This document shows, in pieces, positions 1 through 60,477 of a stretch of DNA of 60,477 nucleotides. Position 1 is the stretch's first letter. The number at the start of each line of letters is the position of its first letter. The position numbers were made by a program, and so were the translations under genes. This DNA is from a virus. Its lineage: Duplodnaviria; Caudoviricetes. The stretch is from positions 1 through 60,477 of the IMG/VR virus record IMGVR_UViG_3300043407_000092. One strand, 5' to 3'. Under the pieces are notes generated by a model that saw only the letters and a list, made by a program, of their open reading frames with translations, searched no databases and was not told where the DNA came from.

Positions 1-127
1 TCGGCAGTTAGTTGGTCGTCAGACAATTTACTGACAACATCAGGCGTAACTTCTCCGCGAGCTAAAACGGCTGGTTGTCGCGTTGTTTGCGGTCTTTGCG
101 TTTCTGTTTGCTGGGCTTGAGCGGCTT
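1..127. repeat. 127-bp exact terminal overlap (identical to 60351-60477); circular assembly
   Basis: Bases 1-127 match 60351-60477 exactly. 127 is a typical assembler k-mer, and a reading frame runs through the join. Confidence 0.95.
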
Positions 128-1931
128 TAGCGGCATTAGCAACTTCCAATACGGTCATGGGTTTAGGAGCACGTCTAAATTTAGATGTAGACGCGGGAGG
201 AGCTGTCAGGTCGACAGATTGATCTGTAACCACGGGCGCAGCAGTTGTAACTACAGGAGCCGCAGTTGTAACTACAGGGGCAGCTGATTGACCGCTGGTA
301 TCTGGAAGAACACCAGCTTGTTGAACTGGGGCTCCAGTTCCGGGGGTAGTTCCACCAACTGTTCCTTGGACAGGAGTAGCTGATCCTGCAGCTCCCACAA
401 CTCCCGGAACGACAGCGCCCCCAGCTCCCACGCCTGCTGAAACTCCTGATCCAGTAGAAATTGGTGCGCTGACATTTGTAGCTCCTTGAGTAGCAGCACT
501 CATAGCGTTGATGATGTTCTGAACCGCAGCCTGTTTTATCAGTTTTTCCGCTTGTTTAAATTTATTTTGTGCAAGCGTTGTACGAACTGAATCTAGTTGT
601 TCTTGAGTTAGCTTAGCTTCCATCAACTTTGGTAGCAGCGTTAAGGTCTTGCCGGATGGGCTAATTCCCATCGAAAGCAGTTGTTCCTCATCTGCGCTAA
701 AAATTTTAGAAGCTGCGGGAGCAGTAGAACCAGCAGAAACAGGAGGCACAAGCGTAGCCCCCAGAGGAGCAGTTCCAGCAGGAGTAGTTCCAGCAGGAGT
801 AGTTAAATCAGTTTCCTGAGTTAGCAACGATGCCGTTGTTGGTTGAGCAGGATTACCAAACGCACTTAAACCAGCAGGATAAGTGCCGCCTAACAAATTA
901 GAATTAGCGTATGGGTTACCCATCAAAGCCGCAGGATCGGTTCCTGTAATGCTTTTGCCAAGAGGGGTTGGAGTATCCGGCTGAGTTAAATCAATAGCGC
1001 CTTCTTCTGGACGACTAGAGCGCAGGCCGCCTACACCACCAAAGACACCACCTAGGGCTGCACCACCAACGAACGAATCCAAGTAGCGCTTATTGGCAGC
1101 TTCATTAAACAGAGTTTCGTTGGGATCAACCGCCATACGACCGGCGTACTGGTTAATAATTTCTTGGCCAGTTTCGCTTAGACCTTCAGCCACAGCAGTA
1201 GTCGGTACAGCCACAGCGAGCCTACGAGCAAGACCGCCTTCACCTTGGATCAGAGGACGCATACCGCGGGCAAGCTGGCCCTCAATACCAAGGGCATTCA
1301 ACGCAGCGTACGGAACACCGCCAAGAGTAGCAGCACCTAGGTTTTCACCGCCGGCATCGCGTTGAGCAGACAAAATATCACCTACAGCACTTGGATAGCT
1401 AGCGCCTACAGCACCCGCAGTACTAGCGGCGGCACGAGTCAAACCCATACGGGCAGCAGTACCGCCAAGGGCTAAGCCACCTGTAAGACCGCCGACAACA
1501 GCTTCACCCAAGTATGGGAGGGACTGAGCAGCAAGACCGCCAATGTAATTTAAACCAGTGCCAATGCCGGTAACATCTCTAAAATCTTCAATACCGCCAA
1601 GGTCACGAGCGCGTTGGGCCGCGTAAGCAGCAGCACTTTCATTAGCCTCACGGCGAGCGTCAAACGCAGCAGCAGTATCAGTAGCACCGACTTTTCGAGC
1701 AACAGCACCGCCAAGGCCCAAAAGGTTTGCTTGATACTGGTCAATACCAGCAGAGACTCGACTACCGGCAAGGCCGCGCCCTGCACCGCTGTAACCTATT
1801 TCAGAAGCGTACGCATCAAGAGATGGGTAGTAACTTTTGTAATTTTGAAACGTACTCTGTAGAATGTCTTCATCAGTTAGATTTTCAAGACCACCGTTAG
1901 CTTTACGAATGTCTGCAATGGAACGTGGCAT
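1..1931 (-). CDS. N-terminal part of giant polyvalent internal virion/ejection protein (~2642 aa in total; continues at 60350-54353)
   Basis: Manual translation from ATG 1931 (MPRSIADIRKANGGLENLTDEDILQ...) is open to base 1 and ends ...KLSDDQLTAE, joining the track ORF MSDDQLTAE. It has Gly/Ala-rich hydrophobic segments and an AEGLSETGQE motif typical of large podophage internal proteins. Confidence 0.9.
   Translation of the reverse strand, partial: MPRSIADIRKANGGLENLTDEDILQSTFQNYKSYYPSLDAYASEIGYSGAGRGLAGSRVSAGIDQYQANLLGLGGAVARKVGATDTAAAFDARREANESAAAYAAQRARDLGGIEDFRDVTGIGTGLNYIGGLAAQSLPYLGEAVVGGLTGGLALGGTAARMGLTRAAASTAGAVGASYPSAVGDILSAQRDAGGENLGAATLGGVPYAALNALGIEGQLARGMRPLIQGEGGLARRLAVAVPTTAVAEGLSETGQEIINQYAGRMAVDPNETLFNEAANKRYLDSFVGGAALGGVFGGVGGLRSSRPEEGAIDLTQPDTPTPLGKSITGTDPAALMGNPYANSNLLGGTYPAGLSAFGNPAQPTTASLLTQETDLTTPAGTTPAGTAPLGATLVPPVSAGSTAPAASKIFSADEEQLLSMGISPSGKTLTLLPKLMEAKLTQEQLDSVRTTLAQNKFKQAEKLIKQAAVQNIINAMSAATQGATNVSAPISTGSGVSAGVGAGGAVVPGVVGAAGSATPVQGTVGGTTPGTGAPVQQAGVLPDTSGQSAAPVVTTAAPVVTTAAPVVTDQSVDLTAPPASTSKFRRAPKPMTVLEVANAAKAAQAQQTETQRPQTTRQPAVLARGEVTPDVVSKLSDDQLTA
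226..283 (-). repeat. 21-nt tandem repeat encoding APVVTTA (about 3 copies) in the giant protein linker
   Basis: gcagttgtaactacagg occurs at 241 and 262, with a degenerate third copy. Confidence 0.8.
272..475 (-). CDS. Nested +1-frame small protein A (67 aa, MSAHQFLLDQEFQQAWELGALSFRELWELQDQLLL...)
   Basis: AAGGAG (482-487) lies 6 nt before ATG 475. The product is helical and protein-like, while the host frame here is low-complexity G/A/V/P/T linker. Confidence 0.7.
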   Translation of the reverse strand: MSAHQFLLDQEFQQAWELGALSFRELWELQDQLLLSKEQLVELPPELEPQFNKLVFFQIPAVNQLPL

Positions 1932-1940
1932 AAAAGCACC

Positions 1941-3560
1941 TTACTGGTTCTGCAACTGGTTGTACTGTTCCGTTGTATAACGTTTTTTGGTCAGTGGATC
2001 AGTGTAGAAGTATTCTACGCCGCCAAACATTCCGCGTCGAGACTCTCGTAAAAAGTCTTCTAGAGGACCGCGAACAGCAGCTCCCGGAACTGTCATGCGA
2101 GATTCACCGGGTCGAACTTCAATTGGAGCAGTAGCTAGGCCAAGACCTTTTTTCTTATTGGCGGCTTGTAAGGCCGCGTCTTCGTTTCCTGCGGCAGGGC
2201 CGCGGCCATATAGTAAATCAGCTTCTATTTTAGCGGCTGGGTAAGACAAACCAGTATCAGTAAAACTTTTGATAGTGGCTGCGTAATCTTTAGGTGTGAA
2301 CTCAGGCTTTACTGCAGCGCCAAGAGACAACTGCCTACCGGGGCCAGCAGATGCCATGTTGTAGCTAGTTATCAGAGCTCGGCCTTTTGTGCCAATTTTT
2401 TCTTCGGGCGTAAGCGCGTCAAACTCTTCCTGAATTTTATCAAGCTTGGCTATCGTCGCAGAATCTCGTTTGAGTCCTCCAGCACGAACATTAGACAGAT
2501 TAGCCGCAGCGTTAGAAGCAACAATAGCCGCGCCCTGCGCATCAATAGCACTTTCTACTTTACGCAAGTTCATCATCCAAGAGCCTATGGTCTCAGGTTC
2601 AGTGGCTTGTTTATTTAAGTACTCAGTAGCTAGGGCTTCGTTTTTAAACGTCTGAGTGCCTGTAATGCGTTTACTTGCTTTGTCAATAAAGTTTAGAGTA
2701 ACTGCGCCGCCTTTACCGGGCACAATGGCTAAGTCAGTTTTGTCGTCAAAGTCTGGGTCAGAGTTGTAAAGCGAGCCAAGCTGAGTAAGGTTTTTGCCTT
2801 GTAGCTTCTTTTTAATATTGTTTTTAAAACTATCCATCTCAGCGTTTTCAATGCCCAAACGTGTAGTTACAGTCTCTTGCCACTGCTTTGGAGTAAATTT
2901 AAATTGTGTAAATGCAGCTTTTTTTAGTTCTTCTACTGTAGCGTCAGGACGTTCGGCAGCGAAGTTAGCAAAACCAGAAGCATTTTGCAATTCAGTTTCA
3001 GTACGATTAGCAGCTTTAATTTGAAGGCCGGTAAGGTCTCTCTGTTGAGCTTGGCCAGCAATTTGGCCTTTTACACTTTCTAATTGCAGAGGGCGATACT
3101 TAGCGTTGTAATCAATATCATCCGCTTGCTGCAAAAGCTGAGAAGCCCGAACAGGATCGCCGCTAGCACCAAGAACGCGGGCAGCTTCACGCATTTGTAA
3201 ACCGCGAATTTGGTCAGGCGAAAACTGGCCGGCTACTGTTTGACCGCCGTACCGCTGAACTTGTTGAGGGGCAAACTCTGTAGGAGGCGCAGGCATATCA
3301 CCCTGAAGGTCAAGCCCTTGTTTTGGGGTGTAACGAAGCGTAGGAGCTTGACCTGGGGCACCGGGCATAGCTTCAACGTCATAAGCTCCCGTTTCTTGCA
3401 ACCGTTGAATTTCTTTTGTTTGTTCTGGCGTGTAGTCAACATATGACTCAGGTTGAGCATAGGCTTTAGCCAAGCCACGTTTTAGCTCGTCTTCTTCGCG
3501 CATTTTAAGACCGCGCTCAACCGCTTGTGCGCCTACTTGGAATCCTGCTGCGAAACCCAT
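1941..3560 (-). CDS. Putative internal virion/DNA ejection protein
   Basis: Long helical Ala/Gln-rich ORF starting MGFAAGFQVG after GGAGG, located between the pilot-like protein and the giant protein. Confidence 0.7.
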   Translation of the reverse strand: MGFAAGFQVGAQAVERGLKMREEDELKRGLAKAYAQPESYVDYTPEQTKEIQRLQETGAYDVEAMPGAPGQAPTLRYTPKQGLDLQGDMPAPPTEFAPQQVQRYGGQTVAGQFSPDQIRGLQMREAARVLGASGDPVRASQLLQQADDIDYNAKYRPLQLESVKGQIAGQAQQRDLTGLQIKAANRTETELQNASGFANFAAERPDATVEELKKAAFTQFKFTPKQWQETVTTRLGIENAEMDSFKNNIKKKLQGKNLTQLGSLYNSDPDFDDKTDLAIVPGKGGAVTLNFIDKASKRITGTQTFKNEALATEYLNKQATEPETIGSWMMNLRKVESAIDAQGAAIVASNAAANLSNVRAGGLKRDSATIAKLDKIQEEFDALTPEEKIGTKGRALITSYNMASAGPGRQLSLGAAVKPEFTPKDYAATIKSFTDTGLSYPAAKIEADLLYGRGPAAGNEDAALQAANKKKGLGLATAPIEVRPGESRMTVPGAAVRGPLEDFLRESRRGMFGGVEYFYTDPLTKKRYTTEQYNQLQNQ

Positions 3561-3561
3561 A

Positions 3562-4512
3562 TTAAACCTCCAACATCTCAATGCCGAGACCGGCGTAATT
3601 CACTGCTTTGTAGCCGTCAGGCATTGTGTAGACCATGTCTGGGAAGCGTTTCTCAACATCATCCGCCATTACACCTAAGTAGCGCTGGCCTGATCCGCCG
3701 TTGTATTCAAACTCATAGAGCGGCAACATTGTGCGCTCATCGCGGCCAACTTCCTCAATATTGTTTTTGAGGCGACGATCGGAGAATTTAAATGCAGCAG
3801 TTGTAGCAGCTCCAGCCAATGCGCCGTAAACCTGACTTTCAGCATTAAGCCCTGTATTAAACTGGCTAGTCTGATTGTTAAGAACGTTGCCGTATGTTTG
3901 GCCTGATTGCTGCAGACCCTGTTGGTACTGTGAGCCGGGAGCCATAGATGTATTAATGCCAGCAGAGCCTGCGCCTGTCGCACCTTGGTACGCCGCAGTG
4001 GAAGCACCCGAAAGATTACGGCCAAGGCCGGTAACGTCAAGGCGGCGAGCAAATCCAATTTGTTCAGCTTGATTACGAGCGCCTGTCATAGCATTTGCAC
4101 GATTAGCAGCAAGACCTAGATTAGATTGATTAGCCATAGACATGGCTCGACCAGAGTTAGGGTTTACCCCCATAGACGCTTGAGCACGCTGAGAGGCTGC
4201 TTGAGTTATGCCAAAGGCCCGCCCGGCTGCAGCAGAAGCATCCCGAGCAAGATTTTCTCGATAGGCATCGGTATTAAATCGTTCAGCATCTCGAACAAGC
4301 CCCTGCTCTAGCGGTCGAAAGGTATTCTGCTGATAGCTAAAGTAATCCTGCGCTTGCTGCATTTGCTGATTTTGCGCAGCTATTTGCTGAGTAGCTACTT
4401 GTTGGGCAAGAGGAAGCAGGTCTTTGTATTGTTCTTTTGCAAAGGCCAACTGTTCAGCACCAAGCTCTTTCATTGGCCCATAGTCTGGTGCTGGTTGTGA
4501 TTTTCCGCCCAT
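3562..4512 (-). CDS. Putative DNA pilot/ejection protein with C-terminal intramolecular chaperone (peptidase S74/ICA) domain
   Basis: Starts MGGKSQPAPDY after AAGGAG. Gln/Ala/Gly-rich body; SDRRLKNNI...YEFEY...GVMADDVE...VNY is the S74 signature. Confidence 0.8.
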   Translation of the reverse strand: MGGKSQPAPDYGPMKELGAEQLAFAKEQYKDLLPLAQQVATQQIAAQNQQMQQAQDYFSYQQNTFRPLEQGLVRDAERFNTDAYRENLARDASAAAGRAFGITQAASQRAQASMGVNPNSGRAMSMANQSNLGLAANRANAMTGARNQAEQIGFARRLDVTGLGRNLSGASTAAYQGATGAGSAGINTSMAPGSQYQQGLQQSGQTYGNVLNNQTSQFNTGLNAESQVYGALAGAATTAAFKFSDRRLKNNIEEVGRDERTMLPLYEFEYNGGSGQRYLGVMADDVEKRFPDMVYTMPDGYKAVNYAGLGIEMLEV

Positions 4513-4514
4513 AT

Positions 4515-4931
4515 TTACTCCTTGCGCAGCCAACGACAATTGTCAGGCCGCATTACCAAAATCTGCATATCAGCGCCGGGTGCGCCGTCTTTCATTACAA
4601 ACTCTTCTTCAAATCCAAGATGCTTGTCAAATTCTATGATATGTGGCTCGTTTGTTGGTACCATACCGGTCAGTCTTTTTAGCTTGCAGTGGTTAAACGC
4701 GTAGTTGCACACATGTTCAAAGAGGGGGATAAGCTGTCTTGTCTGTCGTGCAATTGCAATATGACAGGTAGCATTCGCGCCATTGTAATTGTTTATGACT
4801 ACTCCAGCTAGGACTTCATCAGCTTGCATGACCCCAATTGCGTAGAAATTTCCCCAGTCTGCGTTCTGTCCAACACGCTCGGCAACCCAAGCACCAATTC
4901 GTTCCTTCTGGTCAAAGACAAGTTCCGCCAT
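4515..4931 (-). CDS. GNAT-family acetyltransferase-like virion assembly protein
   Basis: N...IEFDKHLGFEEE motif; position ahead of the ejection genes is as in other podophages. Confidence 0.7.
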   Translation of the reverse strand: MAELVFDQKERIGAWVAERVGQNADWGNFYAIGVMQADEVLAGVVINNYNGANATCHIAIARQTRQLIPLFEHVCNYAFNHCKLKRLTGMVPTNEPHIIEFDKHLGFEEEFVMKDGAPGADMQILVMRPDNCRWLRKE

Positions 4932-4945
4932 GTGTGTATTATGAC

Positions 4946-5272
4946 TTATTGTGCGGGTTTTGGATACTTAGCTTTAACAGCTTGGCAGGCTGCAATGTAA
5001 GCAGCAATCTGAGCTTGATCGCCTTTGACAATTCCATCTAGGTAGTCCGTCACGGGAGGGTACTCAGCTTCGCGTTGCACACGATAGTCAGAAATGCCGG
5101 TAACGGTCTTAACACACTTGCCGTCTACCATAGCAATGTCTACGTTAACACGAGAGTAGGGGTGTGTCAGGTTAAGGACTTCTACGTATTCTACATAACT
5201 ATCATCATGTTTGTAATTCATTGGGCCCAACAGAATTTGCCCATTTTCAACTTTAACCCATTGCGTTTCCAT
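4946..5272 (-). CDS. Tail fibre-associated (assembly chaperone-like) protein
   Basis: YRVQREAEYPPVTDYLDGIVK...VKAKYPK pattern, immediately downstream of a tail fibre. Confidence 0.6.
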   Translation of the reverse strand: METQWVKVENGQILLGPMNYKHDDSYVEYVEVLNLTHPYSRVNVDIAMVDGKCVKTVTGISDYRVQREAEYPPVTDYLDGIVKGDQAQIAAYIAACQAVKAKYPKPAQ

Positions 5273-8106
5273 TAGCGAACTCCCATTGCCATACCATCAA
5301 TGGTTTGGATTGTGTACTCAGCGTTATAACCGCCAACAAAAATCATAACTGGAACGGATGTAGCATAAGTGTTAGTTGTTACGCCGGTTGCGTTTGTAGC
5401 AATACCAAACGTTCCTGAATTTGTGTTGTATGCAATTTGCTCAGTGGCAGTTACATAATTTCCGCCGTAAAAGTAAGCATTAATCAATATCAAAACCGCT
5501 AAGTCTCGAGTTACGCTAACACCTAGTGCCTGTACGTTAACAGATACAAAAATTTTATGAGCAGCAGTTGCAGGAGCCGGCATGTAGTTGCTATAGACAA
5601 GGTACTGCGGAACGCTTGTATCTCCGTTAAGGTAGTACGGGCCGTTAGTTACAGAGATAGGGTAAGCACCACTAATTCGAACATACAAACCAACGTAAGA
5701 ATTAATCTTATAGACAGTCTGCAACGCGCCGGTAATTTGACCAGAGCGAACCGTAATATCGTTAAATTCAGCACTACCGCCTTTGTCAATCTTCCAGCCG
5801 GAATAACCGGGGTAGTAGTTTGTAGACTGGATAGCGCCGCCAATCTTGGCATTGGTTACTTCACCGTCTAGGATTTTGGCACCGGTAATAGCGGCGTCAG
5901 CAATGTACGCAGTGCCAATAGCTGTTCCTGCAATGTATGTACTAATATTAGCGCTCGTAATAGTACTCAAGAATGCAAAACCACCAAAACCGGGTACGTT
6001 ACTAATCTGCGTATTCCAGTTGACCGAACTTTGTGTAGCCAGCGTTCCAAGGCCGGAAACGTTTGAAGCAGAGACTGAGTTCTGAGTAGCTAGAGTTCCA
6101 AGGCCAGTGACGTTTGTGTAAGAGATGCTGCTTGCAGTAGCCAATGGGCCAAGAGTAGGAGTTCCTGAAATACTGGAATAAGTAATTGGGTAACCAGAAC
6201 CAAAAATGGGCGTGCCATTAGTGTCTCGAATTATCAAACCGTTGGTGTTGATCTGCCCAGCAGTTAGCTGTCCGCGAATAGAAGCCGCAGCAAATTCTGC
6301 TGTACCGTTGGCGTGAATTTTCCAGCCTTGGGTGCCGGGAATGTAAGCCGCGCTTTCAATAAAACTTGTAGCCTGTAGTGCTGCACCGGTAATTTTGTTA
6401 GCAGATACGTCGATCAGTTTAGTGCCAGTGATTGTTCCGCCAGTTATTTTAGAACCATCAATACTTCCGCCTTTGATATACGCGCCGTCAATGTAGACAC
6501 CAGCAGGGACATTCGTGCCATCAATAGTTTGGGGCGTAGTGGTAACAATAAACGGGGTTACTGGGCTAATGCCCGGGCCGTTTGGACTAGAGATAGAGAA
6601 GCGGTCAGCACGAATGACAAACGATGAAAAGGGCGTTCCGTTATTTGGTTCGCTGGCAAGGCCGAAACCGGAAACGTAGCCGTTGTTATCAATCTTTACT
6701 GTGTACTTTCCAGATATCCCGTTAATTGATTCCGTGTTGGCTTGAATAGAAGTTGTTTGCCCACCAACTGTAGTGGTCAAGCCACTGATTGATTGTGCTG
6801 TTGCAGTGTTAAGAGTAGTCTGCGCATTGGAAAAACTGGTAAGCGCCGCTTTTGTTGCAGCAAGACCGGTAGTTGGATTGTTGACTGTTGACTCAAGCGT
6901 AGTCAGTTGCTGCGCTGTAGAAGTGTTAATGCCCGCCTGCGTAGTTGTAAAGTTGGTCAAGGTTGCTTTTGTTGCAGCAAGACCGGTAGTTGGATTGTTG
7001 ACTGTTGACTCAAGCGTAGTTAGTTGCTGTGCTGTTGCTGTATCTGCCGCAGCACGAGTAGTGGCTTCAGAAACAATAGCGGCGTTAGTTGCCGCGAGTC
7101 CGGTTGTTGGATTATTGACCGTAGAGTTTAGAGTTGTAATCTGCGTTGCTAAAGCTGTATCCGCTGTAGTTCTAGTTGTAGCTTCAGTTGTAATCGCCGC
7201 TTGTGCTGCAGTCAAGCCGGTCTCTGCGTTGGTTACTCGAGCGGCAAGAGCTTGCCGTGCAGTGGCTTCTGCGCTGTCTGCGTCAGCTCGCGCTGTAGCT
7301 TCAGTTTGGATAGCCGCCGCGTTACTAGCTACAGAAGCAGTAACCGTTGTAATTTGGCTAGCCAGTGAAGAATCTGCGGTTTGTCGAGTAGTTGCTTCTG
7401 CCGTAATTGCTGCTCCTCGCGCAGTAGCTTCCGCAAGAATTGCCGTAGCCCGAGTATTACTTTCGGCCAGAATGGCGGCTGTGCGAGCGTCAGCTTCGGT
7501 TTTTATACGGGCTGCAACACTACCAGCCAACGAAGCAGGGCCATCGACAAGATTGATACGAGCGCCAAGGTCTTGATAAAGTTGAGACTCAGTAACAGCC
7601 CCAGTAAGCACTTCAAGCATGTGCTCAACTTCAATACCGGTCTGCCCGAGCGTGCCGCCAACAGCATTAAAAGGCCCTGCTGTACCTTCGGTGTTTTTAA
7701 AGCGAATCCAGTAGTAGCGAGACTGCTGAGGGCCGATCGTATCTACGTAATTAACACCGGGGGTAAACCCTAATAGAACTGCATCGCCAATGAGGTTTGT
7801 TCCGCCGCTGTATACCTCGGTGTAATCGTGGCCAAAGTAAGTCGGGTTATCCCACTCAAGAAAGATGGCGTTTACACTTCCCGTAGCGCTTAAATTTTGA
7901 GGTGCAGGGGGCGTTGCAATAACCCCTTTCTTGATGGGGATAAGTGTACCTGTAGTACCGACACTCGCAAGACCGCCGTTGATTAAATCTTGTGCAGTGA
8001 CAAAACGATCTGTTCCGCTACTAGATATTACTTCACGAAGACGATCAATAAAAGTTCGCAGGTCGCGAGGGATATCTGACGTTACTGATGGGAGTTTATT
8101 AGACAC
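5272..8106 (-). CDS. Tail fibre/tip protein (FN3-like N-terminal region, coiled coil, DUF1983-like region)
   Basis: PPAPQNLSA...YYWIRFKN (FN3-like), Ala/Thr coiled coil, YTVKIDNNGYVSGFGLAS...FVIRADRFSI (DUF1983-like), ITGAKI-type repeats. Confidence 0.8.
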   Translation of the reverse strand: MSNKLPSVTSDIPRDLRTFIDRLREVISSSGTDRFVTAQDLINGGLASVGTTGTLIPIKKGVIATPPAPQNLSATGSVNAIFLEWDNPTYFGHDYTEVYSGGTNLIGDAVLLGFTPGVNYVDTIGPQQSRYYWIRFKNTEGTAGPFNAVGGTLGQTGIEVEHMLEVLTGAVTESQLYQDLGARINLVDGPASLAGSVAARIKTEADARTAAILAESNTRATAILAEATARGAAITAEATTRQTADSSLASQITTVTASVASNAAAIQTEATARADADSAEATARQALAARVTNAETGLTAAQAAITTEATTRTTADTALATQITTLNSTVNNPTTGLAATNAAIVSEATTRAAADTATAQQLTTLESTVNNPTTGLAATKATLTNFTTTQAGINTSTAQQLTTLESTVNNPTTGLAATKAALTSFSNAQTTLNTATAQSISGLTTTVGGQTTSIQANTESINGISGKYTVKIDNNGYVSGFGLASEPNNGTPFSSFVIRADRFSISSPNGPGISPVTPFIVTTTPQTIDGTNVPAGVYIDGAYIKGGSIDGSKITGGTITGTKLIDVSANKITGAALQATSFIESAAYIPGTQGWKIHANGTAEFAAASIRGQLTAGQINTNGLIIRDTNGTPIFGSGYPITYSSISGTPTLGPLATASSISYTNVTGLGTLATQNSVSASNVSGLGTLATQSSVNWNTQISNVPGFGGFAFLSTITSANISTYIAGTAIGTAYIADAAITGAKILDGEVTNAKIGGAIQSTNYYPGYSGWKIDKGGSAEFNDITVRSGQITGALQTVYKINSYVGLYVRISGAYPISVTNGPYYLNGDTSVPQYLVYSNYMPAPATAAHKIFVSVNVQALGVSVTRDLAVLILINAYFYGGNYVTATEQIAYNTNSGTFGIATNATGVTTNTYATSVPVMIFVGGYNAEYTIQTIDGMAMGVR
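6848..7020. repeat. 56-nt identical direct repeat, 117-nt (39-aa) period, in the tail fibre coiled coil
   Basis: 6848-6903 = 6965-7020 (TTLESTVNNPTTGLAATKA); a degenerate third copy lies near 7080-7140. Confidence 0.9.
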
Positions 8107-10024
8107 CAGCTAACTCCTGCATAGACTGGGCAACGGAAAGTGAAAAAACTTCTGAAGCGCCTTCAAGTTGAATTTCCCAATCGCGACCCGGAAGTGAGGG
8201 CAAGCGAAATGGTAATCGGCTAGTAACAGTTTGTGTATGTACAAGTACGTTATCTGCGTAGAATTTAGCTGTCATTGGATAAGCCTCTGCTTGCAACTGA
8301 GCGCACGAAAATCCCAATACTTGCGGTAGCGTAAATTTCTTCGACTTCCAAACGTAACTTAAATTACCGCCTGCAAGCCATGGCTTGACTGTACGATCTG
8401 AAAACGCAAGAAACAACTTGTCTCGTTGGAGATCAGAGTAGCCTGCGGTAGCGTAGATGTTATGCAAAATAAACTGGCCGGAAGTCGGATCATAAATAAA
8501 GCCGCCAGTGGTAGTTCCATTGTCGTAAAAGCCAATGTACTTTAGGTCGTGGGAGTACCCATAAATAGAATCAGGCTTAAAGTAAGACTGCCACTGGGCG
8601 CGAGTAAAGTATTGCTCCGTCACGAGTTTAGAGCCGCTTGGAGAGAGCGTAACAAGCCCATCAGGGCTGGCGTAAATTACCGCGCCGTTGGTACTGACAA
8701 TACTACGTTTTGAAGCACAAGATTGTTCGAGGTCAGACTTAACTGACACCATAGAATCGGGGTGACTGCCCTGCATAAAGTATGGCGTGCCAGTCGTTAA
8801 AACAGCTAGCGTTGTGTCCATGCGGCCAAGGCCAACTATAGGAAAGTCAAGTGACTGGACATAGTTTTCAGGCCACGCATGGGGATGATAAGGATCACAG
8901 AAATACACGTCGCGACCAACAAAGCCCGCCATTCCGCCATTGGGTAAATTAGTCAAGCCTTGCAGGGTTGCGGGAGGAGGAGCCCACGTCAGCGACGGTA
9001 ATTCTTCGCTGAGGCTTTCTGCAAGGACGTCGTCCGTGTAAGTTGTCTGCGATACGGGCAGTTCATTTACAAACAAGTAAGTTCCAGATACCGAGCGGTA
9101 CAGCCGCCAGTGAGTAACTACATATCCCGATGGCACGGACGAACGGCCAGTAAGGGAAACTGTCTGGGAAGCATAAACTTCTAGTGGAGCAGAAGCGGGC
9201 GATGGGCCAGACTCAAACTCGTAACCAGATTCTTTGTTGACCCAAGTCCATGCGTAAACGCGTGTTTCAACAGATGACGGAGCTTCGGTGTATCCCTGAT
9301 TAAATAGCTCTGTGTACGTAGCATTTGTAGCGGTACGAAATCTTATGTAAAGTTTGGCATCCTCGCCTTTAGCGTCTGAAGTAATTACTACTGCACCAGA
9401 AGAGGCTACAGCACTCACATTAGGCAAAGCGTCAACTGCCGCCGCAACGGACGCTGCTGTAATAGGACTGGTTAAAGATACAGTAACGTAGTTCGCATCT
9501 ACCCCACCAACAATACTACCTTGAAGGCCATAGGTTGTAGTAAGCAATGCAATGTTAGCGGCGCTCAGCGTAACGACTGCGGCTCGGGTTGTCCCAGTAA
9601 CTACGTTAGCGGCCACAGTTAACGCCAGATCGGGGTTAGGTAAACCCAAAGGGCGAGATACGGCAGGGTAGTTTGTACCAGACAAAGCAAGTGCCGAGTA
9701 GGTGGCTTTTGGAGCACCGTCACCGGTAAAGAACGTCCACTCAGATGTGTCACCAGAAATCTGCCCACGGCAGACATTAACGTCGGTTGTCCAGTGAAAC
9801 CAGTATTGAGAGTCAGAAACAATATCCTGACCAAAACGATAGATAGTTTTAGGCGTACCAGACTTTGTTAACGTGGTAACAGTAGCGCCAACGTCCTGTA
9901 AAGGTGTCAACGCGCCGCTAAACACAACAGTATTAGTTGCTACTTGGGCTTGGTTATCTTGTAAGTAACGTGGGGGAACCTTGGGTGAAATCCCACCGAA
10001 TGATTTTATTTGGAGTACAGCCAT
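8099..10024 (-). CDS. Tail nozzle / tail tubular B-like stabilization protein
   Basis: FGGISPKVPPRYL N-terminus, beta-propeller-like FCDPYHPHAWP and CASKRSIV...YASPDGLV, C-terminal WKSKKF...FRLP. Confidence 0.7.
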   Translation of the reverse strand: MAVLQIKSFGGISPKVPPRYLQDNQAQVATNTVVFSGALTPLQDVGATVTTLTKSGTPKTIYRFGQDIVSDSQYWFHWTTDVNVCRGQISGDTSEWTFFTGDGAPKATYSALALSGTNYPAVSRPLGLPNPDLALTVAANVVTGTTRAAVVTLSAANIALLTTTYGLQGSIVGGVDANYVTVSLTSPITAASVAAAVDALPNVSAVASSGAVVITSDAKGEDAKLYIRFRTATNATYTELFNQGYTEAPSSVETRVYAWTWVNKESGYEFESGPSPASAPLEVYASQTVSLTGRSSVPSGYVVTHWRLYRSVSGTYLFVNELPVSQTTYTDDVLAESLSEELPSLTWAPPPATLQGLTNLPNGGMAGFVGRDVYFCDPYHPHAWPENYVQSLDFPIVGLGRMDTTLAVLTTGTPYFMQGSHPDSMVSVKSDLEQSCASKRSIVSTNGAVIYASPDGLVTLSPSGSKLVTEQYFTRAQWQSYFKPDSIYGYSHDLKYIGFYDNGTTTGGFIYDPTSGQFILHNIYATAGYSDLQRDKLFLAFSDRTVKPWLAGGNLSYVWKSKKFTLPQVLGFSCAQLQAEAYPMTAKFYADNVLVHTQTVTSRLPFRLPSLPGRDWEIQLEGASEVFSLSVAQSMQELAGV

Positions 10025-10058
10025 GTCGGGTTTCCTTACGTCTAGGCGTATTGTAGTG

Positions 10059-10673
10059 TTAACCGCCTAGCACAGCTAGAGCCTGATTGATATGTTTAAT
10101 ACGGTCATCAAGGCCAATAGTACCGCCATTGATTTTCTTTGTCATTGCCACAAAGTCGCGGCCATCCGCTGTTTGGTTGAGCTTGTGGGTCTGCCAAAAC
10201 CAGCCCGCCGTTTGAGCAGCGTATCTAGGCGTGCGAACCAGTTCAGGCTCCATCACAAAGTCAGCACCTAGCGCTTTACCGGCGTGGAAGAAGTTGCTAT
10301 GGCCAGTTAGCTGGAGGAAACCCGATCCGCGGAAACGCCAGCCATCCCCCGAAGCTTCATCTCGGTTTCCCATGCGGTTTGAGTAAATCCTATTGGCAAT
10401 CTTACGTGGCTGCTTTTCGTATTCCGCAGCAGACTCAGGTGTAAAACCCCACTGGCGTTTAGGCGTCTGGGGAAACAACTTAAGAAGCGTAGCCGCTCTA
10501 TAGTTCAAATTTTCTTCCATGATCTTAAAGTTGCCGCACTCGTGGCCGCACTGTCCAATCCAGCTTGCTTGCTGCAAAGGCGTCATGATCCCAAACCGCT
10601 CAAAGGTTTCGTTAAATGCATCCGCTAACGAGGGGTCGATATGCATTTGCTGAAGTTGTTGGCTATTGACCAT
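10059..10673 (-). CDS. Endolysin, glycoside hydrolase family 19
   Basis: QCGHECGNF, EENLNY, DGWRFRGSGFLQLTG, AGWFW and TKKINGGTIGLDDR are GH19 lysin motifs. Confidence 0.92.
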   Translation of the reverse strand: MVNSQQLQQMHIDPSLADAFNETFERFGIMTPLQQASWIGQCGHECGNFKIMEENLNYRAATLLKLFPQTPKRQWGFTPESAAEYEKQPRKIANRIYSNRMGNRDEASGDGWRFRGSGFLQLTGHSNFFHAGKALGADFVMEPELVRTPRYAAQTAGWFWQTHKLNQTADGRDFVAMTKKINGGTIGLDDRIKHINQALAVLGG

Positions 10674-11139
10674 TTATCAAATTCCTTACTTCGTTGTAAG
10701 CCCCGACGCAGGCGTTGAGTTGGGTGATAGCTTTATCCCCGTCGGCTGCGATGTCGATAAGAGCTCGTATAAGCGATTGCTCAGATTCGGTTGGAGAGGT
10801 ATCGACGGGTTGTATATCTGCAACGGCAACGGGGGCACTTGGGCTGGCTTGTGGACAACTGCGGGTGGGGAGGCGCAACCGACCAGTGCGAGCAAGCTCG
10901 TGCATAGCAGACTGCTTTTTAGTAATTTCATCCTGTGCCTTTCTGAGTTGAGTTTCGTTATCAGCCAATTTAGAAGCCATGGTTTTTTCTATTGCTCTAG
11001 CTTCTTCGTTTTTCTTTGCAATGGCAATCTTCATATCACCATCCCGCTCCAACCACCCATAGTGATGGCCAACACGGTAAGTACCAAACAAAGATACAAG
11101 AACACCAACAATTAACCAAGGGAGTGGGAGAGGTAACAT
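10663..11139 (-). CDS. Rz-like i-spanin
   Basis: N-terminal TM segment, coiled coil, GRLRL, C-terminal ADGDKAITQLNAC; contains an embedded lipoprotein gene. Confidence 0.85.
   Translation of the reverse strand: MLPLPLPWLIVGVLVSLFGTYRVGHHYGWLERDGDMKIAIAKKNEEARAIEKTMASKLADNETQLRKAQDEITKKQSAMHELARTGRLRLPTRSCPQASPSAPVAVADIQPVDTSPTESEQSLIRALIDIAADGDKAITQLNACVGAYNEVRNLINGQ
10686..10931 (-). CDS. Rz1-like o-spanin lipoprotein (embedded in Rz)
   Basis: Signal peptide with lipobox LVGC, Pro-rich mature part, fully nested in Rz in another frame. Confidence 0.85.
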   Translation of the reverse strand: MKLLKSSLLCTSLLALVGCASPPAVVHKPAQVPPLPLQIYNPSIPLQPNLSNRLYELLSTSQPTGIKLSPNSTPASGLTTK

Positions 11140-11657
11140 TATTCAGATTCCTTACGGGCTGCTGCGATTTCTTCGCGTTCGTCGTCGGGCTCCATGTGCT
11201 CAGGAGGTGTAGTTGGCGGAGGGCCGGGAGTCCATGACTCATCTAACTCAGGATTCTTCCAAACTGGCATAGCACCAAACGGTTGTGAGGGTAAGCCATA
11301 CGCAGATTGCGGAGACGCGTAGCTACTGTTAGCCATGCCGTACCCGCCCATCATAGGCTGACACATTGGTTGCATTGGAGGCTGCGGATTAAACATCTTA
11401 GAAGCCGCACCTGCCGCCCGTTTAGTCATTACACCGCCAATACCGCCAACAATCAAGAGAACAATGTCGTTCAGCATCTTGGTGTAGGCTTGGTCAATCG
11501 GAGCCATACTTTTGATTGGTTGTGTGACGAACGTCACAGAGTAGAGCAACGCAATAACAATAAAGCACAAAATGCATGTGACAACTATCACCACAAAGCC
11601 CCAAACTCGGACTTCAAACTCTTCAGTTGTTAGGTTTGGTTTCTGGTTGGATGTCAT
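11139..11657 (-). CDS. Two-TM membrane protein with Pro-rich acidic tail (holin/antiholin-like)
   Basis: Two hydrophobic helices (VWGFVVIVVTCILCFIVIALLY; IVLLIVGGIGGVM); lies in the lysis cassette. Confidence 0.6.
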   Translation of the reverse strand: MTSNQKPNLTTEEFEVRVWGFVVIVVTCILCFIVIALLYSVTFVTQPIKSMAPIDQAYTKMLNDIVLLIVGGIGGVMTKRAAGAASKMFNPQPPMQPMCQPMMGGYGMANSSYASPQSAYGLPSQPFGAMPVWKNPELDESWTPGPPPTTPPEHMEPDDEREEIAAARKESE

Positions 11658-11826
11658 TGATTTTCTTCTCCAAGATAGGGGCTACCAAGTATTCAGGGCA
11701 TTGTTGAGTAAATAAACACTTCGGTTTCTGGCACTGTTCCGCGTGAAAGTTATCAGGGTTCTGGCAAAAATACCTGTACCTGTCTTCACATCCTGTTAAC
11801 AGTAAAAGCAGTAATAGGTATCTCAT
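11623..11826 (-). CDS. Small Cys-rich lipoprotein
   Basis: MRYLLLLLLLTGC lipobox followed by four further Cys. Confidence 0.75.
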   Translation of the reverse strand: MRYLLLLLLLTGCEDRYRYFCQNPDNFHAEQCQKPKCLFTQQCPEYLVAPILEKKINDIQPETKPNN

Positions 11827-11993
11827 ACCCTGACGTCCACTGCTTTAGCCCACTGAGTCTTAATCTCTTGAGCTTTTTGTTGTTGGTCAGCCTGCCGACT
11901 TAGTTCAGCCAAGCGCTTCATATTCTGTTGATGGATCACTCGGTGAGCCTCTGACAACATTTTTGCGTTCTGTTGGTAAGTGGTAATTCTCAT
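11823..11993 (-). CDS. Hypothetical protein (56 aa, MRITTYQQNAKMLSEAHRVIHQQ...)
   Basis: Manually read ORF with ATGA overlaps to both neighbours. Confidence 0.7.
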   Translation of the reverse strand: MRITTYQQNAKMLSEAHRVIHQQNMKRLAELSRQADQQQKAQEIKTQWAKAVDVRV

Positions 11994-12145
11994 TTGCCCA
12001 AGCCAACCTTTCCAAGTAGGAGATTAACAATTCTGTCTGACAGATCATCAGGCAAGAACTTTAGAAAACCTAAGAAATACAAAGCCACGCACCCATACAC
12101 AAATATCTTGAGGCACATGTCAAAAGTCTTTTGGTACTCATTCAC
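11990..12145 (-). CDS. Small membrane protein (51 aa, MNEYQKTFDMCLKIFVYGCVALYFLGFL...)
   Basis: GTG start overlapping the upstream stop; one TM helix; its stop overlaps the next ATG. Confidence 0.7.
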   Translation of the reverse strand: MNEYQKTFDMCLKIFVYGCVALYFLGFLKFLPDDLSDRIVNLLLGKVGLGK

Positions 12146-12636
12146 CGACCACACCTTCTAGTAGTGTTGCAGAACTCCATTAACTCATAGATACCAATTG
12201 CCACCAAAAACAGAACAAACGCACAACCGCCGAGAATCACGGCCAACTCGTTTAACTCTGCTTCTTTTTCTTTGGCTTTCTTCTCTGCTCGTTCTAGGGC
12301 ACGAAGTTCTCTTGCGTCATCAATGTCCATCTGGTCTTGACGGGCTTTGATCTTGTTCCACACGTCAATCTTGCCTGTGGTCATAAAGAGCATTTTGAGC
12401 TCCTCTTCAAACGCACGGGCCTGCTCAAGCGCCATCTCTATCTGTAGCGCGGTTCCCATGTTGGAACCTTTATTCTTCTTTGTTTCAATCAGTGCTTTGG
12501 TAGCTGTGCTTTTTGCGTCAAATAACTTCCCAATCATTGGAGCAAGCGACCCAAGATCGTTGGCCACCGCACTGGCCTTTTTGACCATGCTAATAGCGGT
12601 TTGTATTCCCGCTAGGGCTGTCATCGGATCAATCAT
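12142..12636 (-). CDS. Coiled-coil protein with C-terminal TM helix (MIDPMTALAG...)
   Basis: ATG 12636 overlaps the upstream stop; C-terminal LAVILGGCAFVLFLVAIGIY. Confidence 0.75.
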   Translation of the reverse strand: MIDPMTALAGIQTAISMVKKASAVANDLGSLAPMIGKLFDAKSTATKALIETKKNKGSNMGTALQIEMALEQARAFEEELKMLFMTTGKIDVWNKIKARQDQMDIDDARELRALERAEKKAKEKEAELNELAVILGGCAFVLFLVAIGIYELMEFCNTTRRCGR

Positions 12637-12767
12637 TTCCGTTCTACCTTCTTCCATTCAAGGCAAACTACCTTGCGGTTGTACACATCTCCAGACCAAG
12701 CCCACCGAACACACCTGTACTCAGCAGTAGCGCTAAAAACTAAAAGCAGAGCCGCGACCCATTTCAT
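12633..12767 (-). CDS. Small secreted peptide (44 aa, MKWVAALLLVFSATA-EYRCVRWAWSGDVYNRKVVCLEWKK...)
   Basis: Signal-peptide-like N-terminus ending in ATA, a Cys pair, and a stop overlapping the next ATG. Confidence 0.65.
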   Translation of the reverse strand: MKWVAALLLVFSATAEYRCVRWAWSGDVYNRKVVCLEWKKVERK

Positions 12768-12781
12768 GGTCGGCTCTTAGA

Positions 12782-13021
12782 TTACGCAGAGTCTGCGTCA
12801 GAAGTTGTTGAAACTCGATCTCGCGCAAGCGCGAGGTGCTGATACTTAAACCAGATGTTGGCAATTAGGCCAACAAAAGCTATTACCACACCGGCAATTG
12901 CGGCAAATTCTGCCGCATTAAACCCAAAGAAAACTGCGCTGGCTGAGCCACCATAAGTAGCAGTTGTTGCAAGTTTTTCAGCAACTGTCGAAGCAACCGA
13001 CGTGGGATGGGAATCAGACAT
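12782..13021 (-). CDS. Holin (small, phage 21 S/HP1-like)
   Basis: 79 aa; TATYGGSASAVFFG...AAIAGVVIAFVGLIANIWFK pattern; first gene of the lysis cassette. Confidence 0.75.
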   Translation of the reverse strand: MSDSHPTSVASTVAEKLATTATYGGSASAVFFGFNAAEFAAIAGVVIAFVGLIANIWFKYQHLALARDRVSTTSDADSA

Positions 13022-13096
13022 ATTTGTACTACATGTTGGGATTAATACACTTCGGCCATTGCAGCCAGAATTTCTTGGTAGCAATCGAGCCACTCT

Positions 13097-13759
13097 TCAA
13101 ACATCTGGAAACAAGCATTTCTGAATGAAGTCATGCACTACCTCCGGTTCGAACCCTAAAGACGACATGACTCTAGGCGTGTGGGGATTCTGTTTTTGAT
13201 TGTAGCAATACTTGTTTTGTTTTGGGGAAAAATCTTCTACACCGCGTGTGCCTATGCAACGTAAATAATGCAAAAGATTTGCTTTTGCTGTATCAATTAG
13301 GATACTCAGTTCTTCTGGGTCTTGGATATTTCCGGCGGCAATCATGCTAGGACTAAAAATCTCTTTAGCCCACGGCGGCAGCGTTCGTTCTTTAGACCAT
13401 TCGAGTGGGGCTGTTTGTTCAGCAAACCACACATCTAGCGGGGTTCCGCCTTGTATTGGACTAAAGTCGTGAAACGCGCCCGTAACCTTGTTAGGCCCTG
13501 CTATAAGGTCAAACCCGAATACAGGAGAAGGATCGTTGGTATGTGGGAAGATGCACAAGTGCATCATGTACAGCTTGCTTGTAGCTCGTGCGTCGACTAT
13601 GTCAAGGTGCGCTCTACGAAATACGGGACTACGCCAAAGATGGTTTTCCCAAGGGAAGTTGTGTCCCTCGTCGTAGGCTTCGTACTTATTTAGGCGGCCA
13701 ATGATCCACGAAGAAAAATCTTCAAGCTGCGAAAGGATCGGGCTGGGCGACGAGTTCAT
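13097..13759 (-). CDS. pcyX: Ferredoxin-dependent bilin reductase, PcyX/PcyA family
   Basis: FRRAHLD, MMHLCIFP and FGFDLIAGPNKVTGAFHDFSP motifs. His and Asp lie 17 residues apart as for PcyA H88/D105, and Asp occupies the PcyA E76 position. YCYNQKQNPHTPRVM near the C-terminus. GGAG before ATG 13759. Confidence 0.88.
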   Translation of the reverse strand: MNSSPSPILSQLEDFSSWIIGRLNKYEAYDEGHNFPWENHLWRSPVFRRAHLDIVDARATSKLYMMHLCIFPHTNDPSPVFGFDLIAGPNKVTGAFHDFSPIQGGTPLDVWFAEQTAPLEWSKERTLPPWAKEIFSPSMIAAGNIQDPEELSILIDTAKANLLHYLRCIGTRGVEDFSPKQNKYCYNQKQNPHTPRVMSSLGFEPEVVHDFIQKCLFPDV

Positions 13760-14258
13760 CAAATAGCTCCAGCGTGTATCCAAACGCACGATTAGCCTCA
13801 TCAGCCAAGTCGTCTGTCAGGTGTTCTCGGATTTTGGCAATGAGGGCGGCGCGATTCTCGAAATCAAAACGCTTGCCGCTGCCGGGGATGTTCTTCTTAA
13901 TCATCTGACCGCCGTACATATCACCCATGTGATACAGGTAGCAGTACGCCATTAAGTCGTGGTCAGAGACTTCTTCGATACGGTCAAGACACTTCAAAGT
14001 TGACTGGTGAATCTTTACCACATCAAGATCAAGCTCTTCCAAGTCCTGCGCCATGATTTCAGCGCGGAACATCTCGGGAGTATCGTCAAACGTACCAAGC
14101 TGGCGCATCCGACTTTCCAATGCAGAGTAAGTCACTGTCATGTTATACAGAAACTCGCCGTACTTCTGAGCTGAGATGCCGCCAGATAGCAACAACGCCG
14201 TGAAGGGGTGAGCCTCCGCAGCGTCGTGTTTAGCCTTGATTGCTTCACGCAGCGACAT
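13722..14258 (-). CDS. hemO: Heme oxygenase (biliverdin-producing)
   Basis: LREAIKAKHDAAEAHPF (proximal His), YLYHMGDMYGGQMIKK (distal helix), EANRAF. Confidence 0.92.
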   Translation of the reverse strand: MSLREAIKAKHDAAEAHPFTALLLSGGISAQKYGEFLYNMTVTYSALESRMRQLGTFDDTPEMFRAEIMAQDLEELDLDVVKIHQSTLKCLDRIEEVSDHDLMAYCYLYHMGDMYGGQMIKKNIPGSGKRFDFENRAALIAKIREHLTDDLADEANRAFGYTLELFDELVAQPDPFAA

Positions 14259-14895
14259 CTGAAAACCCTATATTAAAGCTCACAATTACTCGATCTTCTG
14301 TTGAGTTATTTGGTAATGTTTTATGCGGCAGCCAAGAAGGAAACAAGATCATCAGGCCGTCCTCTGGCTTCTCGTTTTGTTTTGTCATAACTCCGGGAAA
14401 CACCGGCAGACTTTTGTGGAGGCACATGGTTTTTGCAATCCAAGCCGGGTCAGAGAAAACAATGTCCCCGCAGTTTTCTGGGGCCTTTGCATAAAACACA
14501 CCACTGAGCAAAGAGTTCGAGTGAGTGTGTTCCGGCACAAAGCAACCTGTTGGGTAGATGGTTGTCCACATATTGATGAGGTTGTGCTGAAGCGACCCAT
14601 CTGAAACACTGGCAATCATTGTCCCCGCAAACTCATGAATGAAACGAGTCACGTTATCCCACTCTGGCTTTTCTGTGAGGTCTTGCGTTGAGTTAAACGA
14701 AGTGACGCCGTGCTTTAGGTAGTCGGCCTTATCACTTGATTTAGTTCCACGATCCCATTCGCCAGAGACCAAGCTTCCGGTATCCAAACTTTCTCTTAAC
14801 CCATACGCCAAGCTTAGAACTTCATTGCAAATTTCTGAGCAGTCAGCCTTTCCGATTAAAAGCGGGACTTGGAATATGGGTTTTAGAAAATTCAT
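14245..14895 (-). CDS. 2OG-Fe(II) oxygenase (TIGR02466-like)
   Basis: HTHSNSLLSGVFY, LFPSWLPH and RVIVSFN motifs. Confidence 0.88.
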   Translation of the reverse strand: MNFLKPIFQVPLLIGKADCSEICNEVLSLAYGLRESLDTGSLVSGEWDRGTKSSDKADYLKHGVTSFNSTQDLTEKPEWDNVTRFIHEFAGTMIASVSDGSLQHNLINMWTTIYPTGCFVPEHTHSNSLLSGVFYAKAPENCGDIVFSDPAWIAKTMCLHKSLPVFPGVMTKQNEKPEDGLMILFPSWLPHKTLPNNSTEDRVIVSFNIGFSDVAA

Positions 14896-15362
14896 TTGGA
14901 TGGTTTGGTTGGCGGAACTACTTCGCCGGGGTCTTGGATGTTAGCGTAAAGAGTTGTCAAATCACGCAACTGCTGGCGATATGCCGCCCACTCTGCTTTT
15001 TTTTCTGCACTAAGCTGCGCGTCAGGCATTTGCGTCCAGTCGCTGGAAACCAAGTCAAAGTTTCTTGGAACTCGCACCCAGTTGTGAACCTTCTCTTCTT
15101 GCGTCATTTGCACAATTTGCAAAACGGGACGGGCCACCCCGTCAACTATCTCGATTTCAATATTGCTGCCGTCGATGACGTACTCACCTGTTTGAAGGGT
15201 GGGCTTTTCAAACTTGGCGTAGCCATGACTGAGGATGAACTCTTCAGTCACGCCCTCATAGTGAATTTCGTGATTGAGCATGCACTCTTGAATGACATTC
15301 TCATCCAGCATGGGGTAGCCAGAGACTTCACCATCGACCACTTTTACATAGAGCTTGTTCAT
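14892..15362 (-). CDS. Tail fibre assembly chaperone
   Basis: RN..LVSSDWTQMPDA...WAAYRQQLRDL...PPTKP signature. Confidence 0.85.
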   Translation of the reverse strand: MNKLYVKVVDGEVSGYPMLDENVIQECMLNHEIHYEGVTEEFILSHGYAKFEKPTLQTGEYVIDGSNIEIEIVDGVARPVLQIVQMTQEEKVHNWVRVPRNFDLVSSDWTQMPDAQLSAEKKAEWAAYRQQLRDLTTLYANIQDPGEVVPPTKPSK

Positions 15363-15371
15363 TTTTTTTCC

Positions 15372-18300
15372 TTAAGCGTCTGCTGCATTCATCGGGAAGG
15401 AGCGACCACCGCCCCATATGATTCGGACGCCGCCCTGACCACCTCGGCCACCAGGCCAACCGGATGAGCCGGGGCCACCACCGCCACCGCCGTAATTACC
15501 ACCGGGAGGGCCGTACTGACCGCTACTGCTAAATGGGTTTTCGCCGTAACCACCGTTCTCACCGCCAGAACCTCCAGCACCGCCGGAGCCGTAGCTGTAC
15601 GAATTGTTGTAGCCTTGGAACGGGTTGTACATGTAGTTGCCGCCAGAGCCTGTTCCGCCTCTGCCGTTCAAACCAACACCGCCGCCGCCACCAGAGCCAT
15701 AGGTGCTTGAGTAGTAACCGCCACCGCCACCAGCACCTGAATCAGTGGGATTTGGTTGATAGTCGCTGTATTGATTTCCGCCTCGACCTGTGTATCCACC
15801 AGCCCCGCCGCCACCCTGATAACTGCTGGCGTTACCGCCTTGACCTCCGCCTTCACCGACATAGCCGCCGCCATAACCATTTCGTGTGCCAATGGTTGCC
15901 TCGGAGGTTCCGAAACTAGCATGACTGCCCCCACCGCCAGCCACGGTATTAGTATCTATGAAGTATGAGTTACCACCATAGTTGTCGCCGTTGCTGTAAG
16001 CTGGCCCACGGCCCACACGCACCGTGTAAGACTGACCCGGAGTAACTGCAATGTTGTTTTTCCAACCCAGACCGCCGCCAGAACCGCCAGCGTAAGACCA
16101 AGAAGTTCCGCCGCTTGATCCGCCGCCGACTGCAACGACGCTTACCGAGGTCACGCCAGCAGGAGCAGTCCAGCTAAAGGTTCCTGTGCCAACGTTGGTG
16201 CCGAATAAGGCCTGACCCGGAGCCACAACAGACCAGTTCCAAGTAAATGCCTTGTCAATAGTGATGCTGTTTGAGACAGCCCGAATGGTGAAGGTCGCAG
16301 TACCAGAGCCACTCGATATGCTGCCTGTGATCAAACCTGAAGTTTGGAGAGAAAGGCCGGGTGGTAGGGTGCCACTTACGAATGTGTGCGTTACTGCACC
16401 ACCAGCATTGTTAACGGCTTGGAATGTGTTGATGCTTTGAGTGCCGCCATAGAAGCCGCTAGTCACAGTTGCTGCGGCGGAGAAGCTAGGAAAGTTGCGA
16501 GTGAAAATTGCATCAGCAGGGAACCAGCTTGTTGTACCAGCAGTGTCAACCAAGAAACCTTGACCTTCGCCTGCTGGATGGTTTGGCAACAACTGGATTG
16601 TTTGCCACGAAGCGGCTGTTCCGTTGGTTCCAAGATACTTACCAGAGTTGCCAGTTTGTGATGGAATAACTGCACCCGCTTTGCCATCGACATACGTTTT
16701 CACAGCGTACTCAGTGGGCACAGCCAAGTTGCTGTTGCCGCCCATGGTGCTGTCGCTGGAGAACTCGTTGATTTGCTCGCCGAGCTGAGCACCAATAGAG
16801 CCCAAACGCAGTGAGGACAGGCCAGACAAGTCAAACGCGGAAGCGTTCAGAGTAGCTTTACCTGTCGACTGGTCGATGCGGAAATACTCACCAACGCGGA
16901 AGTTACCGTCTTGGTCTGTAGACACGTAGAACACACGTCCGGGGAACTGCTCGTCAGTCTCGTTACCTTGGGCCGCAGGTTGCGTAGGTGTGCCGGGGTA
17001 GTTGGTAGTAGTAACACCGCCAGTGCCGATTGACAAGAAGTCGTGGCCAGTCAGACGAATCTGGGAGTACTTGTAGCGGATAGTGACCGCAGTTCCAGAA
17101 GCAGAGCCAGTAGGTTTCTCTTGGGCCAACAGCAAAACCATGTCGCTGCTGGAGTTCACCCAAGTGTTGGTTGTCGATTGGATAACGTATGCGTACGTAT
17201 CACCGGCCAGAGAAATACTGGCACCGGGCTTAGGCAACTGGCTGAAGCCGTTTGCCACGAGTACAAAACCACGTTGGTTTTCGGCGTTACCTAGCGCTGT
17301 GCCAATACCACCGCTGGTAAAGGTCAAGCTTTGTGTTGCGCCAAAGTTACCAGTGCGGTTTTTAATGTAGACCTTATCCGATGAGTATTGGACGTTTGTC
17401 ACAATAGCCGTAGCGCCTGCGCCGTTAGAGACAGTATCGCCGATGTTAATCAAGCCACCACCATACGTGAATGGAAGCTGCTCACCAACAATCGTACCGG
17501 TAAGAGCTGTCTCGGATGAGTCAAATCCGCGAGATGTTGCACCCCAAGTACCGTAGCTGTTATTACCGTTCAAAGCGCGGATAAAACCGCCGCCTGACGC
17601 TGTATAGCCGAAGTAAGTGTAGTAAGTAAAGCAAGAAACAATCTCAGATTTACCGCCATCTTTTACCCAGTAGCCAATACCGTTGTCGGAAATGACTGTG
17701 TAACCGTGGAAGATCATTGTCTTCGCGCCAGTTGTGTGGACTGAGCCATCAATCAAAGCGCCGATACCGCCCGTGCCAATGTACGAGCATTCGAGCACGT
17801 ATGGAGACTTGTGTGTAATAGGCGAGGCGGGGTTCAAGCGAACAACAACACCTTTGATGGTGGACGTCGTCACATCCGCTGGCGTTGTGCCGGGAACCCA
17901 TCCAGTCATTCCTCTGAACGTCATCTTGTTCAAGATAGAGGCATTGCTCATCAAGAACATAGAGGATTGTGCGTTAGGTGTTACGCCGTCATCGCTATTA
18001 CCGGTTTTAGGCTGAACAATAACAGTACGTTGATTATCGCCAACGATGGCTGTGTTGGCTGGGATGGTGATAGGCAGCTGCTCTTCGTACGTGCCAGTTT
18101 TTACAAAGATTGTCGCGCCTTCGCCACACACAGTAGTTGCATACTTAATCGAGGCAAACGGTGAAGATAGGTTCTTGCCTGATGTAGGGAGGTCCGAACC
18201 GTGCGGAGCAACGTAAAAAACTTTGTCTGACTGCGTCGCGCCAAGCCAGTCAAGGGCGGAGCCGTCAGATTTCACAGTCAGCGACTGACCAGCGTCAGAA

Positions 18301-19424
18301 GCTTGGACGGCGGGCAAAATGTCGGAGCCGCCAAGTACAAATACTGTCCACTTACCAGCAGTCGAGTCAGCGCCAAAAGCAGCGCCAGCTGTGTGGTCTT
18401 GTGTAGCAATATAGGCGGACCCTACAGCGTCCTTGATGATGTCGTCTTTTAAGTACGCAGTTCCGGTCGTCCAGAGGCCGCGCCAGCGAATGCCGGAGTT
18501 AAATTTTTGCCATTTGCCAGCATCGAGGTCAGTCTGAAAAGTGGTAGACGCGTGGGGCAACATAGCAATGTATGTATTGCCGCCGTAGGCAATGACATCG
18601 TCAGTAACATACTCTACTGAGGTTGCCCACGAGCCGCGGTTCTTAAACCCATAGGTCAATTTGTCCCAAGTCAGCGGGGTAGTCGCTGGGTTTACACCAC
18701 TGTTGTCGGCCTTGGCTTGGTAAGTAGAACCGCCGTACGTTACGACCTCGCCAATCTTGTACGCAGAGCCAGTCGACCACACGCCACGGTTAGAGAAACC
18801 GTATAGGAATGGAGCCCAGTAGGTTGCGTTTGTTGGCAAGTTGGCAGTGGTATTCTGAATGCAGCGGTAGATATTGGAGCCGTACGGCACCATGTCACCA
18901 ACCACATACGCCGTCGCACCGTTAAACACAGACTGGGGGGAAATGCCATCTACAAAGCGATCCCAGTAGGTAACGTTTGTTGGGTTGTTTCCGGTGGTGT
19001 CAACTTTGGCGATATAGACCGCGCCGCCCAAAGTGACAACGTCATTCTTCTGATACGCCCGGACGTTGGTGTACGCACCTTCGTACTGAATACCGTCAGC
19101 AAACTGAGACCAGTAGGTAGTGTTTGGTGGTGTTTGACCTGTGCTGTCGAGGACAGCCACGAACACTTTACCGCCGTGGGCTACACCGTCACCAACGCGG
19201 TATTGCACTGCTGTGTCGAACACACCCTTGAACTTAAAGCCTTCGACCATCAGCGCCCAGTAAGTGGTCGATGTAGGCAAATTACCAGAAGTCTTCAGGC
19301 CGTACGTGTATACATACACGTTACCGCCGTACTTGACAATGTCGTTAGATTCGTAGGTGGTGGAGCCGCTCCAGTCACCAGCGAAATGAAAGCGAAGTTT
19401 GCCTAAGTCAATTAATTGAGTCAT
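15372..19424 (-). CDS. Large tail fibre/receptor-binding protein (CBM5/12-like repeats, beta-helix, Ig-like, Gly-rich tip)
   Basis: About 7 repeats of W..T.Y..GD.V.YGG..Y; FYVAPHGSD...PFASIKYA...GTYEE beta-helix start; GTLPPGLSL..SGLITG Ig-like; WTAPAGVTSVSVVAVGGG Gly-rich C-terminus. Confidence 0.85.
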   Translation of the reverse strand: MTQLIDLGKLRFHFAGDWSGSTTYESNDIVKYGGNVYVYTYGLKTSGNLPTSTTYWALMVEGFKFKGVFDTAVQYRVGDGVAHGGKVFVAVLDSTGQTPPNTTYWSQFADGIQYEGAYTNVRAYQKNDVVTLGGAVYIAKVDTTGNNPTNVTYWDRFVDGISPQSVFNGATAYVVGDMVPYGSNIYRCIQNTTANLPTNATYWAPFLYGFSNRGVWSTGSAYKIGEVVTYGGSTYQAKADNSGVNPATTPLTWDKLTYGFKNRGSWATSVEYVTDDVIAYGGNTYIAMLPHASTTFQTDLDAGKWQKFNSGIRWRGLWTTGTAYLKDDIIKDAVGSAYIATQDHTAGAAFGADSTAGKWTVFVLGGSDILPAVQASDAGQSLTVKSDGSALDWLGATQSDKVFYVAPHGSDLPTSGKNLSSPFASIKYATTVCGEGATIFVKTGTYEEQLPITIPANTAIVGDNQRTVIVQPKTGNSDDGVTPNAQSSMFLMSNASILNKMTFRGMTGWVPGTTPADVTTSTIKGVVVRLNPASPITHKSPYVLECSYIGTGGIGALIDGSVHTTGAKTMIFHGYTVISDNGIGYWVKDGGKSEIVSCFTYYTYFGYTASGGGFIRALNGNNSYGTWGATSRGFDSSETALTGTIVGEQLPFTYGGGLINIGDTVSNGAGATAIVTNVQYSSDKVYIKNRTGNFGATQSLTFTSGGIGTALGNAENQRGFVLVANGFSQLPKPGASISLAGDTYAYVIQSTTNTWVNSSSDMVLLLAQEKPTGSASGTAVTIRYKYSQIRLTGHDFLSIGTGGVTTTNYPGTPTQPAAQGNETDEQFPGRVFYVSTDQDGNFRVGEYFRIDQSTGKATLNASAFDLSGLSSLRLGSIGAQLGEQINEFSSDSTMGGNSNLAVPTEYAVKTYVDGKAGAVIPSQTGNSGKYLGTNGTAASWQTIQLLPNHPAGEGQGFLVDTAGTTSWFPADAIFTRNFPSFSAAATVTSGFYGGTQSINTFQAVNNAGGAVTHTFVSGTLPPGLSLQTSGLITGSISSGSGTATFTIRAVSNSITIDKAFTWNWSVVAPGQALFGTNVGTGTFSWTAPAGVTSVSVVAVGGGSSGGTSWSYAGGSGGGLGWKNNIAVTPGQSYTVRVGRGPAYSNGDNYGGNSYFIDTNTVAGGGGSHASFGTSEATIGTRNGYGGGYVGEGGGQGGNASSYQGGGGAGGYTGRGGNQYSDYQPNPTDSGAGGGGGYYSSTYGSGGGGGVGLNGRGGTGSGGNYMYNPFQGYNNSYSYGSGGAGGSGGENGGYGENPFSSSGQYGPPGGNYGGGGGGPGSSGWPGGRGGQGGVRIIWGGGRSFPMNAADA

Positions 19425-19654
19425 ACTATTTTCACCTGTAAATGACCGTTGTTACCCCATTGGAACTGCAAGGTATCTTGAGTCCACACCCATTGCTTGT
19501 AGTCATACTTGTCGATAACGTTGTCTTGTGGCAAGGCAACAGGGGAACCATCATTGATTATTTCAATATTTAGATTCCCAGTATCTGGGTCAAGACGAAA
19601 GCCGTAAAAAGTTTTATTGGCAAGATCGGTGCCTTCGTAGAAACCAGCCATCAT
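19421..19654 (-). CDS. Hypothetical virion-associated protein
   Basis: 77-aa ORF coupled to its neighbours in the structural operon. Confidence 0.65.
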   Translation of the reverse strand: MMAGFYEGTDLANKTFYGFRLDPDTGNLNIEIINDGSPVALPQDNVIDKYDYKQWVWTQDTLQFQWGNNGHLQVKIV

Positions 19655-19974
19655 GCAACTCCTGTCAGAATTGAGGCTACAACGTCAAACCCGTTATTAA
19701 GCCCACAGGTCGCAACTATAGCATCCCCAGACAAAAGTACCAACTTATTTCCACGCATCAATTCTTCGTTCGCGCCGTTCTCAATTCGCTTGTCTTTGAC
19801 AACATACGTATCACCGCCGGAGCTACGCAAAATCAAACTAACCGGCAAAATACCACCGGTTTTGTTTGCAACATTGCAGCCTATCAAAATTGCTTTGACG
19901 CCGCTTGGGACTGTGTAGACAACGCTGTCCGCAGTTCCAACATTTGTTGCTTTTGCGTTAATAAAACTGGTCAT
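19651..19974 (-). CDS. Hypothetical structural protein
   Basis: VYTVPSG..AILIGCNVAN...KLVL..GD pattern, common in phage structural modules. Confidence 0.7.
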   Translation of the reverse strand: MTSFINAKATNVGTADSVVYTVPSGVKAILIGCNVANKTGGILPVSLILRSSGGDTYVVKDKRIENGANEELMRGNKLVLLSGDAIVATCGLNNGFDVVASILTGVA

Positions 19975-19977
19975 GCG

Positions 19978-20160
19978 TTACCCCAAAGCGATTGCTAAAA
20001 CTAACGCGTTGGCGTCAGCTTCTGTCAGTGTCTCTGCCTTGGCTTCTTCTACTCTATCACGAAGATTGATAAAGTTTGCGTCAACCTCTGCGTTTGTTAG
20101 CGGGCTACCCTTTGCAGTAGCGCCTGTCGTTCTAGTGACAATAGTCGCTGGTGTGGTCAT
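19978..20160 (-). CDS. Small virion protein (KGSPLTNAEVDANF motif)
   Basis: Motif typical of fibre N-termini; C-terminal ALVLAIALG. Confidence 0.7.
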   Translation of the reverse strand: MTTPATIVTRTTGATAKGSPLTNAEVDANFINLRDRVEEAKAETLTEADANALVLAIALG

Positions 20161-20176
20161 GGGTAGCCCCTACAAC

Positions 20177-20626
20177 TTAGTTAACTGTGACAGTCCAAGT
20201 AACAGTCATTGAGTCGCCAGACTGTTTGTTTACAACTGGGAACACTGTGCGGCAAAGCATTGTGCCGCTTGTACCGGCGTTAAAAATGCCGGACTCAGTA
20301 ACAGCACCAGTACCTACACCAGCAGCAAAAGATGCAATGTAAGTAACTTGATTAGCGGTAACTGTAGTGCTAGTAAGCGTTACGCGTGAGCCGGAAATTT
20401 CCGTACCCAATGTCGTATCGCCCAAAGCAGCAGCAGTTGTGCCGGTGCCCAGAGACATGTGAGACATCACAGTCGCTGTTGCTTCTTTCATGCGGCTTGC
20501 AATAAATGCCAAGCCAGTGCTAACCACAAGGTTTTTCAAGTCGCGTTCATCTTTAACTTGGCCGTCGGGGCCAGTCAAAACAACACGCAGTGCGCCTGTG
20601 ACGTTTAGGTTGTCATTCGTGTTCAT
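20177..20626 (-). CDS. Hypothetical structural protein
   Basis: KNLVVSTG...GTGTTAA..DTTL...TESGIFN...VNK..GD.MTVTW pattern. Confidence 0.75.
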   Translation of the reverse strand: MNTNDNLNVTGALRVVLTGPDGQVKDERDLKNLVVSTGLAFIASRMKEATATVMSHMSLGTGTTAAALGDTTLGTEISGSRVTLTSTTVTANQVTYIASFAAGVGTGAVTESGIFNAGTSGTMLCRTVFPVVNKQSGDSMTVTWTVTVN

Positions 20627-20635
20627 CTTAGTTCC

Positions 20636-22942
20636 TCATGTAAAAATACGCTCTTGCCCAACATACGGCTGACTGAAATAGGAAATATCGCAGTAGTCCG
20701 TTAAAAACAGGTACCCCGTGTCGGTAGCACTCTGTGTTTCCGATAGTGTACGCTGTAAATCAAATTTTTGCACCTCTAAAAGATTAACAGATTCAGAGAA
20801 TCGTTTGCTAACACTGGCTGTTTGATTATCTTCCGTTGTGAGAGTGCCGTCAAAGTCATCAGTTACTGCAACTATATCGCTAAATCTCTTCTGTAGACCT
20901 AAAGCTGTTGTATCCGTAGCATACTGGTCTTCGTATTGTGGTGGCACGCCGTTGGCGGCAATTCGAATAACGTCTACAACTTCAGAAGTTGTCAAGTTAT
21001 CTACTGCGGAAACCACAAAATGAACAAAGGTCGTTGTCGAGGTTGTGACTGAATCAGATAGCGTTTTGTTAAAGGTGTGGGCAAAAGACTCAGCTACAGC
21101 AACAGAATCTGCAGACACGCGGCTCAAGTCAAAAAGCTTGAGGTCGGACAAAGTTGCCGTGTCTGTTAGGGTTTTCCCTGATTTAAAAATCAATTGAGTC
21201 TCAGTAACAGCAGCACTATCTGTGGCAGAAAGGCCAAAACCAATGGCTACGGTATCGCTGGGCGACGTGGTATCTGCCAAGCTGCGAGCGTAAGCTAACA
21301 CATACGCCAGTTGATCGGCGGTACTTGCTGTGTCAGAAAGACGCTTAGCAAATTGTGCCGTAGTAGAGTCAAAAGAACTAGCAAAGTCCTGCCGAGCTTT
21401 TCCGAATTCGACTGCTGTATCTGTATTTGAAGTCGCGCTATCAGTAAGAGATTTACCTACAGACAAAGCTGCTTGCTCGGTCATTACAGCAGTATCCGCT
21501 GATACACGAGAAATGTCGTAGGACAAAACTGTCGCGAGTGTGGCTACATCCAAAATCCTCTTGTTTAGGAAAAAAACCTCACCGTCGTCTGTTACGGTAG
21601 CGGTGTTAATTTCGTCAGTAGCGTCCGCAACATCTGCAAAATTACGGAAGTAATCAAAGACGTAAATTAAGTTATCCGCCGTAGTAGCCGCATCTGTTGA
21701 ATTTTTACCGTACGCCGTTGTGGTGTTATCAATTGTTACAGCATTGTCTTGGCGCAGCTTACTAAACGCAACCCGCGTTAGAGTACTTGAGGCCGCCGTA
21801 TCCGCAGCAGCAAGATTAAAGTCCACAAAAGCCGAATCGCCAAACGCCACTGCGTCTGAAAACGGTTTAAACGCAGTAATTGCTGTTTGCGTCGCAGATG
21901 CTACAGCGTCAGCAAGAGCTTTTTCAAAGTAGGCGCTGCTGTCATCAGTCGTTGTGGCGGAGTCGCTAAGTGCTTTGCCGGTGTTGCGGACTTGGGTGTC
22001 CGACGAAGTCGTCGCATCAGAAGCAGCTTTTGAGGCTAGTAAAACTGTGTTGTCCGCAAAACTCGTCAGATCAGATAACGGTTTGTTGCTTGCCAGTGCG
22101 GTAGTCGTAGCGGTTGTAAACGCGTCCGCTCTTGCTTTTTGTGTAAATAAATCCGGCTGATCCAGCAACTGCGCAATATCCGCTGACACTCGGGCAATAT
22201 CGTAAGAAAGGGTGGTGTTAGTCGTAGCCGAGTCTAGGACTCGTTTATCTAGGAAAAACACCTCTCCATCATCCGTCAGAAATGCGGTATTGATCTCATC
22301 CGTACCATCAACAACATCGTCAAAGAACCTGACAAAAGACACAACACGAGAGAAGGTATCAACCGTAATAGCTGGGTCGTTTACCGCTTTACCGAATGTA
22401 GTAATGTTTGTCGTAGCCGTCCCAACCGGATCGCTTTTTGTAGTGTTAAAACCTTTGTCAGTAGCGGTAGAAGTAGTAGCAGCATCAACTAACGGCTTCC
22501 CAAAAACTTGAGTCAATTGGGTGGTTGTCGCGGCTGCGTCCGCTAAAACTCTGCCAGTGAAGAATGTTACTAGATCAGTTGTATCTGCTTTGTCTTGCAG
22601 GGCTTTAGACAAGCTAACCAATGCGGCGTCAACAGCGCGAATTTCATCTTCACGTAATTTAGAAAAGCTAAATGTAGCAAGCTCAGAAGTGGCAAAAGAA
22701 TCTGCCAACTCATACAACGTAAAGAAATACCCTGTAGCCGCGTCTGCTTTGAGTAATGAGGCTTTTACGGCAACAGATAGATTTTCTGTATTAGATAAAA
22801 CACTAAACACGGCTGCTCTTGCAAGCACCGTCATTACTTCTTCGGAAAGAGTCGCAGTCCCAACAACCGCCCGCGCTTTCGCAGCTAGCTTCGCGTACGT
22901 CGCTAGTGCCTTTATGCGGTGTCCGGAGACCTTAATAGGCAT
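20636..22942 (-). CDS. Repetitive Thr/Asp/Ala-rich structural (fibre/decoration) protein
   Basis: About 17-aa periodic K.L.D.A...D pattern and an internal ~50-aa duplication. Confidence 0.7.
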   Translation of the reverse strand: MPIKVSGHRIKALATYAKLAAKARAVVGTATLSEEVMTVLARAAVFSVLSNTENLSVAVKASLLKADAATGYFFTLYELADSFATSELATFSFSKLREDEIRAVDAALVSLSKALQDKADTTDLVTFFTGRVLADAAATTTQLTQVFGKPLVDAATTSTATDKGFNTTKSDPVGTATTNITTFGKAVNDPAITVDTFSRVVSFVRFFDDVVDGTDEINTAFLTDDGEVFFLDKRVLDSATTNTTLSYDIARVSADIAQLLDQPDLFTQKARADAFTTATTTALASNKPLSDLTSFADNTVLLASKAASDATTSSDTQVRNTGKALSDSATTTDDSSAYFEKALADAVASATQTAITAFKPFSDAVAFGDSAFVDFNLAAADTAASSTLTRVAFSKLRQDNAVTIDNTTTAYGKNSTDAATTADNLIYVFDYFRNFADVADATDEINTATVTDDGEVFFLNKRILDVATLATVLSYDISRVSADTAVMTEQAALSVGKSLTDSATSNTDTAVEFGKARQDFASSFDSTTAQFAKRLSDTASTADQLAYVLAYARSLADTTSPSDTVAIGFGLSATDSAAVTETQLIFKSGKTLTDTATLSDLKLFDLSRVSADSVAVAESFAHTFNKTLSDSVTTSTTTFVHFVVSAVDNLTTSEVVDVIRIAANGVPPQYEDQYATDTTALGLQKRFSDIVAVTDDFDGTLTTEDNQTASVSKRFSESVNLLEVQKFDLQRTLSETQSATDTGYLFLTDYCDISYFSQPYVGQERIFT

Positions 22943-22943
22943 C

Positions 22944-23333
22944 TCAGAATTGAGCCCTTAGTTGAAACTTCAAAGGTGTGTAAACGGTTTGCACGGTTGA
23001 ATCGGAGAATGTAACCTCGATCTCACCCTCATAACTACCGGGCTCAATACTCAAATTGCCTGCAGTAAATGCAAATGCAACGCGCCCACCAGAGCCGGGT
23101 AACGCGTACGCCTGACCAACTAAACCTTGCGTTACGACACCGTTTTCGTCTTCAATACCTGATTGAAGGTACCCAGTTAAAGTAAATAATGTGGCTGTAG
23201 TACCGGTAGCGCGAAAACGCATGCGGGCTGTGGAACCAGAGATATCTACGATATCTCCAGTCGTGTCATCGGTAATGACGGCCTTGATTTGTGGGCGTGT
23301 GTCGCCCTGAACAAGTTTAATTTTCTCGGCCAT
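22944..23333 (-). CDS. BppU N-terminal-like structural protein
   Basis: IKLVQGDTRP...DISG...G.YEGEIEVTF.D..VQT pattern. Confidence 0.7.
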   Translation of the reverse strand: MAEKIKLVQGDTRPQIKAVITDDTTGDIVDISGSTARMRFRATGTTATLFTLTGYLQSGIEDENGVVTQGLVGQAYALPGSGGRVAFAFTAGNLSIEPGSYEGEIEVTFSDSTVQTVYTPLKFQLRAQF

Positions 23334-23343
23334 GATTTACCTT

Positions 23344-24042
23344 TTAGCCAGCAGCCATTACCGCCGTGTTTGGATTGTTTACGGGGTTAGGTGCAACACT
23401 CATCGTAGACTTAATTTCAACACCCAACGCATTACCAAAAGCTTGGTAGTGAGCTTGAGCGCGAGCCGCGTTACCTGCGTATTCAGCATCTTTCGTGTAA
23501 GCACGATACATAATGTAGTCCAACACGACGTTACCGTAAATATCTGGCAAGCTAAGGTTGCCTGCTACAGCAGTATACAAAGCGCCATCGGCGGGCTCAA
23601 CAACATCAGTTGGGTATGCGGAGTACACAACATCAACTTGGGCTAGGACTGTCGCAGGCGGGTAAACATAAAACACTTTAGGATCGCGCACGTCGTACAT
23701 AAAATGCAAGATGTCAACCGATCCTGTAAGGCTATGCCAGTTAGGAGTTTGTGCATCTAAAATTTCACGATTAACCATGCGGATTGCTTTTTTAGCGCTT
23801 GTGGCTGCGGAGTTGCGAACAACTTCAATTAACTTTGCGCCGTTAGCAGGAAGTGATTGTTTTGTTCCTGCGACACACGTTACAGTCGAACTTGTAACCA
23901 TTGCATCGGGACGATACAAAACAACTTCGCGTTGCCCGTCGTTAAGGTAGCGAACCAGTTCGTTAATGGGCCAGCGGATTGACGTGCTGTCTTGAAGCGT
24001 CTCAACGGCGCGGCGAATAATTGATTGTGCTGTAAGAGCCAT
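23344..24042 (-). CDS. Head-tail adaptor protein
   Basis: LQD....RW...ELVRYLNDGQRE, FYVYPPA and DYIMYRAYTKDAE motifs; downstream of the capsid gene. Confidence 0.75.
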   Translation of the reverse strand: MALTAQSIIRRAVETLQDSTSIRWPINELVRYLNDGQREVVLYRPDAMVTSSTVTCVAGTKQSLPANGAKLIEVVRNSAATSAKKAIRMVNREILDAQTPNWHSLTGSVDILHFMYDVRDPKVFYVYPPATVLAQVDVVYSAYPTDVVEPADGALYTAVAGNLSLPDIYGNVVLDYIMYRAYTKDAEYAGNAARAQAHYQAFGNALGVEIKSTMSVAPNPVNNPNTAVMAAG

Positions 24043-24051
24043 GGTTTTACC

Positions 24052-24684
24052 TCATGCAAAAGGACGATAACGAACGCGCATAGACCCGCGTACAAGGCCA
24101 TAGTTACTTTCAATTCTAGAGCTATTGGTTTGTCTAGCTGCAGAGTTTAACAATACTTGCGCTTGCGCGGGATTGCTAAAAGGTTGACCCGGAATCTGCA
24201 TTGCTTGAGCAATGGCGCTAGACACGATCGGGTTAATCCAAGTGTTATACAAATCATCATCAAGTTGCGTCGCTGTACGAGCAGGCGCTAAGGCAACATT
24301 GACAACAACGTCATACGCCCCATCAGGGGGAGGCGATAACATTAACGTTAAAACAGAGTCAGTTCTGTCTGTGTAAAAACCTCGAGGCTTAGCGACCGCA
24401 GTTGGCAAGTCGCCTCGTATAGCTTCCGCCATACCAGCGGTAAGTTCTTTATAGTCCAACGTAACGCCCATCACACGACTAATAGTGTGCTGGGTACTAG
24501 GCGGGTCAAGGTCGTACTGAATCTGCCCTTTAAACGTTTTAAACTCGTCAAGGTTTTGTCGCAGAACTAATGATGTGTCGCAAAACTCAATAGCCGCGTT
24601 TACAAGTACCTGCGCAGCCAGAGGCTCAGAGCACCCGGGTAAATACGGCAGGATACGAGAGAAAAACGCGCTTAGAGGCTTCAT
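24052..24684 (-). CDS. Putative tail tubular A / adaptor protein
   Basis: ILPYLPGCSEP...AAIEFC...QPFSNP pattern; synteny. Confidence 0.65.
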   Translation of the reverse strand: MKPLSAFFSRILPYLPGCSEPLAAQVLVNAAIEFCDTSLVLRQNLDEFKTFKGQIQYDLDPPSTQHTISRVMGVTLDYKELTAGMAEAIRGDLPTAVAKPRGFYTDRTDSVLTLMLSPPPDGAYDVVVNVALAPARTATQLDDDLYNTWINPIVSSAIAQAMQIPGQPFSNPAQAQVLLNSAARQTNSSRIESNYGLVRGSMRVRYRPFA

Positions 24685-24692
24685 AGATTACC

Positions 24693-24974
24693 TTACTTTT
24701 CAGGCGTAGGCTCGATTTCGATTGCGATTTCGTCCTGTGATTGCACAGATTCTACTACTACGGCTTCTTTTTTGCGAGTTTTTGTTGATACCGCTGCAGC
24801 TTCTGCTACGGCTAAATTCGAGTGTTCGTTAGCCAACAAAATACCGCGCTCGGTCAAAACCCAATCGTGGCCTTCCAAACGAGCAACAATAACAATTGCA
24901 CCATCAATATGTGCACGCACTTTGTTGTTTAAAATTTCGCCGCCAAGGCGAGCCATTAGGTCGAGAGCGTTCAT
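24693..24974 (-). CDS. Hypothetical protein
   Basis: 93-aa ORF with GGAG SD, directly after the capsid terminator. Confidence 0.7.
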   Translation of the reverse strand: MNALDLMARLGGEILNNKVRAHIDGAIVIVARLEGHDWVLTERGILLANEHSNLAVAEAAAVSTKTRKKEAVVVESVQSQDEIAIEIEPTPEK

Positions 24975-24990
24975 TTTTTTCTCCAGATGT

Positions 24991-25019
24991 GAAAAAGGGG
25001 GCCCGAAGGCCCCCTCTTT
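24991..25019 (-). terminator. Intrinsic terminator after the major capsid gene
   Basis: Minus strand GAGGGGGCC-TTCG-GGCCCCCTTTT. Confidence 0.85.
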
Positions 25020-25028
25020 ATACCACTA

Positions 25029-26036
25029 TCAAGTGGCTGAGCCAACAACAGCAGTAACCATAGCTTCAGGCTTAACAACCTTACGGCCATACACAGCCAA
25101 ACCACGGACGATATCGCCGAAGTCAGTCTGGTTACGCAGGGGTTCTGTCTTGTTAATAGTCATGGCGAAGGATGTAGCACCCTTTGTACCAGCAACCATA
25201 ATACGACGAGCCTTAGCGTTAGTCACAGCGCCACCAGTGGAGGTAGCAGACAAACCAGCAACCAATGCCTTACCTGCTTCGCCGCGTGGCAGCAAGTTAG
25301 ACACATAAACGCTGAAACGATCCAACATGCCGATTTTGCCTGTGCGAATAACGCTAGACTGGTCGCCTGTAAAGTACGCTTGAGCGATGCTAGATTGCAT
25401 GAGCAACTGGCGGTCAAAAGGACTAATAATCAAGAAACGGCCATCTTCAGGAACGTTCTGCTCGTCCAAGACTGTAGACATGCGAAGGATAGCCTTCAAC
25501 ACGTTTTCAGGAGTAGCTTGGTCGATAGGAGCGATGTCTGTACCCAAGTTATAGGCAGCAGAAATCCTACCGGCAGTAGCGCCTTCGTTGGCAGCAGCAG
25601 GGCCTTCGGTCACGAAGCTGTTGAAGAACACTTCGTTTTCGATGGCGATTTTCAACTGCTTGGCAGCGTCTTCTGTGAACATGTTCATCAAGTTCATGTC
25701 GGACTGATAAGACAGCACGTCGTTGACTTGCACGCCAAAGTACTTGCCCTTAGTCACTTGCATATCTTGGAAGATAGGAGTGGGGACTTCGTACGACAAA
25801 GTCTGACCAACAGTGTAGTCAGAAATGCTGATGGAAGGAGCCAAACGGATACGGACTGTATCGCCTTGGTTCTTCAATTCGCCTTCGTAGTCAGTGTTAG
25901 TGACTTCAGACAACATGGTGTTCTGGTAGAACTTAGCCAAGAGTTTGCCTGACCACAGCGTGGGGATAAAGGCACCGGAGTATGAGGGGTTGGTGTCAAA
26001 TGCACCAGAGCCCGTGACGGGATAAACAGCAGCCAT
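25029..26036 (-). CDS. Major capsid protein (P22 coat-like, HK97 fold)
   Basis: FIPTLWSGKLL, NTDYEGELKNQGDTVRI, LDEQNVPEDGR and FGDIVRGLAVYGRKVV motifs; strong AGGAGG SD; follows the scaffold gene. Confidence 0.9.
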   Translation of the reverse strand: MAAVYPVTGSGAFDTNPSYSGAFIPTLWSGKLLAKFYQNTMLSEVTNTDYEGELKNQGDTVRIRLAPSISISDYTVGQTLSYEVPTPIFQDMQVTKGKYFGVQVNDVLSYQSDMNLMNMFTEDAAKQLKIAIENEVFFNSFVTEGPAAANEGATAGRISAAYNLGTDIAPIDQATPENVLKAILRMSTVLDEQNVPEDGRFLIISPFDRQLLMQSSIAQAYFTGDQSSVIRTGKIGMLDRFSVYVSNLLPRGEAGKALVAGLSATSTGGAVTNAKARRIMVAGTKGATSFAMTINKTEPLRNQTDFGDIVRGLAVYGRKVVKPEAMVTAVVGSAT

Positions 26037-26086
26037 TTTGGCCTCCTAAAATAAAAACAGGTTGGGTAAATGCTGCATGCAGGGAG

Positions 26087-27055
26087 TTACGCTCTTACGC
26101 GTCCATCTCTGTAAGCCGCATCAATTTCAGCTTCAAGTTTCATTGCTTCTTCGCGCTGGCCCCTAGAACTCAGTTCGACAGACTTTTGAAACATTTTCTG
26201 GATTTGTGAATCCGTGTATGTTTTAGCCTGCTGTGAAACTGGTACGTTAGACGTAGAACGTTTCGGCTGGATTTGTTTTTCAAGCTCGGAGGCTTTGTCG
26301 TTGACGGGTTCTACGGGGGTAATGCTCGATTTGAACATTCCAACATAGTGGGCAACGGCTTCGGCATCAGCTCGGTTAAACGCATCTTGTGCAACAGATT
26401 TTCTTGGTGCTCGGAGCAGAGGATCAACCTCATTCAACCAGTTAACCCAACGGGGGTCGGCGTTAATGTCTTGAAAGTCTGGAACCATTCGGTACAGACG
26501 TTGCTCAAAGGATGCCTCTGATACTTGACTGCCGGTAGTGTTTAACTGCTCACGCAATTTATCATTTTCGACTCTCATAGCATCGAGCTCATCTCGAAAC
26601 TCTGCTGCCACTTCGCGGGCAACCTTGCGTTGGACTTCAATTAAGTCCTCACCAAATGCTTGAATATCAGCATCCGTAACCAATTTCTCAGCAACTGCAG
26701 GCTTCTTCGTCTCGACGGGCTTGGTTTCTGCGGCTTTTCGGAGACTATCCAATTGGGCCTTAAATTCCCGCAAGTCGGCGTGTAAGCGTGGCACTTCCGC
26801 GTCATATTTGCCTTTTAGCGCAATATAGCGACTCTGCCATGTCTCATCAGCTATAGCTGGTTCAATTGGTTCTGGCTTTGTTTCAACAGGTTTTTGCTCG
26901 ATGGCGGGAGGCTCAGGTGTCGAAAGGTCGGCTGGAGGGTCTTCCGTAGATTGCGATTCCGGGTTAGCGGTCGCTGGGTTTTGACTCTCAGCTATTTGTT
27001 TTTCGATCTGTTCCAGTTCACGTAATTGAGCTTCTACTTGCTTGGGCAATGCCAT
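26087..27055 (-). CDS. Capsid scaffolding protein
   Basis: Acidic, Pro-rich coiled coil; LKGKYDAEVPRL; C-terminal EIDAAYRDGRV; lies between portal and capsid. Confidence 0.8.
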   Translation of the reverse strand: MALPKQVEAQLRELEQIEKQIAESQNPATANPESQSTEDPPADLSTPEPPAIEQKPVETKPEPIEPAIADETWQSRYIALKGKYDAEVPRLHADLREFKAQLDSLRKAAETKPVETKKPAVAEKLVTDADIQAFGEDLIEVQRKVAREVAAEFRDELDAMRVENDKLREQLNTTGSQVSEASFEQRLYRMVPDFQDINADPRWVNWLNEVDPLLRAPRKSVAQDAFNRADAEAVAHYVGMFKSSITPVEPVNDKASELEKQIQPKRSTSNVPVSQQAKTYTDSQIQKMFQKSVELSSRGQREEAMKLEAEIDAAYRDGRVRA

Positions 27056-27151
27056 TTTAATTTCCTTTAAAGCGCCAACTCTGCATTTCAGGCGTCGGAT
27101 ATACCGGTGTGCCGTCTAACATAATGGTTTGCTAGGACTACAAAAATCGGG

Positions 27152-27391
27152 TCATTTGACCCGGTCAAAAATCTCGGGCGACTTTTCAACCGCTTCGAGA
27201 AAATCGGATAAGACCTCAGCGCGACCTTGAAGACGGTGTATTCGGACTAGATCATCGGCAAGAATCAAGGAGTCTTTGGTCTCCTCAAGCCTTTTGCGGA
27301 ATAAATCTATCAGAGCACTGTTTTCCAGCTTGCAGCGTTGAAGCGCTTGCATTTGCTGTCGGTCTGGCTTTTGGCCAACAAAAATTTTCAT
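27152..27391 (-). CDS. Small head-assembly protein (Bbp19-like)
   Basis: RLQGRAEVL motif; position between portal and scaffold. Confidence 0.6.
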   Translation of the reverse strand: MKIFVGQKPDRQQMQALQRCKLENSALIDLFRKRLEETKDSLILADDLVRIHRLQGRAEVLSDFLEAVEKSPEIFDRVK

Positions 27392-27399
27392 CTGTATAT

Positions 27400-27428
27400 T
27401 TTATACCACTGACTATTTGCACAGTCAA
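27400..27428 (-). promoter_or_regulatory. Sigma70-like promoter TTGACT-N17-TATAAA (extended -10)
   Basis: Read directly on the minus strand; the -10 ends 8 nt upstream of ATG 27391. Confidence 0.75.
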
Positions 27429-27434
27429 GTGTTT

Positions 27435-29522
27435 TTAAATTCCATTGGGTCGGGGCGAGATCATATTGCTTTCACGACCCCCGACTTGACTGCCGTCAGG
27501 GAGCATATTTTTTGGAGCAGCACCTTGGGTCATACCGGTTGCAGTTCCTGCATTTTGCATCTCACCCATAATCATAGTTAGCTGTTCTTGCAATTGCGCA
27601 ATCTGTTGCTGTTGTTGTTCAACCACCGATAACTGTTTACGGCTAGGAACAATTCTATCTACGTTACCGCTAAGATTTTTAGCTTGATCGCGCAATAGTT
27701 CGGCAGTGCCGTCCATACCAACAATCTGTTGAGCCACGGGGCTATTCAAAACCACTTGCAAGAATTCATTGCGGCGTACAGCTTCAGCCTCTTTAATTAC
27801 AAGGCTAGACGCGCCGGTAGCAACAATGTTTACGTCGCCAATCAAATCGGGATCATCGCTGTAGCGTAGATTGTCTTGGTACAAACGCTCGATGGCTGGC
27901 GTAATAACGTTTTTATCAATGTTGCTGATAACTTGCTTAATACCTTTGCCGGCATTAGAAATTAACATTGACAAGCCAGATGATGTGCGGCCAGCGCCCG
28001 GTGTGTTTTCACCAGTCATGTAACGCGGAATCATCGTGTCTTCGTCAGCGCGAGCAGAGAATTTTTCAAACACGGCCATCAGCTCATTGGCGTTGCTACC
28101 GGGCTGAAAAAAGCTAATAGGGGGCGAGTTATCACCGTAGTCAGAAGCTTGGAATTGCCAAATCTTCCATGGGTGCATGTCGGTAATATCTTCGCCGGGT
28201 GGCAGACGTGAAATGTTCACACCAACTTGCGGGCCCGAAGAAATACCCATGTTATTTGCCAGCGAACGCGCAGAAGCATTAACCATAGCTTGGGAGTCGC
28301 GGCACAAATCAGTTACGCCTTTACCGTCAACGGAGCCGGGAAGATTCTCATAGCTTGTGAGGTAGTAGGGTTTGCGACCCAACGGGTCGTAGTTTAGCAC
28401 TGCACGAATCACAACGCTACCGATCAACCAAACTTCGCAAGGATAATTCAAAGCAGGATCAGGAATTTCTTTTTCTGTTAAGCCCCACTCAATGAGTAAG
28501 CTACCTTTCACAGAGTCCCACAACTGAATAGCGTCAATCAAATCGCCGGAGATAATCGATTCGGTAACGTACTTACCTTCGGCTTGTGCTTTTGATGCGT
28601 CAGTCCACAGCCACTCTTTCATACCCGATGTAGAAAAGTCATTCAGCACCGTGCGTATAGCATCGTTGTTATATCCGGGCACATCAATTAGCGCTTGCAG
28701 ATCATCCGCTGTCATGCGGTGACGCTCAATGACATAACCGTCGCCCAGCTCCCATGACCACGGAGCCCAATACAACATAAATGGATCAACACGCTCCCAC
28801 TCGTTACGAATTTCTTCAACGGGAACAAGTTTGTTGTCTTGCCACTGGAGAGTTTTTCTCCGACGTTTAATTGGGCCTTTTATTACGGCGTACGGAAACG
28901 TAACAACATCATCCAAAAATTCGTTAAACGCTTTGTGCCAGCCGCCTTCTTGCAGCTGATCTTCCATCTTGCGTTCCATGCGCGCAATGCGTTGCGCAGA
29001 TTCTTCCCGCATCTCACGATCAGCCTCGTCTTTCATTGTCGCCGCCATTGTGCGGAGTTCGGACTCTGTGGGTTGTTGCCCGCCTTGCTGCATGTGCACC
29101 ATTAACTCGTTAGCAAGCCTAGCTTGTAACTCTTGTAAAATTTCCGGAGGCATTGTGGGGTTTGGTGTGCCCGTAATTGCCCATGGCTTATCCATGCCCG
29201 TACCCAACAACGTATCCCGCAGCCAGCTAGTTGCAGCGCGGCACTTAACCGATGTCAAGTTAATGTAAATGCTAGAGCCGCCCTGCTCTTTTAACTCTTG
29301 CAATTTATCCGGATCGTACTCGCCGTTACGTTGGCGCTGGCACTGCAGCATGCGATCCTCGAGGTCTCGCTTAGCTGTGCGTGCGCTATCCCAACGAGTG
29401 CGGACGTGCGCAGCCAAACCCTGAATAACGGGTGTGTTCTGCATAGCATCGCTACGCTTTTTTGATTCCGCCTCAAGGTCACTTGCGCGGGCAACTGGGA
29501 TGAGAGCAATACCTGTAGCCAT
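27435..29522 (-). CDS. Portal protein
   Basis: 695 aa directly after TerL; P22-like portal features (NLTSVKCRAA, RTSSGLSML, KQVISNID). Confidence 0.88.
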   Translation of the reverse strand: MATGIALIPVARASDLEAESKKRSDAMQNTPVIQGLAAHVRTRWDSARTAKRDLEDRMLQCQRQRNGEYDPDKLQELKEQGGSSIYINLTSVKCRAATSWLRDTLLGTGMDKPWAITGTPNPTMPPEILQELQARLANELMVHMQQGGQQPTESELRTMAATMKDEADREMREESAQRIARMERKMEDQLQEGGWHKAFNEFLDDVVTFPYAVIKGPIKRRRKTLQWQDNKLVPVEEIRNEWERVDPFMLYWAPWSWELGDGYVIERHRMTADDLQALIDVPGYNNDAIRTVLNDFSTSGMKEWLWTDASKAQAEGKYVTESIISGDLIDAIQLWDSVKGSLLIEWGLTEKEIPDPALNYPCEVWLIGSVVIRAVLNYDPLGRKPYYLTSYENLPGSVDGKGVTDLCRDSQAMVNASARSLANNMGISSGPQVGVNISRLPPGEDITDMHPWKIWQFQASDYGDNSPPISFFQPGSNANELMAVFEKFSARADEDTMIPRYMTGENTPGAGRTSSGLSMLISNAGKGIKQVISNIDKNVITPAIERLYQDNLRYSDDPDLIGDVNIVATGASSLVIKEAEAVRRNEFLQVVLNSPVAQQIVGMDGTAELLRDQAKNLSGNVDRIVPSRKQLSVVEQQQQQIAQLQEQLTMIMGEMQNAGTATGMTQGAAPKNMLPDGSQVGGRESNMISPRPNGI

Positions 29523-29546
29523 CAGTCGTCCTTAAATAGTTACCGC

Positions 29547-29574
29547 ATTGTACGCCGCCGTGTCAAGTGGTCAA
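29547..29574 (-). promoter_or_regulatory. Sigma70-like promoter TTGACC-N16-TACAAT upstream of the portal gene
   Basis: Read on the minus strand; an AAGGA SD follows. Confidence 0.55.
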
Positions 29575-31043
29575 GTGTACGCATACTTAACTTTTCTAAT
29601 TTCTTTTTTACCAGAGGCCATATTTGCCCCCCGCAAATTCATGTCCATCACCGAGTCGGCGTACTGGTTTGCGTCGTGAACGTGCGAGAACTCGTTTTTG
29701 TCTGGCTTGTCTTCCATTTCCCCGTTTTTCTTAATTTTGTACCGATACCCATATCGAAATCCCTTAATTAACGAGGTGCATGCTGGGTCTATCAAATACA
29801 GTGCTTTGCCCTCAAGCTGCTGCATGAGTAGGCGCTCGACGGCCTGAATTCGTAGCTCCGGCTTGTTTGTGGGTGGTTTGACGCATTTAAATCCTGCCTC
29901 TTTCAGCACATCGACTAGCGACATTTCGTTTTGCTGTTGCTTGGCATACCCGGCTGGGTCAGGCGCAACAAGAAACGTACACCCTTGCAGGTGGTTAGCA
30001 ATGTATGGATTCAGTTTAGTTCGGACAAACGTCTCAATGCCCATGTTCTCCGAGACCAGCTCGCCTAGCGTGACAATACGCCCGCGAGGATCACGCTGCT
30101 TAAACACGGCTGCGGGTGTCCGCCCAAAGTCAAGCCCAATAATGATAGGGTAATCCCCACCCCTGATAGGCTTAATTGAATCTTTTGCTACGTGGAAATC
30201 AGCAGTGAACGTTTTCTCGTAGACCGGGGTTCCGGATAACGACCTACCATACTCAGACCTAAGGTAAACCCTAAGCCAGTCTTCCGTTTTACCAGGAATC
30301 AAGTTGGGGTAGTACTGTTTGGGGAGGTGGGTGTAGTTGTCGCACTCTGGATTAACACACCATTCTTGGCCGTCTTTGTCCAGCAAAACTTCCTCGGGCT
30401 CTTCGCTGAAACGCTCTGTGTATGCAAGGGGTTTGAGAATCGCTGCCGGCTGTTTGTAGATAGACCAGTTGCTTGGCGGCTCTTCCATCTTGTTATGCCA
30501 CCACGTATCTTCGTCCGGCATGTTGGTATCAAACAAGGCGCATGACCGTGTGGGCCCACCGTCCTTCATTGACGGATACCGGTTCAGACGACCGAGTAGG
30601 CCATCCACAACGTCTTGGTGAAGTTCTCGAGACTCATTTCCCCAGATGAACGTTGTCTCCAAAGACAGCGCTTTTCGTACGTCATCCGGTGTATCTAGCG
30701 CAATGAATAGCCACTCCGATTCGACCGTGGTGCCGTCGGCTAATTTAGCCATGAGGATAAAGGTTTTCTCAACGGCCTTCCAAATTCCGGCTTCCCCGGG
30801 CGGTAGCCAGTCAAAGACTGTTTTACGTGTTGTAAGCGCCAGCTGATCCGCTGTGTTACGAACAATAACCGCCCGGGTCTTCCTGATGTTTTTCGCATTT
30901 GGGGCCTGCCCCATCGCTAGGCGTACAAGCTCATGTACACACGTCACGGATTTACCGCCACCTACCGGCCCCGCCAAAACTCGAACGTAGTTTTCGTCCA
31001 GCATAAACTCACGCTGCGTCGCCGTCGGTTTGTAAACGCTCAT
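29571..31043 (-). CDS. terL: Terminase large subunit
   Basis: Walker A GPVGGGKS, coupling motif DTN, RNase H-like GLDFGRTPA and HVHDANQY. Confidence 0.93.
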   Translation of the reverse strand: MSVYKPTATQREFMLDENYVRVLAGPVGGGKSVTCVHELVRLAMGQAPNAKNIRKTRAVIVRNTADQLALTTRKTVFDWLPPGEAGIWKAVEKTFILMAKLADGTTVESEWLFIALDTPDDVRKALSLETTFIWGNESRELHQDVVDGLLGRLNRYPSMKDGGPTRSCALFDTNMPDEDTWWHNKMEEPPSNWSIYKQPAAILKPLAYTERFSEEPEEVLLDKDGQEWCVNPECDNYTHLPKQYYPNLIPGKTEDWLRVYLRSEYGRSLSGTPVYEKTFTADFHVAKDSIKPIRGGDYPIIIGLDFGRTPAAVFKQRDPRGRIVTLGELVSENMGIETFVRTKLNPYIANHLQGCTFLVAPDPAGYAKQQQNEMSLVDVLKEAGFKCVKPPTNKPELRIQAVERLLMQQLEGKALYLIDPACTSLIKGFRYGYRYKIKKNGEMEDKPDKNEFSHVHDANQYADSVMDMNLRGANMASGKKEIRKVKYAYT

Positions 31044-31552
31044 TTAACTTCCTTGGTTTCTACGTCCAATGTAACAGGTTGCATCACTGGCTGGTTGCTC
31101 AAGCTCATGGTCTGCCCACCACCCAAATCAATAGACAACACAAACGATGGGCCGGTATTCTGCACCTTTTCTTCTTTGGGCTCCAGTCCACCAGCCTTAA
31201 TGAGCGTTTTTAGAACTTCATGTTTCTGCCCAAGGGACGCTTCTTGGCTTGCCGCACTTAGGTACACCTGATCTAGCAGGTCTGCCGCCATCCAAGTGGC
31301 TTTTGCCTTAAAAGTAACGCCATTTTTCTCAAACTCTGAGCGTTTCATGGCTATTTGTAGCTGAAACCACTTCTGAGAAGCCAGACTTTCGTACTGTTCG
31401 ATGCTAAAACCGTGGCGAGAGGCCACTATGAGCTCATCTTCCATGCCAAGAGCTATGGATGCCACCATTTCATCACTGATTGTGGGGAAAGAAACCGATT
31501 TTTGGCCAAATTCTAGGGGTTGGTCGTTGATTTCGGGGTCAAGCTGTGACAT
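31040..31552 (-). CDS. Terminase small subunit (putative)
   Basis: 170-aa helical ORF overlapping the start of terL. Confidence 0.65.
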   Translation of the reverse strand: MSQLDPEINDQPLEFGQKSVSFPTISDEMVASIALGMEDELIVASRHGFSIEQYESLASQKWFQLQIAMKRSEFEKNGVTFKAKATWMAADLLDQVYLSAASQEASLGQKHEVLKTLIKAGGLEPKEEKVQNTGPSFVLSIDLGGGQTMSLSNQPVMQPVTLDVETKEVK

Positions 31553-31724
31553 TTTGCGCCTCCGCCAGTGCTTTTTCGTGCTTTTCTACTGCCTGATGGT
31601 ACTTTTCTACGGCAATTCTGACTACATCTGCCGACGAAACACCCCGTTTTTTAGCTAATTTTTGTGTTTTTTCTAACAAATCGACGGGTAAAAACAGGTT
31701 CCAACGCTTCATTTCTGTGCTCAT
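31539..31724 (-). CDS. Ribbon-helix-helix (CopG/Arc-like) regulator
   Basis: MKRWNLFLP (beta ribbon)..LAKKRGVSSADVVRIAVEKY; AGGAG SD. Confidence 0.8.
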   Translation of the reverse strand: MSTEMKRWNLFLPVDLLEKTQKLAKKRGVSSADVVRIAVEKYHQAVEKHEKALAEAQNVTA

Positions 31725-31738
31725 TTGGGGCTCCTAAG

Positions 31739-31786
31739 GTGTGTATACGCACAGTATATCCTATTTTTTCTGGTATGTATACATAC
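31739..31786. promoter_or_regulatory. Two 14-bp palindromic operator-like sites GTRTGTATACAYAC flanking a TATACT -10-like box
   Basis: gtgtgtatacgcac at 31739-31752 and perfect gtatgtatacatac at 31773-31786, immediately upstream of the RHH gene. Confidence 0.65.
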
Positions 31787-31837
31787 AACGTGTGTATGTG
31801 CTTTATTTTTTGGCCCGCTACAAGAGCTAGACGTAAG

Positions 31838-31932
31838 CTGGCGGCGGGCGGGGTGGGGGCGGTGGGGGTCCTGTGGGGGGTGGTAGCGGTTAGACCTTAG
31901 GTGTAGGGATGGTCAGAGTAGCGGTCAGACCT
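31838..31932 (+). other. G-tract cluster plus 15-bp direct repeat at the divergence point
   Basis: Several GGG-GGGGGG runs; gtagcggtYagacct at 31883-31897 and 31918-31932. Confidence 0.6.
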
Positions 31933-31939
31933 ACATTGG

Positions 31940-32290
31940 AAGGACTCGCATCCTGTGTGCAATAACGCAAACAGCGAGGTACTGGGTAGGTGTAATCTCA
32001 CAAGCCGTAAGGTCGAGGGGTGTAGCTGAAGGTACGTGGATAGTCACACGCCAACGAGTAATGTCGGGCTGGGTGTCATGCCATAACCGCCACAGGCGGA
32101 GTAAATGTAGGGGTTTTCCCTACGCCAAAGGGTTCAGTCCCAAGGTGCATAACGGGGTGTTTTGAGGTGTCCCCGTCAAAAGGCATTGTCTTTTGATAAT
32201 CACTGAGCGCCAACAGTCGGGGGCGCTAATACCCGAAAGCCCCCCAAGGGGCTTGAATGTGGGTTCACTCTGAGTCCACATCAAAGCTCA
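31940..32290 (+). ncRNA. Candidate structured RNA / hairpin-rich 5' leader of the first early gene
   Basis: ORF-free region with at least 7 adjacent stem-loops, several containing G-U pairs on the plus strand. Confidence 0.45.
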
Positions 32291-32317
32291 ATCATCCAAC
32301 ATCAAAGGAAATTTATC

Positions 32318-32830
32318 ATGGAAAAAGCACAAGTTCTCAAGAATATCGGTTCCATCGGTCGTGCGTCAGCCAAGCTGACTAAGGACATTCAAGCCACTGC
32401 TGTGGGTTGTGTGGAACACGCTGTCAAGCATGGTGATGTAACTCTCGCTGACCAACTTGTCGATGCACTCGGCAAAGGTTTGCGTAAAGCATCATTGCGT
32501 GCATGGTTTGAGAAAAACGCACCGATGTTCATTGCCAAGGGCAAGGACAAGTTCTCATTCGATCCAACTCGCAAGGGTGAATGGAATCAGGATCGTGAAG
32601 ATACGTTATTGGCTACGCCTTGGGAAGAAGCCAAACCCGAAGAAAAGATTGTCTCGATTTTCGACGTGTCCGAGTCATTCGACAAGTTCATGAAGCGTGT
32701 CGAGTCAATGTCCAAAGACGCACAGGTCACACTTCGCAATCGTGAAATGATTGACTTCCTTGTACACGCAAGTGCTACATACCACGATGCCATTGCAAGC
32801 AAGGCACGTATCGATACGCCAGCCGCCTAA
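32318..32830 (+). CDS. First early protein, function unknown
   Basis: 170 aa, AAAGGA SD. Confidence 0.85.
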   Translation: MEKAQVLKNIGSIGRASAKLTKDIQATAVGCVEHAVKHGDVTLADQLVDALGKGLRKASLRAWFEKNAPMFIAKGKDKFSFDPTRKGEWNQDREDTLLATPWEEAKPEEKIVSIFDVSESFDKFMKRVESMSKDAQVTLRNREMIDFLVHASATYHDAIASKARIDTPAA

Positions 32831-32892
32831 GGTCAGGTCGTAACCTGAAGCCCGCCAATGTGTGGGCTTTGGATTATCACTTGGAGGTAATC

Positions 32893-33147
32893 ATGAAAGT
32901 TCATCTAGTTCACTCAGGGTCGGTGTCGGCTTTACACACCACACGATCAGCACCTAAGCCAGTGGCTCTTTACACGCCCAAGCGTTCGGGTGTAATCAAT
33001 CGCACCCCTACAAAGAATCCCATGCACCGAGTGTGTGAGACATTCAAAGTGTATGGTGTCAATGCCAATCCGTTCAAAACTGGCACGACTTCAGGTCATG
33101 GAGACATTGTTTCCAGACGCAACACTTGTGTGTATACACACGCTTGA
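32893..33147 (+). CDS. Hypothetical early protein
   Basis: GGAGG SD before ATG 32893, preceded by a long hairpin. Confidence 0.6.
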   Translation: MKVHLVHSGSVSALHTTRSAPKPVALYTPKRSGVINRTPTKNPMHRVCETFKVYGVNANPFKTGTTSGHGDIVSRRNTCVYTHA

Positions 33148-33151
33148 TTGC

Positions 33152-33480
33152 AATTATCCAAGATTAAATTTGGATAATTCGTTGGATAAATAGATTTCCC
33201 ATATAAATCAATGGGTTGTCTTTGTAATTATCCAATTATCCAATTATCCAAGATTTTATAGGTACGCGTGTACTATGAAATGTTTTGTGAGACATTGTGT
33301 GTAAAGCGCACATAATCACGACACTCCAAAAACTGCCACCCCCTTTTCGGCACTTGGATAATTCGAGCAGGGTTAACCCTATACGCACGTCACAGCACAG
33401 TGTTCATGCGGGTTACGAGACATACACACGCAAATTCTAATTATCCAGCTTGGATAATTCACCCCCCATTTTGGATAATT
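33152..33480. repeat. Cluster of about 10 AATTATCCAA/TTGGATAATT repeats (iteron/operator-like; candidate origin)
   Basis: Copies at 33152, 33170, 33182, 33226, 33234, 33242, 33354, 33439, 33450 and 33471, in both orientations, in AT-rich intergenic DNA. Confidence 0.8.
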
Positions 33481-33507
33481 CAACATACACACGTAGGAGA
33501 TACGCAC

Positions 33508-33666
33508 ATGACTTCAGTTCTATACGCTATCGGGTTTACCCTAGCATTCTGCGCTTCGTTGTTCTATGGCATCAACGATGTATCCACATACGCACAACAA
33601 CTAGCACTCATAGTCTCAGGGTTCTGCCTTGGCGGTGTAGTCGTAATTCTATTGGAGGAACTATGA
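33508..33666 (+). CDS. Small two-TM membrane protein
   Basis: AGGAG SD; two hydrophobic helices. Confidence 0.65.
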   Translation: MTSVLYAIGFTLAFCASLFYGINDVSTYAQQLALIVSGFCLGGVVVILLEEL

Positions 33667-33899
33667 TCGATCCCCGCATTACTGATAGAGCCCCCTATGG
33701 CGGACACATTTTATTAGTGTGTGTAAATCACCCCGATCTAAATTGGTCAACCAAGAACATTGGTGCATCAACATCAGATGGCAGAGTTGGGCTAATGAGA
33801 TCAATCTTCTTTGCCTCAAGTGGGTGCGAATGTGATTGCCCCGCATCGTTGCTGAGATTACACCCAATGTATTCAGAGCAGGAGGCTGTCCATGAATGA
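33663..33899 (+). CDS. Hypothetical Cys/His protein
   Basis: GGAGG SD; CxxH...CxC. Confidence 0.65.
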   Translation: MIDPRITDRAPYGGHILLVCVNHPDLNWSTKNIGASTSDGRVGLMRSIFFASSGCECDCPASLLRLHPMYSEQEAVHE

Positions 33900-34116
33900 C
33901 TGGAAAGAATGTATCGATTGTGGCGATGACGTAGCAGTCCAAAGACACCAAGCATTCTGTGTCCACTGCGAACGTGCCCGAGAACGTAGCGCACAAGTCG
34001 TTAGATCATCATGGTGTGTCGTACAAGAGTATGGTAAGGGTAACTACCAACTGGTTACACCCGAAAGCGCCATGACCACATTGAAGCAGACAAATCAGAA
34101 AGAACTACGCACATGA
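33892..34116 (+). CDS. C4 zinc-finger protein (DksA/TraR-finger-like)
   Basis: CIDCGDDVAVQR....CVHC; AGGAGG SD. Confidence 0.6.
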   Translation: MNDWKECIDCGDDVAVQRHQAFCVHCERARERSAQVVRSSWCVVQEYGKGNYQLVTPESAMTTLKQTNQKELRT

Positions 34117-34233
34117 GCGGGTTACTTCAAGATGAAGCTGAAGGCTATGAATGCCAACGGCTGAGTAAATGGTTTGCGAGCAGGATAGATGCTCGCGTTG
34201 TTGTTCGTAAATATCACGAAAGGACACAAACAA

Positions 34234-34470
34234 ATGACCCGCTCAAGGATCAAAGTAGACGGCAAGTTCTACAAAGTCATGCCTTGGATAAATCACCAAG
34301 AATGTGACGGCTGTCACTTTTGGCAAAACGAACAACACATTCCTGAATGCCCCAATCAAACAAGAAAAGAAGAATTCTGCGATGAAGGCGGAGAGTTCTA
34401 TGGGTATGTGTTTGTAGAAACTGGCAAAGAAGGCTTGGCTAAGTACATAGCCGCAAAACTGGAGGGCTAG
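34234..34470 (+). CDS. Hypothetical Cys-containing early protein
   Basis: AAAGGA SD before ATG 34234; CDGC..C..C. Confidence 0.65.
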   Translation: MTRSRIKVDGKFYKVMPWINHQECDGCHFWQNEQHIPECPNQTRKEEFCDEGGEFYGYVFVETGKEGLAKYIAAKLEG

Positions 34471-34472
34471 CA

Positions 34473-34736
34473 ATGACCTATCGTCATCAGATACACCTAC
34501 ACCACATAGTAGATGAGTACAAAGCTGAGTCAGCTACGTGGGAATACGTAGAGGACACCGAACACGTAACTAGAAGCGTGATGCACTGGGTAGTAACCCT
34601 ATACAAAGCAACTTCTCCCAAGTGGGAAAGCCCATCATTTTGGAGATCAACTCACGTGATGGCGATATCCACTGGCTGTCACTTAAATACAGATGAGTAT
34701 GTCGCTCGTCTTGTCATTCAAAAACTGGAGGGCTAA
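34473..34736 (+). CDS. Hypothetical early protein
   Basis: GGAGG SD; tightly packed in the operon. Confidence 0.65.
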   Translation: MTYRHQIHLHHIVDEYKAESATWEYVEDTEHVTRSVMHWVVTLYKATSPKWESPSFWRSTHVMAISTGCHLNTDEYVARLVIQKLEG

Positions 34737-34738
34737 TC

Positions 34739-35005
34739 ATGAAAACAACTTGGAAAGAATTCAAACGCATGCATTCGTCGGACAACTTTTACGGGTGCAT
34801 TGACCCCGATGGAGACTGGTTCGACTCATCAGTTATGTACACAACAGCAGTGCATTGGTGCTGTATGAATGCGGGTGCATCGAGCGCAACTGGTAGCTGT
34901 GAATCCGAAGCCCAATGGATGAACACCGAAGGTATGCGTCTTGGCTACTCGATTGTGCACTCATCAATGCTAGAAAAGATGTACGAGAAAGGGCTACTCA
35001 AATGA
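34739..35005 (+). CDS. Hypothetical early protein
   Basis: GGAGG SD. Confidence 0.65.
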   Translation: MKTTWKEFKRMHSSDNFYGCIDPDGDWFDSSVMYTTAVHWCCMNAGASSATGSCESEAQWMNTEGMRLGYSIVHSSMLEKMYEKGLLK

Positions 35006-35178
35006 AACGATACCGCGCAACCTTGTCCGTGACATACACGCAAAACCTTGAAGCCGATGCATTGACTGAAGAAGATGCCATCGATTGGATGAAAGATGCG
35101 TTCGATCCAACACGTTGTTGGAATACAGCAGATGTTAGCGTATACGATATTGTGGAGGTATCCCATGAAAGTACGTGA
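35002..35178 (+). CDS. Small hypothetical protein (MKRYRATLSVTYTQNLEAD...)
   Basis: ATGA overlap with the upstream gene. Confidence 0.6.
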   Translation: MKRYRATLSVTYTQNLEADALTEEDAIDWMKDAFDPTRCWNTADVSVYDIVEVSHEST

Positions 35179-35407
35179 CATACGCAAACGTGCCAAAAGC
35201 AAATACGTAGTTGACAGTGGGTTTAAGTTTCTAAGAGACAGTCAAACCAAACGATGCAAATCCTACGTAGCAGGGTGCGTTACCTGCGACACATGGCGGT
35301 TCTACGATAAAAACGGCAGGTTCTGCCGTAACTACGAGGAACTGTGTAAGTTTATGGAATGGACAGAACAGGAGGCATCATGTTCACATGGAACTATCGC
35401 ATCGTAA
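35165..35407 (+). CDS. Hypothetical basic Cys-containing protein
   Basis: GGAGG SD before ATG 35165. Confidence 0.6.
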   Translation: MKVRDIRKRAKSKYVVDSGFKFLRDSQTKRCKSYVAGCVTCDTWRFYDKNGRFCRNYEELCKFMEWTEQEASCSHGTIAS

Positions 35408-35598
35408 ATACTAAGTCAGAAAATGCAGGTGAAGATTGGTACTGCTTGCAAGAGGTTTGCTATAACAAGAAGGGTAAGCCCACTGGCTATGGCAGACCAT
35501 GCACAGGCTCAGAAGATATGAAGTCTTTGAAGTCTGTGTTCAAGATGATGAACGAAGCCATGAAGCTACCGCCATTACAAGAGGAGGACTTCAAATGA
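35380..35598 (+). CDS. Hypothetical protein (WNYRIV family)
   Basis: AGGAGG SD; TWNYRIV...EVCYN..GKP pattern common in phages. Confidence 0.7.
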   Translation: MFTWNYRIVNTKSENAGEDWYCLQEVCYNKKGKPTGYGRPCTGSEDMKSLKSVFKMMNEAMKLPPLQEEDFK

Positions 35599-35792
35599 AA
35601 TACAACCGAAGCGTATTCAATGCATGGCTCTACATTGTAGAGGCGTATATCTATGACTACAAAAATGCAAGGAAAGATAAAGCCTTTCAAACCTTTATCG
35701 GCAACTTGGGGTACTACTACCCCGATGAATGGGAAAAAGTTGCAGGGATACTAGAGAAGCAAGCTAAGAAAGCAAGAAAGGGCAAGCGATGA
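35595..35792 (+). CDS. Hypothetical protein
   Basis: GAGGAGG SD; ATGA overlap. Confidence 0.6.
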   Translation: MKYNRSVFNAWLYIVEAYIYDYKNARKDKAFQTFIGNLGYYYPDEWEKVAGILEKQAKKARKGKR

Positions 35793-35875
35793 CTAAATGG
35801 GAAAAGACAGAGCGCATTGTGTTCCTTGTAGGAATCATCATCGTCATGCTAGACGTACTTGTATGGAGGCCGTGA
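35789..35875 (+). CDS. 28-aa single-TM peptide (MTKWEKTERIVFLVGIIIVMLDVLVWRP)
   Basis: Start and stop overlap both neighbours; hydrophobic core. Confidence 0.6.
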   Translation: MTKWEKTERIVFLVGIIIVMLDVLVWRP

Positions 35876-36081
35876 TGACAGACCTAGAGATAGTCTTGGC
35901 AATCGCATTCGTAATCATTCTATGGATGTATCGCAGGGAAAATGCAAGGGGCGACTATTACAAAGCTACGCTTATTGCTGTAGGTCTTGGCGTAGTAAGC
36001 ATCGAAGTAGATGCGGATACACACACTTATAAACTGGAGGTATGCGATGAAATTAAACGTCACATGGAAACCAAAAGCTAA
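35875..36081 (+). CDS. Small membrane protein
   Basis: GGAGG SD; N-terminal TM helix. Confidence 0.6.
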   Translation: MTDLEIVLAIAFVIILWMYRRENARGDYYKATLIAVGLGVVSIEVDADTHTYKLEVCDEIKRHMETKS

Positions 36082-36340
36082 CAACTTTTGGCTTGGCACA
36101 TTGAACATACCATTGACAATAGCGCTCAAAACTTTCGATGGTACTTACCACGATGACGACATACGTGACATAGGTTATGTATGCAAGCTAGACGACAAGT
36201 TCGTTGTCAGGCTATACGGCTCTGTGTACAGCGGAGTACATCCAGTCGAGCAATGTCGCTTCGATACCAAAGAAGATGCAATGGACTGCGCAGAGAGTTT
36301 TGCCATTGCAGCACTCATAGCCAAGAAGCTGTCGCACTAG
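36047..36340 (+). CDS. Hypothetical protein
   Basis: GGAGG SD before ATG 36047. Confidence 0.65.
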   Translation: MKLNVTWKPKANNFWLGTLNIPLTIALKTFDGTYHDDDIRDIGYVCKLDDKFVVRLYGSVYSGVHPVEQCRFDTKEDAMDCAESFAIAALIAKKLSH

Positions 36341-36455
36341 TGACAGGGCTATACATACACACGTTCTAAAATTCACTGGCTACCCAATCGTTAATGCGTA
36401 CACGCATTGGGGCAAGCATCGAGTACGCGAAACCTTTTCAACCACAAGGAAAATC

Positions 36456-37454
36456 ATGCGTTATAGCAATATCAAAACATCAATCCTAGAGCAGTTCAGA
36501 GCACCAAATGGCAACAAAGTTGTGCCGTTCATACTCGGTGCGCCTGGAGGTGGCAAGTCAGCTTGTGCCCGCGAGATCATGCAAGAGCTAAATCTTGAGC
36601 ATGTCGTGGAGTTCACTGCGTCACTTCGTGATCCAGTAGATGTACTCGGTACACCTAACAACACTGGCGAGTACACACGCTGGGTTCCTCCTGAAGAGTT
36701 CTACATGTTGCGTCAAGGCGTTGGTCGTGTAGGTCTGATCTTGGAAGAGTTATCAGATGCACCCGTACCCATGCAGAATGCGCTATGCGGTGTAGTCTAT
36801 GACTTTCGTGCAGCCAACTTACAGCTATCAGATAAATTGCACATCATCGCCACAGGCAATCGCACTGAGGACAAGTCAGGTGCTAATCGCATCACGTCTA
36901 AGCTAGCCAATCGTACTAGACGCTTTGACTTCCAAGAGAACGTCGACGACTGGACTGAGTGGGCGTTGGACAACGACATCGATCCTGTATTGATTCAGTT
37001 CATTAGGTTCAGACCTGCGTTGCTGTCTGACTTCGATCCCAATCGATTCGCCAACCCTACGCCTAGATCGTGGGAGCGTGTCAACATGATCCCTGCATCG
37101 TTAGAGAACGCACTGTTCTTTGACAACTGTGCCGGTGAGGTGGGTGAAGGCGCTGCTGCTGAGTACACAGGCTTCAGACGTATCTACTTAGCACTGCCTA
37201 ACATCGAGAGTATCTTGCTCGATCCTACTGGTGCTGACTTACCTGCTGACCCAGCGACTCTGTATGCACTGACTGGTGCATTGGCTCGCAAGTCTACCAA
37301 GGACAACTTCGATCGTGTATCCAAGTATCTGTCTCGTATGAGCCCCGAGTTCAATGTGATGGCAACTAAGGATGCTATCAAGTTGTGCCCTGCCATCAAG
37401 TCGACTCGTTCATTCACCGAGTGGGCTAGCAAAAATGCTGAGGTGTTAATGTGA
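36456..37454 (+). CDS. MoxR-like AAA+ ATPase
   Basis: Walker A GAPGGGKS, Walker B LILEEL, ATGNR, LANR, PTPRSWE. Confidence 0.88.
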   Translation: MRYSNIKTSILEQFRAPNGNKVVPFILGAPGGGKSACAREIMQELNLEHVVEFTASLRDPVDVLGTPNNTGEYTRWVPPEEFYMLRQGVGRVGLILEELSDAPVPMQNALCGVVYDFRAANLQLSDKLHIIATGNRTEDKSGANRITSKLANRTRRFDFQENVDDWTEWALDNDIDPVLIQFIRFRPALLSDFDPNRFANPTPRSWERVNMIPASLENALFFDNCAGEVGEGAAAEYTGFRRIYLALPNIESILLDPTGADLPADPATLYALTGALARKSTKDNFDRVSKYLSRMSPEFNVMATKDAIKLCPAIKSTRSFTEWASKNAEVLM

Positions 37455-37678
37455 AACTAGTGTGGGTGGCTAGCACCGACTACACGCACACACTGTACAA
37501 GCAACACCCTGATGAAAAGAGGCCACGCAAGATGGCATGGGTGGCTTGTATCTTTGCATCGGATAAAAATCCACAAAGATGGAGAGCGCAGATCGTATCA
37601 ACAGGCGATCCATGCGTAACCGATACCTTGCAACAAGCCAAAGACTGGGCTCAAGCAGTCGTTCTTCTCAACCAATGA
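37451..37678 (+). CDS. Hypothetical protein
   Basis: GTGA overlap; GAGG SD. Confidence 0.6.
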   Translation: MKLVWVASTDYTHTLYKQHPDEKRPRKMAWVACIFASDKNPQRWRAQIVSTGDPCVTDTLQQAKDWAQAVVLLNQ

Positions 37679-37687
37679 AAGACCTAT

Positions 37688-38563
37688 ATGCAACCAACCA
37701 AATTGGCAGACAAAGTAATACTTGTCAAGCTAACAATGCGTCGTGCCTCACTGACTAAACGTGATGCATATCTATCAGACAAGATACAACGGCAAGAGGG
37801 TGATACATCGCTCACTGTGCTGACTAAGTTGTTCAAGTCTAAGGACAATCCGATTGCGCAGATCATGTCTAAGTACACAGATGTGTATGCGTATCACAAG
37901 AAGCACACGCTACCCTATGTGGATGCAGGGCCTCGCATCTTGCCCAATGACTTGTACTTTGAGTACACGCAAGAGACTAAGCATCGCATTGCCATGATGG
38001 ACAATCTCAAGCGTAACTACATGCCACACTACGATCAGTTAGTGCTAGAAGATGTAGCCTTTCGTAACAGTGGACACGCGGCAGGTCGTGCTTGTGTAGG
38101 TGACTACCCGACAGCAAGTCAGTTCGATCAGTCTATGTCGATTGATATCAAGTTCCAACCAATGCCTGACTCACGACACTTTCTCTTTGACCTAAGTGAA
38201 GATGATCTGAAGTCGTTTCAACAGTCAGAGCATGAAGCAGCAGAAGCTATGAACATGGACACCATCGCTCGTATGCTCAAGCCACTCTCAGCACTCACTC
38301 AGCGCCTACAAGAGTATCAGGGTCAGAAGGGTGAACGCTTCCACAACAGTCTTGTTGAGAACGTCATCGAAGGTTGTGACATAGCCCTTAAATTGGCAAT
38401 CAATCCAACGCAAGAGTTGATCGATGAGATCAACATTCTCAAAGCAACAGCGACTGGCTGTCTCAATACAGTCGAAGTCATCAAAGGTTCAGCTAACGCA
38501 AGGCACGACGCCAAGGCGAAGCTTGAAGCAGTAGCCGCTCGCATGGCGGCATTTAACATCTAA
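37688..38563 (+). CDS. Hypothetical protein (DUF3150-like) of the ATPase-vWA module
   Basis: HTLPY...GPRILP, DYPT and FHNSLVEN motifs; synteny. Confidence 0.6.
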   Translation: MQPTKLADKVILVKLTMRRASLTKRDAYLSDKIQRQEGDTSLTVLTKLFKSKDNPIAQIMSKYTDVYAYHKKHTLPYVDAGPRILPNDLYFEYTQETKHRIAMMDNLKRNYMPHYDQLVLEDVAFRNSGHAAGRACVGDYPTASQFDQSMSIDIKFQPMPDSRHFLFDLSEDDLKSFQQSEHEAAEAMNMDTIARMLKPLSALTQRLQEYQGQKGERFHNSLVENVIEGCDIALKLAINPTQELIDEINILKATATGCLNTVEVIKGSANARHDAKAKLEAVAARMAAFNI

Positions 38564-38572
38564 GGAAAGGTT

Positions 38573-39121
38573 ATGACAATGCGACCAACACTATACGAAG
38601 CATCTAGGATGCTAACAACTGCAGGTGTATCGGCAGAAATTAAGTTCGACCCAACGCAGATCACAAATCGTTTGCGTAAGTCTATTCAACGGCAAGTAGC
38701 AAGCGGTGTGATTACTGGTGGCTATTCATCGCATGCATCACGTCTTGCCAAGTATCTGTGCAAACAGTTTGACTTGAGATACTCAGACACTAGTTGGTAC
38801 GGCCTACGAGTTCCAGCTATGGAGAAGAAACATCACGCTGGCTTTGTTGAGCTTATTCACGCAGACTTAGCGGCGTTTCTACTAGACGCTGATGATCGAG
38901 ACCCCACATGGCATAAGAACAATGCCGCAAATGCAATCAATAGAATCAGATCAGGTACTCCTACTGATATACGAACGCACAGCACTATCTTTCAGAAGAA
39001 GTTGCAAGCGCTCATTGTGTCAACACGTACCGAAGAAGAGGTGCAGAAAGCCAGTCAAGTATCGGCAATGCTTGACGCAAGCAACCCAATCATCATTAAC
39101 CAATACAACTCAAAGGACTAA
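38573..39121 (+). CDS. Hypothetical protein
   Basis: 182-aa ORF with AAGGA SD. Confidence 0.7.
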   Translation: MTMRPTLYEASRMLTTAGVSAEIKFDPTQITNRLRKSIQRQVASGVITGGYSSHASRLAKYLCKQFDLRYSDTSWYGLRVPAMEKKHHAGFVELIHADLAAFLLDADDRDPTWHKNNAANAINRIRSGTPTDIRTHSTIFQKKLQALIVSTRTEEEVQKASQVSAMLDASNPIIINQYNSKD

Positions 39122-39123
39122 TC

Positions 39124-40230
39124 ATGAAAGTAACTACCCTAGACAAGGCAAAGGTATCGCTAGTAACACAGCATCCTTTCTTTGCCTCTATCCTTATGAA
39201 GCGACAGCTTATCGAGGATGAAACTATTCCAACAGCAGCAGTAGATCAGCGCAATCAAATCTACATCAACCCTACATGGTTCAACACACTATCGGTTGAC
39301 GAAGTTGTGTTCGTACTAGCACACGAGATCGGCCATGTGATCGGTCAGCATGCGACTCGTCGAGGTGCGCGTCAGCCTAAAAAGTGGAACATTGCAGGCG
39401 ATGCTTGGATTAACGACATGCTCAAGGCAGCAAACATTGGCACGCCCATCAAGGGATGCGTACAGATGGATGGCTCTAAGGATGAGACAGTTGATGAGAT
39501 TTACAACAAGCTCCCCGATAATCCTACAGGTGATGGGCCCGGAGGTACAGGCGACGACATCATCGAGCGTGGCTCACCACTGACCCCAGAAGAAGCTACG
39601 CGCATCGATGCTGAGACTCGTGTCGAGATTGCACAAGCAGCGCAAGCAGCTAAGGCTCAAGGCAAGATGCCCCCTGCATTGGCTAAGATCATTGCTGACT
39701 TGATCGATCCTGGAACACCATGGCACGAGATTCTCGAGCGTTACATGACAAGCTATGTACGTGGAGACTATTCATGGTCACGCCCTAACCGCAGATTCGC
39801 TGACATTGCGTACCTCCCAAGCACAGGCAAGGTAGCTGAAATGGGCGAGGTTGTTATCCAAGTCGACGTATCAGGCTCTATCAGCAAGACAGAGTTGGCT
39901 TATTACAACGGTCACATGGCTCGTATCATTGAGCAGTGCAACCCCGAGCGAGTACACGTCTTGTATGTTGACACTGGTGTATGCAAGCATGAGGTATTCG
40001 AGCAAGGCGAAGAAGTAGCACTAGAGTTTTACTCAGGCGGAGGCACTGACATGGAAGCAGGCTTTGAGTTCCTTGCCAAGGAGGGCATTGAGCCCGAGGT
40101 ATTCGTCTGTCTGACAGATGGTTACACAGACTTTAATGTGGATAAAGCACCTAACTACCCTGTTTTGTGGTGTATTTCTAGTGACATTAACGCTCCTTAC
40201 GGTGAAAATATCCATTTTTCACTGGAGTAA
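39124..40230 (+). CDS. DUF2201-type metallopeptidase + vWA domain protein
   Basis: HEIGH zincin motif, WNIAGD, WSRPNRR, MIDAS DVSGS, GGGTD, LTDGY. Confidence 0.88.
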   Translation: MKVTTLDKAKVSLVTQHPFFASILMKRQLIEDETIPTAAVDQRNQIYINPTWFNTLSVDEVVFVLAHEIGHVIGQHATRRGARQPKKWNIAGDAWINDMLKAANIGTPIKGCVQMDGSKDETVDEIYNKLPDNPTGDGPGGTGDDIIERGSPLTPEEATRIDAETRVEIAQAAQAAKAQGKMPPALAKIIADLIDPGTPWHEILERYMTSYVRGDYSWSRPNRRFADIAYLPSTGKVAEMGEVVIQVDVSGSISKTELAYYNGHMARIIEQCNPERVHVLYVDTGVCKHEVFEQGEEVALEFYSGGGTDMEAGFEFLAKEGIEPEVFVCLTDGYTDFNVDKAPNYPVLWCISSDINAPYGENIHFSLE

Positions 40231-40232
40231 TT

Positions 40233-40385
40233 ATGGATGCAATGGATCAACTGAACAGTTTGCTTGACTCGTATCAAAACATTCTCAAGCTATGCTACGA
40301 CGCCCTCGATGCAGGTGCAACACAGGAACAACGTGATGCACTTAGAAAATCAATAGAGGCTTTCGTATCAGAGAGCAACAATTAA
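40233..40385 (+). CDS. Hypothetical protein (50 aa)
   Basis: Manually read; GGAG SD; followed by hairpin ggggc-gtaa-gcccc. Confidence 0.6.
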   Translation: MDAMDQLNSLLDSYQNILKLCYDALDAGATQEQRDALRKSIEAFVSESNN

Positions 40386-40429
40386 CCAACGGGGCGTAAG
40401 CCCCATTCTTTTCAACCACGGAGATTATT

Positions 40430-41098
40430 ATGGCTACAGTAAACATTACAAAAGAGTTTAAAGAGCGCGTCGAAAGTCGCATTCGCAGTATGCACCGCAA
40501 AGAGTTAGAGGCTGAGTTGCCTCATCTCAATAAGCCACAGCAGTTAGATGCAAATTATTTGTATCACTTTGGATGCTGGGGTAAGGATCACATGCACCTT
40601 GTGCATGAACTACCTAAGGATTGGTTAGGTAAGATTGATGATGTACAGATTGCCATCAAAGGTCAAACCGATGAAGGTAAGAAAACTGCATGCACCATTA
40701 GGTTCACTGGTGTCAATGCGTATAAACGCCCTCGCGACAGTTATTATAGTAAGGCAGAATCTGAGATTGCTTACGATGATTTAGTTGCATTACCTGATAC
40801 AGTGCTTGGCAAAGCTGAGGCTATGCAGGCATGGGAAGAGAACAAGCAAGTTGTTGTACTCGATGCAAAATGGAAGAAGGTAGAGAGCGACATTCTTGAG
40901 TTCCTTGGCAAGTGCAAGACTCTCAATGAAGCAGTTAGATTGTTCCCTACTGTTAGGTTGTATATTGACCGCGACGATCTTGAGCGTTTAGATCGTAAGG
41001 TCGAGCGCTTTACTGAGCGTAAGAAGATCGTGGAAGAGATGGCAACCGATGAACTAACCGCAGCCGCCATCGCTGCGAGACTTGCAGGAGCAATATGA
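40430..41098 (+). CDS. Nmad5-like (nucleotide-modification-associated) protein
   Basis: C-terminal FLGKCKTLNEAVRLFP resembles the Nmad5 family. Confidence 0.5.
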   Translation: MATVNITKEFKERVESRIRSMHRKELEAELPHLNKPQQLDANYLYHFGCWGKDHMHLVHELPKDWLGKIDDVQIAIKGQTDEGKKTACTIRFTGVNAYKRPRDSYYSKAESEIAYDDLVALPDTVLGKAEAMQAWEENKQVVVLDAKWKKVESDILEFLGKCKTLNEAVRLFPTVRLYIDRDDLERLDRKVERFTERKKIVEEMATDELTAAAIAARLAGAI

Positions 41099-41283
41099 AA
41101 TACATGTCTAAAGCATTACCGTCAATTCCAGTCGGGCATCCCGATTACAAATGGAAATCACACGGCGACGTACAAGCAGTATGGCGTAGGTTTGGATGGG
41201 TTCCGCCCTCTGAATCTATGACACCGCCACCACCTGAAAAGAAGGTGTGGGAGTTTGAATTTCCTATCAAACGTATCAAGTAA
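41095..41283 (+). CDS. Hypothetical protein
   Basis: AGGAG SD; DVQAVWRRFGWVPPSE motif. Confidence 0.65.
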   Translation: MKYMSKALPSIPVGHPDYKWKSHGDVQAVWRRFGWVPPSESMTPPPPEKKVWEFEFPIKRIK

Positions 41284-41312
41284 TTAGCACTCATCAACCA
41301 AGGAGCAACCAA

Positions 41313-41834
41313 GTGCCTACACTTCAACTAGAACTTAAGAAACTAGAAAACATTTCGTTTGACGACGAAGAATCAACCACAAAAAACGGAAGAACTATGC
41401 TACCCCATGCATTCAAACCAACCAACAACGTAAGTCGCGAGACTTTCAACTACATCAAAGCTAACCCCGGCCTTACACGATCACAAATTGGCAAGGCTAT
41501 GGAGGACAAAGGCTTTAAGAAAGGCTCAGTCATTTCATTAGCAGCACAGTTCTTAAGACAGAACATGGTGCGTAGTGCAAATGGCGGATTGTTTGTAACG
41601 CAAGACGAGTACACACCGCTCAAAGCTCCTACTAAGACCTTCAAGCATAAGAAACCTAAAAAGGATGTGCTCCCCCCACCGCAGAAGAAAGTCGCGAAGG
41701 TGACAGCCTCTCCAGCGCAAACGATTTATATTAGTGGCGTGAACACACAATCAGCACAAGAACTGTTGGCAAGTATGTCTATTGTTCAAGCACGCAGTGT
41801 GTACGACGAACTGAAGAAAATCTTTGGCTCTTAA
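41313..41834 (+). CDS. Winged-helix-like DNA-binding protein
   Basis: FNYIKANPGLTRSQI...GSVISL; AAGGAG before GTG; alternative ATG at 41397. Confidence 0.6.
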   Translation: MPTLQLELKKLENISFDDEESTTKNGRTMLPHAFKPTNNVSRETFNYIKANPGLTRSQIGKAMEDKGFKKGSVISLAAQFLRQNMVRSANGGLFVTQDEYTPLKAPTKTFKHKKPKKDVLPPPQKKVAKVTASPAQTIYISGVNTQSAQELLASMSIVQARSVYDELKKIFGS

Positions 41835-41836
41835 AC

Positions 41837-42025
41837 ATGAACACGTTTAAGGTATACGTACTGTTAGCGCTGTGTCTTGCAGGGTTTTGGACGTCCATTT
41901 TTTGGATAGCAACAACAGACCCATCGTCAAAGGCAAGACGCGACTGCTCAATAGCAGAGATTAGTCCGGATTTCACACCTGAAATGCGTCAACAATGTAG
42001 AGAACTACTAAGGCATAAACTATGA
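41837..42025 (+). CDS. Small membrane-anchored protein
   Basis: N-terminal TM helix; DCSIAEISPD motif. Confidence 0.65.
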   Translation: MNTFKVYVLLALCLAGFWTSIFWIATTDPSSKARRDCSIAEISPDFTPEMRQQCRELLRHKL

Positions 42026-42291
42026 AACTACACGATGCACCCAACAACTGTAGAGTAGTACTTGACAGCGGGATAGAGCTTAACTTTCATTCCATGGATG
42101 GAATCTTTTCAAAGTGCACTGACGACGACGGCAACGTGTATTACATACCAGCAGATACAGAAATCACTGTGAAGCTTGTACAACGCAACGATGTACTAGA
42201 AGAAGTTGCTCGAGAGTTTGACAGCATGCGTATCGCGTTTGGTGATACAGCTGATAGTTTTGCAAGATACGTTAGGGATATGAAACGATGA
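42022..42291 (+). CDS. Hypothetical protein
   Basis: ATGA overlap; RNDVLEEVA motif. Confidence 0.65.
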   Translation: MKLHDAPNNCRVVLDSGIELNFHSMDGIFSKCTDDDGNVYYIPADTEITVKLVQRNDVLEEVAREFDSMRIAFGDTADSFARYVRDMKR

Positions 42292-42479
42292 ATGGGTTTG
42301 TAAACCGACAACTTGCACTTGGAAGCAAGCAACCCGTGCACAAGTACAGGCTGTGCAATAAATGCGAAGAACTCAAACCTCCTGAAGGGGGAGTTGAATT
42401 GTCTCCACAAAGATGGTCATGTGCTAGATGCTGGGCTAACAGAGTAATAGCAAGGAGTTTATTAAATGCCAAGACCTAA
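42288..42479 (+). CDS. Small zinc-finger protein
   Basis: CNKC...CARC. Confidence 0.65.
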   Translation: MNGFVNRQLALGSKQPVHKYRLCNKCEELKPPEGGVELSPQRWSCARCWANRVIARSLLNAKT

Positions 42480-42648
42480 ACCGCCTGAGCCTTTAATCGG
42501 GAGACAGATACGAATGTCTGACAGGCAGTGGATTATGTTTAATCAAATTGGGGGTGCTGATTGGCTGCGCAAGCTTGTTGAGAAGAAAGCCCCGATGCCC
42601 AAGCAGTACTACGACGCCTTGTTAAAAAAACAGAATGAAGGAGTTTAA
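42466..42648 (+). CDS. Small DNA-binding protein (RHH-like)
   Basis: MPRPKP..RQIRMSDRQW...GGADWLRKLVE; AAGGAG SD. Confidence 0.65.
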   Translation: MPRPKPPEPLIGRQIRMSDRQWIMFNQIGGADWLRKLVEKKAPMPKQYYDALLKKQNEGV

Positions 42649-42651
42649 ATT

Positions 42652-42927
42652 ATGGGCGTACTAAGCAGCATGCTTCATGCAATTACCACGGTAACTAATC
42701 CTGCTCAACAATCAAGTGTGATGCGTGACTACATGGAAAAGCCACGCATGAAAAACAAAACAATCTTTAGTGGCAGGATTGAAGTACAGCAAGTGTGCAA
42801 CGGCTATATCGTTCACATTGCATCCCGAGAGGGCTACGAGTTTGATTCGCACATCGCAGCTACGGTCAAAGATGTCAACGAGTTAATTGCAACAGCCATC
42901 GTTGCGTTTCAGTTGGAGGGTAAATGA
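42652..42927 (+). CDS. Hypothetical protein
   Basis: AAGGAG SD; IEVQQVCNGYIV. Confidence 0.7.
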   Translation: MGVLSSMLHAITTVTNPAQQSSVMRDYMEKPRMKNKTIFSGRIEVQQVCNGYIVHIASREGYEFDSHIAATVKDVNELIATAIVAFQLEGK

Positions 42928-44879
42928 AACCAATTTATCTGGACTTTGAGACGTATTGGGATACAGCCCATACGCTCTCACGCATGTCCCCAACAGAGTA
43001 CATACAGCACCCTGACACTGAGATCATCTCGGTATCCATCAAGGAAGGCGACGAGCCAACCTATGTGTTGTTTGGCGAGGACAAAATACGCAAGCACATG
43101 CAAGCAATGGACTGGTCTGATGCCATGGCTATCGGTCACAACATGTCAGGCTTTGACTCAATGATTCTTGCTTGGCGGTTAGGGGTAAACCCTAAGATGT
43201 ACGGATGTACAGCAGCAATGGCAAGGTCGCAATACTCTAAGACGTCGGTATTCTTTGGCGGTAAATCCCTTACAGGAGTGTCGTTGAAGAAGCTATCGTA
43301 TGAGTTAGATGTAGGCGCTAAGCTAGACCTCGAAGCTACAAATACTAAGGGTAAACACTTAGTAAACTTTAGCGAAGATGAGATCGCTTCGATGGAAGAG
43401 TACAACAAGATGGACACAGATTTGTGTGCTAAGTTGTTTAAGAAGCTCATCAAAGGATTCCCTAAACAGGAGTTGGTGTTGATAGACATGACTACACGCA
43501 TGCTTGTCGAGCCACAACTGGTACTCAACGCTCCCAAGGTGCAGTTAGCCCTGCGTCAGGTCAAAGAAGAGAAGCGTGAATCGCTCATTAAGCTAGCCCA
43601 TGCGTTAGGTATTGCAACGTTTACGGCTAATACTCTTGAGACAGGTACAAGTGTTGAGGAACAAGTACGAACTGAATTGGCATCAGCCGCTAAGTTTGGT
43701 GCATTGCTGACTAACCTTGGTGTTCCAGTACCCATGAAGGTGTCGCCTACCAACCCAGCCAAGATGACTCCGGCACTGGCGAAGACAGACGAGGCATTCA
43801 TAGCCCTACAAACGCATAAGAACCCCCTTGTAGCCTCCGCAGCTATGGCTAGGCTAGAAGTTAAGTCTACGCTGTTAGAAACGCGCCTAGAGGCTTTCTT
43901 GAAGACGGCAGCCGTATGCAAGGGCAGGATACCTGTGCCACTCAAGTACGCCGGTGCAGACACAACCGGCCGGTGGTCAGGCGAGCAGTACAACATGCAG
44001 AACTTACCTCGCATTGGTGCGTCACCTAAGCCCTCGGATGCCTTGCGTATGTCGTTGCTCGCTCCTCCCGGGCACAAGGTGATCGTATCTGACTTATCCG
44101 GGATTGAGTTGCGTGTGAACATGTTCCTATGGAAAGTCCCTTACGCCATGGAGTTGTTCAAGGCAAGCCCCGACAAGGCAGACTTGTATAGGTACTTTGC
44201 CGCCCATGATCTGTACAACATTGACGAGATACAGGTAACGAAGACTCAGCGTCAGGTAGGTAAGGTTGCTCACCTCGGCTTAGGCTTTGGAGCTGGTGGG
44301 GCTACGTTCCAAAAAGTTGCCAAGTTAATGGGCGGTGTAGACATGAGCCTTGAGGAAGCTACAAAAGTAGTAGATACATATCGTGCAGCACACTCAGAGA
44401 TTAAAGATGGATGGAAAGCGTTTCAGAATAGCCTGACTCACATTAAACAGGGCACAGAGATTCCAATTGACTCTTGGGGTATGTGCATGGTTGAGCAAAA
44501 CGCCATACGTCTGCCCTCGGGTCGTCGCATTTACTATCCTGATCTTAAACAAGAACAAGACAGCAACGGTAAAATTGAATGGTGGTACGGCAATGGGCGT
44601 ACACGAGCCCGCATCTATGCAGGGAAAGGTGTAGAGAACTTAGTTCAAGCCCTTGCACGCGACGTCATTGCAGAGCATGCGGTCAAGTTCTTTAAGGCTA
44701 CTGGTATGCGGCCAGCACTCACGGTGCATGACGAGCTTGTCTATGTAGTTCCAGAAGATTCCGCAGAGGAGCAGTTAGATACATTGCAGACCATAATGCG
44801 TCAAGGCGTGTCATGGTGGCCTGAGTTAATTACATGGTCAGAAGGTGATATTGCAAGCTGTTATGGCGAAGCAAAATAG
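42924..44879 (+). CDS. polA: Family A DNA polymerase with 3'-5' exonuclease
   Basis: ExoI LDFET, ExoII HNMSGFD, ExoIII YNKMD; TGRWS, NMQNLP, motif A DLSGIELR, motif B RQVGKVAHLGLGFG, motif C VHDE. Confidence 0.93.
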   Translation: MKPIYLDFETYWDTAHTLSRMSPTEYIQHPDTEIISVSIKEGDEPTYVLFGEDKIRKHMQAMDWSDAMAIGHNMSGFDSMILAWRLGVNPKMYGCTAAMARSQYSKTSVFFGGKSLTGVSLKKLSYELDVGAKLDLEATNTKGKHLVNFSEDEIASMEEYNKMDTDLCAKLFKKLIKGFPKQELVLIDMTTRMLVEPQLVLNAPKVQLALRQVKEEKRESLIKLAHALGIATFTANTLETGTSVEEQVRTELASAAKFGALLTNLGVPVPMKVSPTNPAKMTPALAKTDEAFIALQTHKNPLVASAAMARLEVKSTLLETRLEAFLKTAAVCKGRIPVPLKYAGADTTGRWSGEQYNMQNLPRIGASPKPSDALRMSLLAPPGHKVIVSDLSGIELRVNMFLWKVPYAMELFKASPDKADLYRYFAAHDLYNIDEIQVTKTQRQVGKVAHLGLGFGAGGATFQKVAKLMGGVDMSLEEATKVVDTYRAAHSEIKDGWKAFQNSLTHIKQGTEIPIDSWGMCMVEQNAIRLPSGRRIYYPDLKQEQDSNGKIEWWYGNGRTRARIYAGKGVENLVQALARDVIAEHAVKFFKATGMRPALTVHDELVYVVPEDSAEEQLDTLQTIMRQGVSWWPELITWSEGDIASCYGEAK

Positions 44880-44977
44880 TGTTGACTAGTCGTAGAAACC
44901 TGCTAAAGTTGTGTCTCACAACCACGGGCCTCCAAGCAACAAATGTCGCTATGGGGGCAAAAACCTATGGAGCAGGC

Positions 44978-45631
44978 ATGGCTAACCCAGCATGGACTTA
45001 TTCGCAGCTGGACACGTTTGAGACGTGCCCGAAGAAGTTCTATCACCTTAAAGTAATTCGCGATACTGTAGACCCCCCGACTGTGTACACCGAATGGGGA
45101 AGCAAAGTACACACAGCATTTGAGAACTTCATTTTGCATGGGGAACTCCTGCCTGACGGCATGACGCAATGGCAACCGCTAGCAGATAAATTAGCCGCTC
45201 TCAAAGGAGCAAAGTTTCCTGAGCGCCAATACGCCGTTGACAAAAACTTTCAGCCATGTGATTGGGACAATGCATGGACACGAGGCATCGCAGACCTTGT
45301 TGTTATTCAAGGTAGTAGTGCAGCTGTCCTAGACTACAAGACAGGCAAACGCAAACCAACCGAGCAGCTTGATTTATACGCCACGTATGTGTTTCATCAT
45401 CACCCCGAAGTTCAGAAAGTAACGACTGGGTTTGTGTGGCTAAAAGAAAAAAAGATTGACTGGCAAGTGCGTGAACGTGATGACCTTGCAACGATATGGC
45501 AGAACCTATTGCCACGAGTACACAAACTTGAATCAGCATATGAGCGTGGCTCATGGCCAGCTAAAACATCAGGGCTGTGCAAAGCTTGGTGTCCTGTAAC
45601 TTCATGCAAGTTCAATGGGAGAAGAACATGA
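44978..45631 (+). CDS. PD-(D/E)xK Cas4-like exonuclease
   Basis: WTYSQLDTFETCP, GIAD, DYKTG, QLDLYA, C-terminal CxxxCxxxxC; GGAG before ATG 44978. Confidence 0.85.
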   Translation: MANPAWTYSQLDTFETCPKKFYHLKVIRDTVDPPTVYTEWGSKVHTAFENFILHGELLPDGMTQWQPLADKLAALKGAKFPERQYAVDKNFQPCDWDNAWTRGIADLVVIQGSSAAVLDYKTGKRKPTEQLDLYATYVFHHHPEVQKVTTGFVWLKEKKIDWQVRERDDLATIWQNLLPRVHKLESAYERGSWPAKTSGLCKAWCPVTSCKFNGRRT

Positions 45632-45939
45632 CTCCCGAAGGCAAGGTCAAAGACGCAGTACGCAAGCTATTAAAAGTACGTACCATTTGGTACTATCAAC
45701 CGATGCAAAACGGTATGGGGCAAGTAGGCATACCAGATTTCATCTGCTGCTGGGATGGAATGTTTTTAGGTATAGAAACTAAAGCTCCCGGCAAACGCAA
45801 AGACACGACAGCTAATCAAGACAGAGTACTAGCCGAGATTGTTAGCCATGGTGGTAAAACAATTGTGGTTGACGACGTAGAACAGTTGCGTAAATTTTTA
45901 GATGACATAGATGGAGATCATGATGGCCACATCAACTAA
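45628..45939 (+). CDS. VRR-NUC nuclease (resolvase-like)
   Basis: TPEGKVK...GIPD...IETKAPG...TANQ. Confidence 0.88.
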   Translation: MTPEGKVKDAVRKLLKVRTIWYYQPMQNGMGQVGIPDFICCWDGMFLGIETKAPGKRKDTTANQDRVLAEIVSHGGKTIVVDDVEQLRKFLDDIDGDHDGHIN

Positions 45940-46189
45940 ACAAAAGCTAGCATACCAAAAAGCATACAACGCTCGCCCCGAAGAAGTAGCCAAGCGTGTA
46001 AAGAATAACGCTGCACGTCGTGACGCAATCAAAGACGGCAGAGCGCGTGTCGGCGATGGCAAAGACGTAGCGCACAAGAAGTCATTAGAGAACGGTGGCG
46101 GCAATGGCAAAGGCAACACCGCTGTGCAAGATCGAGCAACTAACAGAGGATGGAGGAAGGGAAGCGGCTCTTACAACCCTGATAAGTAA
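45923..46189 (+). CDS. HNH-like small protein
   Basis: GDGKDVAHKK...GG.N...NR pattern. Confidence 0.65.
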   Translation: MATSTKQKLAYQKAYNARPEEVAKRVKNNAARRDAIKDGRARVGDGKDVAHKKSLENGGGNGKGNTAVQDRATNRGWRKGSGSYNPDK

Positions 46190-47769
46190 TGCAAATTAAT
46201 AAAGAAAAAAAGGCAGTAATCCTACGCCTAAAAAACCCAAGTCGGGTAACAACAGTTATACCAACAGCTATCGAAGTAGACCACAAAGGACAACGGCTTG
46301 TAGCCGTTCCACACCGCCCCGACGAAACTCGGGTGTTACGCAACTTAGGCTTTGATGTTCCTGACCCAATGCCTATGCACTACGACTGGCCAAAAGCTAG
46401 CGGACGATATTTACCATTTGCAGCGCAGATTGAAACTGCATCTTTCTTATCCATGCACAGTAGGGCGTTTTGCTTGAACGGTATGGGCACTGGTAAGACT
46501 TATAGCGCACTGTGGGCGTATGACTATTTACGTCGTACAAAGCAAGTTAAGAAGATGCTTGTTGTGTGCCCGCTGTCTACAATGGAACGCACATGGGCTG
46601 ACTCTGTATTCAATACATTTCCGCACCTCGATGCAGTTGTGCTACACGGCTCACGCGAGCGTCGGCGAAAGTTATTAGAAGTTGACATTGACCAAGACGT
46701 TCACATCTACATCATCAATATTGACGGCCTTGCCACGATACAACACCAGCTTGCCAAGAGACCCGACATAGATTTAATTGTTGTTGACGAGCTAGCCCTC
46801 GCACGCAACTCAAGTACCGAGCGATGGAAAACATTGAACACGGTATGCAACAAACAAATGTCACGCCGAGTATGGGGTATGACTGGATCACCTACGCCTA
46901 ACGCGCCAACAGATGCATGGGCACAGTGCAAACTAATTACACCCGACAACACCAGCGTACCAAAATACTTTAGTGCGTTTCGTGATCGTGTAATGCGACA
47001 GCTTACACAGTTTAAATGGGCAGCACGACCCGAAGCAAATGATGTAGTGCATCAAATGATGCAGCCTGCAATTAGATTTTCTCTTGACGATTGCACTGAC
47101 TTGCCTGAACAAATATTCATGACTCGCGAAGTTGAAATGACAGTCGAGCAGAAGAAAGCATACAAGGACATGCTGTCCAAGTTAGCAGCCGAGTACGCTG
47201 GCGGACAGATTCTTGCCGTAAACGAAGCTGTAAAAGCAAACAAATTAATTCAAATTGCCTGCGGTGTCGCCTATGGGACAGACGGAACTGAGGTAGTCAT
47301 ACCATCTAAGCCTAGAATGGATGTTCTCAAAGAAATTATTGAAGAATCTGAAGGCAAAGTAATTGTGTTTGTGCCTCTGACTGGCGCTCTTGAACACGTA
47401 GCCGCAGAGCTACGCAAAGACTGGTCTGTGGAAATTGTCCATGGCGAAACCAGTAAAAACGCACGAGATCAGATTTTTTCTAACTTTCAACGAGGGTTAG
47501 ACCCTAGGGTTTTAGTGGCAAATGCAGCTACCATGTCTCATGGTTTAACGCTGACAGCCGCAACGACAATTGTTTGGTACGCACCAGTGCATAGTAATGA
47601 AATCTACGAACAGGCTTGCGCTAGGGTCAGGCGACCCGGCCAAACCAAAACTACTGTGATTGTGCATGTTGCAAGCTCAGACGTCGAACGACGTGTGTAC
47701 AAAAGGTTAGAAGATAAACAATCCATGCAGGGCATATTGCTTGACCTGATGCGAGAACAACCAGAATAG
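46189..47769 (+). CDS. SNF2-family helicase
   Basis: MGTGKT, VVDE, MTGSP, GLTLTAA and QACARVRRPGQ motifs. Confidence 0.9.
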   Translation: MQINKEKKAVILRLKNPSRVTTVIPTAIEVDHKGQRLVAVPHRPDETRVLRNLGFDVPDPMPMHYDWPKASGRYLPFAAQIETASFLSMHSRAFCLNGMGTGKTYSALWAYDYLRRTKQVKKMLVVCPLSTMERTWADSVFNTFPHLDAVVLHGSRERRRKLLEVDIDQDVHIYIINIDGLATIQHQLAKRPDIDLIVVDELALARNSSTERWKTLNTVCNKQMSRRVWGMTGSPTPNAPTDAWAQCKLITPDNTSVPKYFSAFRDRVMRQLTQFKWAARPEANDVVHQMMQPAIRFSLDDCTDLPEQIFMTREVEMTVEQKKAYKDMLSKLAAEYAGGQILAVNEAVKANKLIQIACGVAYGTDGTEVVIPSKPRMDVLKEIIEESEGKVIVFVPLTGALEHVAAELRKDWSVEIVHGETSKNARDQIFSNFQRGLDPRVLVANAATMSHGLTLTAATTIVWYAPVHSNEIYEQACARVRRPGQTKTTVIVHVASSDVERRVYKRLEDKQSMQGILLDLMREQPE

Positions 47770-47826
47770 GAGGCGCTATCGAATACGCAATACATAAACC
47801 ATTCAACCACAAACAAGGATACCTAA

Positions 47827-48210
47827 ATGAAACTCTCAGAAGCTGTCAGCATCTACATAAAGATGCGTGACAAAAAAGCGCAAATGAAAGCAGAGTTTGA
47901 TGCAAGCGTTGCTCCTCTCAACGAGAAGATGGAAAAGCTAGAAGCCAAGCTACTAGACGTTTTCAACAAGACTGGCATTGATTCTGTAAAGACGGAATTT
48001 GGAACAGCGTATACCACAAATCGCGTAACTGCTAGCGTGGCCGATCGGGAAATTTTCATGAACCACATCAAAGAAAATGACGATTGGGGTCTTTTAGAAG
48101 TACGTGCCTCCAAAACAGCGGTAGAACAATACCGCGAAACCAATGACGACTTACCCCCGGGTATATCTATCCGTGAAGAACGTGTAGTAAATGTTCGCCG
48201 TTCGTCGTAA
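47827..48210 (+). CDS. Conserved coiled-coil replication-module protein
   Basis: YIKMRD...SVKTEFGTAY...LPPG pattern, typically found upstream of the SSB. Confidence 0.7.
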   Translation: MKLSEAVSIYIKMRDKKAQMKAEFDASVAPLNEKMEKLEAKLLDVFNKTGIDSVKTEFGTAYTTNRVTASVADREIFMNHIKENDDWGLLEVRASKTAVEQYRETNDDLPPGISIREERVVNVRRSS

Positions 48211-48237
48211 ACTCTCTCCCCCAACCACTGAAAAATT

Positions 48238-49131
48238 ATGAACATCATTCCATTTGACTCCGGCTCCAACCTGCCATCATTCTTGAAAAAGGTTGACATC
48301 GCAGCCCTGAACTCTGACTTGACTGCACATGCAGGCGGTGGGTTTCCGGTGATTTCTATCAAGGGTAAAGTCTTTGCAGTTGTACGCGATGGCGAACGTG
48401 AACTGCAGATGAATCCAAAAGACCCTGACAGCGCGGCTACTAGCTTGAACGTAGTGTTGCTAAAAGCCAACAAGGGCACAAGCAAAGTGTTTTACCTCAA
48501 GGGCTACGACAAAGACACAAGCGAAGGTCAGAAGCCTGACTGCTACTCAAGCGATGGCATTGAGCCGGCAGCAGATGCACAGAACAAGCAGGCTAAGAAG
48601 TGCGCAACCTGTGCTCACAACCAATGGGGCTCTCGCATCAGCGAGCGTGGTGCAACCAAGGGTAAGGCTTGCTCTGACACCGTTCGCATGGCCGTAGCGC
48701 CAGCCGGTCAGATTAATGACGCAATGCTGTTGCGTGTACCTCCTGCTTCTATCAAGGCGCTTGGTGAGTACGGTCAGATGTTGGCTAAGCGCGGTGTAGG
48801 CTACAACATGGTTGTTACCAAGGTAGGCTTTGACTTGCAAGCAGAATCGCCCAAGTTGACATTCAGCCCTGTTGGTTTGCTAGACGACGAAGGCTTTGCT
48901 GAAGTCCAAGAGATAGCTAAATCAGATGTTGTTGCAACAATCTTAGGCGCTAACCCAGTCGCAGTAGAGTTTGTCGCAGAAGCAATTGAAACACCTCCAG
49001 TTGTAGAAACTAAGGCAGCAGCTCCTGAGCCAAAGCCTGAAGCCAAAGCTAAACCAGCCGCCAAAGCCAAACCCGCCCCCGTTGAAGAAGAGCTAGAGCT
49101 CGACCTCGATGGCATAAGTTTTGACGACTAA
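48238..49131 (+). CDS. Putative single-stranded DNA-binding protein
   Basis: ISIKGKVF, PDCYS, CATC..NQWGS, GKAC, acidic C-terminus ending FDD. Confidence 0.7.
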   Translation: MNIIPFDSGSNLPSFLKKVDIAALNSDLTAHAGGGFPVISIKGKVFAVVRDGERELQMNPKDPDSAATSLNVVLLKANKGTSKVFYLKGYDKDTSEGQKPDCYSSDGIEPAADAQNKQAKKCATCAHNQWGSRISERGATKGKACSDTVRMAVAPAGQINDAMLLRVPPASIKALGEYGQMLAKRGVGYNMVVTKVGFDLQAESPKLTFSPVGLLDDEGFAEVQEIAKSDVVATILGANPVAVEFVAEAIETPPVVETKAAAPEPKPEAKAKPAAKAKPAPVEEELELDLDGISFDD

Positions 49132-49149
49132 ATAGCTCCACCCCCAAGG

Positions 49150-49170
49150 AAGCCCCTTCGGGGGCTTTTT
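49150..49170 (+). terminator. Intrinsic terminator after the SSB gene
   Basis: aagcccc-ttcg-ggggctttt. Confidence 0.8.
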
Positions 49171-49221
49171 CCGCTTTACTGGAGTATTTATGATGCAAAA
49201 AAACAACAACCGGAGATAGCT

Positions 49222-52200
49222 ATGGATGCTCTTGAGTTTCTCCGCACAATTTTGCCCGAGCATGGCATACATTACTTGACGCTTTTTACCAAAGAGCTCA
49301 ACCCCAAAACAAACAAGCCGTATACCTATCACAAGCACTATTTAAGCTTGGAAGATATGGCGGACGCAATTCCATACTGGGAAAACAACCCCAAGTTTGT
49401 GGCAACCTACCATGCATGTGCGTCGTATCTAAAGCCATACATTGAAGTTGAGAAAAACGGAGAGACCCGCAAGAAATACCGCGTTGAAGAGAACTGGGAT
49501 CGTGCCAAGTCTTTTTGGATTGACATTGATTGCGGTCAGAAGAAACACGATGCAGGTCAAGGCTATCTTACAAAGACAGACGGCGTTGTAGCCATTGCAA
49601 CATTTGCCAAGAGGGTAGGCTTACCCCGCCCTATGATTGTGGACTCAGGTAACGGTATCCATGCTTACTGGCCACTGACTAAAGACATCAGCCACACCAA
49701 ATGGATTACGGTTGCCAAGTGGTTAAAGTCTTGCCTAGCGCACGAGAGTGTCTTAGCAGATTCGTCACGCACTGCTGACTTTGCAAGTATCTTGCGTCCT
49801 GTCGGATCGGCTAATCGTAAGGGTGATGCCAAAGACGTTAAGGTTAAAGCAGCGTGCGAGCCTATCGAGCCCGAGGCATTTGCACTAGCACTTCAAACAT
49901 TTGTATCTGACAACAACGTCAAGCTCATCAAAGAATCCGTTAAGAAGGCGTACAACACTGACTTAAACTCTGACTTAACTTGTCACCTTACACAGTACCC
50001 TGATGTACCTGTAGATGCTAACGAGCTGGCCAGTAAATGCCTTCAGGCAGGTGCGATGCGAGATTCTAAGGGTGATGTAGGGTATGAGCCTTGGCGCGGC
50101 GTTATCGGCCTTTTAAAGCACTGCGAAGATGGCGAGAAGTTCTCTGAGGAGTGGAGCGCTGACCGAGAAGCAACAGGCCACGACCAACTAGATTGGCAGA
50201 ACAAATACAACACATGGGAAGCCGGCCCTACAACCTGCGCATTTTTTGAGCAACACAACAGCGCCGGCTGTGTAGGCTGTGAGTTCAAAGGCAAGATTAA
50301 TACACCACTAGTCCTTGGTAGGGTAATCCCTATAGTCGAAGAATCTACCGCTGAGATCGTTACGGACGAAGGCGTTGTTGAGGAAGCTGCTGTACCTGCT
50401 TTGCCTTACGGATACATGTGGGATGGTAAATTGCTTAGCCGCTTGCTCCCGGATAAGGAGGGCGTGTTACAGCCATTGTCTTTCTGTGAGAACTTGTTTT
50501 ACCCAACAAGCCGTATCCGCAGTGAAGATGGCACGTTTAAATACGGTATTCGGTTTCATCTACCCGACAAACGCATTCGGGATTTTGATATCTTAGGCGA
50601 GTCAGTGGCATCATCCACCGATTTGTTACGCGCACTAGCGCGGTACGAACTGACAAAGAGTAACCACAAAAATGCAGGGGATCACATGTCTGCTTATTTG
50701 CTAGACCAATTGCAGGCGCTCAAGCGAAGAATCACTGAGACAAATACGTTGACAGCGTTTGGTTGGCGTGATGAACACAAAGCCTTTTTGCTTGGTGACA
50801 AGCTGTACACCAAGGGTGCAGAACCTAGCGAAGTTTTGATTGGCGGCAATGCCAAAGAACGTGCTAGTACGTTTACGTCTAACAAAGGCTCACTGGAAGG
50901 CTACGCTGAAGCCCTTAACTTCTTGTACAACCGAGAGGGTGCTGTTCACTGGCAGTACACCATCTGTGCGGGCTGGGGTTCTTTACTGGCGCACCACTGC
51001 GAGGACTTATACAAAGGACTTATCTTGGCACTACAGGGCGGTGATACGGCTCGAGGTAAGACAACAGTCTGCCATGCGGCGCTTGCTGCTTTTGGTAACC
51101 CTGCCAAGCTAACCTTAAACTCTAAAGACGGCTTTACGACAAACGCTTTGTGGGCGACCCTTGGCGTGTTTAACAACATACCTGTGTTGGTGGATGAACT
51201 TACTGGTATAGACCCTGCAACTTTTAGTGATGTAGCGTATGGCGTATCGAATGGCCAAGACAAAATTCGCATGACTTCCAAAGGTGGCAATGTAGTTTTT
51301 GCCAAGTCATCTGAATGGCGTCTTAATGTTTACATTACCGGCAATAAAGACTTCCACGGGCTACTTGCTGCTAATCAAGCTAATTCCCAAGCGGAAGCTG
51401 TTCGTTTAATCCAAGTCAACATTGATCGCTATCAACCCCTTGTACTAACTGATCGCGCTAAATATCCTACGGGTAAAGACGGTGACGACGCTTGGAACGC
51501 AGCATCAGCTATTGTGGCAGCAGAGCATATTAAACAGATGACGCAGAACAGTGGTCATGCGGGTGCAGCCATTATTAAGTACATGTTAGAGAACGAAGCG
51601 TCGGTAGCCAAAGCTATGGAGGACATGCTGACACGCTTTACTAAACTGTTGCCAAGTCCCAAGTATCGTTTTTACCGTGCTCACAGTGCATGCACCATGG
51701 TTGTTGCTCAGATAGCAAAGAAGTTGGGCATCATTCAATTTGATCTGCAAGAACTGTATGCATTTACAGGTACTCTAATCACTGAACTTGCCGACTCTGT
51801 GATGGAAACAAATGCCATATCGTCTGACGATGCGTTTTCACGCATGATTAGTCACCTCAATCCAAGAATTGTTGTCACTAGCGAGTACCGTGATAAGCGC
51901 GATGGCAGGGGCCCCGAGACGCCACGCAACCGTGTGTTTGGGGATGTAGCAGGTCGTTTTGTGCTCGGCACTCTTAACCATAAAGAACATGCTGGGCATT
52001 TGATGTTGTCGCAGAAAGAAGTACGCGACTGGTGCATGAAGAACCGTATTGACTTCCATGCCATGCTAAGCAGCTTACAGCAGGAGGGCGCACTACTGAA
52101 GCAGGGTGAGAAGTTTACGTTGACTCGAGGAACCGATTACCCAGTCATTCAGCAACGCTGTATCTTTGTAGATACAAACAAGCTAGACAAGGATGCAGTA

Positions 52201-52260
52201 GCCCCTGCGCTAACATTGGTTTCAAATCAATTTGACGGCGAGGCCGTAGGAGATGTATGA
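49222..52260 (+). CDS. Primase-helicase (AEP/RepB-type primase, PriCT-2, DUF927 helicase)
   Basis: WIDID, VDSGNGIHAYW, ILRPVGS, Cys cluster, FGW, ARGKTT, LVDE. Confidence 0.88.
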   Translation: MDALEFLRTILPEHGIHYLTLFTKELNPKTNKPYTYHKHYLSLEDMADAIPYWENNPKFVATYHACASYLKPYIEVEKNGETRKKYRVEENWDRAKSFWIDIDCGQKKHDAGQGYLTKTDGVVAIATFAKRVGLPRPMIVDSGNGIHAYWPLTKDISHTKWITVAKWLKSCLAHESVLADSSRTADFASILRPVGSANRKGDAKDVKVKAACEPIEPEAFALALQTFVSDNNVKLIKESVKKAYNTDLNSDLTCHLTQYPDVPVDANELASKCLQAGAMRDSKGDVGYEPWRGVIGLLKHCEDGEKFSEEWSADREATGHDQLDWQNKYNTWEAGPTTCAFFEQHNSAGCVGCEFKGKINTPLVLGRVIPIVEESTAEIVTDEGVVEEAAVPALPYGYMWDGKLLSRLLPDKEGVLQPLSFCENLFYPTSRIRSEDGTFKYGIRFHLPDKRIRDFDILGESVASSTDLLRALARYELTKSNHKNAGDHMSAYLLDQLQALKRRITETNTLTAFGWRDEHKAFLLGDKLYTKGAEPSEVLIGGNAKERASTFTSNKGSLEGYAEALNFLYNREGAVHWQYTICAGWGSLLAHHCEDLYKGLILALQGGDTARGKTTVCHAALAAFGNPAKLTLNSKDGFTTNALWATLGVFNNIPVLVDELTGIDPATFSDVAYGVSNGQDKIRMTSKGGNVVFAKSSEWRLNVYITGNKDFHGLLAANQANSQAEAVRLIQVNIDRYQPLVLTDRAKYPTGKDGDDAWNAASAIVAAEHIKQMTQNSGHAGAAIIKYMLENEASVAKAMEDMLTRFTKLLPSPKYRFYRAHSACTMVVAQIAKKLGIIQFDLQELYAFTGTLITELADSVMETNAISSDDAFSRMISHLNPRIVVTSEYRDKRDGRGPETPRNRVFGDVAGRFVLGTLNHKEHAGHLMLSQKEVRDWCMKNRIDFHAMLSSLQQEGALLKQGEKFTLTRGTDYPVIQQRCIFVDTNKLDKDAVAPALTLVSNQFDGEAVGDV

Positions 52261-52261
52261 T
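52232..52261 (+). promoter_or_regulatory. Sigma70-like promoter TTGACG-N18-TATGAT overlapping the primase stop
   Basis: TTGACG at 52232-52237 and TATGAT at 52256-52261. Confidence 0.65.
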
Positions 52262-52267
52262 TGCCCT

Positions 52268-52340
52268 GCTGGTTGCCATGACTAGCTCCTTTTCGTGGTT
52301 GAAAAGACCAACCCCCGGCGTAAAAACCGGGGGTTTTTTT
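52268..52340 (+). ncRNA. Candidate trans-acting anti-RBS small RNA
   Basis: ORF-free on the plus strand between a promoter and a terminator; contains CUCCUUUUCGUGGUUGAAAAGA, complementary to several early-gene leaders. Confidence 0.6.
52310..52340 (+). terminator. Intrinsic terminator
   Basis: aacccccgg-cgtaaaaa-ccggggg-ttttttt. Confidence 0.88.
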
Positions 52341-52406
52341 GTTGTCATAAATTTATACTACGATGTGTTTGCAGCCGCTGTGGTTGCACTAACCTAGGGG
52401 CACATC

Positions 52407-52637
52407 ATGAAATTTGAAATGGATTTTGGCGTTTATGGCAACAGCAAATTAATTATCGAGACTCACGATTTTGACGTGATTGATATCTTTCAAAAGTTTG
52501 TAGAGTTTCAAGACCACTACGGTTGGGCTGTTGAGTACGAAGCCACGGCTGTGCTTGGCGATGAGCTTGAAGATGACACCGACGAAGAGTTAGATGGCGC
52601 TGAGACTGAAGCTGCAGCAGAGGCCGCTAAAGAGTAA
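52407..52637 (+). CDS. Small acidic protein
   Basis: 76 aa with a strongly acidic C-terminus. Confidence 0.7.
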   Translation: MKFEMDFGVYGNSKLIIETHDFDVIDIFQKFVEFQDHYGWAVEYEATAVLGDELEDDTDEELDGAETEAAAEAAKE

Positions 52638-52660
52638 ATGTATACACACTGTGTATACAC

Positions 52661-53041
52661 TCAGGGGGCTTCGGCCCCTTTTTTCTTTTTGGCTTTTTTA
52701 GCCATACGTTCATCGTGGTGATGTATGCGGTGGCAGTTGGCGCAGAGCACAACGCACTTCTTGACTTCTTCCATGGCACGTTTAAATGCGCGATTTTTAA
52801 TTAGCTTGTTGACAGACTCTTCTTTAGTACTGCTATCTACGTGGTGAAAGTCAAAGGTAGCCGGATGATTCTGTCCGCACTGCACACACGATAATGTAGC
52901 TTTAAAGCTACGCCACTGATCTTTGTATGCCTTGGCCGATGCCCTACTGGCGGCAATTACAATTTCTTTATTGTTGGCGTAGTACGTACTTGCGTACGTT
53001 TTTTGTTTAGTTTGCTTAACAATTTTATCTTTATACGGCAT
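52661..53041 (-). CDS. HNH endonuclease
   Basis: CVQCG...FDFHH...CVVLCANCHRIHH; likely start MPYKD at 53041. Confidence 0.85.
   Translation of the reverse strand: MPYKDKIVKQTKQKTYASTYYANNKEIVIAASRASAKAYKDQWRSFKATLSCVQCGQNHPATFDFHHVDSSTKEESVNKLIKNRAFKRAMEEVKKCVVLCANCHRIHHHDERMAKKAKKKKGAEAP
52663..52690 (+). terminator. Intrinsic terminator at the convergence point of the two arms
   Basis: ggggc-ttcg-gcccc followed by a T tract. Confidence 0.75.
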
Positions 53042-53471
53042 GTTTGATTCGGTACTTCCAGTACAGCGCCGTTTTGAAACCCCAAGGTTGAGATGGCTCA
53101 AACATTTTGAAACCTACAGCTATCAAACTGTTAGCAGATGCAGGGTTTTGGTGGGTATCAGAGATGACCCAATTCATGCCTAATCTCTTGGCCACTTTAA
53201 TACGCTGTCGGATAAGCCGCTTCTGGAGTCCCTGTCCTTGATGAGCTCGTGTAATGCCTGAGCGACATAAGTACATAGTGTCAGACCAACGAGTAGAGGG
53301 GACAATACCACCAAAGCCAACGGCTTCACCGTCTTGCGAGTAAACAACATGCCAGTATCCTTGAGTAATTGGGTAAACTTTGTCTGCAGGAAGACACGCT
53401 TTCTGCAACCAAACGAGTAGTTGTACCACCTCAGGCTGGCGAGTATCGACAGGGACAACGCGGTAGTTCAT
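53031..53471 (-). CDS. GNAT acetyltransferase
   Basis: HQGQGLQKRLI (acetyl-CoA motif A), NPASANSLIAVGF. Confidence 0.88.
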   Translation of the reverse strand: MNYRVVPVDTRQPEVVQLLVWLQKACLPADKVYPITQGYWHVVYSQDGEAVGFGGIVPSTRWSDTMYLCRSGITRAHQGQGLQKRLIRQRIKVAKRLGMNWVISDTHQNPASANSLIAVGFKMFEPSQPWGFKTALYWKYRIKHAV

Positions 53472-53526
53472 ACCTCATCATGCCCTACTTTTGTGACAAA
53501 TAAATGGAAGCCGAAGCTTCCGAAGT

Positions 53527-53658
53527 TTATTTAGCTTTCATGCATTTGCCCATAGCGCTGCATTTAGCTTTGTTAGGACAACCAGCACATGGTTTAAAAG
53601 GTGCAGCTTTTTTACCAGCAGTTTTTTTGGCAGGGGCCATCATCATTTTTCCGTACAT
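53527..53658 (-). CDS. Small basic Cys-rich protein (43 aa, MYGKMMMAPAKK...CAGCPNKAKCSAMGKC)
   Basis: GGAG SD; manually read. Confidence 0.65.
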   Translation of the reverse strand: MYGKMMMAPAKKTAGKKAAPFKPCAGCPNKAKCSAMGKCMKAK

Positions 53659-53676
53659 AGTAATCTCCAATTAAAG

Positions 53677-53910
53677 TTAACGATAGTTTGCAGTTTTTGC
53701 AGCGATCTTTTTGGGTTGGGCTACGAATTGTTTCCCTTTAGCTTTGCCAGCACGTTTTGCACGCGTTGTCGCAGCATACTCACTTGGACTGAGACTTTTA
53801 ATCGCAGCACTTGGAAGGTATCTTTCACCTGTGTCAGAAGATTTTTTACCACTTTTGGTTCTCCATTTTTGATTTCCCCAATCTTTCAGGGATTGTTGAG
53901 GGGCTTTCAA
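53677..53910 (-). CDS. Small basic protein
   Basis: QSLKDWGNQKWRTKSGK...GERYLP motif, a common phage family. Confidence 0.8.
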   Translation of the reverse strand: MKAPQQSLKDWGNQKWRTKSGKKSSDTGERYLPSAAIKSLSPSEYAATTRAKRAGKAKGKQFVAQPKKIAAKTANYR

Positions 53911-54095
53911 TCTCTGTACCCCCCGCCTGCGGCTTTGTATTTCTTGGCTACAAGTTGTGCTTTACGAGCCGACCATTGGCCTGCACCAGTGCCTTGCGTT
54001 GCTGCAGACTTTACCTGAGACACAATCCGCTTGCGCAGTTCGGGCTTCGTGTAATTGCCAGCAGCATTAACAGTAGATTTATTTTTGGTAGCCAT
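53907..54095 (-). CDS. Small basic protein (DUF5872-like)
   Basis: NYTKPELRKRI...GQWSARKAQL..KKYKAAGGGY. Confidence 0.8.
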   Translation of the reverse strand: MATKNKSTVNAAGNYTKPELRKRIVSQVKSAATQGTGAGQWSARKAQLVAKKYKAAGGGYRD

Positions 54096-54096
54096 G

Positions 54097-54351
54097 TCAA
54101 CATTTCCAAGCGCGTAATGATTTGTTGATGCGACTGTTAGGGTCGTTAGCAGTTTTTGCGCTGGTCAGCTTCTCTTTCATGCCTTCCATGCGAGCGCAGA
54201 ATGAGTCACGTCGTGGGCCACCCTCAGGTTGAGGAGCCTTGAGTCCCGGCTTTCCGGGATTGGCTTTATTATAAGAGGCTCGCCCCTTGGCATTCAAGCC
54301 CCCCTTTTCCGACTTACCTTCTTTACGTTGCCATGCTGGTGTCTTAGCCAT
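54097..54351 (-). CDS. Small basic protein (DUF6321-like)
   Basis: PAWQRKEGK..KGGLNAKGR...RRDSFCARM...SRINKSLRAWKC. Confidence 0.82.
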   Translation of the reverse strand: MAKTPAWQRKEGKSEKGGLNAKGRASYNKANPGKPGLKAPQPEGGPRRDSFCARMEGMKEKLTSAKTANDPNSRINKSLRAWKC

Positions 54352-54352
54352 A

Positions 54353-57300
54353 TTAATCTCCTGCGATTTCTTCAGCTAGTTTACGGGTTCCTTTGGTGTA
54401 CTGCACACCGCCAACCGTCATACGCTCGCGTTTAGCTTGCTCTTGCGGTGCTTTTAGTAAGTCAGAAAACGGCTGCAACTTAAGACCATTTTCTTGTCGA
54501 GCTTTTTGAAGTTTCGTCCACGCCTCACGAGCTGACTGTTTAGCAGCAGCATCGTTGTTCTTAACAGCCTTAACATAGTCGTTTTTAACACGAGTCGTGC
54601 GCTCTTGGAAGTTTTCAGTAACATCACGCATGCGATTTTGTCGCTCATAAGTTACAGTTTCTTTAACAGACGGAACACCAAGACCGGTCAAAATGGCAGA
54701 AATTGCACTAATCTCTTCTGCGGGTAACACTACATCACCGTTACGGCGAGTCATACCTTCAGCAGCTTGGCGTCCAGCTTTGAGCGCGTCGGATACACCC
54801 TTGGGCATAGTGCGCTCAATACCTTTGTAGTAATCGCCACTGAGAATCAACCCCATGCCATCGGCTACACGAGATACCATACCTAACGATGCGCCCCCTA
54901 CTAGAGTGCCAAATGCTTCTGCACGGCCAGCCGTTGTGCTGAGATCGGCGTCACTAAATGGCATGATAGAAAGCATATTGCCGGAGCCAATCTTACCTGA
55001 CAGATCAACGCCTACTAATGTAGGAGCGCCGCGCATAATAAGATCAGACCACTCAGGACCAAGAGCCTTCCGCATATCTGCTGTCAAATCATAAGGGTCG
55101 TCTTCGTCACTGAACGCTTTAAGTAGAAAAGCAACAGCCGCATAACCAGGCAATCCCATCATGCCAGCAAAAACTGCGGAATGACCTAATGAAAAAGCCA
55201 GTGTGCGCATGGCAGCAGCCCGCTCGGCGGGATTTGTAAACGCATCGCGCAACAGTTTGGCGTAGAACGCAATCTGAATTAATTGGAACTTGCGGAACTG
55301 CAGTGCAACCTTACCCCACTGGCTGTTAAAAACGCGAGGTGCATTCATAGCAGTGTAGTCACCATGGGTATCAGTCAGGATATCAGCAGCGTACTGCGTA
55401 GCCTTTTCAGCATCCTTAGTTCGTGCAAACTCCAAACGGTATGCAGCAATGGCCGTAGACAGACGATTGGTAGCTTCCACTTTCTGGACAGCCAGTCGCA
55501 TGCTCTTGTTTAAACGTTGTGCAAACTTACCTAGCTTGCTATCAGCATCAACCTTGTACTCGTTAATTTCAGTGGCTAAGCCAATGTCAATCTGCCCTTG
55601 GTTAACGAGTTTGGTAATTGCTGCGCGTACATCAGCAGGAACTTTTGAAAAGTCAAACTGTTGGTCAAACAACTTAATGTCTTTAAACAGTGGGCCAAGT
55701 TCAGCGTACGCATCAAACAAAGCTTTGCCTGCCTTAGTGTAGTCATGGCGGCCAGCCAGTGCAGGCAGAGACATCATGAATGGCTGTGTCAAATTCTGCA
55801 TGTAATACGCAGGACTAGAAGCCAAGAAGTACTTAGAAGCCGTGTTAGTCAGGCCAGTAATAAAACCATTGCCCTTGGTTTCTAAAGACTCCACATAACG
55901 CTTGGTTAGTTCGTCAAAGATTTCTGATTTGCGTTCGCGGTTTCCGCCTCGGCGATCATTACGCATTTGCTGCAATGCATCTTGGATCAACGGCTCAAAC
56001 TCTACGTTAGCAAGGAAGTTGGCATCAGCGCGACCCTGACGAGTAAACGACTGCAGCATATCCACTTCACCAGCTACCCCACGACGACGCATCTCAGACT
56101 TGCGAGCACTACCCTCTGCCAACGCCTCCAAGTACAACTGGTTAACGATGTTTAACAGCTTGCTGCGACTAGAATCATCGCGTTTGTCAACCGCAGCACG
56201 AATTTTGGTCAACGCTGGCAAAAGCGCCTCACCGCTAAAGGCTTCTTCAAATGCCGTAGCTCGCTTAACAATATCTGGCTTGGTAAATACACCTTGGTCA
56301 GTTAGGTTGTCGCTAAGGGTACGTGCCGCCCACTTGGTATCAACAAAGCTAACATGGTAGTGGTCTGGGTCGGACTCAAGTTGTTTGATACGTTTTGTAT
56401 CTTTAGCAATTTCGGCAGCTTTGTACTCTGCAGATTTACCAATGACAACGTACGCACCGTCACGCTTAATAGGTGCATAGGGTTTACCCTCACGAATAGC
56501 AAACAATGTTTGGAATCGTTTAAGCGTGGCAACTTTTTCAGCTTTAAGCGCTGCTAGTTCCCCTTCAGCTTTTTGTTTTTCCTTGGCATCTGTTGCCGTG
56601 TTAACCATGTTCTGAGCTGCCTGAATCATGGCATCGTACTCAGAGTTTGCAGACTTCAAGACACTTTGTTTCTTTTGAGACAAAATCTTGTCACCATGAG
56701 CAAACACGTTCTTAACAAACTTTTGAGCTTTGGGGCCTAGCTTGTCAAATGCATCACCCATTTTGTCATCGCGGTACTTGCCGTAACCCCACTTCAGAGT
56801 ACGAGTAGACTCAAACAAGAAGTCGTTAACACTACCGCGGCCAGCACCCTTGAACTCTGGTTCAATATCAGCGTAGCCATCTGCAATGCTTTCAATTTCA
56901 CGTTCAAACTCACTGACACGCGCTCTGCGTTGCGACAAAGCATCGGCAAAACTTTGAGCAGAAGTTAGCCCAGCGTCTACGGCACGTTTAATTAAGTCGC
57001 TTGTAAATACAACGTAGTCTAGGCCAGCGCCTGTTACGTCACCTAAAGCAAGAACAATATTGCGTACAGGAGACCGAGAAGCTTTAGGCAGCTTGGCAAT
57101 GTTGTTTTGGATTACCCCTTGGCTCGGCCTTGCCATTCTTAAAATTGCTGGCTGAAACGCCGTCGCCGACACTAAATCAATCTTTGCGCCGTCCCAATTG
57201 CGCCGTGCACGCTCCAAAGCGTGGCTGACATTTAAACCGCGCATACCATCTGTAAAAGGCGCATCGCCCGGGAATGTTACCTTGACGGTAATTTCTTTTT

Positions 57301-60300
57301 TGTACTTTGATTCTTCGTAGGATTTGGGGGCTTTCCCCATGCCCATTAACGAGTCTGGGGCGTTTCCATACGGAACGGCTGAAGTGATCCTTTGGGTTCC
57401 ACGATAGGCTTGAACTTGCGAGGATTCTGCTGTAGTTGCTGCGCCCGTTTGAGCATCTGCGCCACCTTTGTTTTGTTTTGCGGTTTCATCACTAGCCTCC
57501 ATAAAATCATAAGTAGCCGGTAGGTTATCTGCCAAATAGGCATTGCCTTCACGGGTGTTGTAAAAAGCCCAAAGCTGCGCAAAGACTTCCATGCGAGTCT
57601 CGTCAGCACTCATATTCTTAGTGTCGTTTCGGCTGTGGTCGAGAGGGTAGCCCATAGACCTTGTAAAGTCTGAATCTGGATTTTCAGCCATGTGAGTCAT
57701 AATTTCAGACACCACAGAACCCATAGGTTTAACAACACCTTTTTGAATAGTCAGATTAAACTCAGGCAGGCCAGAAAAAATACCACCTGTTGTAAACGCA
57801 GCATCTGCAATGTGGCCCAGCTCGTGATGAATAGCCCAGTTAGCTGCATCAGAATTAACCAGCATGCCAGAACGTACTGCCAAAGTCTGTTTACCGTCCA
57901 CCATCATAATGGCAGCGTCAAAGTCAACAGTGTCTGGGGCAACCATCCACAACTCAACGTCATCAATTACTTGACGAAGATCGTTATTTTCATAATGACT
58001 TAGCGCACTTTCAACGCCGGGAAATCTGCGCAGGCTAGCCTCGTCAGTAATTTGGCCATCAAACTTTAATGTTCCGGCAGTAACTTCAACCGTGTCGCCT
58101 TTAGTAAGACGTAAAACGCGGTTAACCGCTACATCAATAGTTTCTTCTTTACCCACTACATCAGCAGCTGCAACGCCTTTAGCGCCTTGGCCATCTTCAG
58201 TACGGGTCTCTGTGCGGGTCTCGGCAGCAAACATCTGAGCTGCTTGTTCTTGTGCATCAGGCACGACAAAAACCATACCGCCATCAAGATTGGCAATGTT
58301 GGGAGCAATCTCGTTAATAAAGGTGTCATGCTTGGTATTGATACAGCCATAGCTAACACGGTTGTCTGCTGCTGTAGGAGTATCTAATCGACCTAAACGA
58401 TTCTCAGACGGTGTGCTAGTGTCTGCAGCGTGGATGGCAATGTAGCCCGTGTAGTCTTTAGACTCAACCAAGATTAACTCTTGGCCACCAGCGTACGTAG
58501 ATGGTCTAGCTTTAAGAGTAAATTTACCAGCAGGGGTAACTTTTGCGCCGCCTTCCAAAGAAGACACAGCTTCCATCACGTCACCAGTATCTTTGCCGTA
58601 CAGCGTAGGGTCAGACAAAGCGTGTGAGCCATCTTCTTTAAAGATATGCAGCATGCCGTTTGGCTTGTCGGCAACCATAAACCATTTACCAGACTTCATT
58701 GCCACAGGAGCCATGGCTTCATACACGCTTTGAGCAGTCGGTGACATTTGAGCTTTAGCTACAGCAGGTACGGCTTGCGTTACTTCAATGGTCTGTTCAA
58801 ATGTTTTAGCAACGTTAAGAGCAAACGCATCTTTGGTAATGTTCGGGTTGAACACAATACCCATGGCAAGTACGCCTTCGGCCATTGATTTGATGATGCT
58901 ACGAATAGCACCTGCAACAGCTTCTGCACCTTGAGTAACATACTTGGTAATGTCCTCTTGTACTTTGCGTAAGAACTCAGCGCTGTCACGCTTCTCACCA
59001 TAGTGCTTTTCAAGACGATCAATCTGAGGCGCTGGTAGCGCGGCAACCTGTTGGGTAACCTGCTCATCAATGATGCGAGTTTCACCTTCAATGGTGACTG
59101 GCTCTTTAGTCAGCAACTGCTGCAAGCCCATCTCTTTGGCAACTGAGGGTTTACCATTAGTACGGACAGCTAAGTCAGTCAGGTAACCTTGCTCAAGCTT
59201 GTTTAACTGCTCGTACGGAACTAAGCCGGGTGTCTTAGCAGAAAGGTTTTCCCACAGGGCTTTGCCTCTATCTATTTGCTCTTCGGCTTGGCCTTGGGTT
59301 TGACCTTTGCTGGCAGGTTTTTCGGCACGCCGTACTTGGCCGCCCACTCTTTTGCCACCTTTGGTTTCTGACTGAACAGGTACGAGCGCTGTGCTTGTGA
59401 CTTGAACGGCATTTGTTTTCTCCAGTTTAGCCATCTGGACAGACAGCTCTTTTGTTTGACCGCTTTGAAAATCTACGGTTACGGTAGTTGCATCTCCGTC
59501 GCCAGAAAAACTTCTAACAATCCCAGTACCCAACTTGGGGTTTACTACAGTGTCGCCAACTTCAAAACCTTTGCGGTCAGCAGCGCGTTTAGCAGCGGCC
59601 TTAGCACGAAGTTTTTCAGCTTCAGCTTTTTTGGCGTCATCAGCATTGTTAACAGAAATTGATTCTGGCTCGGCCTCTTTAGCTGCTGCAACTAAATCAA
59701 CTTCACCATCCGTGTCTCCCAAACCAGCAGTTTCTTTAACTGCTGCTTGAGCGCGTTTTTCAACGGCGCGAACTTTGACAAGTTGTTCTGCCAATTTAGC
59801 ATTGAGCTCTTTTAGTTTGGCTTCATCAGTCTCAGCAGCCAAGGCTTCTAGTGTGGCATCAATTTCTTTTTGGAGCTTAGTAAAGCCTTCAACTTCAGAA
59901 GTACCAGCACCAGCAGTGTTTACAATATTTTCTAAGCCGCCCTCAATAGCTTCACTTTCACTAATTGCTGACGGTTGATTTTGCCCAAAAATCTCACGCT
60001 CAACGGCTGAACCTGTTACATCTTGTTCAAGTGGCGTAAATGCGTTTTTAATCTGCTCATCTGTTAGACCCAATTCGGTTCTGGCTTGCGCAACGCGAGC
60101 GGCACGAGCTTCAGCACCTGTAGCCCCTGCAATCTTCTGTATGGAAGAGCGAGTCAAACCATACTTGGCAGCAGCATTAGGCTCAGACATACCCATGCCA
60201 ATAACATCAAAGATAATATCGCCGTTGCGCTCACCAAAAATACGTTGTAACAAAACTTGACGTTCGTCCACAACAGGTGGATTACTGCGTTTAGTCTGTT

Positions 60301-60477
60301 CATCCTGCAACAACTTATATTCAGCGTCGCTAATGTTGATGTTTGTTAATTCGGCAGTTAGTTGGTCGTCAGACAATTTACTGACAACATCAGGCGTAAC
60401 TTCTCCGCGAGCTAAAACGGCTGGTTGTCGCGTTGTTTGCGGTCTTTGCGTTTCTGTTTGCTGGGCTTGAGCGGCTT
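54353..60477 (-). CDS. C-terminal part of giant polyvalent protein (HTH-like, Tudor, L,D-transpeptidase-like, zincin and PLxRFG domains)
   Basis: 2007-aa track ORF whose frame stays open through the junction to ATG 1931. Motifs: GDTVVNPKLGTG, IAIH...SYGCIN, HELGH, PYAPIKRDG. Confidence 0.9.
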   Translation of the reverse strand, partial: AAQAQQTETQRPQTTRQPAVLARGEVTPDVVSKLSDDQLTAELTNINISDAEYKLLQDEQTKRSNPPVVDERQVLLQRIFGERNGDIIFDVIGMGMSEPNAAAKYGLTRSSIQKIAGATGAEARAARVAQARTELGLTDEQIKNAFTPLEQDVTGSAVEREIFGQNQPSAISESEAIEGGLENIVNTAGAGTSEVEGFTKLQKEIDATLEALAAETDEAKLKELNAKLAEQLVKVRAVEKRAQAAVKETAGLGDTDGEVDLVAAAKEAEPESISVNNADDAKKAEAEKLRAKAAAKRAADRKGFEVGDTVVNPKLGTGIVRSFSGDGDATTVTVDFQSGQTKELSVQMAKLEKTNAVQVTSTALVPVQSETKGGKRVGGQVRRAEKPASKGQTQGQAEEQIDRGKALWENLSAKTPGLVPYEQLNKLEQGYLTDLAVRTNGKPSVAKEMGLQQLLTKEPVTIEGETRIIDEQVTQQVAALPAPQIDRLEKHYGEKRDSAEFLRKVQEDITKYVTQGAEAVAGAIRSIIKSMAEGVLAMGIVFNPNITKDAFALNVAKTFEQTIEVTQAVPAVAKAQMSPTAQSVYEAMAPVAMKSGKWFMVADKPNGMLHIFKEDGSHALSDPTLYGKDTGDVMEAVSSLEGGAKVTPAGKFTLKARPSTYAGGQELILVESKDYTGYIAIHAADTSTPSENRLGRLDTPTAADNRVSYGCINTKHDTFINEIAPNIANLDGGMVFVVPDAQEQAAQMFAAETRTETRTEDGQGAKGVAAADVVGKEETIDVAVNRVLRLTKGDTVEVTAGTLKFDGQITDEASLRRFPGVESALSHYENNDLRQVIDDVELWMVAPDTVDFDAAIMMVDGKQTLAVRSGMLVNSDAANWAIHHELGHIADAAFTTGGIFSGLPEFNLTIQKGVVKPMGSVVSEIMTHMAENPDSDFTRSMGYPLDHSRNDTKNMSADETRMEVFAQLWAFYNTREGNAYLADNLPATYDFMEASDETAKQNKGGADAQTGAATTAESSQVQAYRGTQRITSAVPYGNAPDSLMGMGKAPKSYEESKYKKEITVKVTFPGDAPFTDGMRGLNVSHALERARRNWDGAKIDLVSATAFQPAILRMARPSQGVIQNNIAKLPKASRSPVRNIVLALGDVTGAGLDYVVFTSDLIKRAVDAGLTSAQSFADALSQRRARVSEFEREIESIADGYADIEPEFKGAGRGSVNDFLFESTRTLKWGYGKYRDDKMGDAFDKLGPKAQKFVKNVFAHGDKILSQKKQSVLKSANSEYDAMIQAAQNMVNTATDAKEKQKAEGELAALKAEKVATLKRFQTLFAIREGKPYAPIKRDGAYVVIGKSAEYKAAEIAKDTKRIKQLESDPDHYHVSFVDTKWAARTLSDNLTDQGVFTKPDIVKRATAFEEAFSGEALLPALTKIRAAVDKRDDSSRSKLLNIVNQLYLEALAEGSARKSEMRRRGVAGEVDMLQSFTRQGRADANFLANVEFEPLIQDALQQMRNDRRGGNRERKSEIFDELTKRYVESLETKGNGFITGLTNTASKYFLASSPAYYMQNLTQPFMMSLPALAGRHDYTKAGKALFDAYAELGPLFKDIKLFDQQFDFSKVPADVRAAITKLVNQGQIDIGLATEINEYKVDADSKLGKFAQRLNKSMRLAVQKVEATNRLSTAIAAYRLEFARTKDAEKATQYAADILTDTHGDYTAMNAPRVFNSQWGKVALQFRKFQLIQIAFYAKLLRDAFTNPAERAAAMRTLAFSLGHSAVFAGMMGLPGYAAVAFLLKAFSDEDDPYDLTADMRKALGPEWSDLIMRGAPTLVGVDLSGKIGSGNMLSIMPFSDADLSTTAGRAEAFGTLVGGASLGMVSRVADGMGLILSGDYYKGIERTMPKGVSDALKAGRQAAEGMTRRNGDVVLPAEEISAISAILTGLGVPSVKETVTYERQNRMRDVTENFQERTTRVKNDYVKAVKNNDAAAKQSAREAWTKLQKARQENGLKLQPFSDLLKAPQEQAKRERMTVGGVQYTKGTRKLAEEIAGD
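57346..57489 (-). CDS. Nested +1-frame small protein C (47 aa, MKPQNKTKVAQMLKRAQQLQQNPRKFKP...)
   Basis: GGAGG (57496-57500) lies 6 nt before ATG 57489, right after the zincin domain. Confidence 0.55.
   Translation of the reverse strand: MKPQNKTKVAQMLKRAQQLQQNPRKFKPIVEPKGSLQPFRMETPQTR
59272..59412 (-). CDS. Nested +1-frame small basic protein B (46 aa, MPFKSQAQRSYLFSQKPKVAKEWAAKYG...)
   Basis: GGAG (59420-59423) lies 7 nt before ATG 59412. The sequence resembles free-standing small phage proteins beginning MPFKS.AQR..L...P.VAK.W. Confidence 0.75.
   Translation of the reverse strand: MPFKSQAQRSYLFSQKPKVAKEWAAKYGVPKNLPAKVKPKAKPKSK
60351..60477. repeat. 127-bp terminal overlap (copy of 1-127)
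   Basis: Exact identity with the window start. Confidence 0.95.

What the first reader, a model, noticed from the sequence alone, without database searches (positions are those of the whole stretch)
59272..59423. Nested gene B belongs to a recognisable small phage protein type (MPFKS.AQR...)
Seen: a 46-aa +1-frame ORF, MPFKSQAQRSYLFSQKPKVAKEWAAKYGVPKNLPAKVKPKAKPKSK, whose SD is formed by the LEK codons ending the Tudor domain. It is below the 60-aa cutoff of the ORF track. From recall rather than a search, it resembles free-standing small basic phage proteins, which would be the strongest evidence that the nesting is real.
Basis: partly seen in the sequence, partly recalled or inferred. Interest (0 to 1): 0.8.

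Follow-up and report, generated by a model that had tools for sequence, protein, structure and literature searches.

The report
Conserved small gene nested in giant gene
A 46-residue, strongly basic phage protein is encoded in a second reading frame inside a 2,642-residue virion protein gene; the same small protein occurs as a separate gene in many other phages, so the nesting is real, but its function is still unknown.

Summary
Confirmed. The ORF lies on the minus strand (59272-59412), in the +1 frame of a 2,642-aa DarB-like giant gene that wraps round the ends of this complete 60.5-kb phage record. A GGAG sits 7 nt before its ATG.

It belongs to a very large family of small phage proteins (PHROG 1375, function unknown):
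- A profile search found 4,415 cluster representatives. In 136 of the 150 best, the match starts at residue 1.
- Of 80 viral loci examined, 51 carry it as a separate gene, mostly in head or packaging modules. 19 have it nested in giant genes and 10 in about 405-aa genes at the scaffold position. The small ORF is always in the +1 frame of its host.

Several results show dual coding:
- In the overlap, pN/pS is 0.29-0.43 in the small frame and 1.0-1.4 in the host frame.
- The host's third-codon-position share of differences falls to the lowest of 124 windows along the giant.
- Phe3 is TTC in 29 of 29 nested copies, which avoids TAA in the host frame. 23 of 41 separate copies use TTT.

The small gene is far more widespread than any of its hosts, so the large genes probably grew over it.

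Function is only inferred: a two-helix module with a Lys/Pro tail, probably accessory to the head interior or DNA ejection. The architecture parallels embedded versus separated spanin genes.

The parts
59272..59412 (-). Nested small gene: ATG at 59412-59410, 46 codons, stop at 59274-59272. Product is MPFKSQAQRSYLFSQKPKVAKEWAAKYGVPKNLPAKVKPKAKPKSK (P0001), with 12 Lys, 1 Arg and 1 Glu.
   Evidence: Searches give the ORF and its translation. Searches give the homologues. Searches show purifying selection in this frame. One search gives the AF2 model: helices 6-15 and 17-27, an extended tail, mean pLDDT 83.8.
59420..59423 (-). Shine-Dalgarno-like GGAG, 7 nt upstream of the ATG, built from the host's Leu-Glu codons.
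   Evidence: GGAG or AGGAG is present at the same place in all 6 window-type giants shown plus L067. An SD-like motif stands upstream of 28 of 41 of the phage's own larger ORFs.
54353..60350 (-). 3' part of the host gene: the giant virion protein, 2,642 aa from its ATG. Its C-terminal part is DarB-like, and it has a weak YkuD-like stretch and an HExxH motif. Positions 60351-60477 repeat 1-127 (terminal repeat of the record).
1..1931 (-). 5' part of the same host gene. The ATG is at 1931 and the frame continues across the record's ends.
   Evidence: The record has a 127-bp direct terminal repeat, and the joined open frame is 2,645 codons stop to stop.
59417..59560 (-). Tudor-like segment of the host protein directly upstream of the nested start (P0002 residues 306-353).
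   Evidence: sub-threshold Pfam PF21196 hit over the whole model. The segment is present directly upstream in WIN, L004, L006 and L066. It is absent in L005 and L007, which still keep the nested ORF.

Best explanation
This is a genuine protein-coding gene embedded in the +1 frame of the giant late gene. SHOWN: it belongs to a very large family of small, basic phage proteins (PHROG 1375) with an almost invariant N-terminus, M-P-F-K-S-x-A-Q. The family occurs in three forms: as separate genes, as the N-terminal ~40 residues of longer proteins, and embedded in the +1 frame of large genes. In the overlap, selection acts on the small frame, while the host frame is merely kept open. INFERRED (mechanism of expression): the gene is translated by internal initiation on the late polycistronic mRNA from its own GGAG(7 nt)ATG. 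No separate promoter is needed. INFERRED (origin): the small gene is older and far more widespread than any host, so the large genes extended or fused across a pre-existing small gene. Their 'linker' reading ([D/N]A[V/I]Q...) is the younger, tolerant frame. This is the reverse of classical overprinting. INFERRED (function, about 0.3 on its own): the product is a two-helix module followed by a Lys/Pro-rich tail. It would act as a small accessory of the head-interior / DNA-ejection apparatus. The tail would bind DNA or acidic internal proteins, and the conserved N-terminal module would dock onto a conserved partner. It is therefore made together with the giant ejection protein, or in other phages with portal and scaffold.
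For: Homology: 10 small proteins at 63-89% identity, E down to 6.5e-18. 287 tblastn-confirmed relatives in viral contigs, of which the best 80 were examined. The profile search gave 4,415 representatives at E<=1e-3 and 968 at E<=1e-10. Among the 150 best, 136 matches start at residue 1, and 97 proteins are under 100 aa. 54 of 71 members hit PHROG 1375.

Architecture in the 80 loci: 19 nested in open frames of 1,248-3,185 codons, 10 nested in ORFs of about 405 aa, and 51 separate. In 9 of those 51 the neighbouring frame happens to be open but has no upstream start. The small ORF is in the +1 frame of its host in 29 of 29 nested cases.

Selection: pN/pS in the small frame is 0.41, 0.43 and 0.29, against 1.39, 1.36 and 1.03 in the host frame, in three groups of nested loci. 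Differences in the overlap fall 45/31/25% on host codon positions 1/2/3, against 30/26/44% in the rest of the giant. That is the lowest position-3 share of 124 sliding windows.

Host frame really read: Phe3 is TTC in 29 of 29 nested loci, including the class at 35% GC, while 23 of 41 separate loci use TTT. The host frame contains stops in 39 of 41 separate loci.

Negative controls: two other SD+ATG +1-frame ORFs in the same giant are not conserved.

Hosts diverge more than the guest: only 7 of the 19 other giants are BLAST-similar to the window's, and three others share no PHROG or Pfam family with it.

Linkage to giants: the giant of L033 has the small gene 10 nt downstream (separate). It is homologous (E=8e-104) to the giant of L047, which has the gene embedded.

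Context: in the window the giant closes the late operon, after internal-virion and ejection genes. The ~405-aa hosts lie after a portal in 10 of 10 loci and before an MCP-like gene in 9 of 10. Upstream neighbours of separate copies are often portal or terminase.

Variants: 3 of the 4 variants seen within the ORF in lake RNA-library contigs are silent in the small frame and change the host residue.
Against: There is no direct evidence of translation: no ribosome profiling and no peptide. The RNA-library contigs show presence only, and DNA can be present in such libraries. The window's own peptide matches PHROG 1375 only weakly (E=0.047; not among the hits at E<=0.01). AT-rich nested classes have no recognisable SD, so the initiation mechanism is not uniform.

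Function is unsupported by any family or fold. Pfam gave nothing for any of the 71 members. No PDB sequence matched at E<=10. No PDB fold matched at E<=0.001. The BFVD hits are only uncharacterised family members.

The context is not uniform. In Streptomyces phage FlowerPower the member lies between a 'peptidase' and a holin. Among 35 upstream neighbours of separate copies, many are of unknown function and 3 are glycosyltransferases.

The direction of origin (host grew over guest) is inferred from distribution, not from a rooted tree. The peptide tree is poorly resolved: 49 columns, 9 of 68 branches starred.
Confidence: 0.82

Rival explanations
1. The nested ORF is a decaying relic or a chance open frame. 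The giant gene fused across a former small gene that is no longer expressed.
For: ORFs of this size are common in the +1 frame of the giant. There is no direct evidence of translation.
Against: All 29 embedded copies keep ATG, an open frame and the invariant N-terminus across hosts that are no longer alignable. pN/pS is 0.29-0.43 in the small frame within nested copies alone. GGAG is kept in the window-type group. Control ORFs decay.
Confidence: 0.04
2. The conserved element is the host-frame linker motif ([D/N]A[V/I]Q..S..V.V...) or an RNA signal in the giant's mRNA, and the small ORF is a by-product.
For: The host-frame translation also looks conserved across giants. Mean identity is 45-69% in the host frame against 62-81% in the small frame.
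Against: In 39 of 41 separate copies the host frame is closed by stops while the small protein is conserved. In the overlap the host frame has pN/pS of 1 or more and the lowest third-position variability of the whole gene. Family matches start at residue 1 of independently called proteins.
Confidence: 0.03
3. The basic sequence is reached by a programmed +1 ribosomal frameshift from the giant's frame. This would give a truncated N-terminal giant fragment with a basic tail rather than a free 46-aa protein.
For: The frame relation is the same in all 29 nested loci. Both products would come from one mRNA.
Against: A conserved ATG stands exactly at the start of the conserved sequence. The motif is at residue 1 in separate genes and in N-terminal fusions. 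An SD sits at optimal spacing. No slippery or shift-prone motif was looked for or noticed.
Confidence: 0.03
4. Function rival: a cationic, helical lysis peptive of the 'disruptin' kind (phage phiKT gp28), which damages the outer membrane at the end of infection.
For: The protein is small, has a net charge of about +12 and a predicted helical N-terminal half. In Streptomyces phage FlowerPower the member lies between a 'peptidase' and the holin. The host giant is the last late gene. The properties of phiKT gp28 (56 aa, +7, amphipathic helices) were read in passages of bioRxiv 10.1101/515445.
Against: Most copies lie in head or packaging modules, next to portal, scaffold position or terminase, or in or beside giant ejection proteins. 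An invariant N-terminus is not expected of a membrane-active peptide. The module is also the N-terminus of proteins of up to 980 aa. It occurs in a phage of a Gram-positive host, which has no outer membrane. gp28 is reported to have no homologues, so no sequence test is possible.
Confidence: 0.08
5. Function rival: an assembly-only factor or docking tag that binds portal or scaffold in the procapsid, loads internal cargo proteins, and is not itself a DNA-binding virion component.
For: The gene is frequently just downstream of the portal gene, and is embedded in the gene at the scaffold position in 10 of 10 loci of one class. The module is the N-terminus of longer proteins of varied C-terminal make-up. 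That is reminiscent of portal-associated cargo carriers (comparison recalled, not tested).
Against: The partner would have to be conserved across very different portal families (phrog_156, 1216, 332, 6547). No family or fold evidence supports it.
Confidence: 0.15

Closest known systems
PHROG 1375 (phage protein family, function unknown)
   Same: 54 of 71 family members match it (best E=2.3e-7). It is the only place in the window that the model finds (E=0.003). Members are small and carry the same N-terminal motif.
   Different: The window's own peptide is a weak match (E=0.047). The PHROG gives no function, and as far as these tools show it does not record that members are embedded inside other genes.
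Embedded two-component spanin genes (lambda Rz/Rz1)
   Same: A small gene lies wholly inside a larger late gene in another frame of the same strand. Embedded and separated architectures coexist among phages. Gene callers routinely miss the embedded gene. The shared DNA falls on a tolerant, linker-like part of the host. The paper also discusses an origin by extension of the larger gene over a formerly separate small gene (PMC6139136, abstract and passages read).
   Different: There is no lipoprotein signal or Cys, and no membrane topology. The hosts are giant ejection proteins or scaffold-position proteins, not i-spanins. One small-protein family is embedded in several unrelated hosts. An interaction between guest and host proteins is not shown here.
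Classical overprinted genes of small viruses (e.g. phiX174-type overlaps; reviews PMC8227390 and PMC3494269, search listing and abstracts only)
   Same: Two proteins are read from one DNA stretch in different frames, with asymmetric selection between the frames.
   Different: In classical overprinting the embedded frame is the young, taxonomically restricted one. Here the embedded gene is the widespread one (4,415 clusters), and the host's reading of the stretch looks like the newcomer.
Pfam DUF3008 (PF11450)
   Same: The ESM Atlas lists a DUF3008-labelled cluster of viral proteins as the nearest named cluster to a family member. The score is 0.81 and 37% of that cluster's members carry the family. 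This is a lead only.
   Different: No family member matches PF11450 at E<=1, and the model finds nothing in the window at E<=10. No paper mentions DUF3008 in the library searched.
Disruptin phiKT gp28
   Same: A small, highly cationic, helical late phage peptide.
   Different: There is no detectable homology. The genomic context and the invariant N-terminus differ. See the rival explanations.

Membership tests
PHROG 1375 | Significant match to the family profile | tested here: inconclusive
   The window peptive scores E=0.047 against the whole library and E=0.003 in a one-genome search. It is not among the hits at E<=0.01. However, 54 of 71 aligned relatives match (best 2.3e-7), and the window peptide is 39-96% identical to those relatives.
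MPFKS small-protein family as defined here (alignment A2) | N-terminal M-P-F-K-S-x-A-Q at residue 1, Pro17 and Ala20, and a basic tail | tested here: met
   The invariant columns M1 P2 F3 Q8 P17 A20 are all present in the window peptide. The profile search finds 136 of the 150 best matches starting at residue 1.
Embedded (nested) overlapping gene | Lies wholly inside a larger ORF that has its own start upstream and is conserved on both sides | tested here: met
   The host ORF is 2,642 aa and the nested start is at about host residue 956-959. Homologous giants align on both sides of the overlap.
Embedded (nested) overlapping gene | Purifying selection in the embedded frame that the host frame does not explain | tested here: met
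   pN/pS is 0.29-0.43 in the small frame against 1.0-1.4 in the host frame. The codon-position shift is unique along the gene. Two control ORFs are not conserved.
Embedded (nested) overlapping gene | Both products are made | not testable with these tools
   The evidence is indirect only. The host frame is kept open: TTC in 29 of 29 nested copies against TTT in 23 of 41 separate copies. An SD is present. RNA-library contigs cover the region, which shows presence only.
Two-component spanin (o-spanin) | Lipoprotein signal with a lipobox Cys | tested here: not met
   There is no Cys and no signal sequence in the 46 residues.
Pfam DUF3008 (PF11450) | Match to the Pfam model at or above its cut-off | tested here: not met
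   0 of 71 members match at E<=1. There is no match in the window at E<=10.
Disruptin (phiKT gp28-like) | Outer-membrane disruption that complements a spanin defect | not testable with these tools
   Only general resemblance in size and charge. gp28 is reported to have no homologues.

The most novel reading that the evidence does not exclude
The MPFKS module is an ancient, portable partner or tag of the phage head-interior / DNA-ejection apparatus. Large genes (giant ejection proteins, scaffold-position proteins) have repeatedly engulfed it by reading through it in the -1 frame. That would make it a second widespread embedded/separated gene architecture in tailed phages besides spanins, and an example of 'reverse overprinting', in which the host's linker is the new frame and the guest is the old gene. 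If so, hundreds to thousands of uncultured phage genomes carry an unannotated, co-translated small protein inside their largest virion gene.
Probability: 0.3. Interest if true: 0.75.

Novelty: new variant of a known kind. Interest (0 to 1): 0.62.

Why it matters
Gene callers forbid fully nested genes, so this protein is invisible in annotation wherever it is embedded. It is also missed in some cultured phages where it stands alone: S-CBS2 and C75C1 carry unannotated copies.

The case shows one conserved small protein embedded, always in the same frame, in several large host genes that are no longer similar to one another. It offers a clean natural system for dual coding, because homologous embedded, adjacent and fused forms are all available for comparison.

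It also ties a very abundant small protein of unknown function (4,415 clusters at 50% identity) to the giant ejection proteins and the portal-scaffold region of podovirus-like phages. That points experiments at where to look for its role.

If the origin inferred here is right, large phage proteins can grow by fusing across small genes without losing them.

Tried and rejected
Pfam on the peptide and on 71 family members found no family.

PDB sequence search with the family profile found nothing at E<=10. Foldseek of the AF2 model against the PDB found nothing at E<=0.001. Against BFVD it found only uncharacterised family members.

My recollection that the family resembles DUF3008 was tested and not met by HMM. 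The Atlas gives it only as a 0.81 lead.

A tblastn of a member from the ~405-aa class against GenBank phages found no match.

Looking for the long N-terminal-fusion forms in viral contigs (queries P0014 and P0162) recovered only further short members. The context of the fusions could therefore not be read.

Complex prediction of the window's portal (alignment A4) with the small protein (alignment A2) returned 'no answer' (score 0.00, controls not run). This is neither for nor against binding.

The promoter scan of 58900-60000 found no sigma-70-like site on the minus strand. That is a consensus scan only, and it fits internal initiation but proves nothing.

RNA-library contigs show that close relatives of the region are present in four lake metatranscriptome runs. 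They cannot show transcription, strand, ends or translation. Parts of the stretch without cover mean nothing.

Local iterative HMM searches with three portal, TerL and MCP seeds classified only a minority of neighbours. The PHROG tally of 35 upstream neighbours gives counts per family, not per locus.

The peptide tree is too short to date or count origins reliably. I use only the minimum of 5 changes of state and the clustering against shuffles.

Literature searches for the motif, for DUF3008 and for embedded small genes in virion proteins found nothing specific. Papers outside the held library and supplementary files, which are closed, were not seen.

Full report
WHAT IS THERE. The window is a complete IMG/VR virus record of 60,477 bp with a 127-bp direct terminal repeat. 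On the minus strand, 59272..59412 is an ATG-started ORF of 46 codons. It lies inside a minus-strand open frame that runs off the window's right end (54353..60475) and continues from the left end. An ATG at 1931 opens a frame that runs off position 1. Joined across the repeat, the host ORF is 2,645 codons stop to stop and 2,642 from its ATG. The nested start falls at about host residue 956-959. The small frame is +1 relative to the host. GGAG (59420-59423), made of the host's Leu-Glu codons, ends 7 nt before the ATG.

The host segment just upstream gives a sub-threshold, full-length hit to the PcrA/UvrD Tudor model (E=0.0091). The host's C-terminal 750 residues match the DarB-like PHROG 10089 (E=1.4e-57). 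There is also a weak YkuD-like hit.

The phage has a podovirus-like late operon on the minus strand: terminase, portal, major head protein, tail fibres, internal virion protein and ejection protein. The giant is its last gene. Replication genes are on the plus strand.

IS THE SMALL ORF MORE THAN CHANCE? As an ORF alone, it is not. The giant contains five SD+ATG sites, all in the +1 frame, and four of them open 46-67 codons. Homology settles the question.

A word-indexed search found 10 small proteins (42-80 aa) at 63-89% identity, with E down to 6.5e-18. A pattern scan of IMG/VR found 287 tblastn-confirmed relatives, and the best 80 were fetched. A profile of 71 non-identical members searched against 1.84 billion representatives gave 4,415 hits at E<=1e-3 and 968 at E<=1e-10. 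Among the 150 best, 136 matches start at residue 1 of the target, 3 start at residues 2-3 and 11 start at residues 9-37. 97 of those proteins are shorter than 100 aa, and 53 are 100-980 aa with the module at their N-terminus. The invariant columns are M1, P2, F3, Q8, P17 and A20.

54 of the 71 members match PHROG 1375, whose function is unknown. The window's own peptide matches it only weakly (E=0.047; E=0.003 for a one-genome search, where it is the only hit in the window). No member matches any Pfam family.

In GenBank phages the family is rare but present as separate genes. There is an annotated 39-aa CDS in phage 023Pt_psg01 and unannotated ORFs in intergenic gaps of Synechococcus phage S-CBS2 and phage C75C1. 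Gene 48 (72 aa) of Streptomyces phage FlowerPower and six related records also carry it.

NESTED OR SEPARATE. In the 80 viral loci the ORF starts with ATG in 79 and with GTG in 1.
- In 19 loci it lies inside open frames of 1,248-3,185 codons.
- In 10 loci it lies inside ORFs of about 405 aa whose own start is about 50 codons upstream.
- In 9 loci the neighbouring frame is open for 121-451 codons. However, stops stand just upstream or the next gene starts at the small gene's end, so I count these as separate.
- In 42 loci no large same-strand frame covers it.

In all 29 nested cases the small ORF is in the +1 frame of its host.

The hosts are diverse. Only L004-L007, L043, L066 and L067 are BLAST-similar to the window's giant. 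L016, L022 and L047 share no PHROG or Pfam family with it. Yet six of ten other giants are preceded by a 550-700-aa phrog_35506 protein. The window-type giants are preceded by homologues of the window's p138, ejection protein and p546. All of them therefore seem to occupy the same 'internal core / ejection' position.

The ~405-aa acidic hosts lie after a portal in 10 of 10 loci and before an MCP-like gene in 9 of 10, the tenth contig ending there. That is the scaffold position. Among the nearest large upstream ORFs of 35 separate copies, portal and terminase PHROGs are the commonest annotated families. Many are unannotated.

One pair is telling. The giant of L033 has the small gene 10 nt after its stop. 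It is homologous (E=8e-104) to the giant of L047, which has the gene embedded.

WHICH FRAME IS UNDER SELECTION? Over the ungapped first 26-34 codons, mean pairwise identity is 62-81% in the small frame and 45-69% in the host frame. The most variable nucleotide position is the small frame's third position, which is the host's first.

Proportions by the Nei-Gojobori method give pN/pS of 0.41, 0.43 and 0.29 in the small frame. The host frame gives 1.39, 1.36 and 1.03. The three groups are window-type giants plus L016 (n=7), other giants (n=12) and the ~405-aa class (n=10).

In a codon alignment of six homologous giants, differences in the overlap fall 45/31/25% on host positions 1/2/3, against 30/26/44% in the rest. 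The overlap has the lowest position-3 share of 124 sliding windows.

The host frame is nevertheless truly kept open. Phe3 is TTC in 29 of 29 nested loci, because TTT followed by AAR would make TAA in the host frame. This holds even in the class at 35% GC. 23 of 41 separate loci use TTT, and 39 of 41 have stops in that frame.

Two other SD+ATG +1-frame ORFs in the same giant (57346-57489 and 56302-56478) are broken or unconserved in relatives. They serve as negative controls.

GGAG or AGGAG precedes the ATG in the six window-type giants shown and in L067. AT-rich classes show none. 28 of 41 of this phage's larger ORFs have an SD-like motif.

Close relatives of the region occur in contigs of four lake metatranscriptome runs. 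Of the four variants inside the ORF, three are silent in the small frame and change the host residue, and one does the reverse. This shows presence in RNA libraries, not proven transcription.

WHAT IT PROBABLY DOES. AlphaFold2 with the 71-row alignment gives two short helices (residues 6-15 and 17-27) and an extended Lys/Pro tail, with mean pLDDT 83.8. No solved structure resembles it. The BFVD matches are uncharacterised relatives.

The longer proteins that begin with the module have varied C-terminal parts: DUF5661 in 3 of 10 scanned, Gly-zipper-like hydrophobic stretches, one HExxH, and long Gly/Ala/Gln-rich regions.

I infer a small accessory of the head interior or ejection apparatus. Three observations support this:
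- its genomic company (portal-scaffold region, or giant ejection proteins, embedded or adjacent);
- its strong positive charge opposite acidic hosts;
- its use as an N-terminal module.

The basic tail would bind DNA or acidic internal proteins, and the invariant N-terminal module would dock on a conserved partner. This is inference only, and I put it at about 0.3. Rivals are an assembly-only docking tag (0.15) and a disruptin-like lysis peptide (0.08). The lysis idea is suggested by the FlowerPower context and the charge.

ORIGIN. The guest family is far more widespread than any host, and it exists separately next to homologous giants. The simplest reading is that large genes extended or fused across a pre-existing small gene. 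The host's [D/N]A[V/I]Q... 'linker' would then be the younger reading.

A tree of the 71 peptides (49 columns, poorly resolved) needs at least 5 changes between nested and separate states. Label shuffles gave a mean of 22.8 and a minimum of 16. 24 of the 29 nested peptides fall on one side of a branch with 86% SH-aLRT support. So most embedded copies may descend from few events, but there was more than one. The peptide of L066 is of a different subtype from the window's, although their giants are homologous.

COMPARISON WITH WHAT IS KNOWN. The architecture parallels two-component spanins. Those occur as embedded, overlapped and separated genes, are missed by gene callers, and place the overlap on a tolerant part of the host (PMC6139136, abstract and passages). 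The protein is not a spanin, because it has no lipobox.

It differs from textbook overprinting in that the embedded gene is the old, widespread one (reviews seen only as listing and abstracts).

I found no paper on this family or on its nesting. Supplementary files and papers outside the library were not seen.

VERDICT. This is a real, conserved embedded gene of a large family of unknown function. It is a new variant of a known kind of arrangement. Its function is open.

Noticed in passing
window 272-499 (-): A second candidate embedded gene lies in the same giant, also in the +1 frame: 75 codons from GTG, or 67 from the ATG at 475, which has AGGA 7 nt upstream. It was found because the host's third-position share of differences is second lowest there. 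The +1-frame peptide and its stop are conserved in WIN and L004-L007, but not in L066. The host frame there is a Gly/Val/Ala/Pro-rich stretch. Only 3 close homologues (69-94% identity) were found, on short contigs, so it is lineage-specific.
   Followed up: partly
window 1-127 and 60351-60477: The record has a 127-bp direct terminal repeat, and the giant gene runs across the record's ends. Any annotation of the linear record splits the 2,642-aa gene into two open-ended pieces.
   Followed up: yes
L001 4001-4111 (Synechococcus phage S-CBS2) and L002 4001-4105 (phage C75C1): Family members stand as unannotated small ORFs in intergenic gaps of deposited phage genomes. In S-CBS2 the ATG overlaps the stop of gp045.
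   Followed up: partly
L033 6001-6150 versus L047 6001-6165: Homologous giants (E=8e-104) have the small gene separate (10 nt downstream of the giant's stop) in one and embedded about 716 codons into the giant in the other. The two peptides group together with 95% SH-aLRT support.
   Followed up: partly
window 57346-57489 (-) and 56302-56478 (-): Two further +1-frame ORFs with SD+ATG lie inside the giant (47 and 58 codons). They are not conserved as ORFs in related giants and were used as negative controls.
   Followed up: yes
L005 and L007 versus window 59417-59560: The Tudor-like segment just upstream of the nested gene is present in WIN, L004, L006 and L066. It is missing in L005 and L007, which keep the nested ORF with an AGGAG built from other host codons. 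The SD is therefore maintained independently of the Tudor segment.
   Followed up: partly
L066 6001-6159: The giant of L066 is clearly homologous to the window's, but its embedded peptide belongs to a different subtype that groups with separate copies. This could reflect exchange of the module or poor tree resolution.
   Followed up: no
L013, L014, L022, L040, L048, L081 (gene upstream of each giant): Six of ten otherwise dissimilar giants are preceded by a 550-700-aa phrog_35506 protein of unknown function. This suggests a conserved ejection-module synteny comparable to the window's p546 plus giant.
   Followed up: partly
window 52661-53471 (-) and 39124-40230 (+): HNH endonuclease-like genes lie just downstream of the giant's 3' end and within the replication module.
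   Followed up: no
window 58400-60300: The stretch is held at half or more of its sampled words by 10 DNA runs labelled freshwater, lake-water or, in one case, fungus metagenomes. Four of these may be the source of the record. Small shares occur in lake metatranscriptome runs.
   Followed up: partly

Follow-up and report, generated by a model that had tools for sequence, protein, structure and literature searches.

Polyvalent virion proteins reveal, through their cargo domains, what phages need in the first seconds of infection, and the cargoes known so far are mostly enzymes and anti-restriction modules. [quoted passage not shown] Four PcrA residues, H681, W684, K712 and L714, are reported as needed for binding to RNA polymerase (RNAP), their alanine mutants losing it (PMC5397179); the equivalent positions in UvrD are H678, F681 and K708. 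The same face of the domain is described as binding UvrB, in its domain 2, by way of the same beta-hairpin motif, with RNAP and UvrB competing; in addition, the free PcrA C-terminal domain (CTD) outcompetes full-length PcrA on RNAP, which indicates that an isolated Tudor domain suffices for docking (PMC8318588). In mycobacteria, the UvrD1 Tudor domain has been implicated in Ku binding (PMC11975281), and the UvrD CTD is reported to bind DNA weakly (bioRxiv 10.1101/2020.07.06.189035). The original prediction for this locus, made from its letters, took the domain to bind RNA polymerase; this is established for PcrA and UvrD, but it is incomplete in view of the UvrB, Ku and DNA partners just listed.

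The window analysed is the whole 60,477-nucleotide virus record IMGVR_UViG_3300043407_000092 (Caudoviricetes). The minus-strand translation of positions 59417-59566 yields the 50-residue sequence FEVGDTVVNPKLGTGIVRSFSGDGDATTVTVDFQSGQTKELSVQMAKLEK; the plus-strand translation of the same positions is an unrelated peptide. This stretch is contained in a minus-strand open frame at 54353-60475. The record has a direct terminal repeat of 127 bp (1-127 identical to 60351-60477), and a circular reading through this repeat joins the two parts of the giant gene (Table 1) in a single frame of 2642 amino acids. In this protein, the Tudor core occupies residues 906-955, that is, residues 304-353 of its 2040-codon C-terminal part (P0003). 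No Pfam family matched the N-terminal part of some 600 codons, no significant one was found for the HHELGH module, and the UvrD-helicase and UvrD_C families had no match in either part of the protein.

Table 1. Coordinates of the giant gene and its features in the window.
Feature	Positions	Strand	Basis
PcrA/UvrD-type Tudor core	59417..59566	-	translation, PF21196, PDB profile search, 7egs_B fold match
Optional cassette, Lys/Ala-rich basic helix and Tudor	59417..59644	-	P0003 residues ~278-353; alignment, BLAST segment maps, HMM scan
YkuD-like (L,D-transpeptidase-like) region, SYGC motif	58292..58678	-	weak: PF03734 E 0.0011, 20 bits, cut-off 23.4
HHELGH (HExxH) zincin-type metal-binding motif	57812..57829	-	from sequence
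Conserved C-terminal PLxRFG/'DarB-like' module of polyvalent virion proteins	54410..56653	-	phrog_10089 E 1.4e-57; tblastn
Giant polyvalent-protein gene, last 2040 codons and stop	54353..60477	-	frame leaves record end into terminal repeat
Giant gene, N-terminal ~600 codons	128..1931	-	ATG at 1931; Gly/Ala-rich

Profile and fold comparisons place the 59417-59566 stretch among the PcrA/UvrD C-terminal Tudor domains, as a genuine though divergent member, and the CTD pattern that had been read in the giant protein from the sequence is thus borne out. The PcrA_UvrD_tudor profile (PF21196) matched the isolated 50 residues over positions 1-48 of its 48 at 24.4 bits (E 2.5e-5), above the curated cut-off of 23.9 bits; in longer context the score fell under this cut-off, to 21.8 bits for a 100-residue piece and 16.3 bits for the 2040-residue translation. 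A phmmer search of the PDB sequences with the 100-residue piece returned 10 distinct sequences at E<=10, the top seven of which are all UvrD, PcrA or UvrD1 (best match 4c2t_A, E 0.0013). With a profile built from 20 phage copies, 13 PDB sequences were found at the same threshold; the top nine are all UvrD/PcrA C-terminal domains, with a best E value of 2.7e-8, and the remaining four are antibody light chains and PspA (E 0.69-1.7). The pattern shared with UvrD/PcrA reads GD.V...K.G.G followed by F...G.K.L...A.L, and the PDB profile alignments confirm Asn and Leu at the positions of the cellular His and Phe, as originally noted.

The AlphaFold model of the domain (pLDDT 79.5) comprises four strands of at least three residues and a short fifth one, as assigned by DSSP. 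Foldseek ranks 1 to 8 are all occupied by UvrD/PcrA/UvrD1 Tudor domains. The best fold match, 7egs_B, is the E. coli UvrD CTD bound to the RNAP lobe of the same species (TM 0.89 and rmsd 1.0 A over 52 columns), and rank 8 is 7egt_B, from the complex between the Thermus UvrD CTD and UvrB. CarD/CdnL proteins follow at ranks 9-12 (E ~1.4e-2 to 1.8e-2), then Mfd, with rmsd values of 2.8-4.5 A. An assignment to the CarD/Mfd type (PF02559) was rejected on the basis of these poorer fold matches and of a score of 14.1 bits where the cut-off is 23. The BFVD library of viral structures gave nothing at E<=0.001.

The protein that harbours the Tudor domain is a PLxRFG/DarB-like polyvalent protein of a podovirus of about 60 kb. 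Residues 1275-2022 of P0003 are covered by the phrog_10089 match, and tblastn with the C-terminal module matched 35 phage records, including the giant proteins of Parlo, PEp14, LASTA, SopranoGao, POI1126 and PBC5 at 24-28% identity. Precomputed Pfam annotations assign LPD23, ART-PolyVal or ParB domains to homologues, and the YkuD-like and HExxH module is found in about 58-60% of 83 homologues that were selected for their Tudor domain. The giant gene closes the virion operon, behind genes for terminase, portal, capsid, fibre, internal-virion and ejection-like proteins. Relatives of the giant protein were reported as virion-borne by mass spectrometry, namely phi24B gp47 (bioRxiv 10.64898/2026.04.10.717836) and JC1 gp69 (PMC9144972). 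Operon position and these relatives indicate that the giant protein probably travels in the virion and enters the cell with the DNA, in line with the placement of the Tudor domain in such a protein by the original prediction. The single-subunit RNA polymerase profile PF00940 had no match in the record at E<=1, which is consistent with the earlier statement that the phage has no RNA polymerase of its own, although this is a weak negative, the control genomes being silent too. The record has no tRNA genes. Its GC content is 0.46-0.52.

We collected 87 giant proteins that contain the Tudor domain, at 70-100% identity; the cassette-bearing relatives in this analysis all come from metagenomes. Among 22 relatives picked by their C-terminal module, an HMM scan of the evaluable loci found the cassette in five and not in the other 17. 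An alignment of four copies with the cassette and nine without showed that it is cleanly present or missing between conserved flanks, and on the tree of the C-terminal module it is scattered, with five changes for six rows. The Tudor domain and its basic helix are therefore an optional, dispensable cassette. That 17 relatives keep the rest of the protein intact without it would suit a mere structural spacer or the decaying remnant of a captured helicase tail, whose similarity to UvrD/PcrA has no functional meaning, as would the sub-threshold Pfam score of the whole protein. However, the Tudor domain is under strong purifying selection, with dN/dS values of 0.008-0.107 in the 19 computable pairs out of 21, synonymous sites being near saturation. 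Moreover, 20 of 66 columns are invariant in 20 diverse copies, the model is confidently folded, and in amino-acid identity the Tudor domain (0.76-0.82) equals or exceeds most of the C-terminal module in the same proteins (0.46-0.85), a comparison in which selection of the proteins for Tudor biases coverage but does not force identity. The spacer or remnant explanation is accordingly already disfavoured, and we regard it as very improbable.

The phage Tudor domains form a group of their own. In an exhaustive search, giant proteins and fragments thereof scored 97-130 bits, and all other proteins, cellular copies included, scored at most 78 bits. One protein retrieved in this search (P0192, E 7.7e-6) proved to be a BRCA2 repeat protein and not a Tudor homologue, so matches near E 1e-5 are not all homologues. 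Among 50,697 GenBank phage records, tblastn with the 100-residue Tudor piece gave no match at E<=0.01, and the giant gene, used as a megablast query, retrieved no GenBank phage either. When the Tudor profile was run against 185,579 species genomes, a single locus was found, on a phage-sized contig of 60,447 bp in a Phycisphaerales MAG. The UvrD Tudor domain of that MAG is canonical and scores 14 bits against the phage profile; thus, there is no sign of a recent capture from this MAG, nor a basis for a safe host call.

The phage copies differ from the cellular ones on the partner-binding face. Using the 5dma alignment to map PcrA residues onto the phage sequences, we found Asn and Leu at the equivalents of H681 and W684 in all 87 phage copies; cellular copies have His in 131/136 and Phe, Trp or Tyr in 131/136 at these two positions. 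A third site (Y714 of E. coli) has an aromatic residue in 105 of 136 cellular copies, and it is occupied by Leu, Met, Ser, Ala, Val or Thr in the phage copies. With the His and both aromatics replaced, the aromatic cage is lost, and specificity may have changed. In contrast, the K712 equivalent is Lys in 84 and Arg in 3 of the 87 copies, the L714 equivalent is Leu in all of them, and the core Phe is retained.

These substitutions raise the possibility that the fold was kept but retargeted to another protein, whether of the host, the phage or the virion, or to nucleic acid bound jointly with the basic helix. The Lys/Arg-rich helix that the cassette brings along and the distance in score between the phage clade and cellular copies also speak for such a change. 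Nevertheless, Asn and Leu could still supply the hydrogen bond of the His and the hydrophobic contact of the Phe, and the Lys, the Leu and the core are retained, the complex model described below using exactly those residues against the hairpin. DNA binding by stacking is at odds with the loss of the aromatics implicated in this route for the E. coli UvrD CTD (bioRxiv 10.1101/2020.07.06.189035). As to a phage partner, neither the [VIL]DxxTGE[VIL][VILT] motif nor its half-motifs were found in the phage frames of at least 80 residues, making a self-target by way of this motif unlikely. Overall, we regard retargeting as unlikely, but as the most serious competitor of docking on the hairpin.

The complex of the phage Tudor domain with residues 140-460 of E. 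coli RpoB, used as a stand-in for the RpoB of the host, was modelled with an ipSAE of 0.69 (0.69, 0.70 and 0.69 in separate runs), compared with 0.01 for the best control. This mark was attained by 58 of 80 solved complexes and by two of 110 mismatched pairs, counts that are only rough owing to the use of a custom alignment. At least 97% of the contacts recur between runs, and the pLDDT of the partner is at least 85. The predicted contacts of RpoB are residues 302 and 304-309, in the IDESTGELI hairpin known as the helicase interaction motif, and those of the phage protein are positions 17, 19-20 and 47-50 of alignment A1. In the model, E308 of RpoB touches the conserved Lys, which parallels the docking published for UvrB E233 and PcrA K727 (PMC8318588). 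The complex prediction called for at the outset thus places the domain on the expected hairpin, but as a model only, and its success may reflect memory because the similar complex 7EGS has already been solved. Homology and this one complex model make binding of RNAP by the phage copy plausible, and the same holds more broadly for docking on RNAP or UvrB.

The cassette might instead target UvrB, another host protein with a TGE hairpin, or Ku, rather than RNAP, and disturb either nucleotide excision repair or the recruitment of UvrD to the DNA as it enters. Several of the above data are compatible with this: the shared motif and the competition described for domain 2 of UvrB, the presence of 7egt_B among the fold matches, retention of the Lys that pairs with the hairpin glutamate and, for Ku, the role attributed to mycobacterial UvrD1. 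However, excision repair reportedly does not require the Tudor domain in either M. smegmatis or E. coli (PMC11975281), so a phage would gain little from a block. Furthermore, only a few copies would be ejected into a cell that contains thousands of polymerases; virion delivery therefore fits tethering and not bulk competition, and this copy-number argument holds for UvrB as well. We consider this alternative improbable, more so than retargeting.

In our opinion, the best overall explanation is that the Tudor cassette of the ejected giant protein docks on the TGE hairpin of the host, as its cellular homologues do, to which we assign a probability of roughly 0.45. The Tudor domain and its short basic helix are an optional cassette carried between flexible linkers in the 2642-residue polyvalent protein, which would be packaged in the podovirus capsid and ejected into the cell alongside the DNA. 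Its conserved face (Asn, Lys-Leu and Lys-Glu-Leu-Ser) would then clamp the exposed TGE beta-hairpin, which both the bacterial RNAP beta subunit (in its SI1/lobe) and UvrB display. Docking could tether the giant protein, its enzymatic cargo and probably the accompanying DNA end to the host RNAP; an alternative outcome would be that the cassette occupies the docking site of UvrD. The consequences put forward originally, with DNA being pulled in, early transcription activated or transcription-coupled repair blocked, are speculative. A more specific proposal, which we advance more tentatively, is that a captured and re-tuned UvrD/PcrA docking domain clamps the SI1/lobe hairpin on entry, and possibly that of UvrB, in which case it would be the first mimic, carried in a virion, of the module by which a host helicase docks on polymerase.

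If hairpin docking is correct, the incoming genome end and the enzymatic cargo would be coupled to the transcription machinery or shielded from UvrD, and the role of the invariant Asn and Leu would be to adjust affinity or specificity. A host-derived docking domain for the RNAP beta/UvrB hairpin would represent a new type of polyvalent cargo, an adaptor rather than an enzyme, and SI1, a beta-subunit insertion that is poorly understood, would gain a second type of ligand. Phages that naturally carry the cassette and phages that naturally lack it can be compared. Should the domain bind neither RNAP nor UvrB, it would still provide a clean example of an interaction face re-tuned after viral capture.

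Among known systems, CarD/CdnL and the Mfd (TRCF) domains (PF02559) are likewise Tudor-like barrels that dock on RNAP beta, but they are described as binding the beta1 lobe by beta-sheet extension and not the SI1 hairpin (PMC5397179, PMC8318588), which the phage Tudor domain engages in the model. The giant protein resembles the polyvalent proteins of Iyer et al. 2017 (PMC5512222) and those of Bcep22, JC1, phi24B, PEp14 and the Parlo type in its C-terminal module and in its location at the end of the virion operon. As in other polyvalent/DarB-like giants, its middle part is a mosaic of exchangeable cargo domains; a UvrD-type Tudor cargo does not figure in the main text of Iyer et al., in which the words 'Tudor' and 'PcrA' have no occurrence (PMC5512222). 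With the UvrD/PcrA/UvrD1 Tudor domains (PF21196; 5DMA, 6YI2, 7EGS, 7EGT and 9DQS), the phage domain shares the same five-strand barrel, with 29-37% identity and rmsd values of 1.0-2.1 A, as well as the Lys and Leu of the partner face, the core Phe, tethering by flexible linkers and, in the model, the same RpoB hairpin. Unlike them, it has Asn for His and Leu for Phe/Trp and lacks the third aromatic, and it is internal to its protein rather than the C-terminus of an SF1 helicase, with no helicase domain attached. Compared with the UvrD/PcrA copies, the phage Tudor domains constitute a distinct clade that scores high and occurs only in giant proteins.

Three independent routes (Pfam, PDB sequence searches and fold) identify the product of nucleotides 59417-59566 as a PcrA/UvrD Tudor domain. 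The peptide put forward in the original prediction is the exact minus-strand translation of this stretch; the plus-strand reading gives an unrelated peptide. Its proposed membership of the family was borne out by the Pfam signature PcrA_UvrD_tudor (PF21196), covered from position 1 to 48 of 48. Scored by themselves, the 50 residues reach 24.4 bits (E = 2.5e-5), only just above the cut-off of 23.9, and the score falls with context, to 21.8 bits for a 100-aa piece and 16.3 bits for the 2040-aa translation. CarD/TRCF family membership was rejected (14.1 bits, below the cut-off of 23). A single-sequence search against all PDB sequences returned 10 matches at E<=10, the top 7 being UvrD, PcrA or UvrD1. 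With a profile of 20 phage copies of the domain (A1), 13 PDB sequences were retrieved, of which the top nine are UvrD/PcrA C-terminal domains (best match 4c2t_A, E = 2.7e-8); the remaining four (E 0.69-1.7) are noise. We modelled a 66-residue piece with AlphaFold (mean pLDDT 79.5, pTM 0.65), and Foldseek placed UvrD, PcrA or UvrD1 Tudor domains at ranks 1-8, followed by CarD/CdnL at ranks 9-12 and then Mfd. The first-ranked structure, 7egs_B (TM 0.89 on target, rmsd 1.0 Å over 52 columns, 31% identity), is the E. coli UvrD C-terminal domain (CTD) crystallised with the RNA polymerase (RNAP) lobe. Matches in BFVD include 52-60-aa proteins of similar size and Tudor-like fold from Streptomyces and other actinophages, e.g. 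SparkleGoddess, Belfort and Circinus (TM 0.74-0.79 on target, 21-31% identity, E about 1e-2); these may be Tudor proteins of phages that stand on their own.

The 60,477-bp virus record is complete, its first 127 bases being identical to its last 127. Read as a circle, the Tudor-bearing frame continues across the junction to an ATG at 1931, yielding a single 2642-aa protein. The record boundary cuts this giant gene, and linear gene calling produces two fragments of 643 and 2040 aa. The features of the gene and its surroundings are collected in the following table.

Features of the giant gene and of the phage record
Feature	Position	Strand	Remarks
Tudor domain core	59417-59566	minus	residues 906-955 of the 2642-aa protein
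Open Tudor-bearing frame	60475 to 54353	minus	
Continuation of the frame	1931-128	minus	circular reading
YkuD-like (L,D-transpeptidase-like) region	58292-58678	minus	SYGC motif; E 0.0011, below cut-off, weak
HHELGH zincin motif	57812-57829	minus	sequence of the giant protein
Direct repeat	1-127 and 60351-60477		127 bases
Virion-operon gene, 768 aa	20636-22942	minus	no PHROG family at E<=1e-5
Virion-operon gene, 546 aa	1941-3581	minus	immediately upstream of the giant gene; unassigned in PHROG at E<=1e-5
DUF2201 putative metallopeptidase fused to VWA-like domain	39124-40230	plus	early/replication strand; E 9.2e-52 and 2.5e-21

The YkuD-like region and the HHELGH motif are probably cell-wall- or protein-cleaving cargo. 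The middle module that harbours them is common to approximately 58-60% of 83 homologues selected for the Tudor domain. Over its C-terminal 750 residues, the giant protein matches phrog_10089 ('DarB-like antirestriction', E = 1.4e-57), and the C-terminal module shares 24-28% identity with the giant 'PLxRFG' or 'DarB-like' proteins of podoviruses of about 60 kb (Serratia Parlo, Erwinia PEp14, Klebsiella LASTA and SopranoGao, Ochrobactrum POI1126, Sinorhizobium PBC5 and Rhizobium RHph_TM). In precomputed Pfam annotations, homologues of the giant protein carry LPD23, ART-PolyVal or ParB families, which are marks of polyvalent proteins (Iyer et al. 2017, PMC5512222).

The giant gene is the last of a minus-strand virion operon, preceded by genes for the terminase, portal, major head, fibre, internal virion and ejection-like proteins. 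The internal virion protein (phrog_511, E = 3.9e-145) matches 373 phage records at 32-37% identity, including Stx-converting phages, Bcep22, Vibrio douglas 12A4 and Aeromonas phiARM81mr. For two relatives of this type, mass spectrometry is reported to have detected the giant protein in purified virions: phi24B gp47, a proposed encapsidated ejection protein (bioRxiv 10.64898/2026.04.10.717836), and JC1 gp69 (PMC9144972). The plus strand codes for DNA polymerase A, a PD-(D/E)XK nuclease, an SNF2 helicase and a DUF927 primase-helicase. The record gave no match to the RNA polymerase signature PF00940 at E<=1, and the control genomes of that search were likewise silent; from its gene content, the phage thus probably relies on host RNAP. 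The GC content is 0.46-0.52, and no tRNA genes that might hint at the host were found in the record.

To follow the domain without selecting on it, we picked relatives by the C-terminal module only. This yielded 24 IMG/VR loci at 52-96% identity, two of which have too little upstream sequence. Five of the 22 evaluable loci (L003, L006, L007, L010 and L018) harbour the Tudor domain and 17 lack it; the long frame and a scan of all six frames agree on this. In the alignment, a cassette of approximately 75 residues, composed of a Lys/Ala-rich helix and the Tudor domain, is cleanly present or absent between flanks conserved in bearers and non-bearers (...VEKQAQAEVR..AG on one side, DAVQVESP.GVSVQP... 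on the other). In a maximum-likelihood phylogeny built from the last 900 residues, 5 changes are required to account for the six bearers (the five loci and the window), for a shuffled mean of 5.5, and 226 of 500 shuffles were as low; three bearers each have a non-bearer as starred sister. This pattern indicates that the cassette is often reshuffled or lost, as expected for the cargo of mosaic proteins. Between L006 and L018, pN in the Tudor core is 0.009, and the deepest well-supported split of the tree separates their C-terminal modules; this suggests that the cassette either was exchanged between distant giant genes or is far more strongly constrained.

Scored on residues 295-365, a word-indexed search gave 217 candidates, of which 87 reached E<=0.01; all are proteins of 1456-3094 aa that have the domain at 70-100% identity. 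An exhaustive HMMER search with A1 over 1.84 billion representatives collected 639 proteins at E<=0.001, 15 at E<=1e-10 and 7 at E<=1e-30. Giant proteins or fragments of them (530-3130 aa, 97-130 bits) occupy the first 14 places, followed after a score gap by cellular UvrD C-termini and small fragments. PF21196 is carried by 8 of 10 hits checked; six, the BRCA2 case among them, were scanned for helicase domains, and UvrD_C domains are present in P0111, P0112, P0121, P0129 and P0142. One hit, P0192 (1714 aa, E = 7.7e-6), is a false positive, a BRCA2 repeat protein with seven weak repeat matches, showing that the tail of the list does not consist solely of homologues. Three metagenomic proteins, P0099 (387 aa), P0100 (180 aa) and P0107 (221 aa), consist of PcrA/UvrD-type Tudor repeats, two or three in tandem, that keep the canonical His/Phe signature (PF21196 at E = 4.6e-26 for P0099, which has no helicase domain, and 2.2e-23 for P0100). 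Such proteins would act as multivalent, free-standing binders of the hairpin.

The phage domain represents a known family in a new architectural context. Our literature search on PF21196/PcrA_UvrD_tudor and on Tudor domains in phage virion polyvalent proteins found no paper, and 'Tudor' and 'PcrA' are absent from the main text of Iyer et al. (PMC5512222). The cassette had no tblastn match in 50,697 GenBank phage records and only one in 185,579 species genomes. This match, L027, lies on a contig of 60,447 bases, the size of a phage genome, in the bin of a bacterial MAG labelled Phycisphaerales; the contig carries the same giant gene with the cassette (86% identity) and is probably a phage contig rather than a prophage. 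That MAG's own UvrD Tudor domains are canonical and remote from those of the phage, scoring only 14 bits with the phage profile.

We compared the binding-face residues of the 87 phage copies with those of 136 non-giant proteins, using the 5dma alignment for residue mapping. These 136 are the non-giant rows among the 143 of the top 150 hits that were aligned to the profile; the seven hits left out are giants with ids below P0092.

Residues at binding-face positions in cellular and phage Tudor domains
Position	Cellular copies (of 136)	Phage copies (of 87)
PcrA H681	His, 131	Asn, 87
PcrA W684	Phe/Trp/Tyr, 131	Leu, 87
PcrA F705	Phe, 135	Phe
PcrA K712	Lys, 128	Lys, 84; Arg, 3
PcrA L714	Leu, 126	Leu, 87
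E. coli UvrD Y714	aromatic, 105	Leu/Met/Ser/Ala/Val/Thr

The H681A, W684A, K712A and L714A substitutions in the PcrA domain are each reported to reduce RNAP pull-down severely (Sanders et al., PMC5397179); two of these four positions are thus kept in the phage copies and two are invariantly changed. The 50-codon core has a dN/dS of 0.008-0.107 among seven DNA copies (the 19 of 21 pairs with computable dS, two being saturated). Since Asn and Leu are invariant and the aromatic cage is lost, there is real room for a different binding partner, which we regard as unlikely, or for UvrB as the main target, to our mind less likely still.

In B. subtilis RNAP, the PcrA domain is described as binding a beta-hairpin in the SI1 insertion of the beta subunit (Urrutia-Irazabal et al., PMC8318588). 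The same article defines the 'helicase interaction motif' as [VIL]-D-x-x-T-G-E-[VIL]-[VILT] (IDESTGELI in E. coli) and reports that UvrB domain 2 holds it too, that UvrB and RNAP compete for the PcrA domain, and that full-length PcrA can be displaced by the free CTD. PDB entries 7EGS and 7EGT show the UvrD CTD in complex with the E. coli lobe and Thermus UvrB, respectively. No such hairpin motif was found in the phage's own frames of 80 aa or more. We modelled A1 with RpoB 140-460, E. coli RpoB being a stand-in, in three runs with three controls. With our own alignment as input and a similar solved complex that the predictor may have learned, the runs gave ipSAE values of 0.69, 0.70 and 0.69, versus 0.01 for the best control, a mark attained by 58 of 80 solved complexes and 2 of 110 mismatched pairs. 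At least 97% of contacts are common to the runs, with partner pLDDT of at least 85. The predicted interface involves RpoB residues 214, 216-218, 300, 302, 304-309, 312-313 and 357-360, of which 302-310 are exactly IDESTGELI, and A1 positions 2, 17, 19-20, 28-32, 34, 36, 47-50 and 53-55. This face takes in the Asn, Lys-Leu and Lys-Glu-Leu-Ser residues, the counterpart of the mutated PcrA face, and RpoB E308 is paired with the conserved Lys. The modelled complex supports RpoB binding without demonstrating it.

We favour, with a probability of roughly 0.45, an adaptor role in which the cassette would dock the giant protein, once ejected, on the TGE hairpin in RNAP beta and/or UvrB. With few copies per virion, tethering would fit better than bulk competition with UvrD. 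The cellular counterpart is a docking module on a flexible tether. In T7, host RNAP pulls most of the genome into the cell, and by analogy it is conceivable that the giant protein grips host RNAP for DNA entry, as originally suggested.
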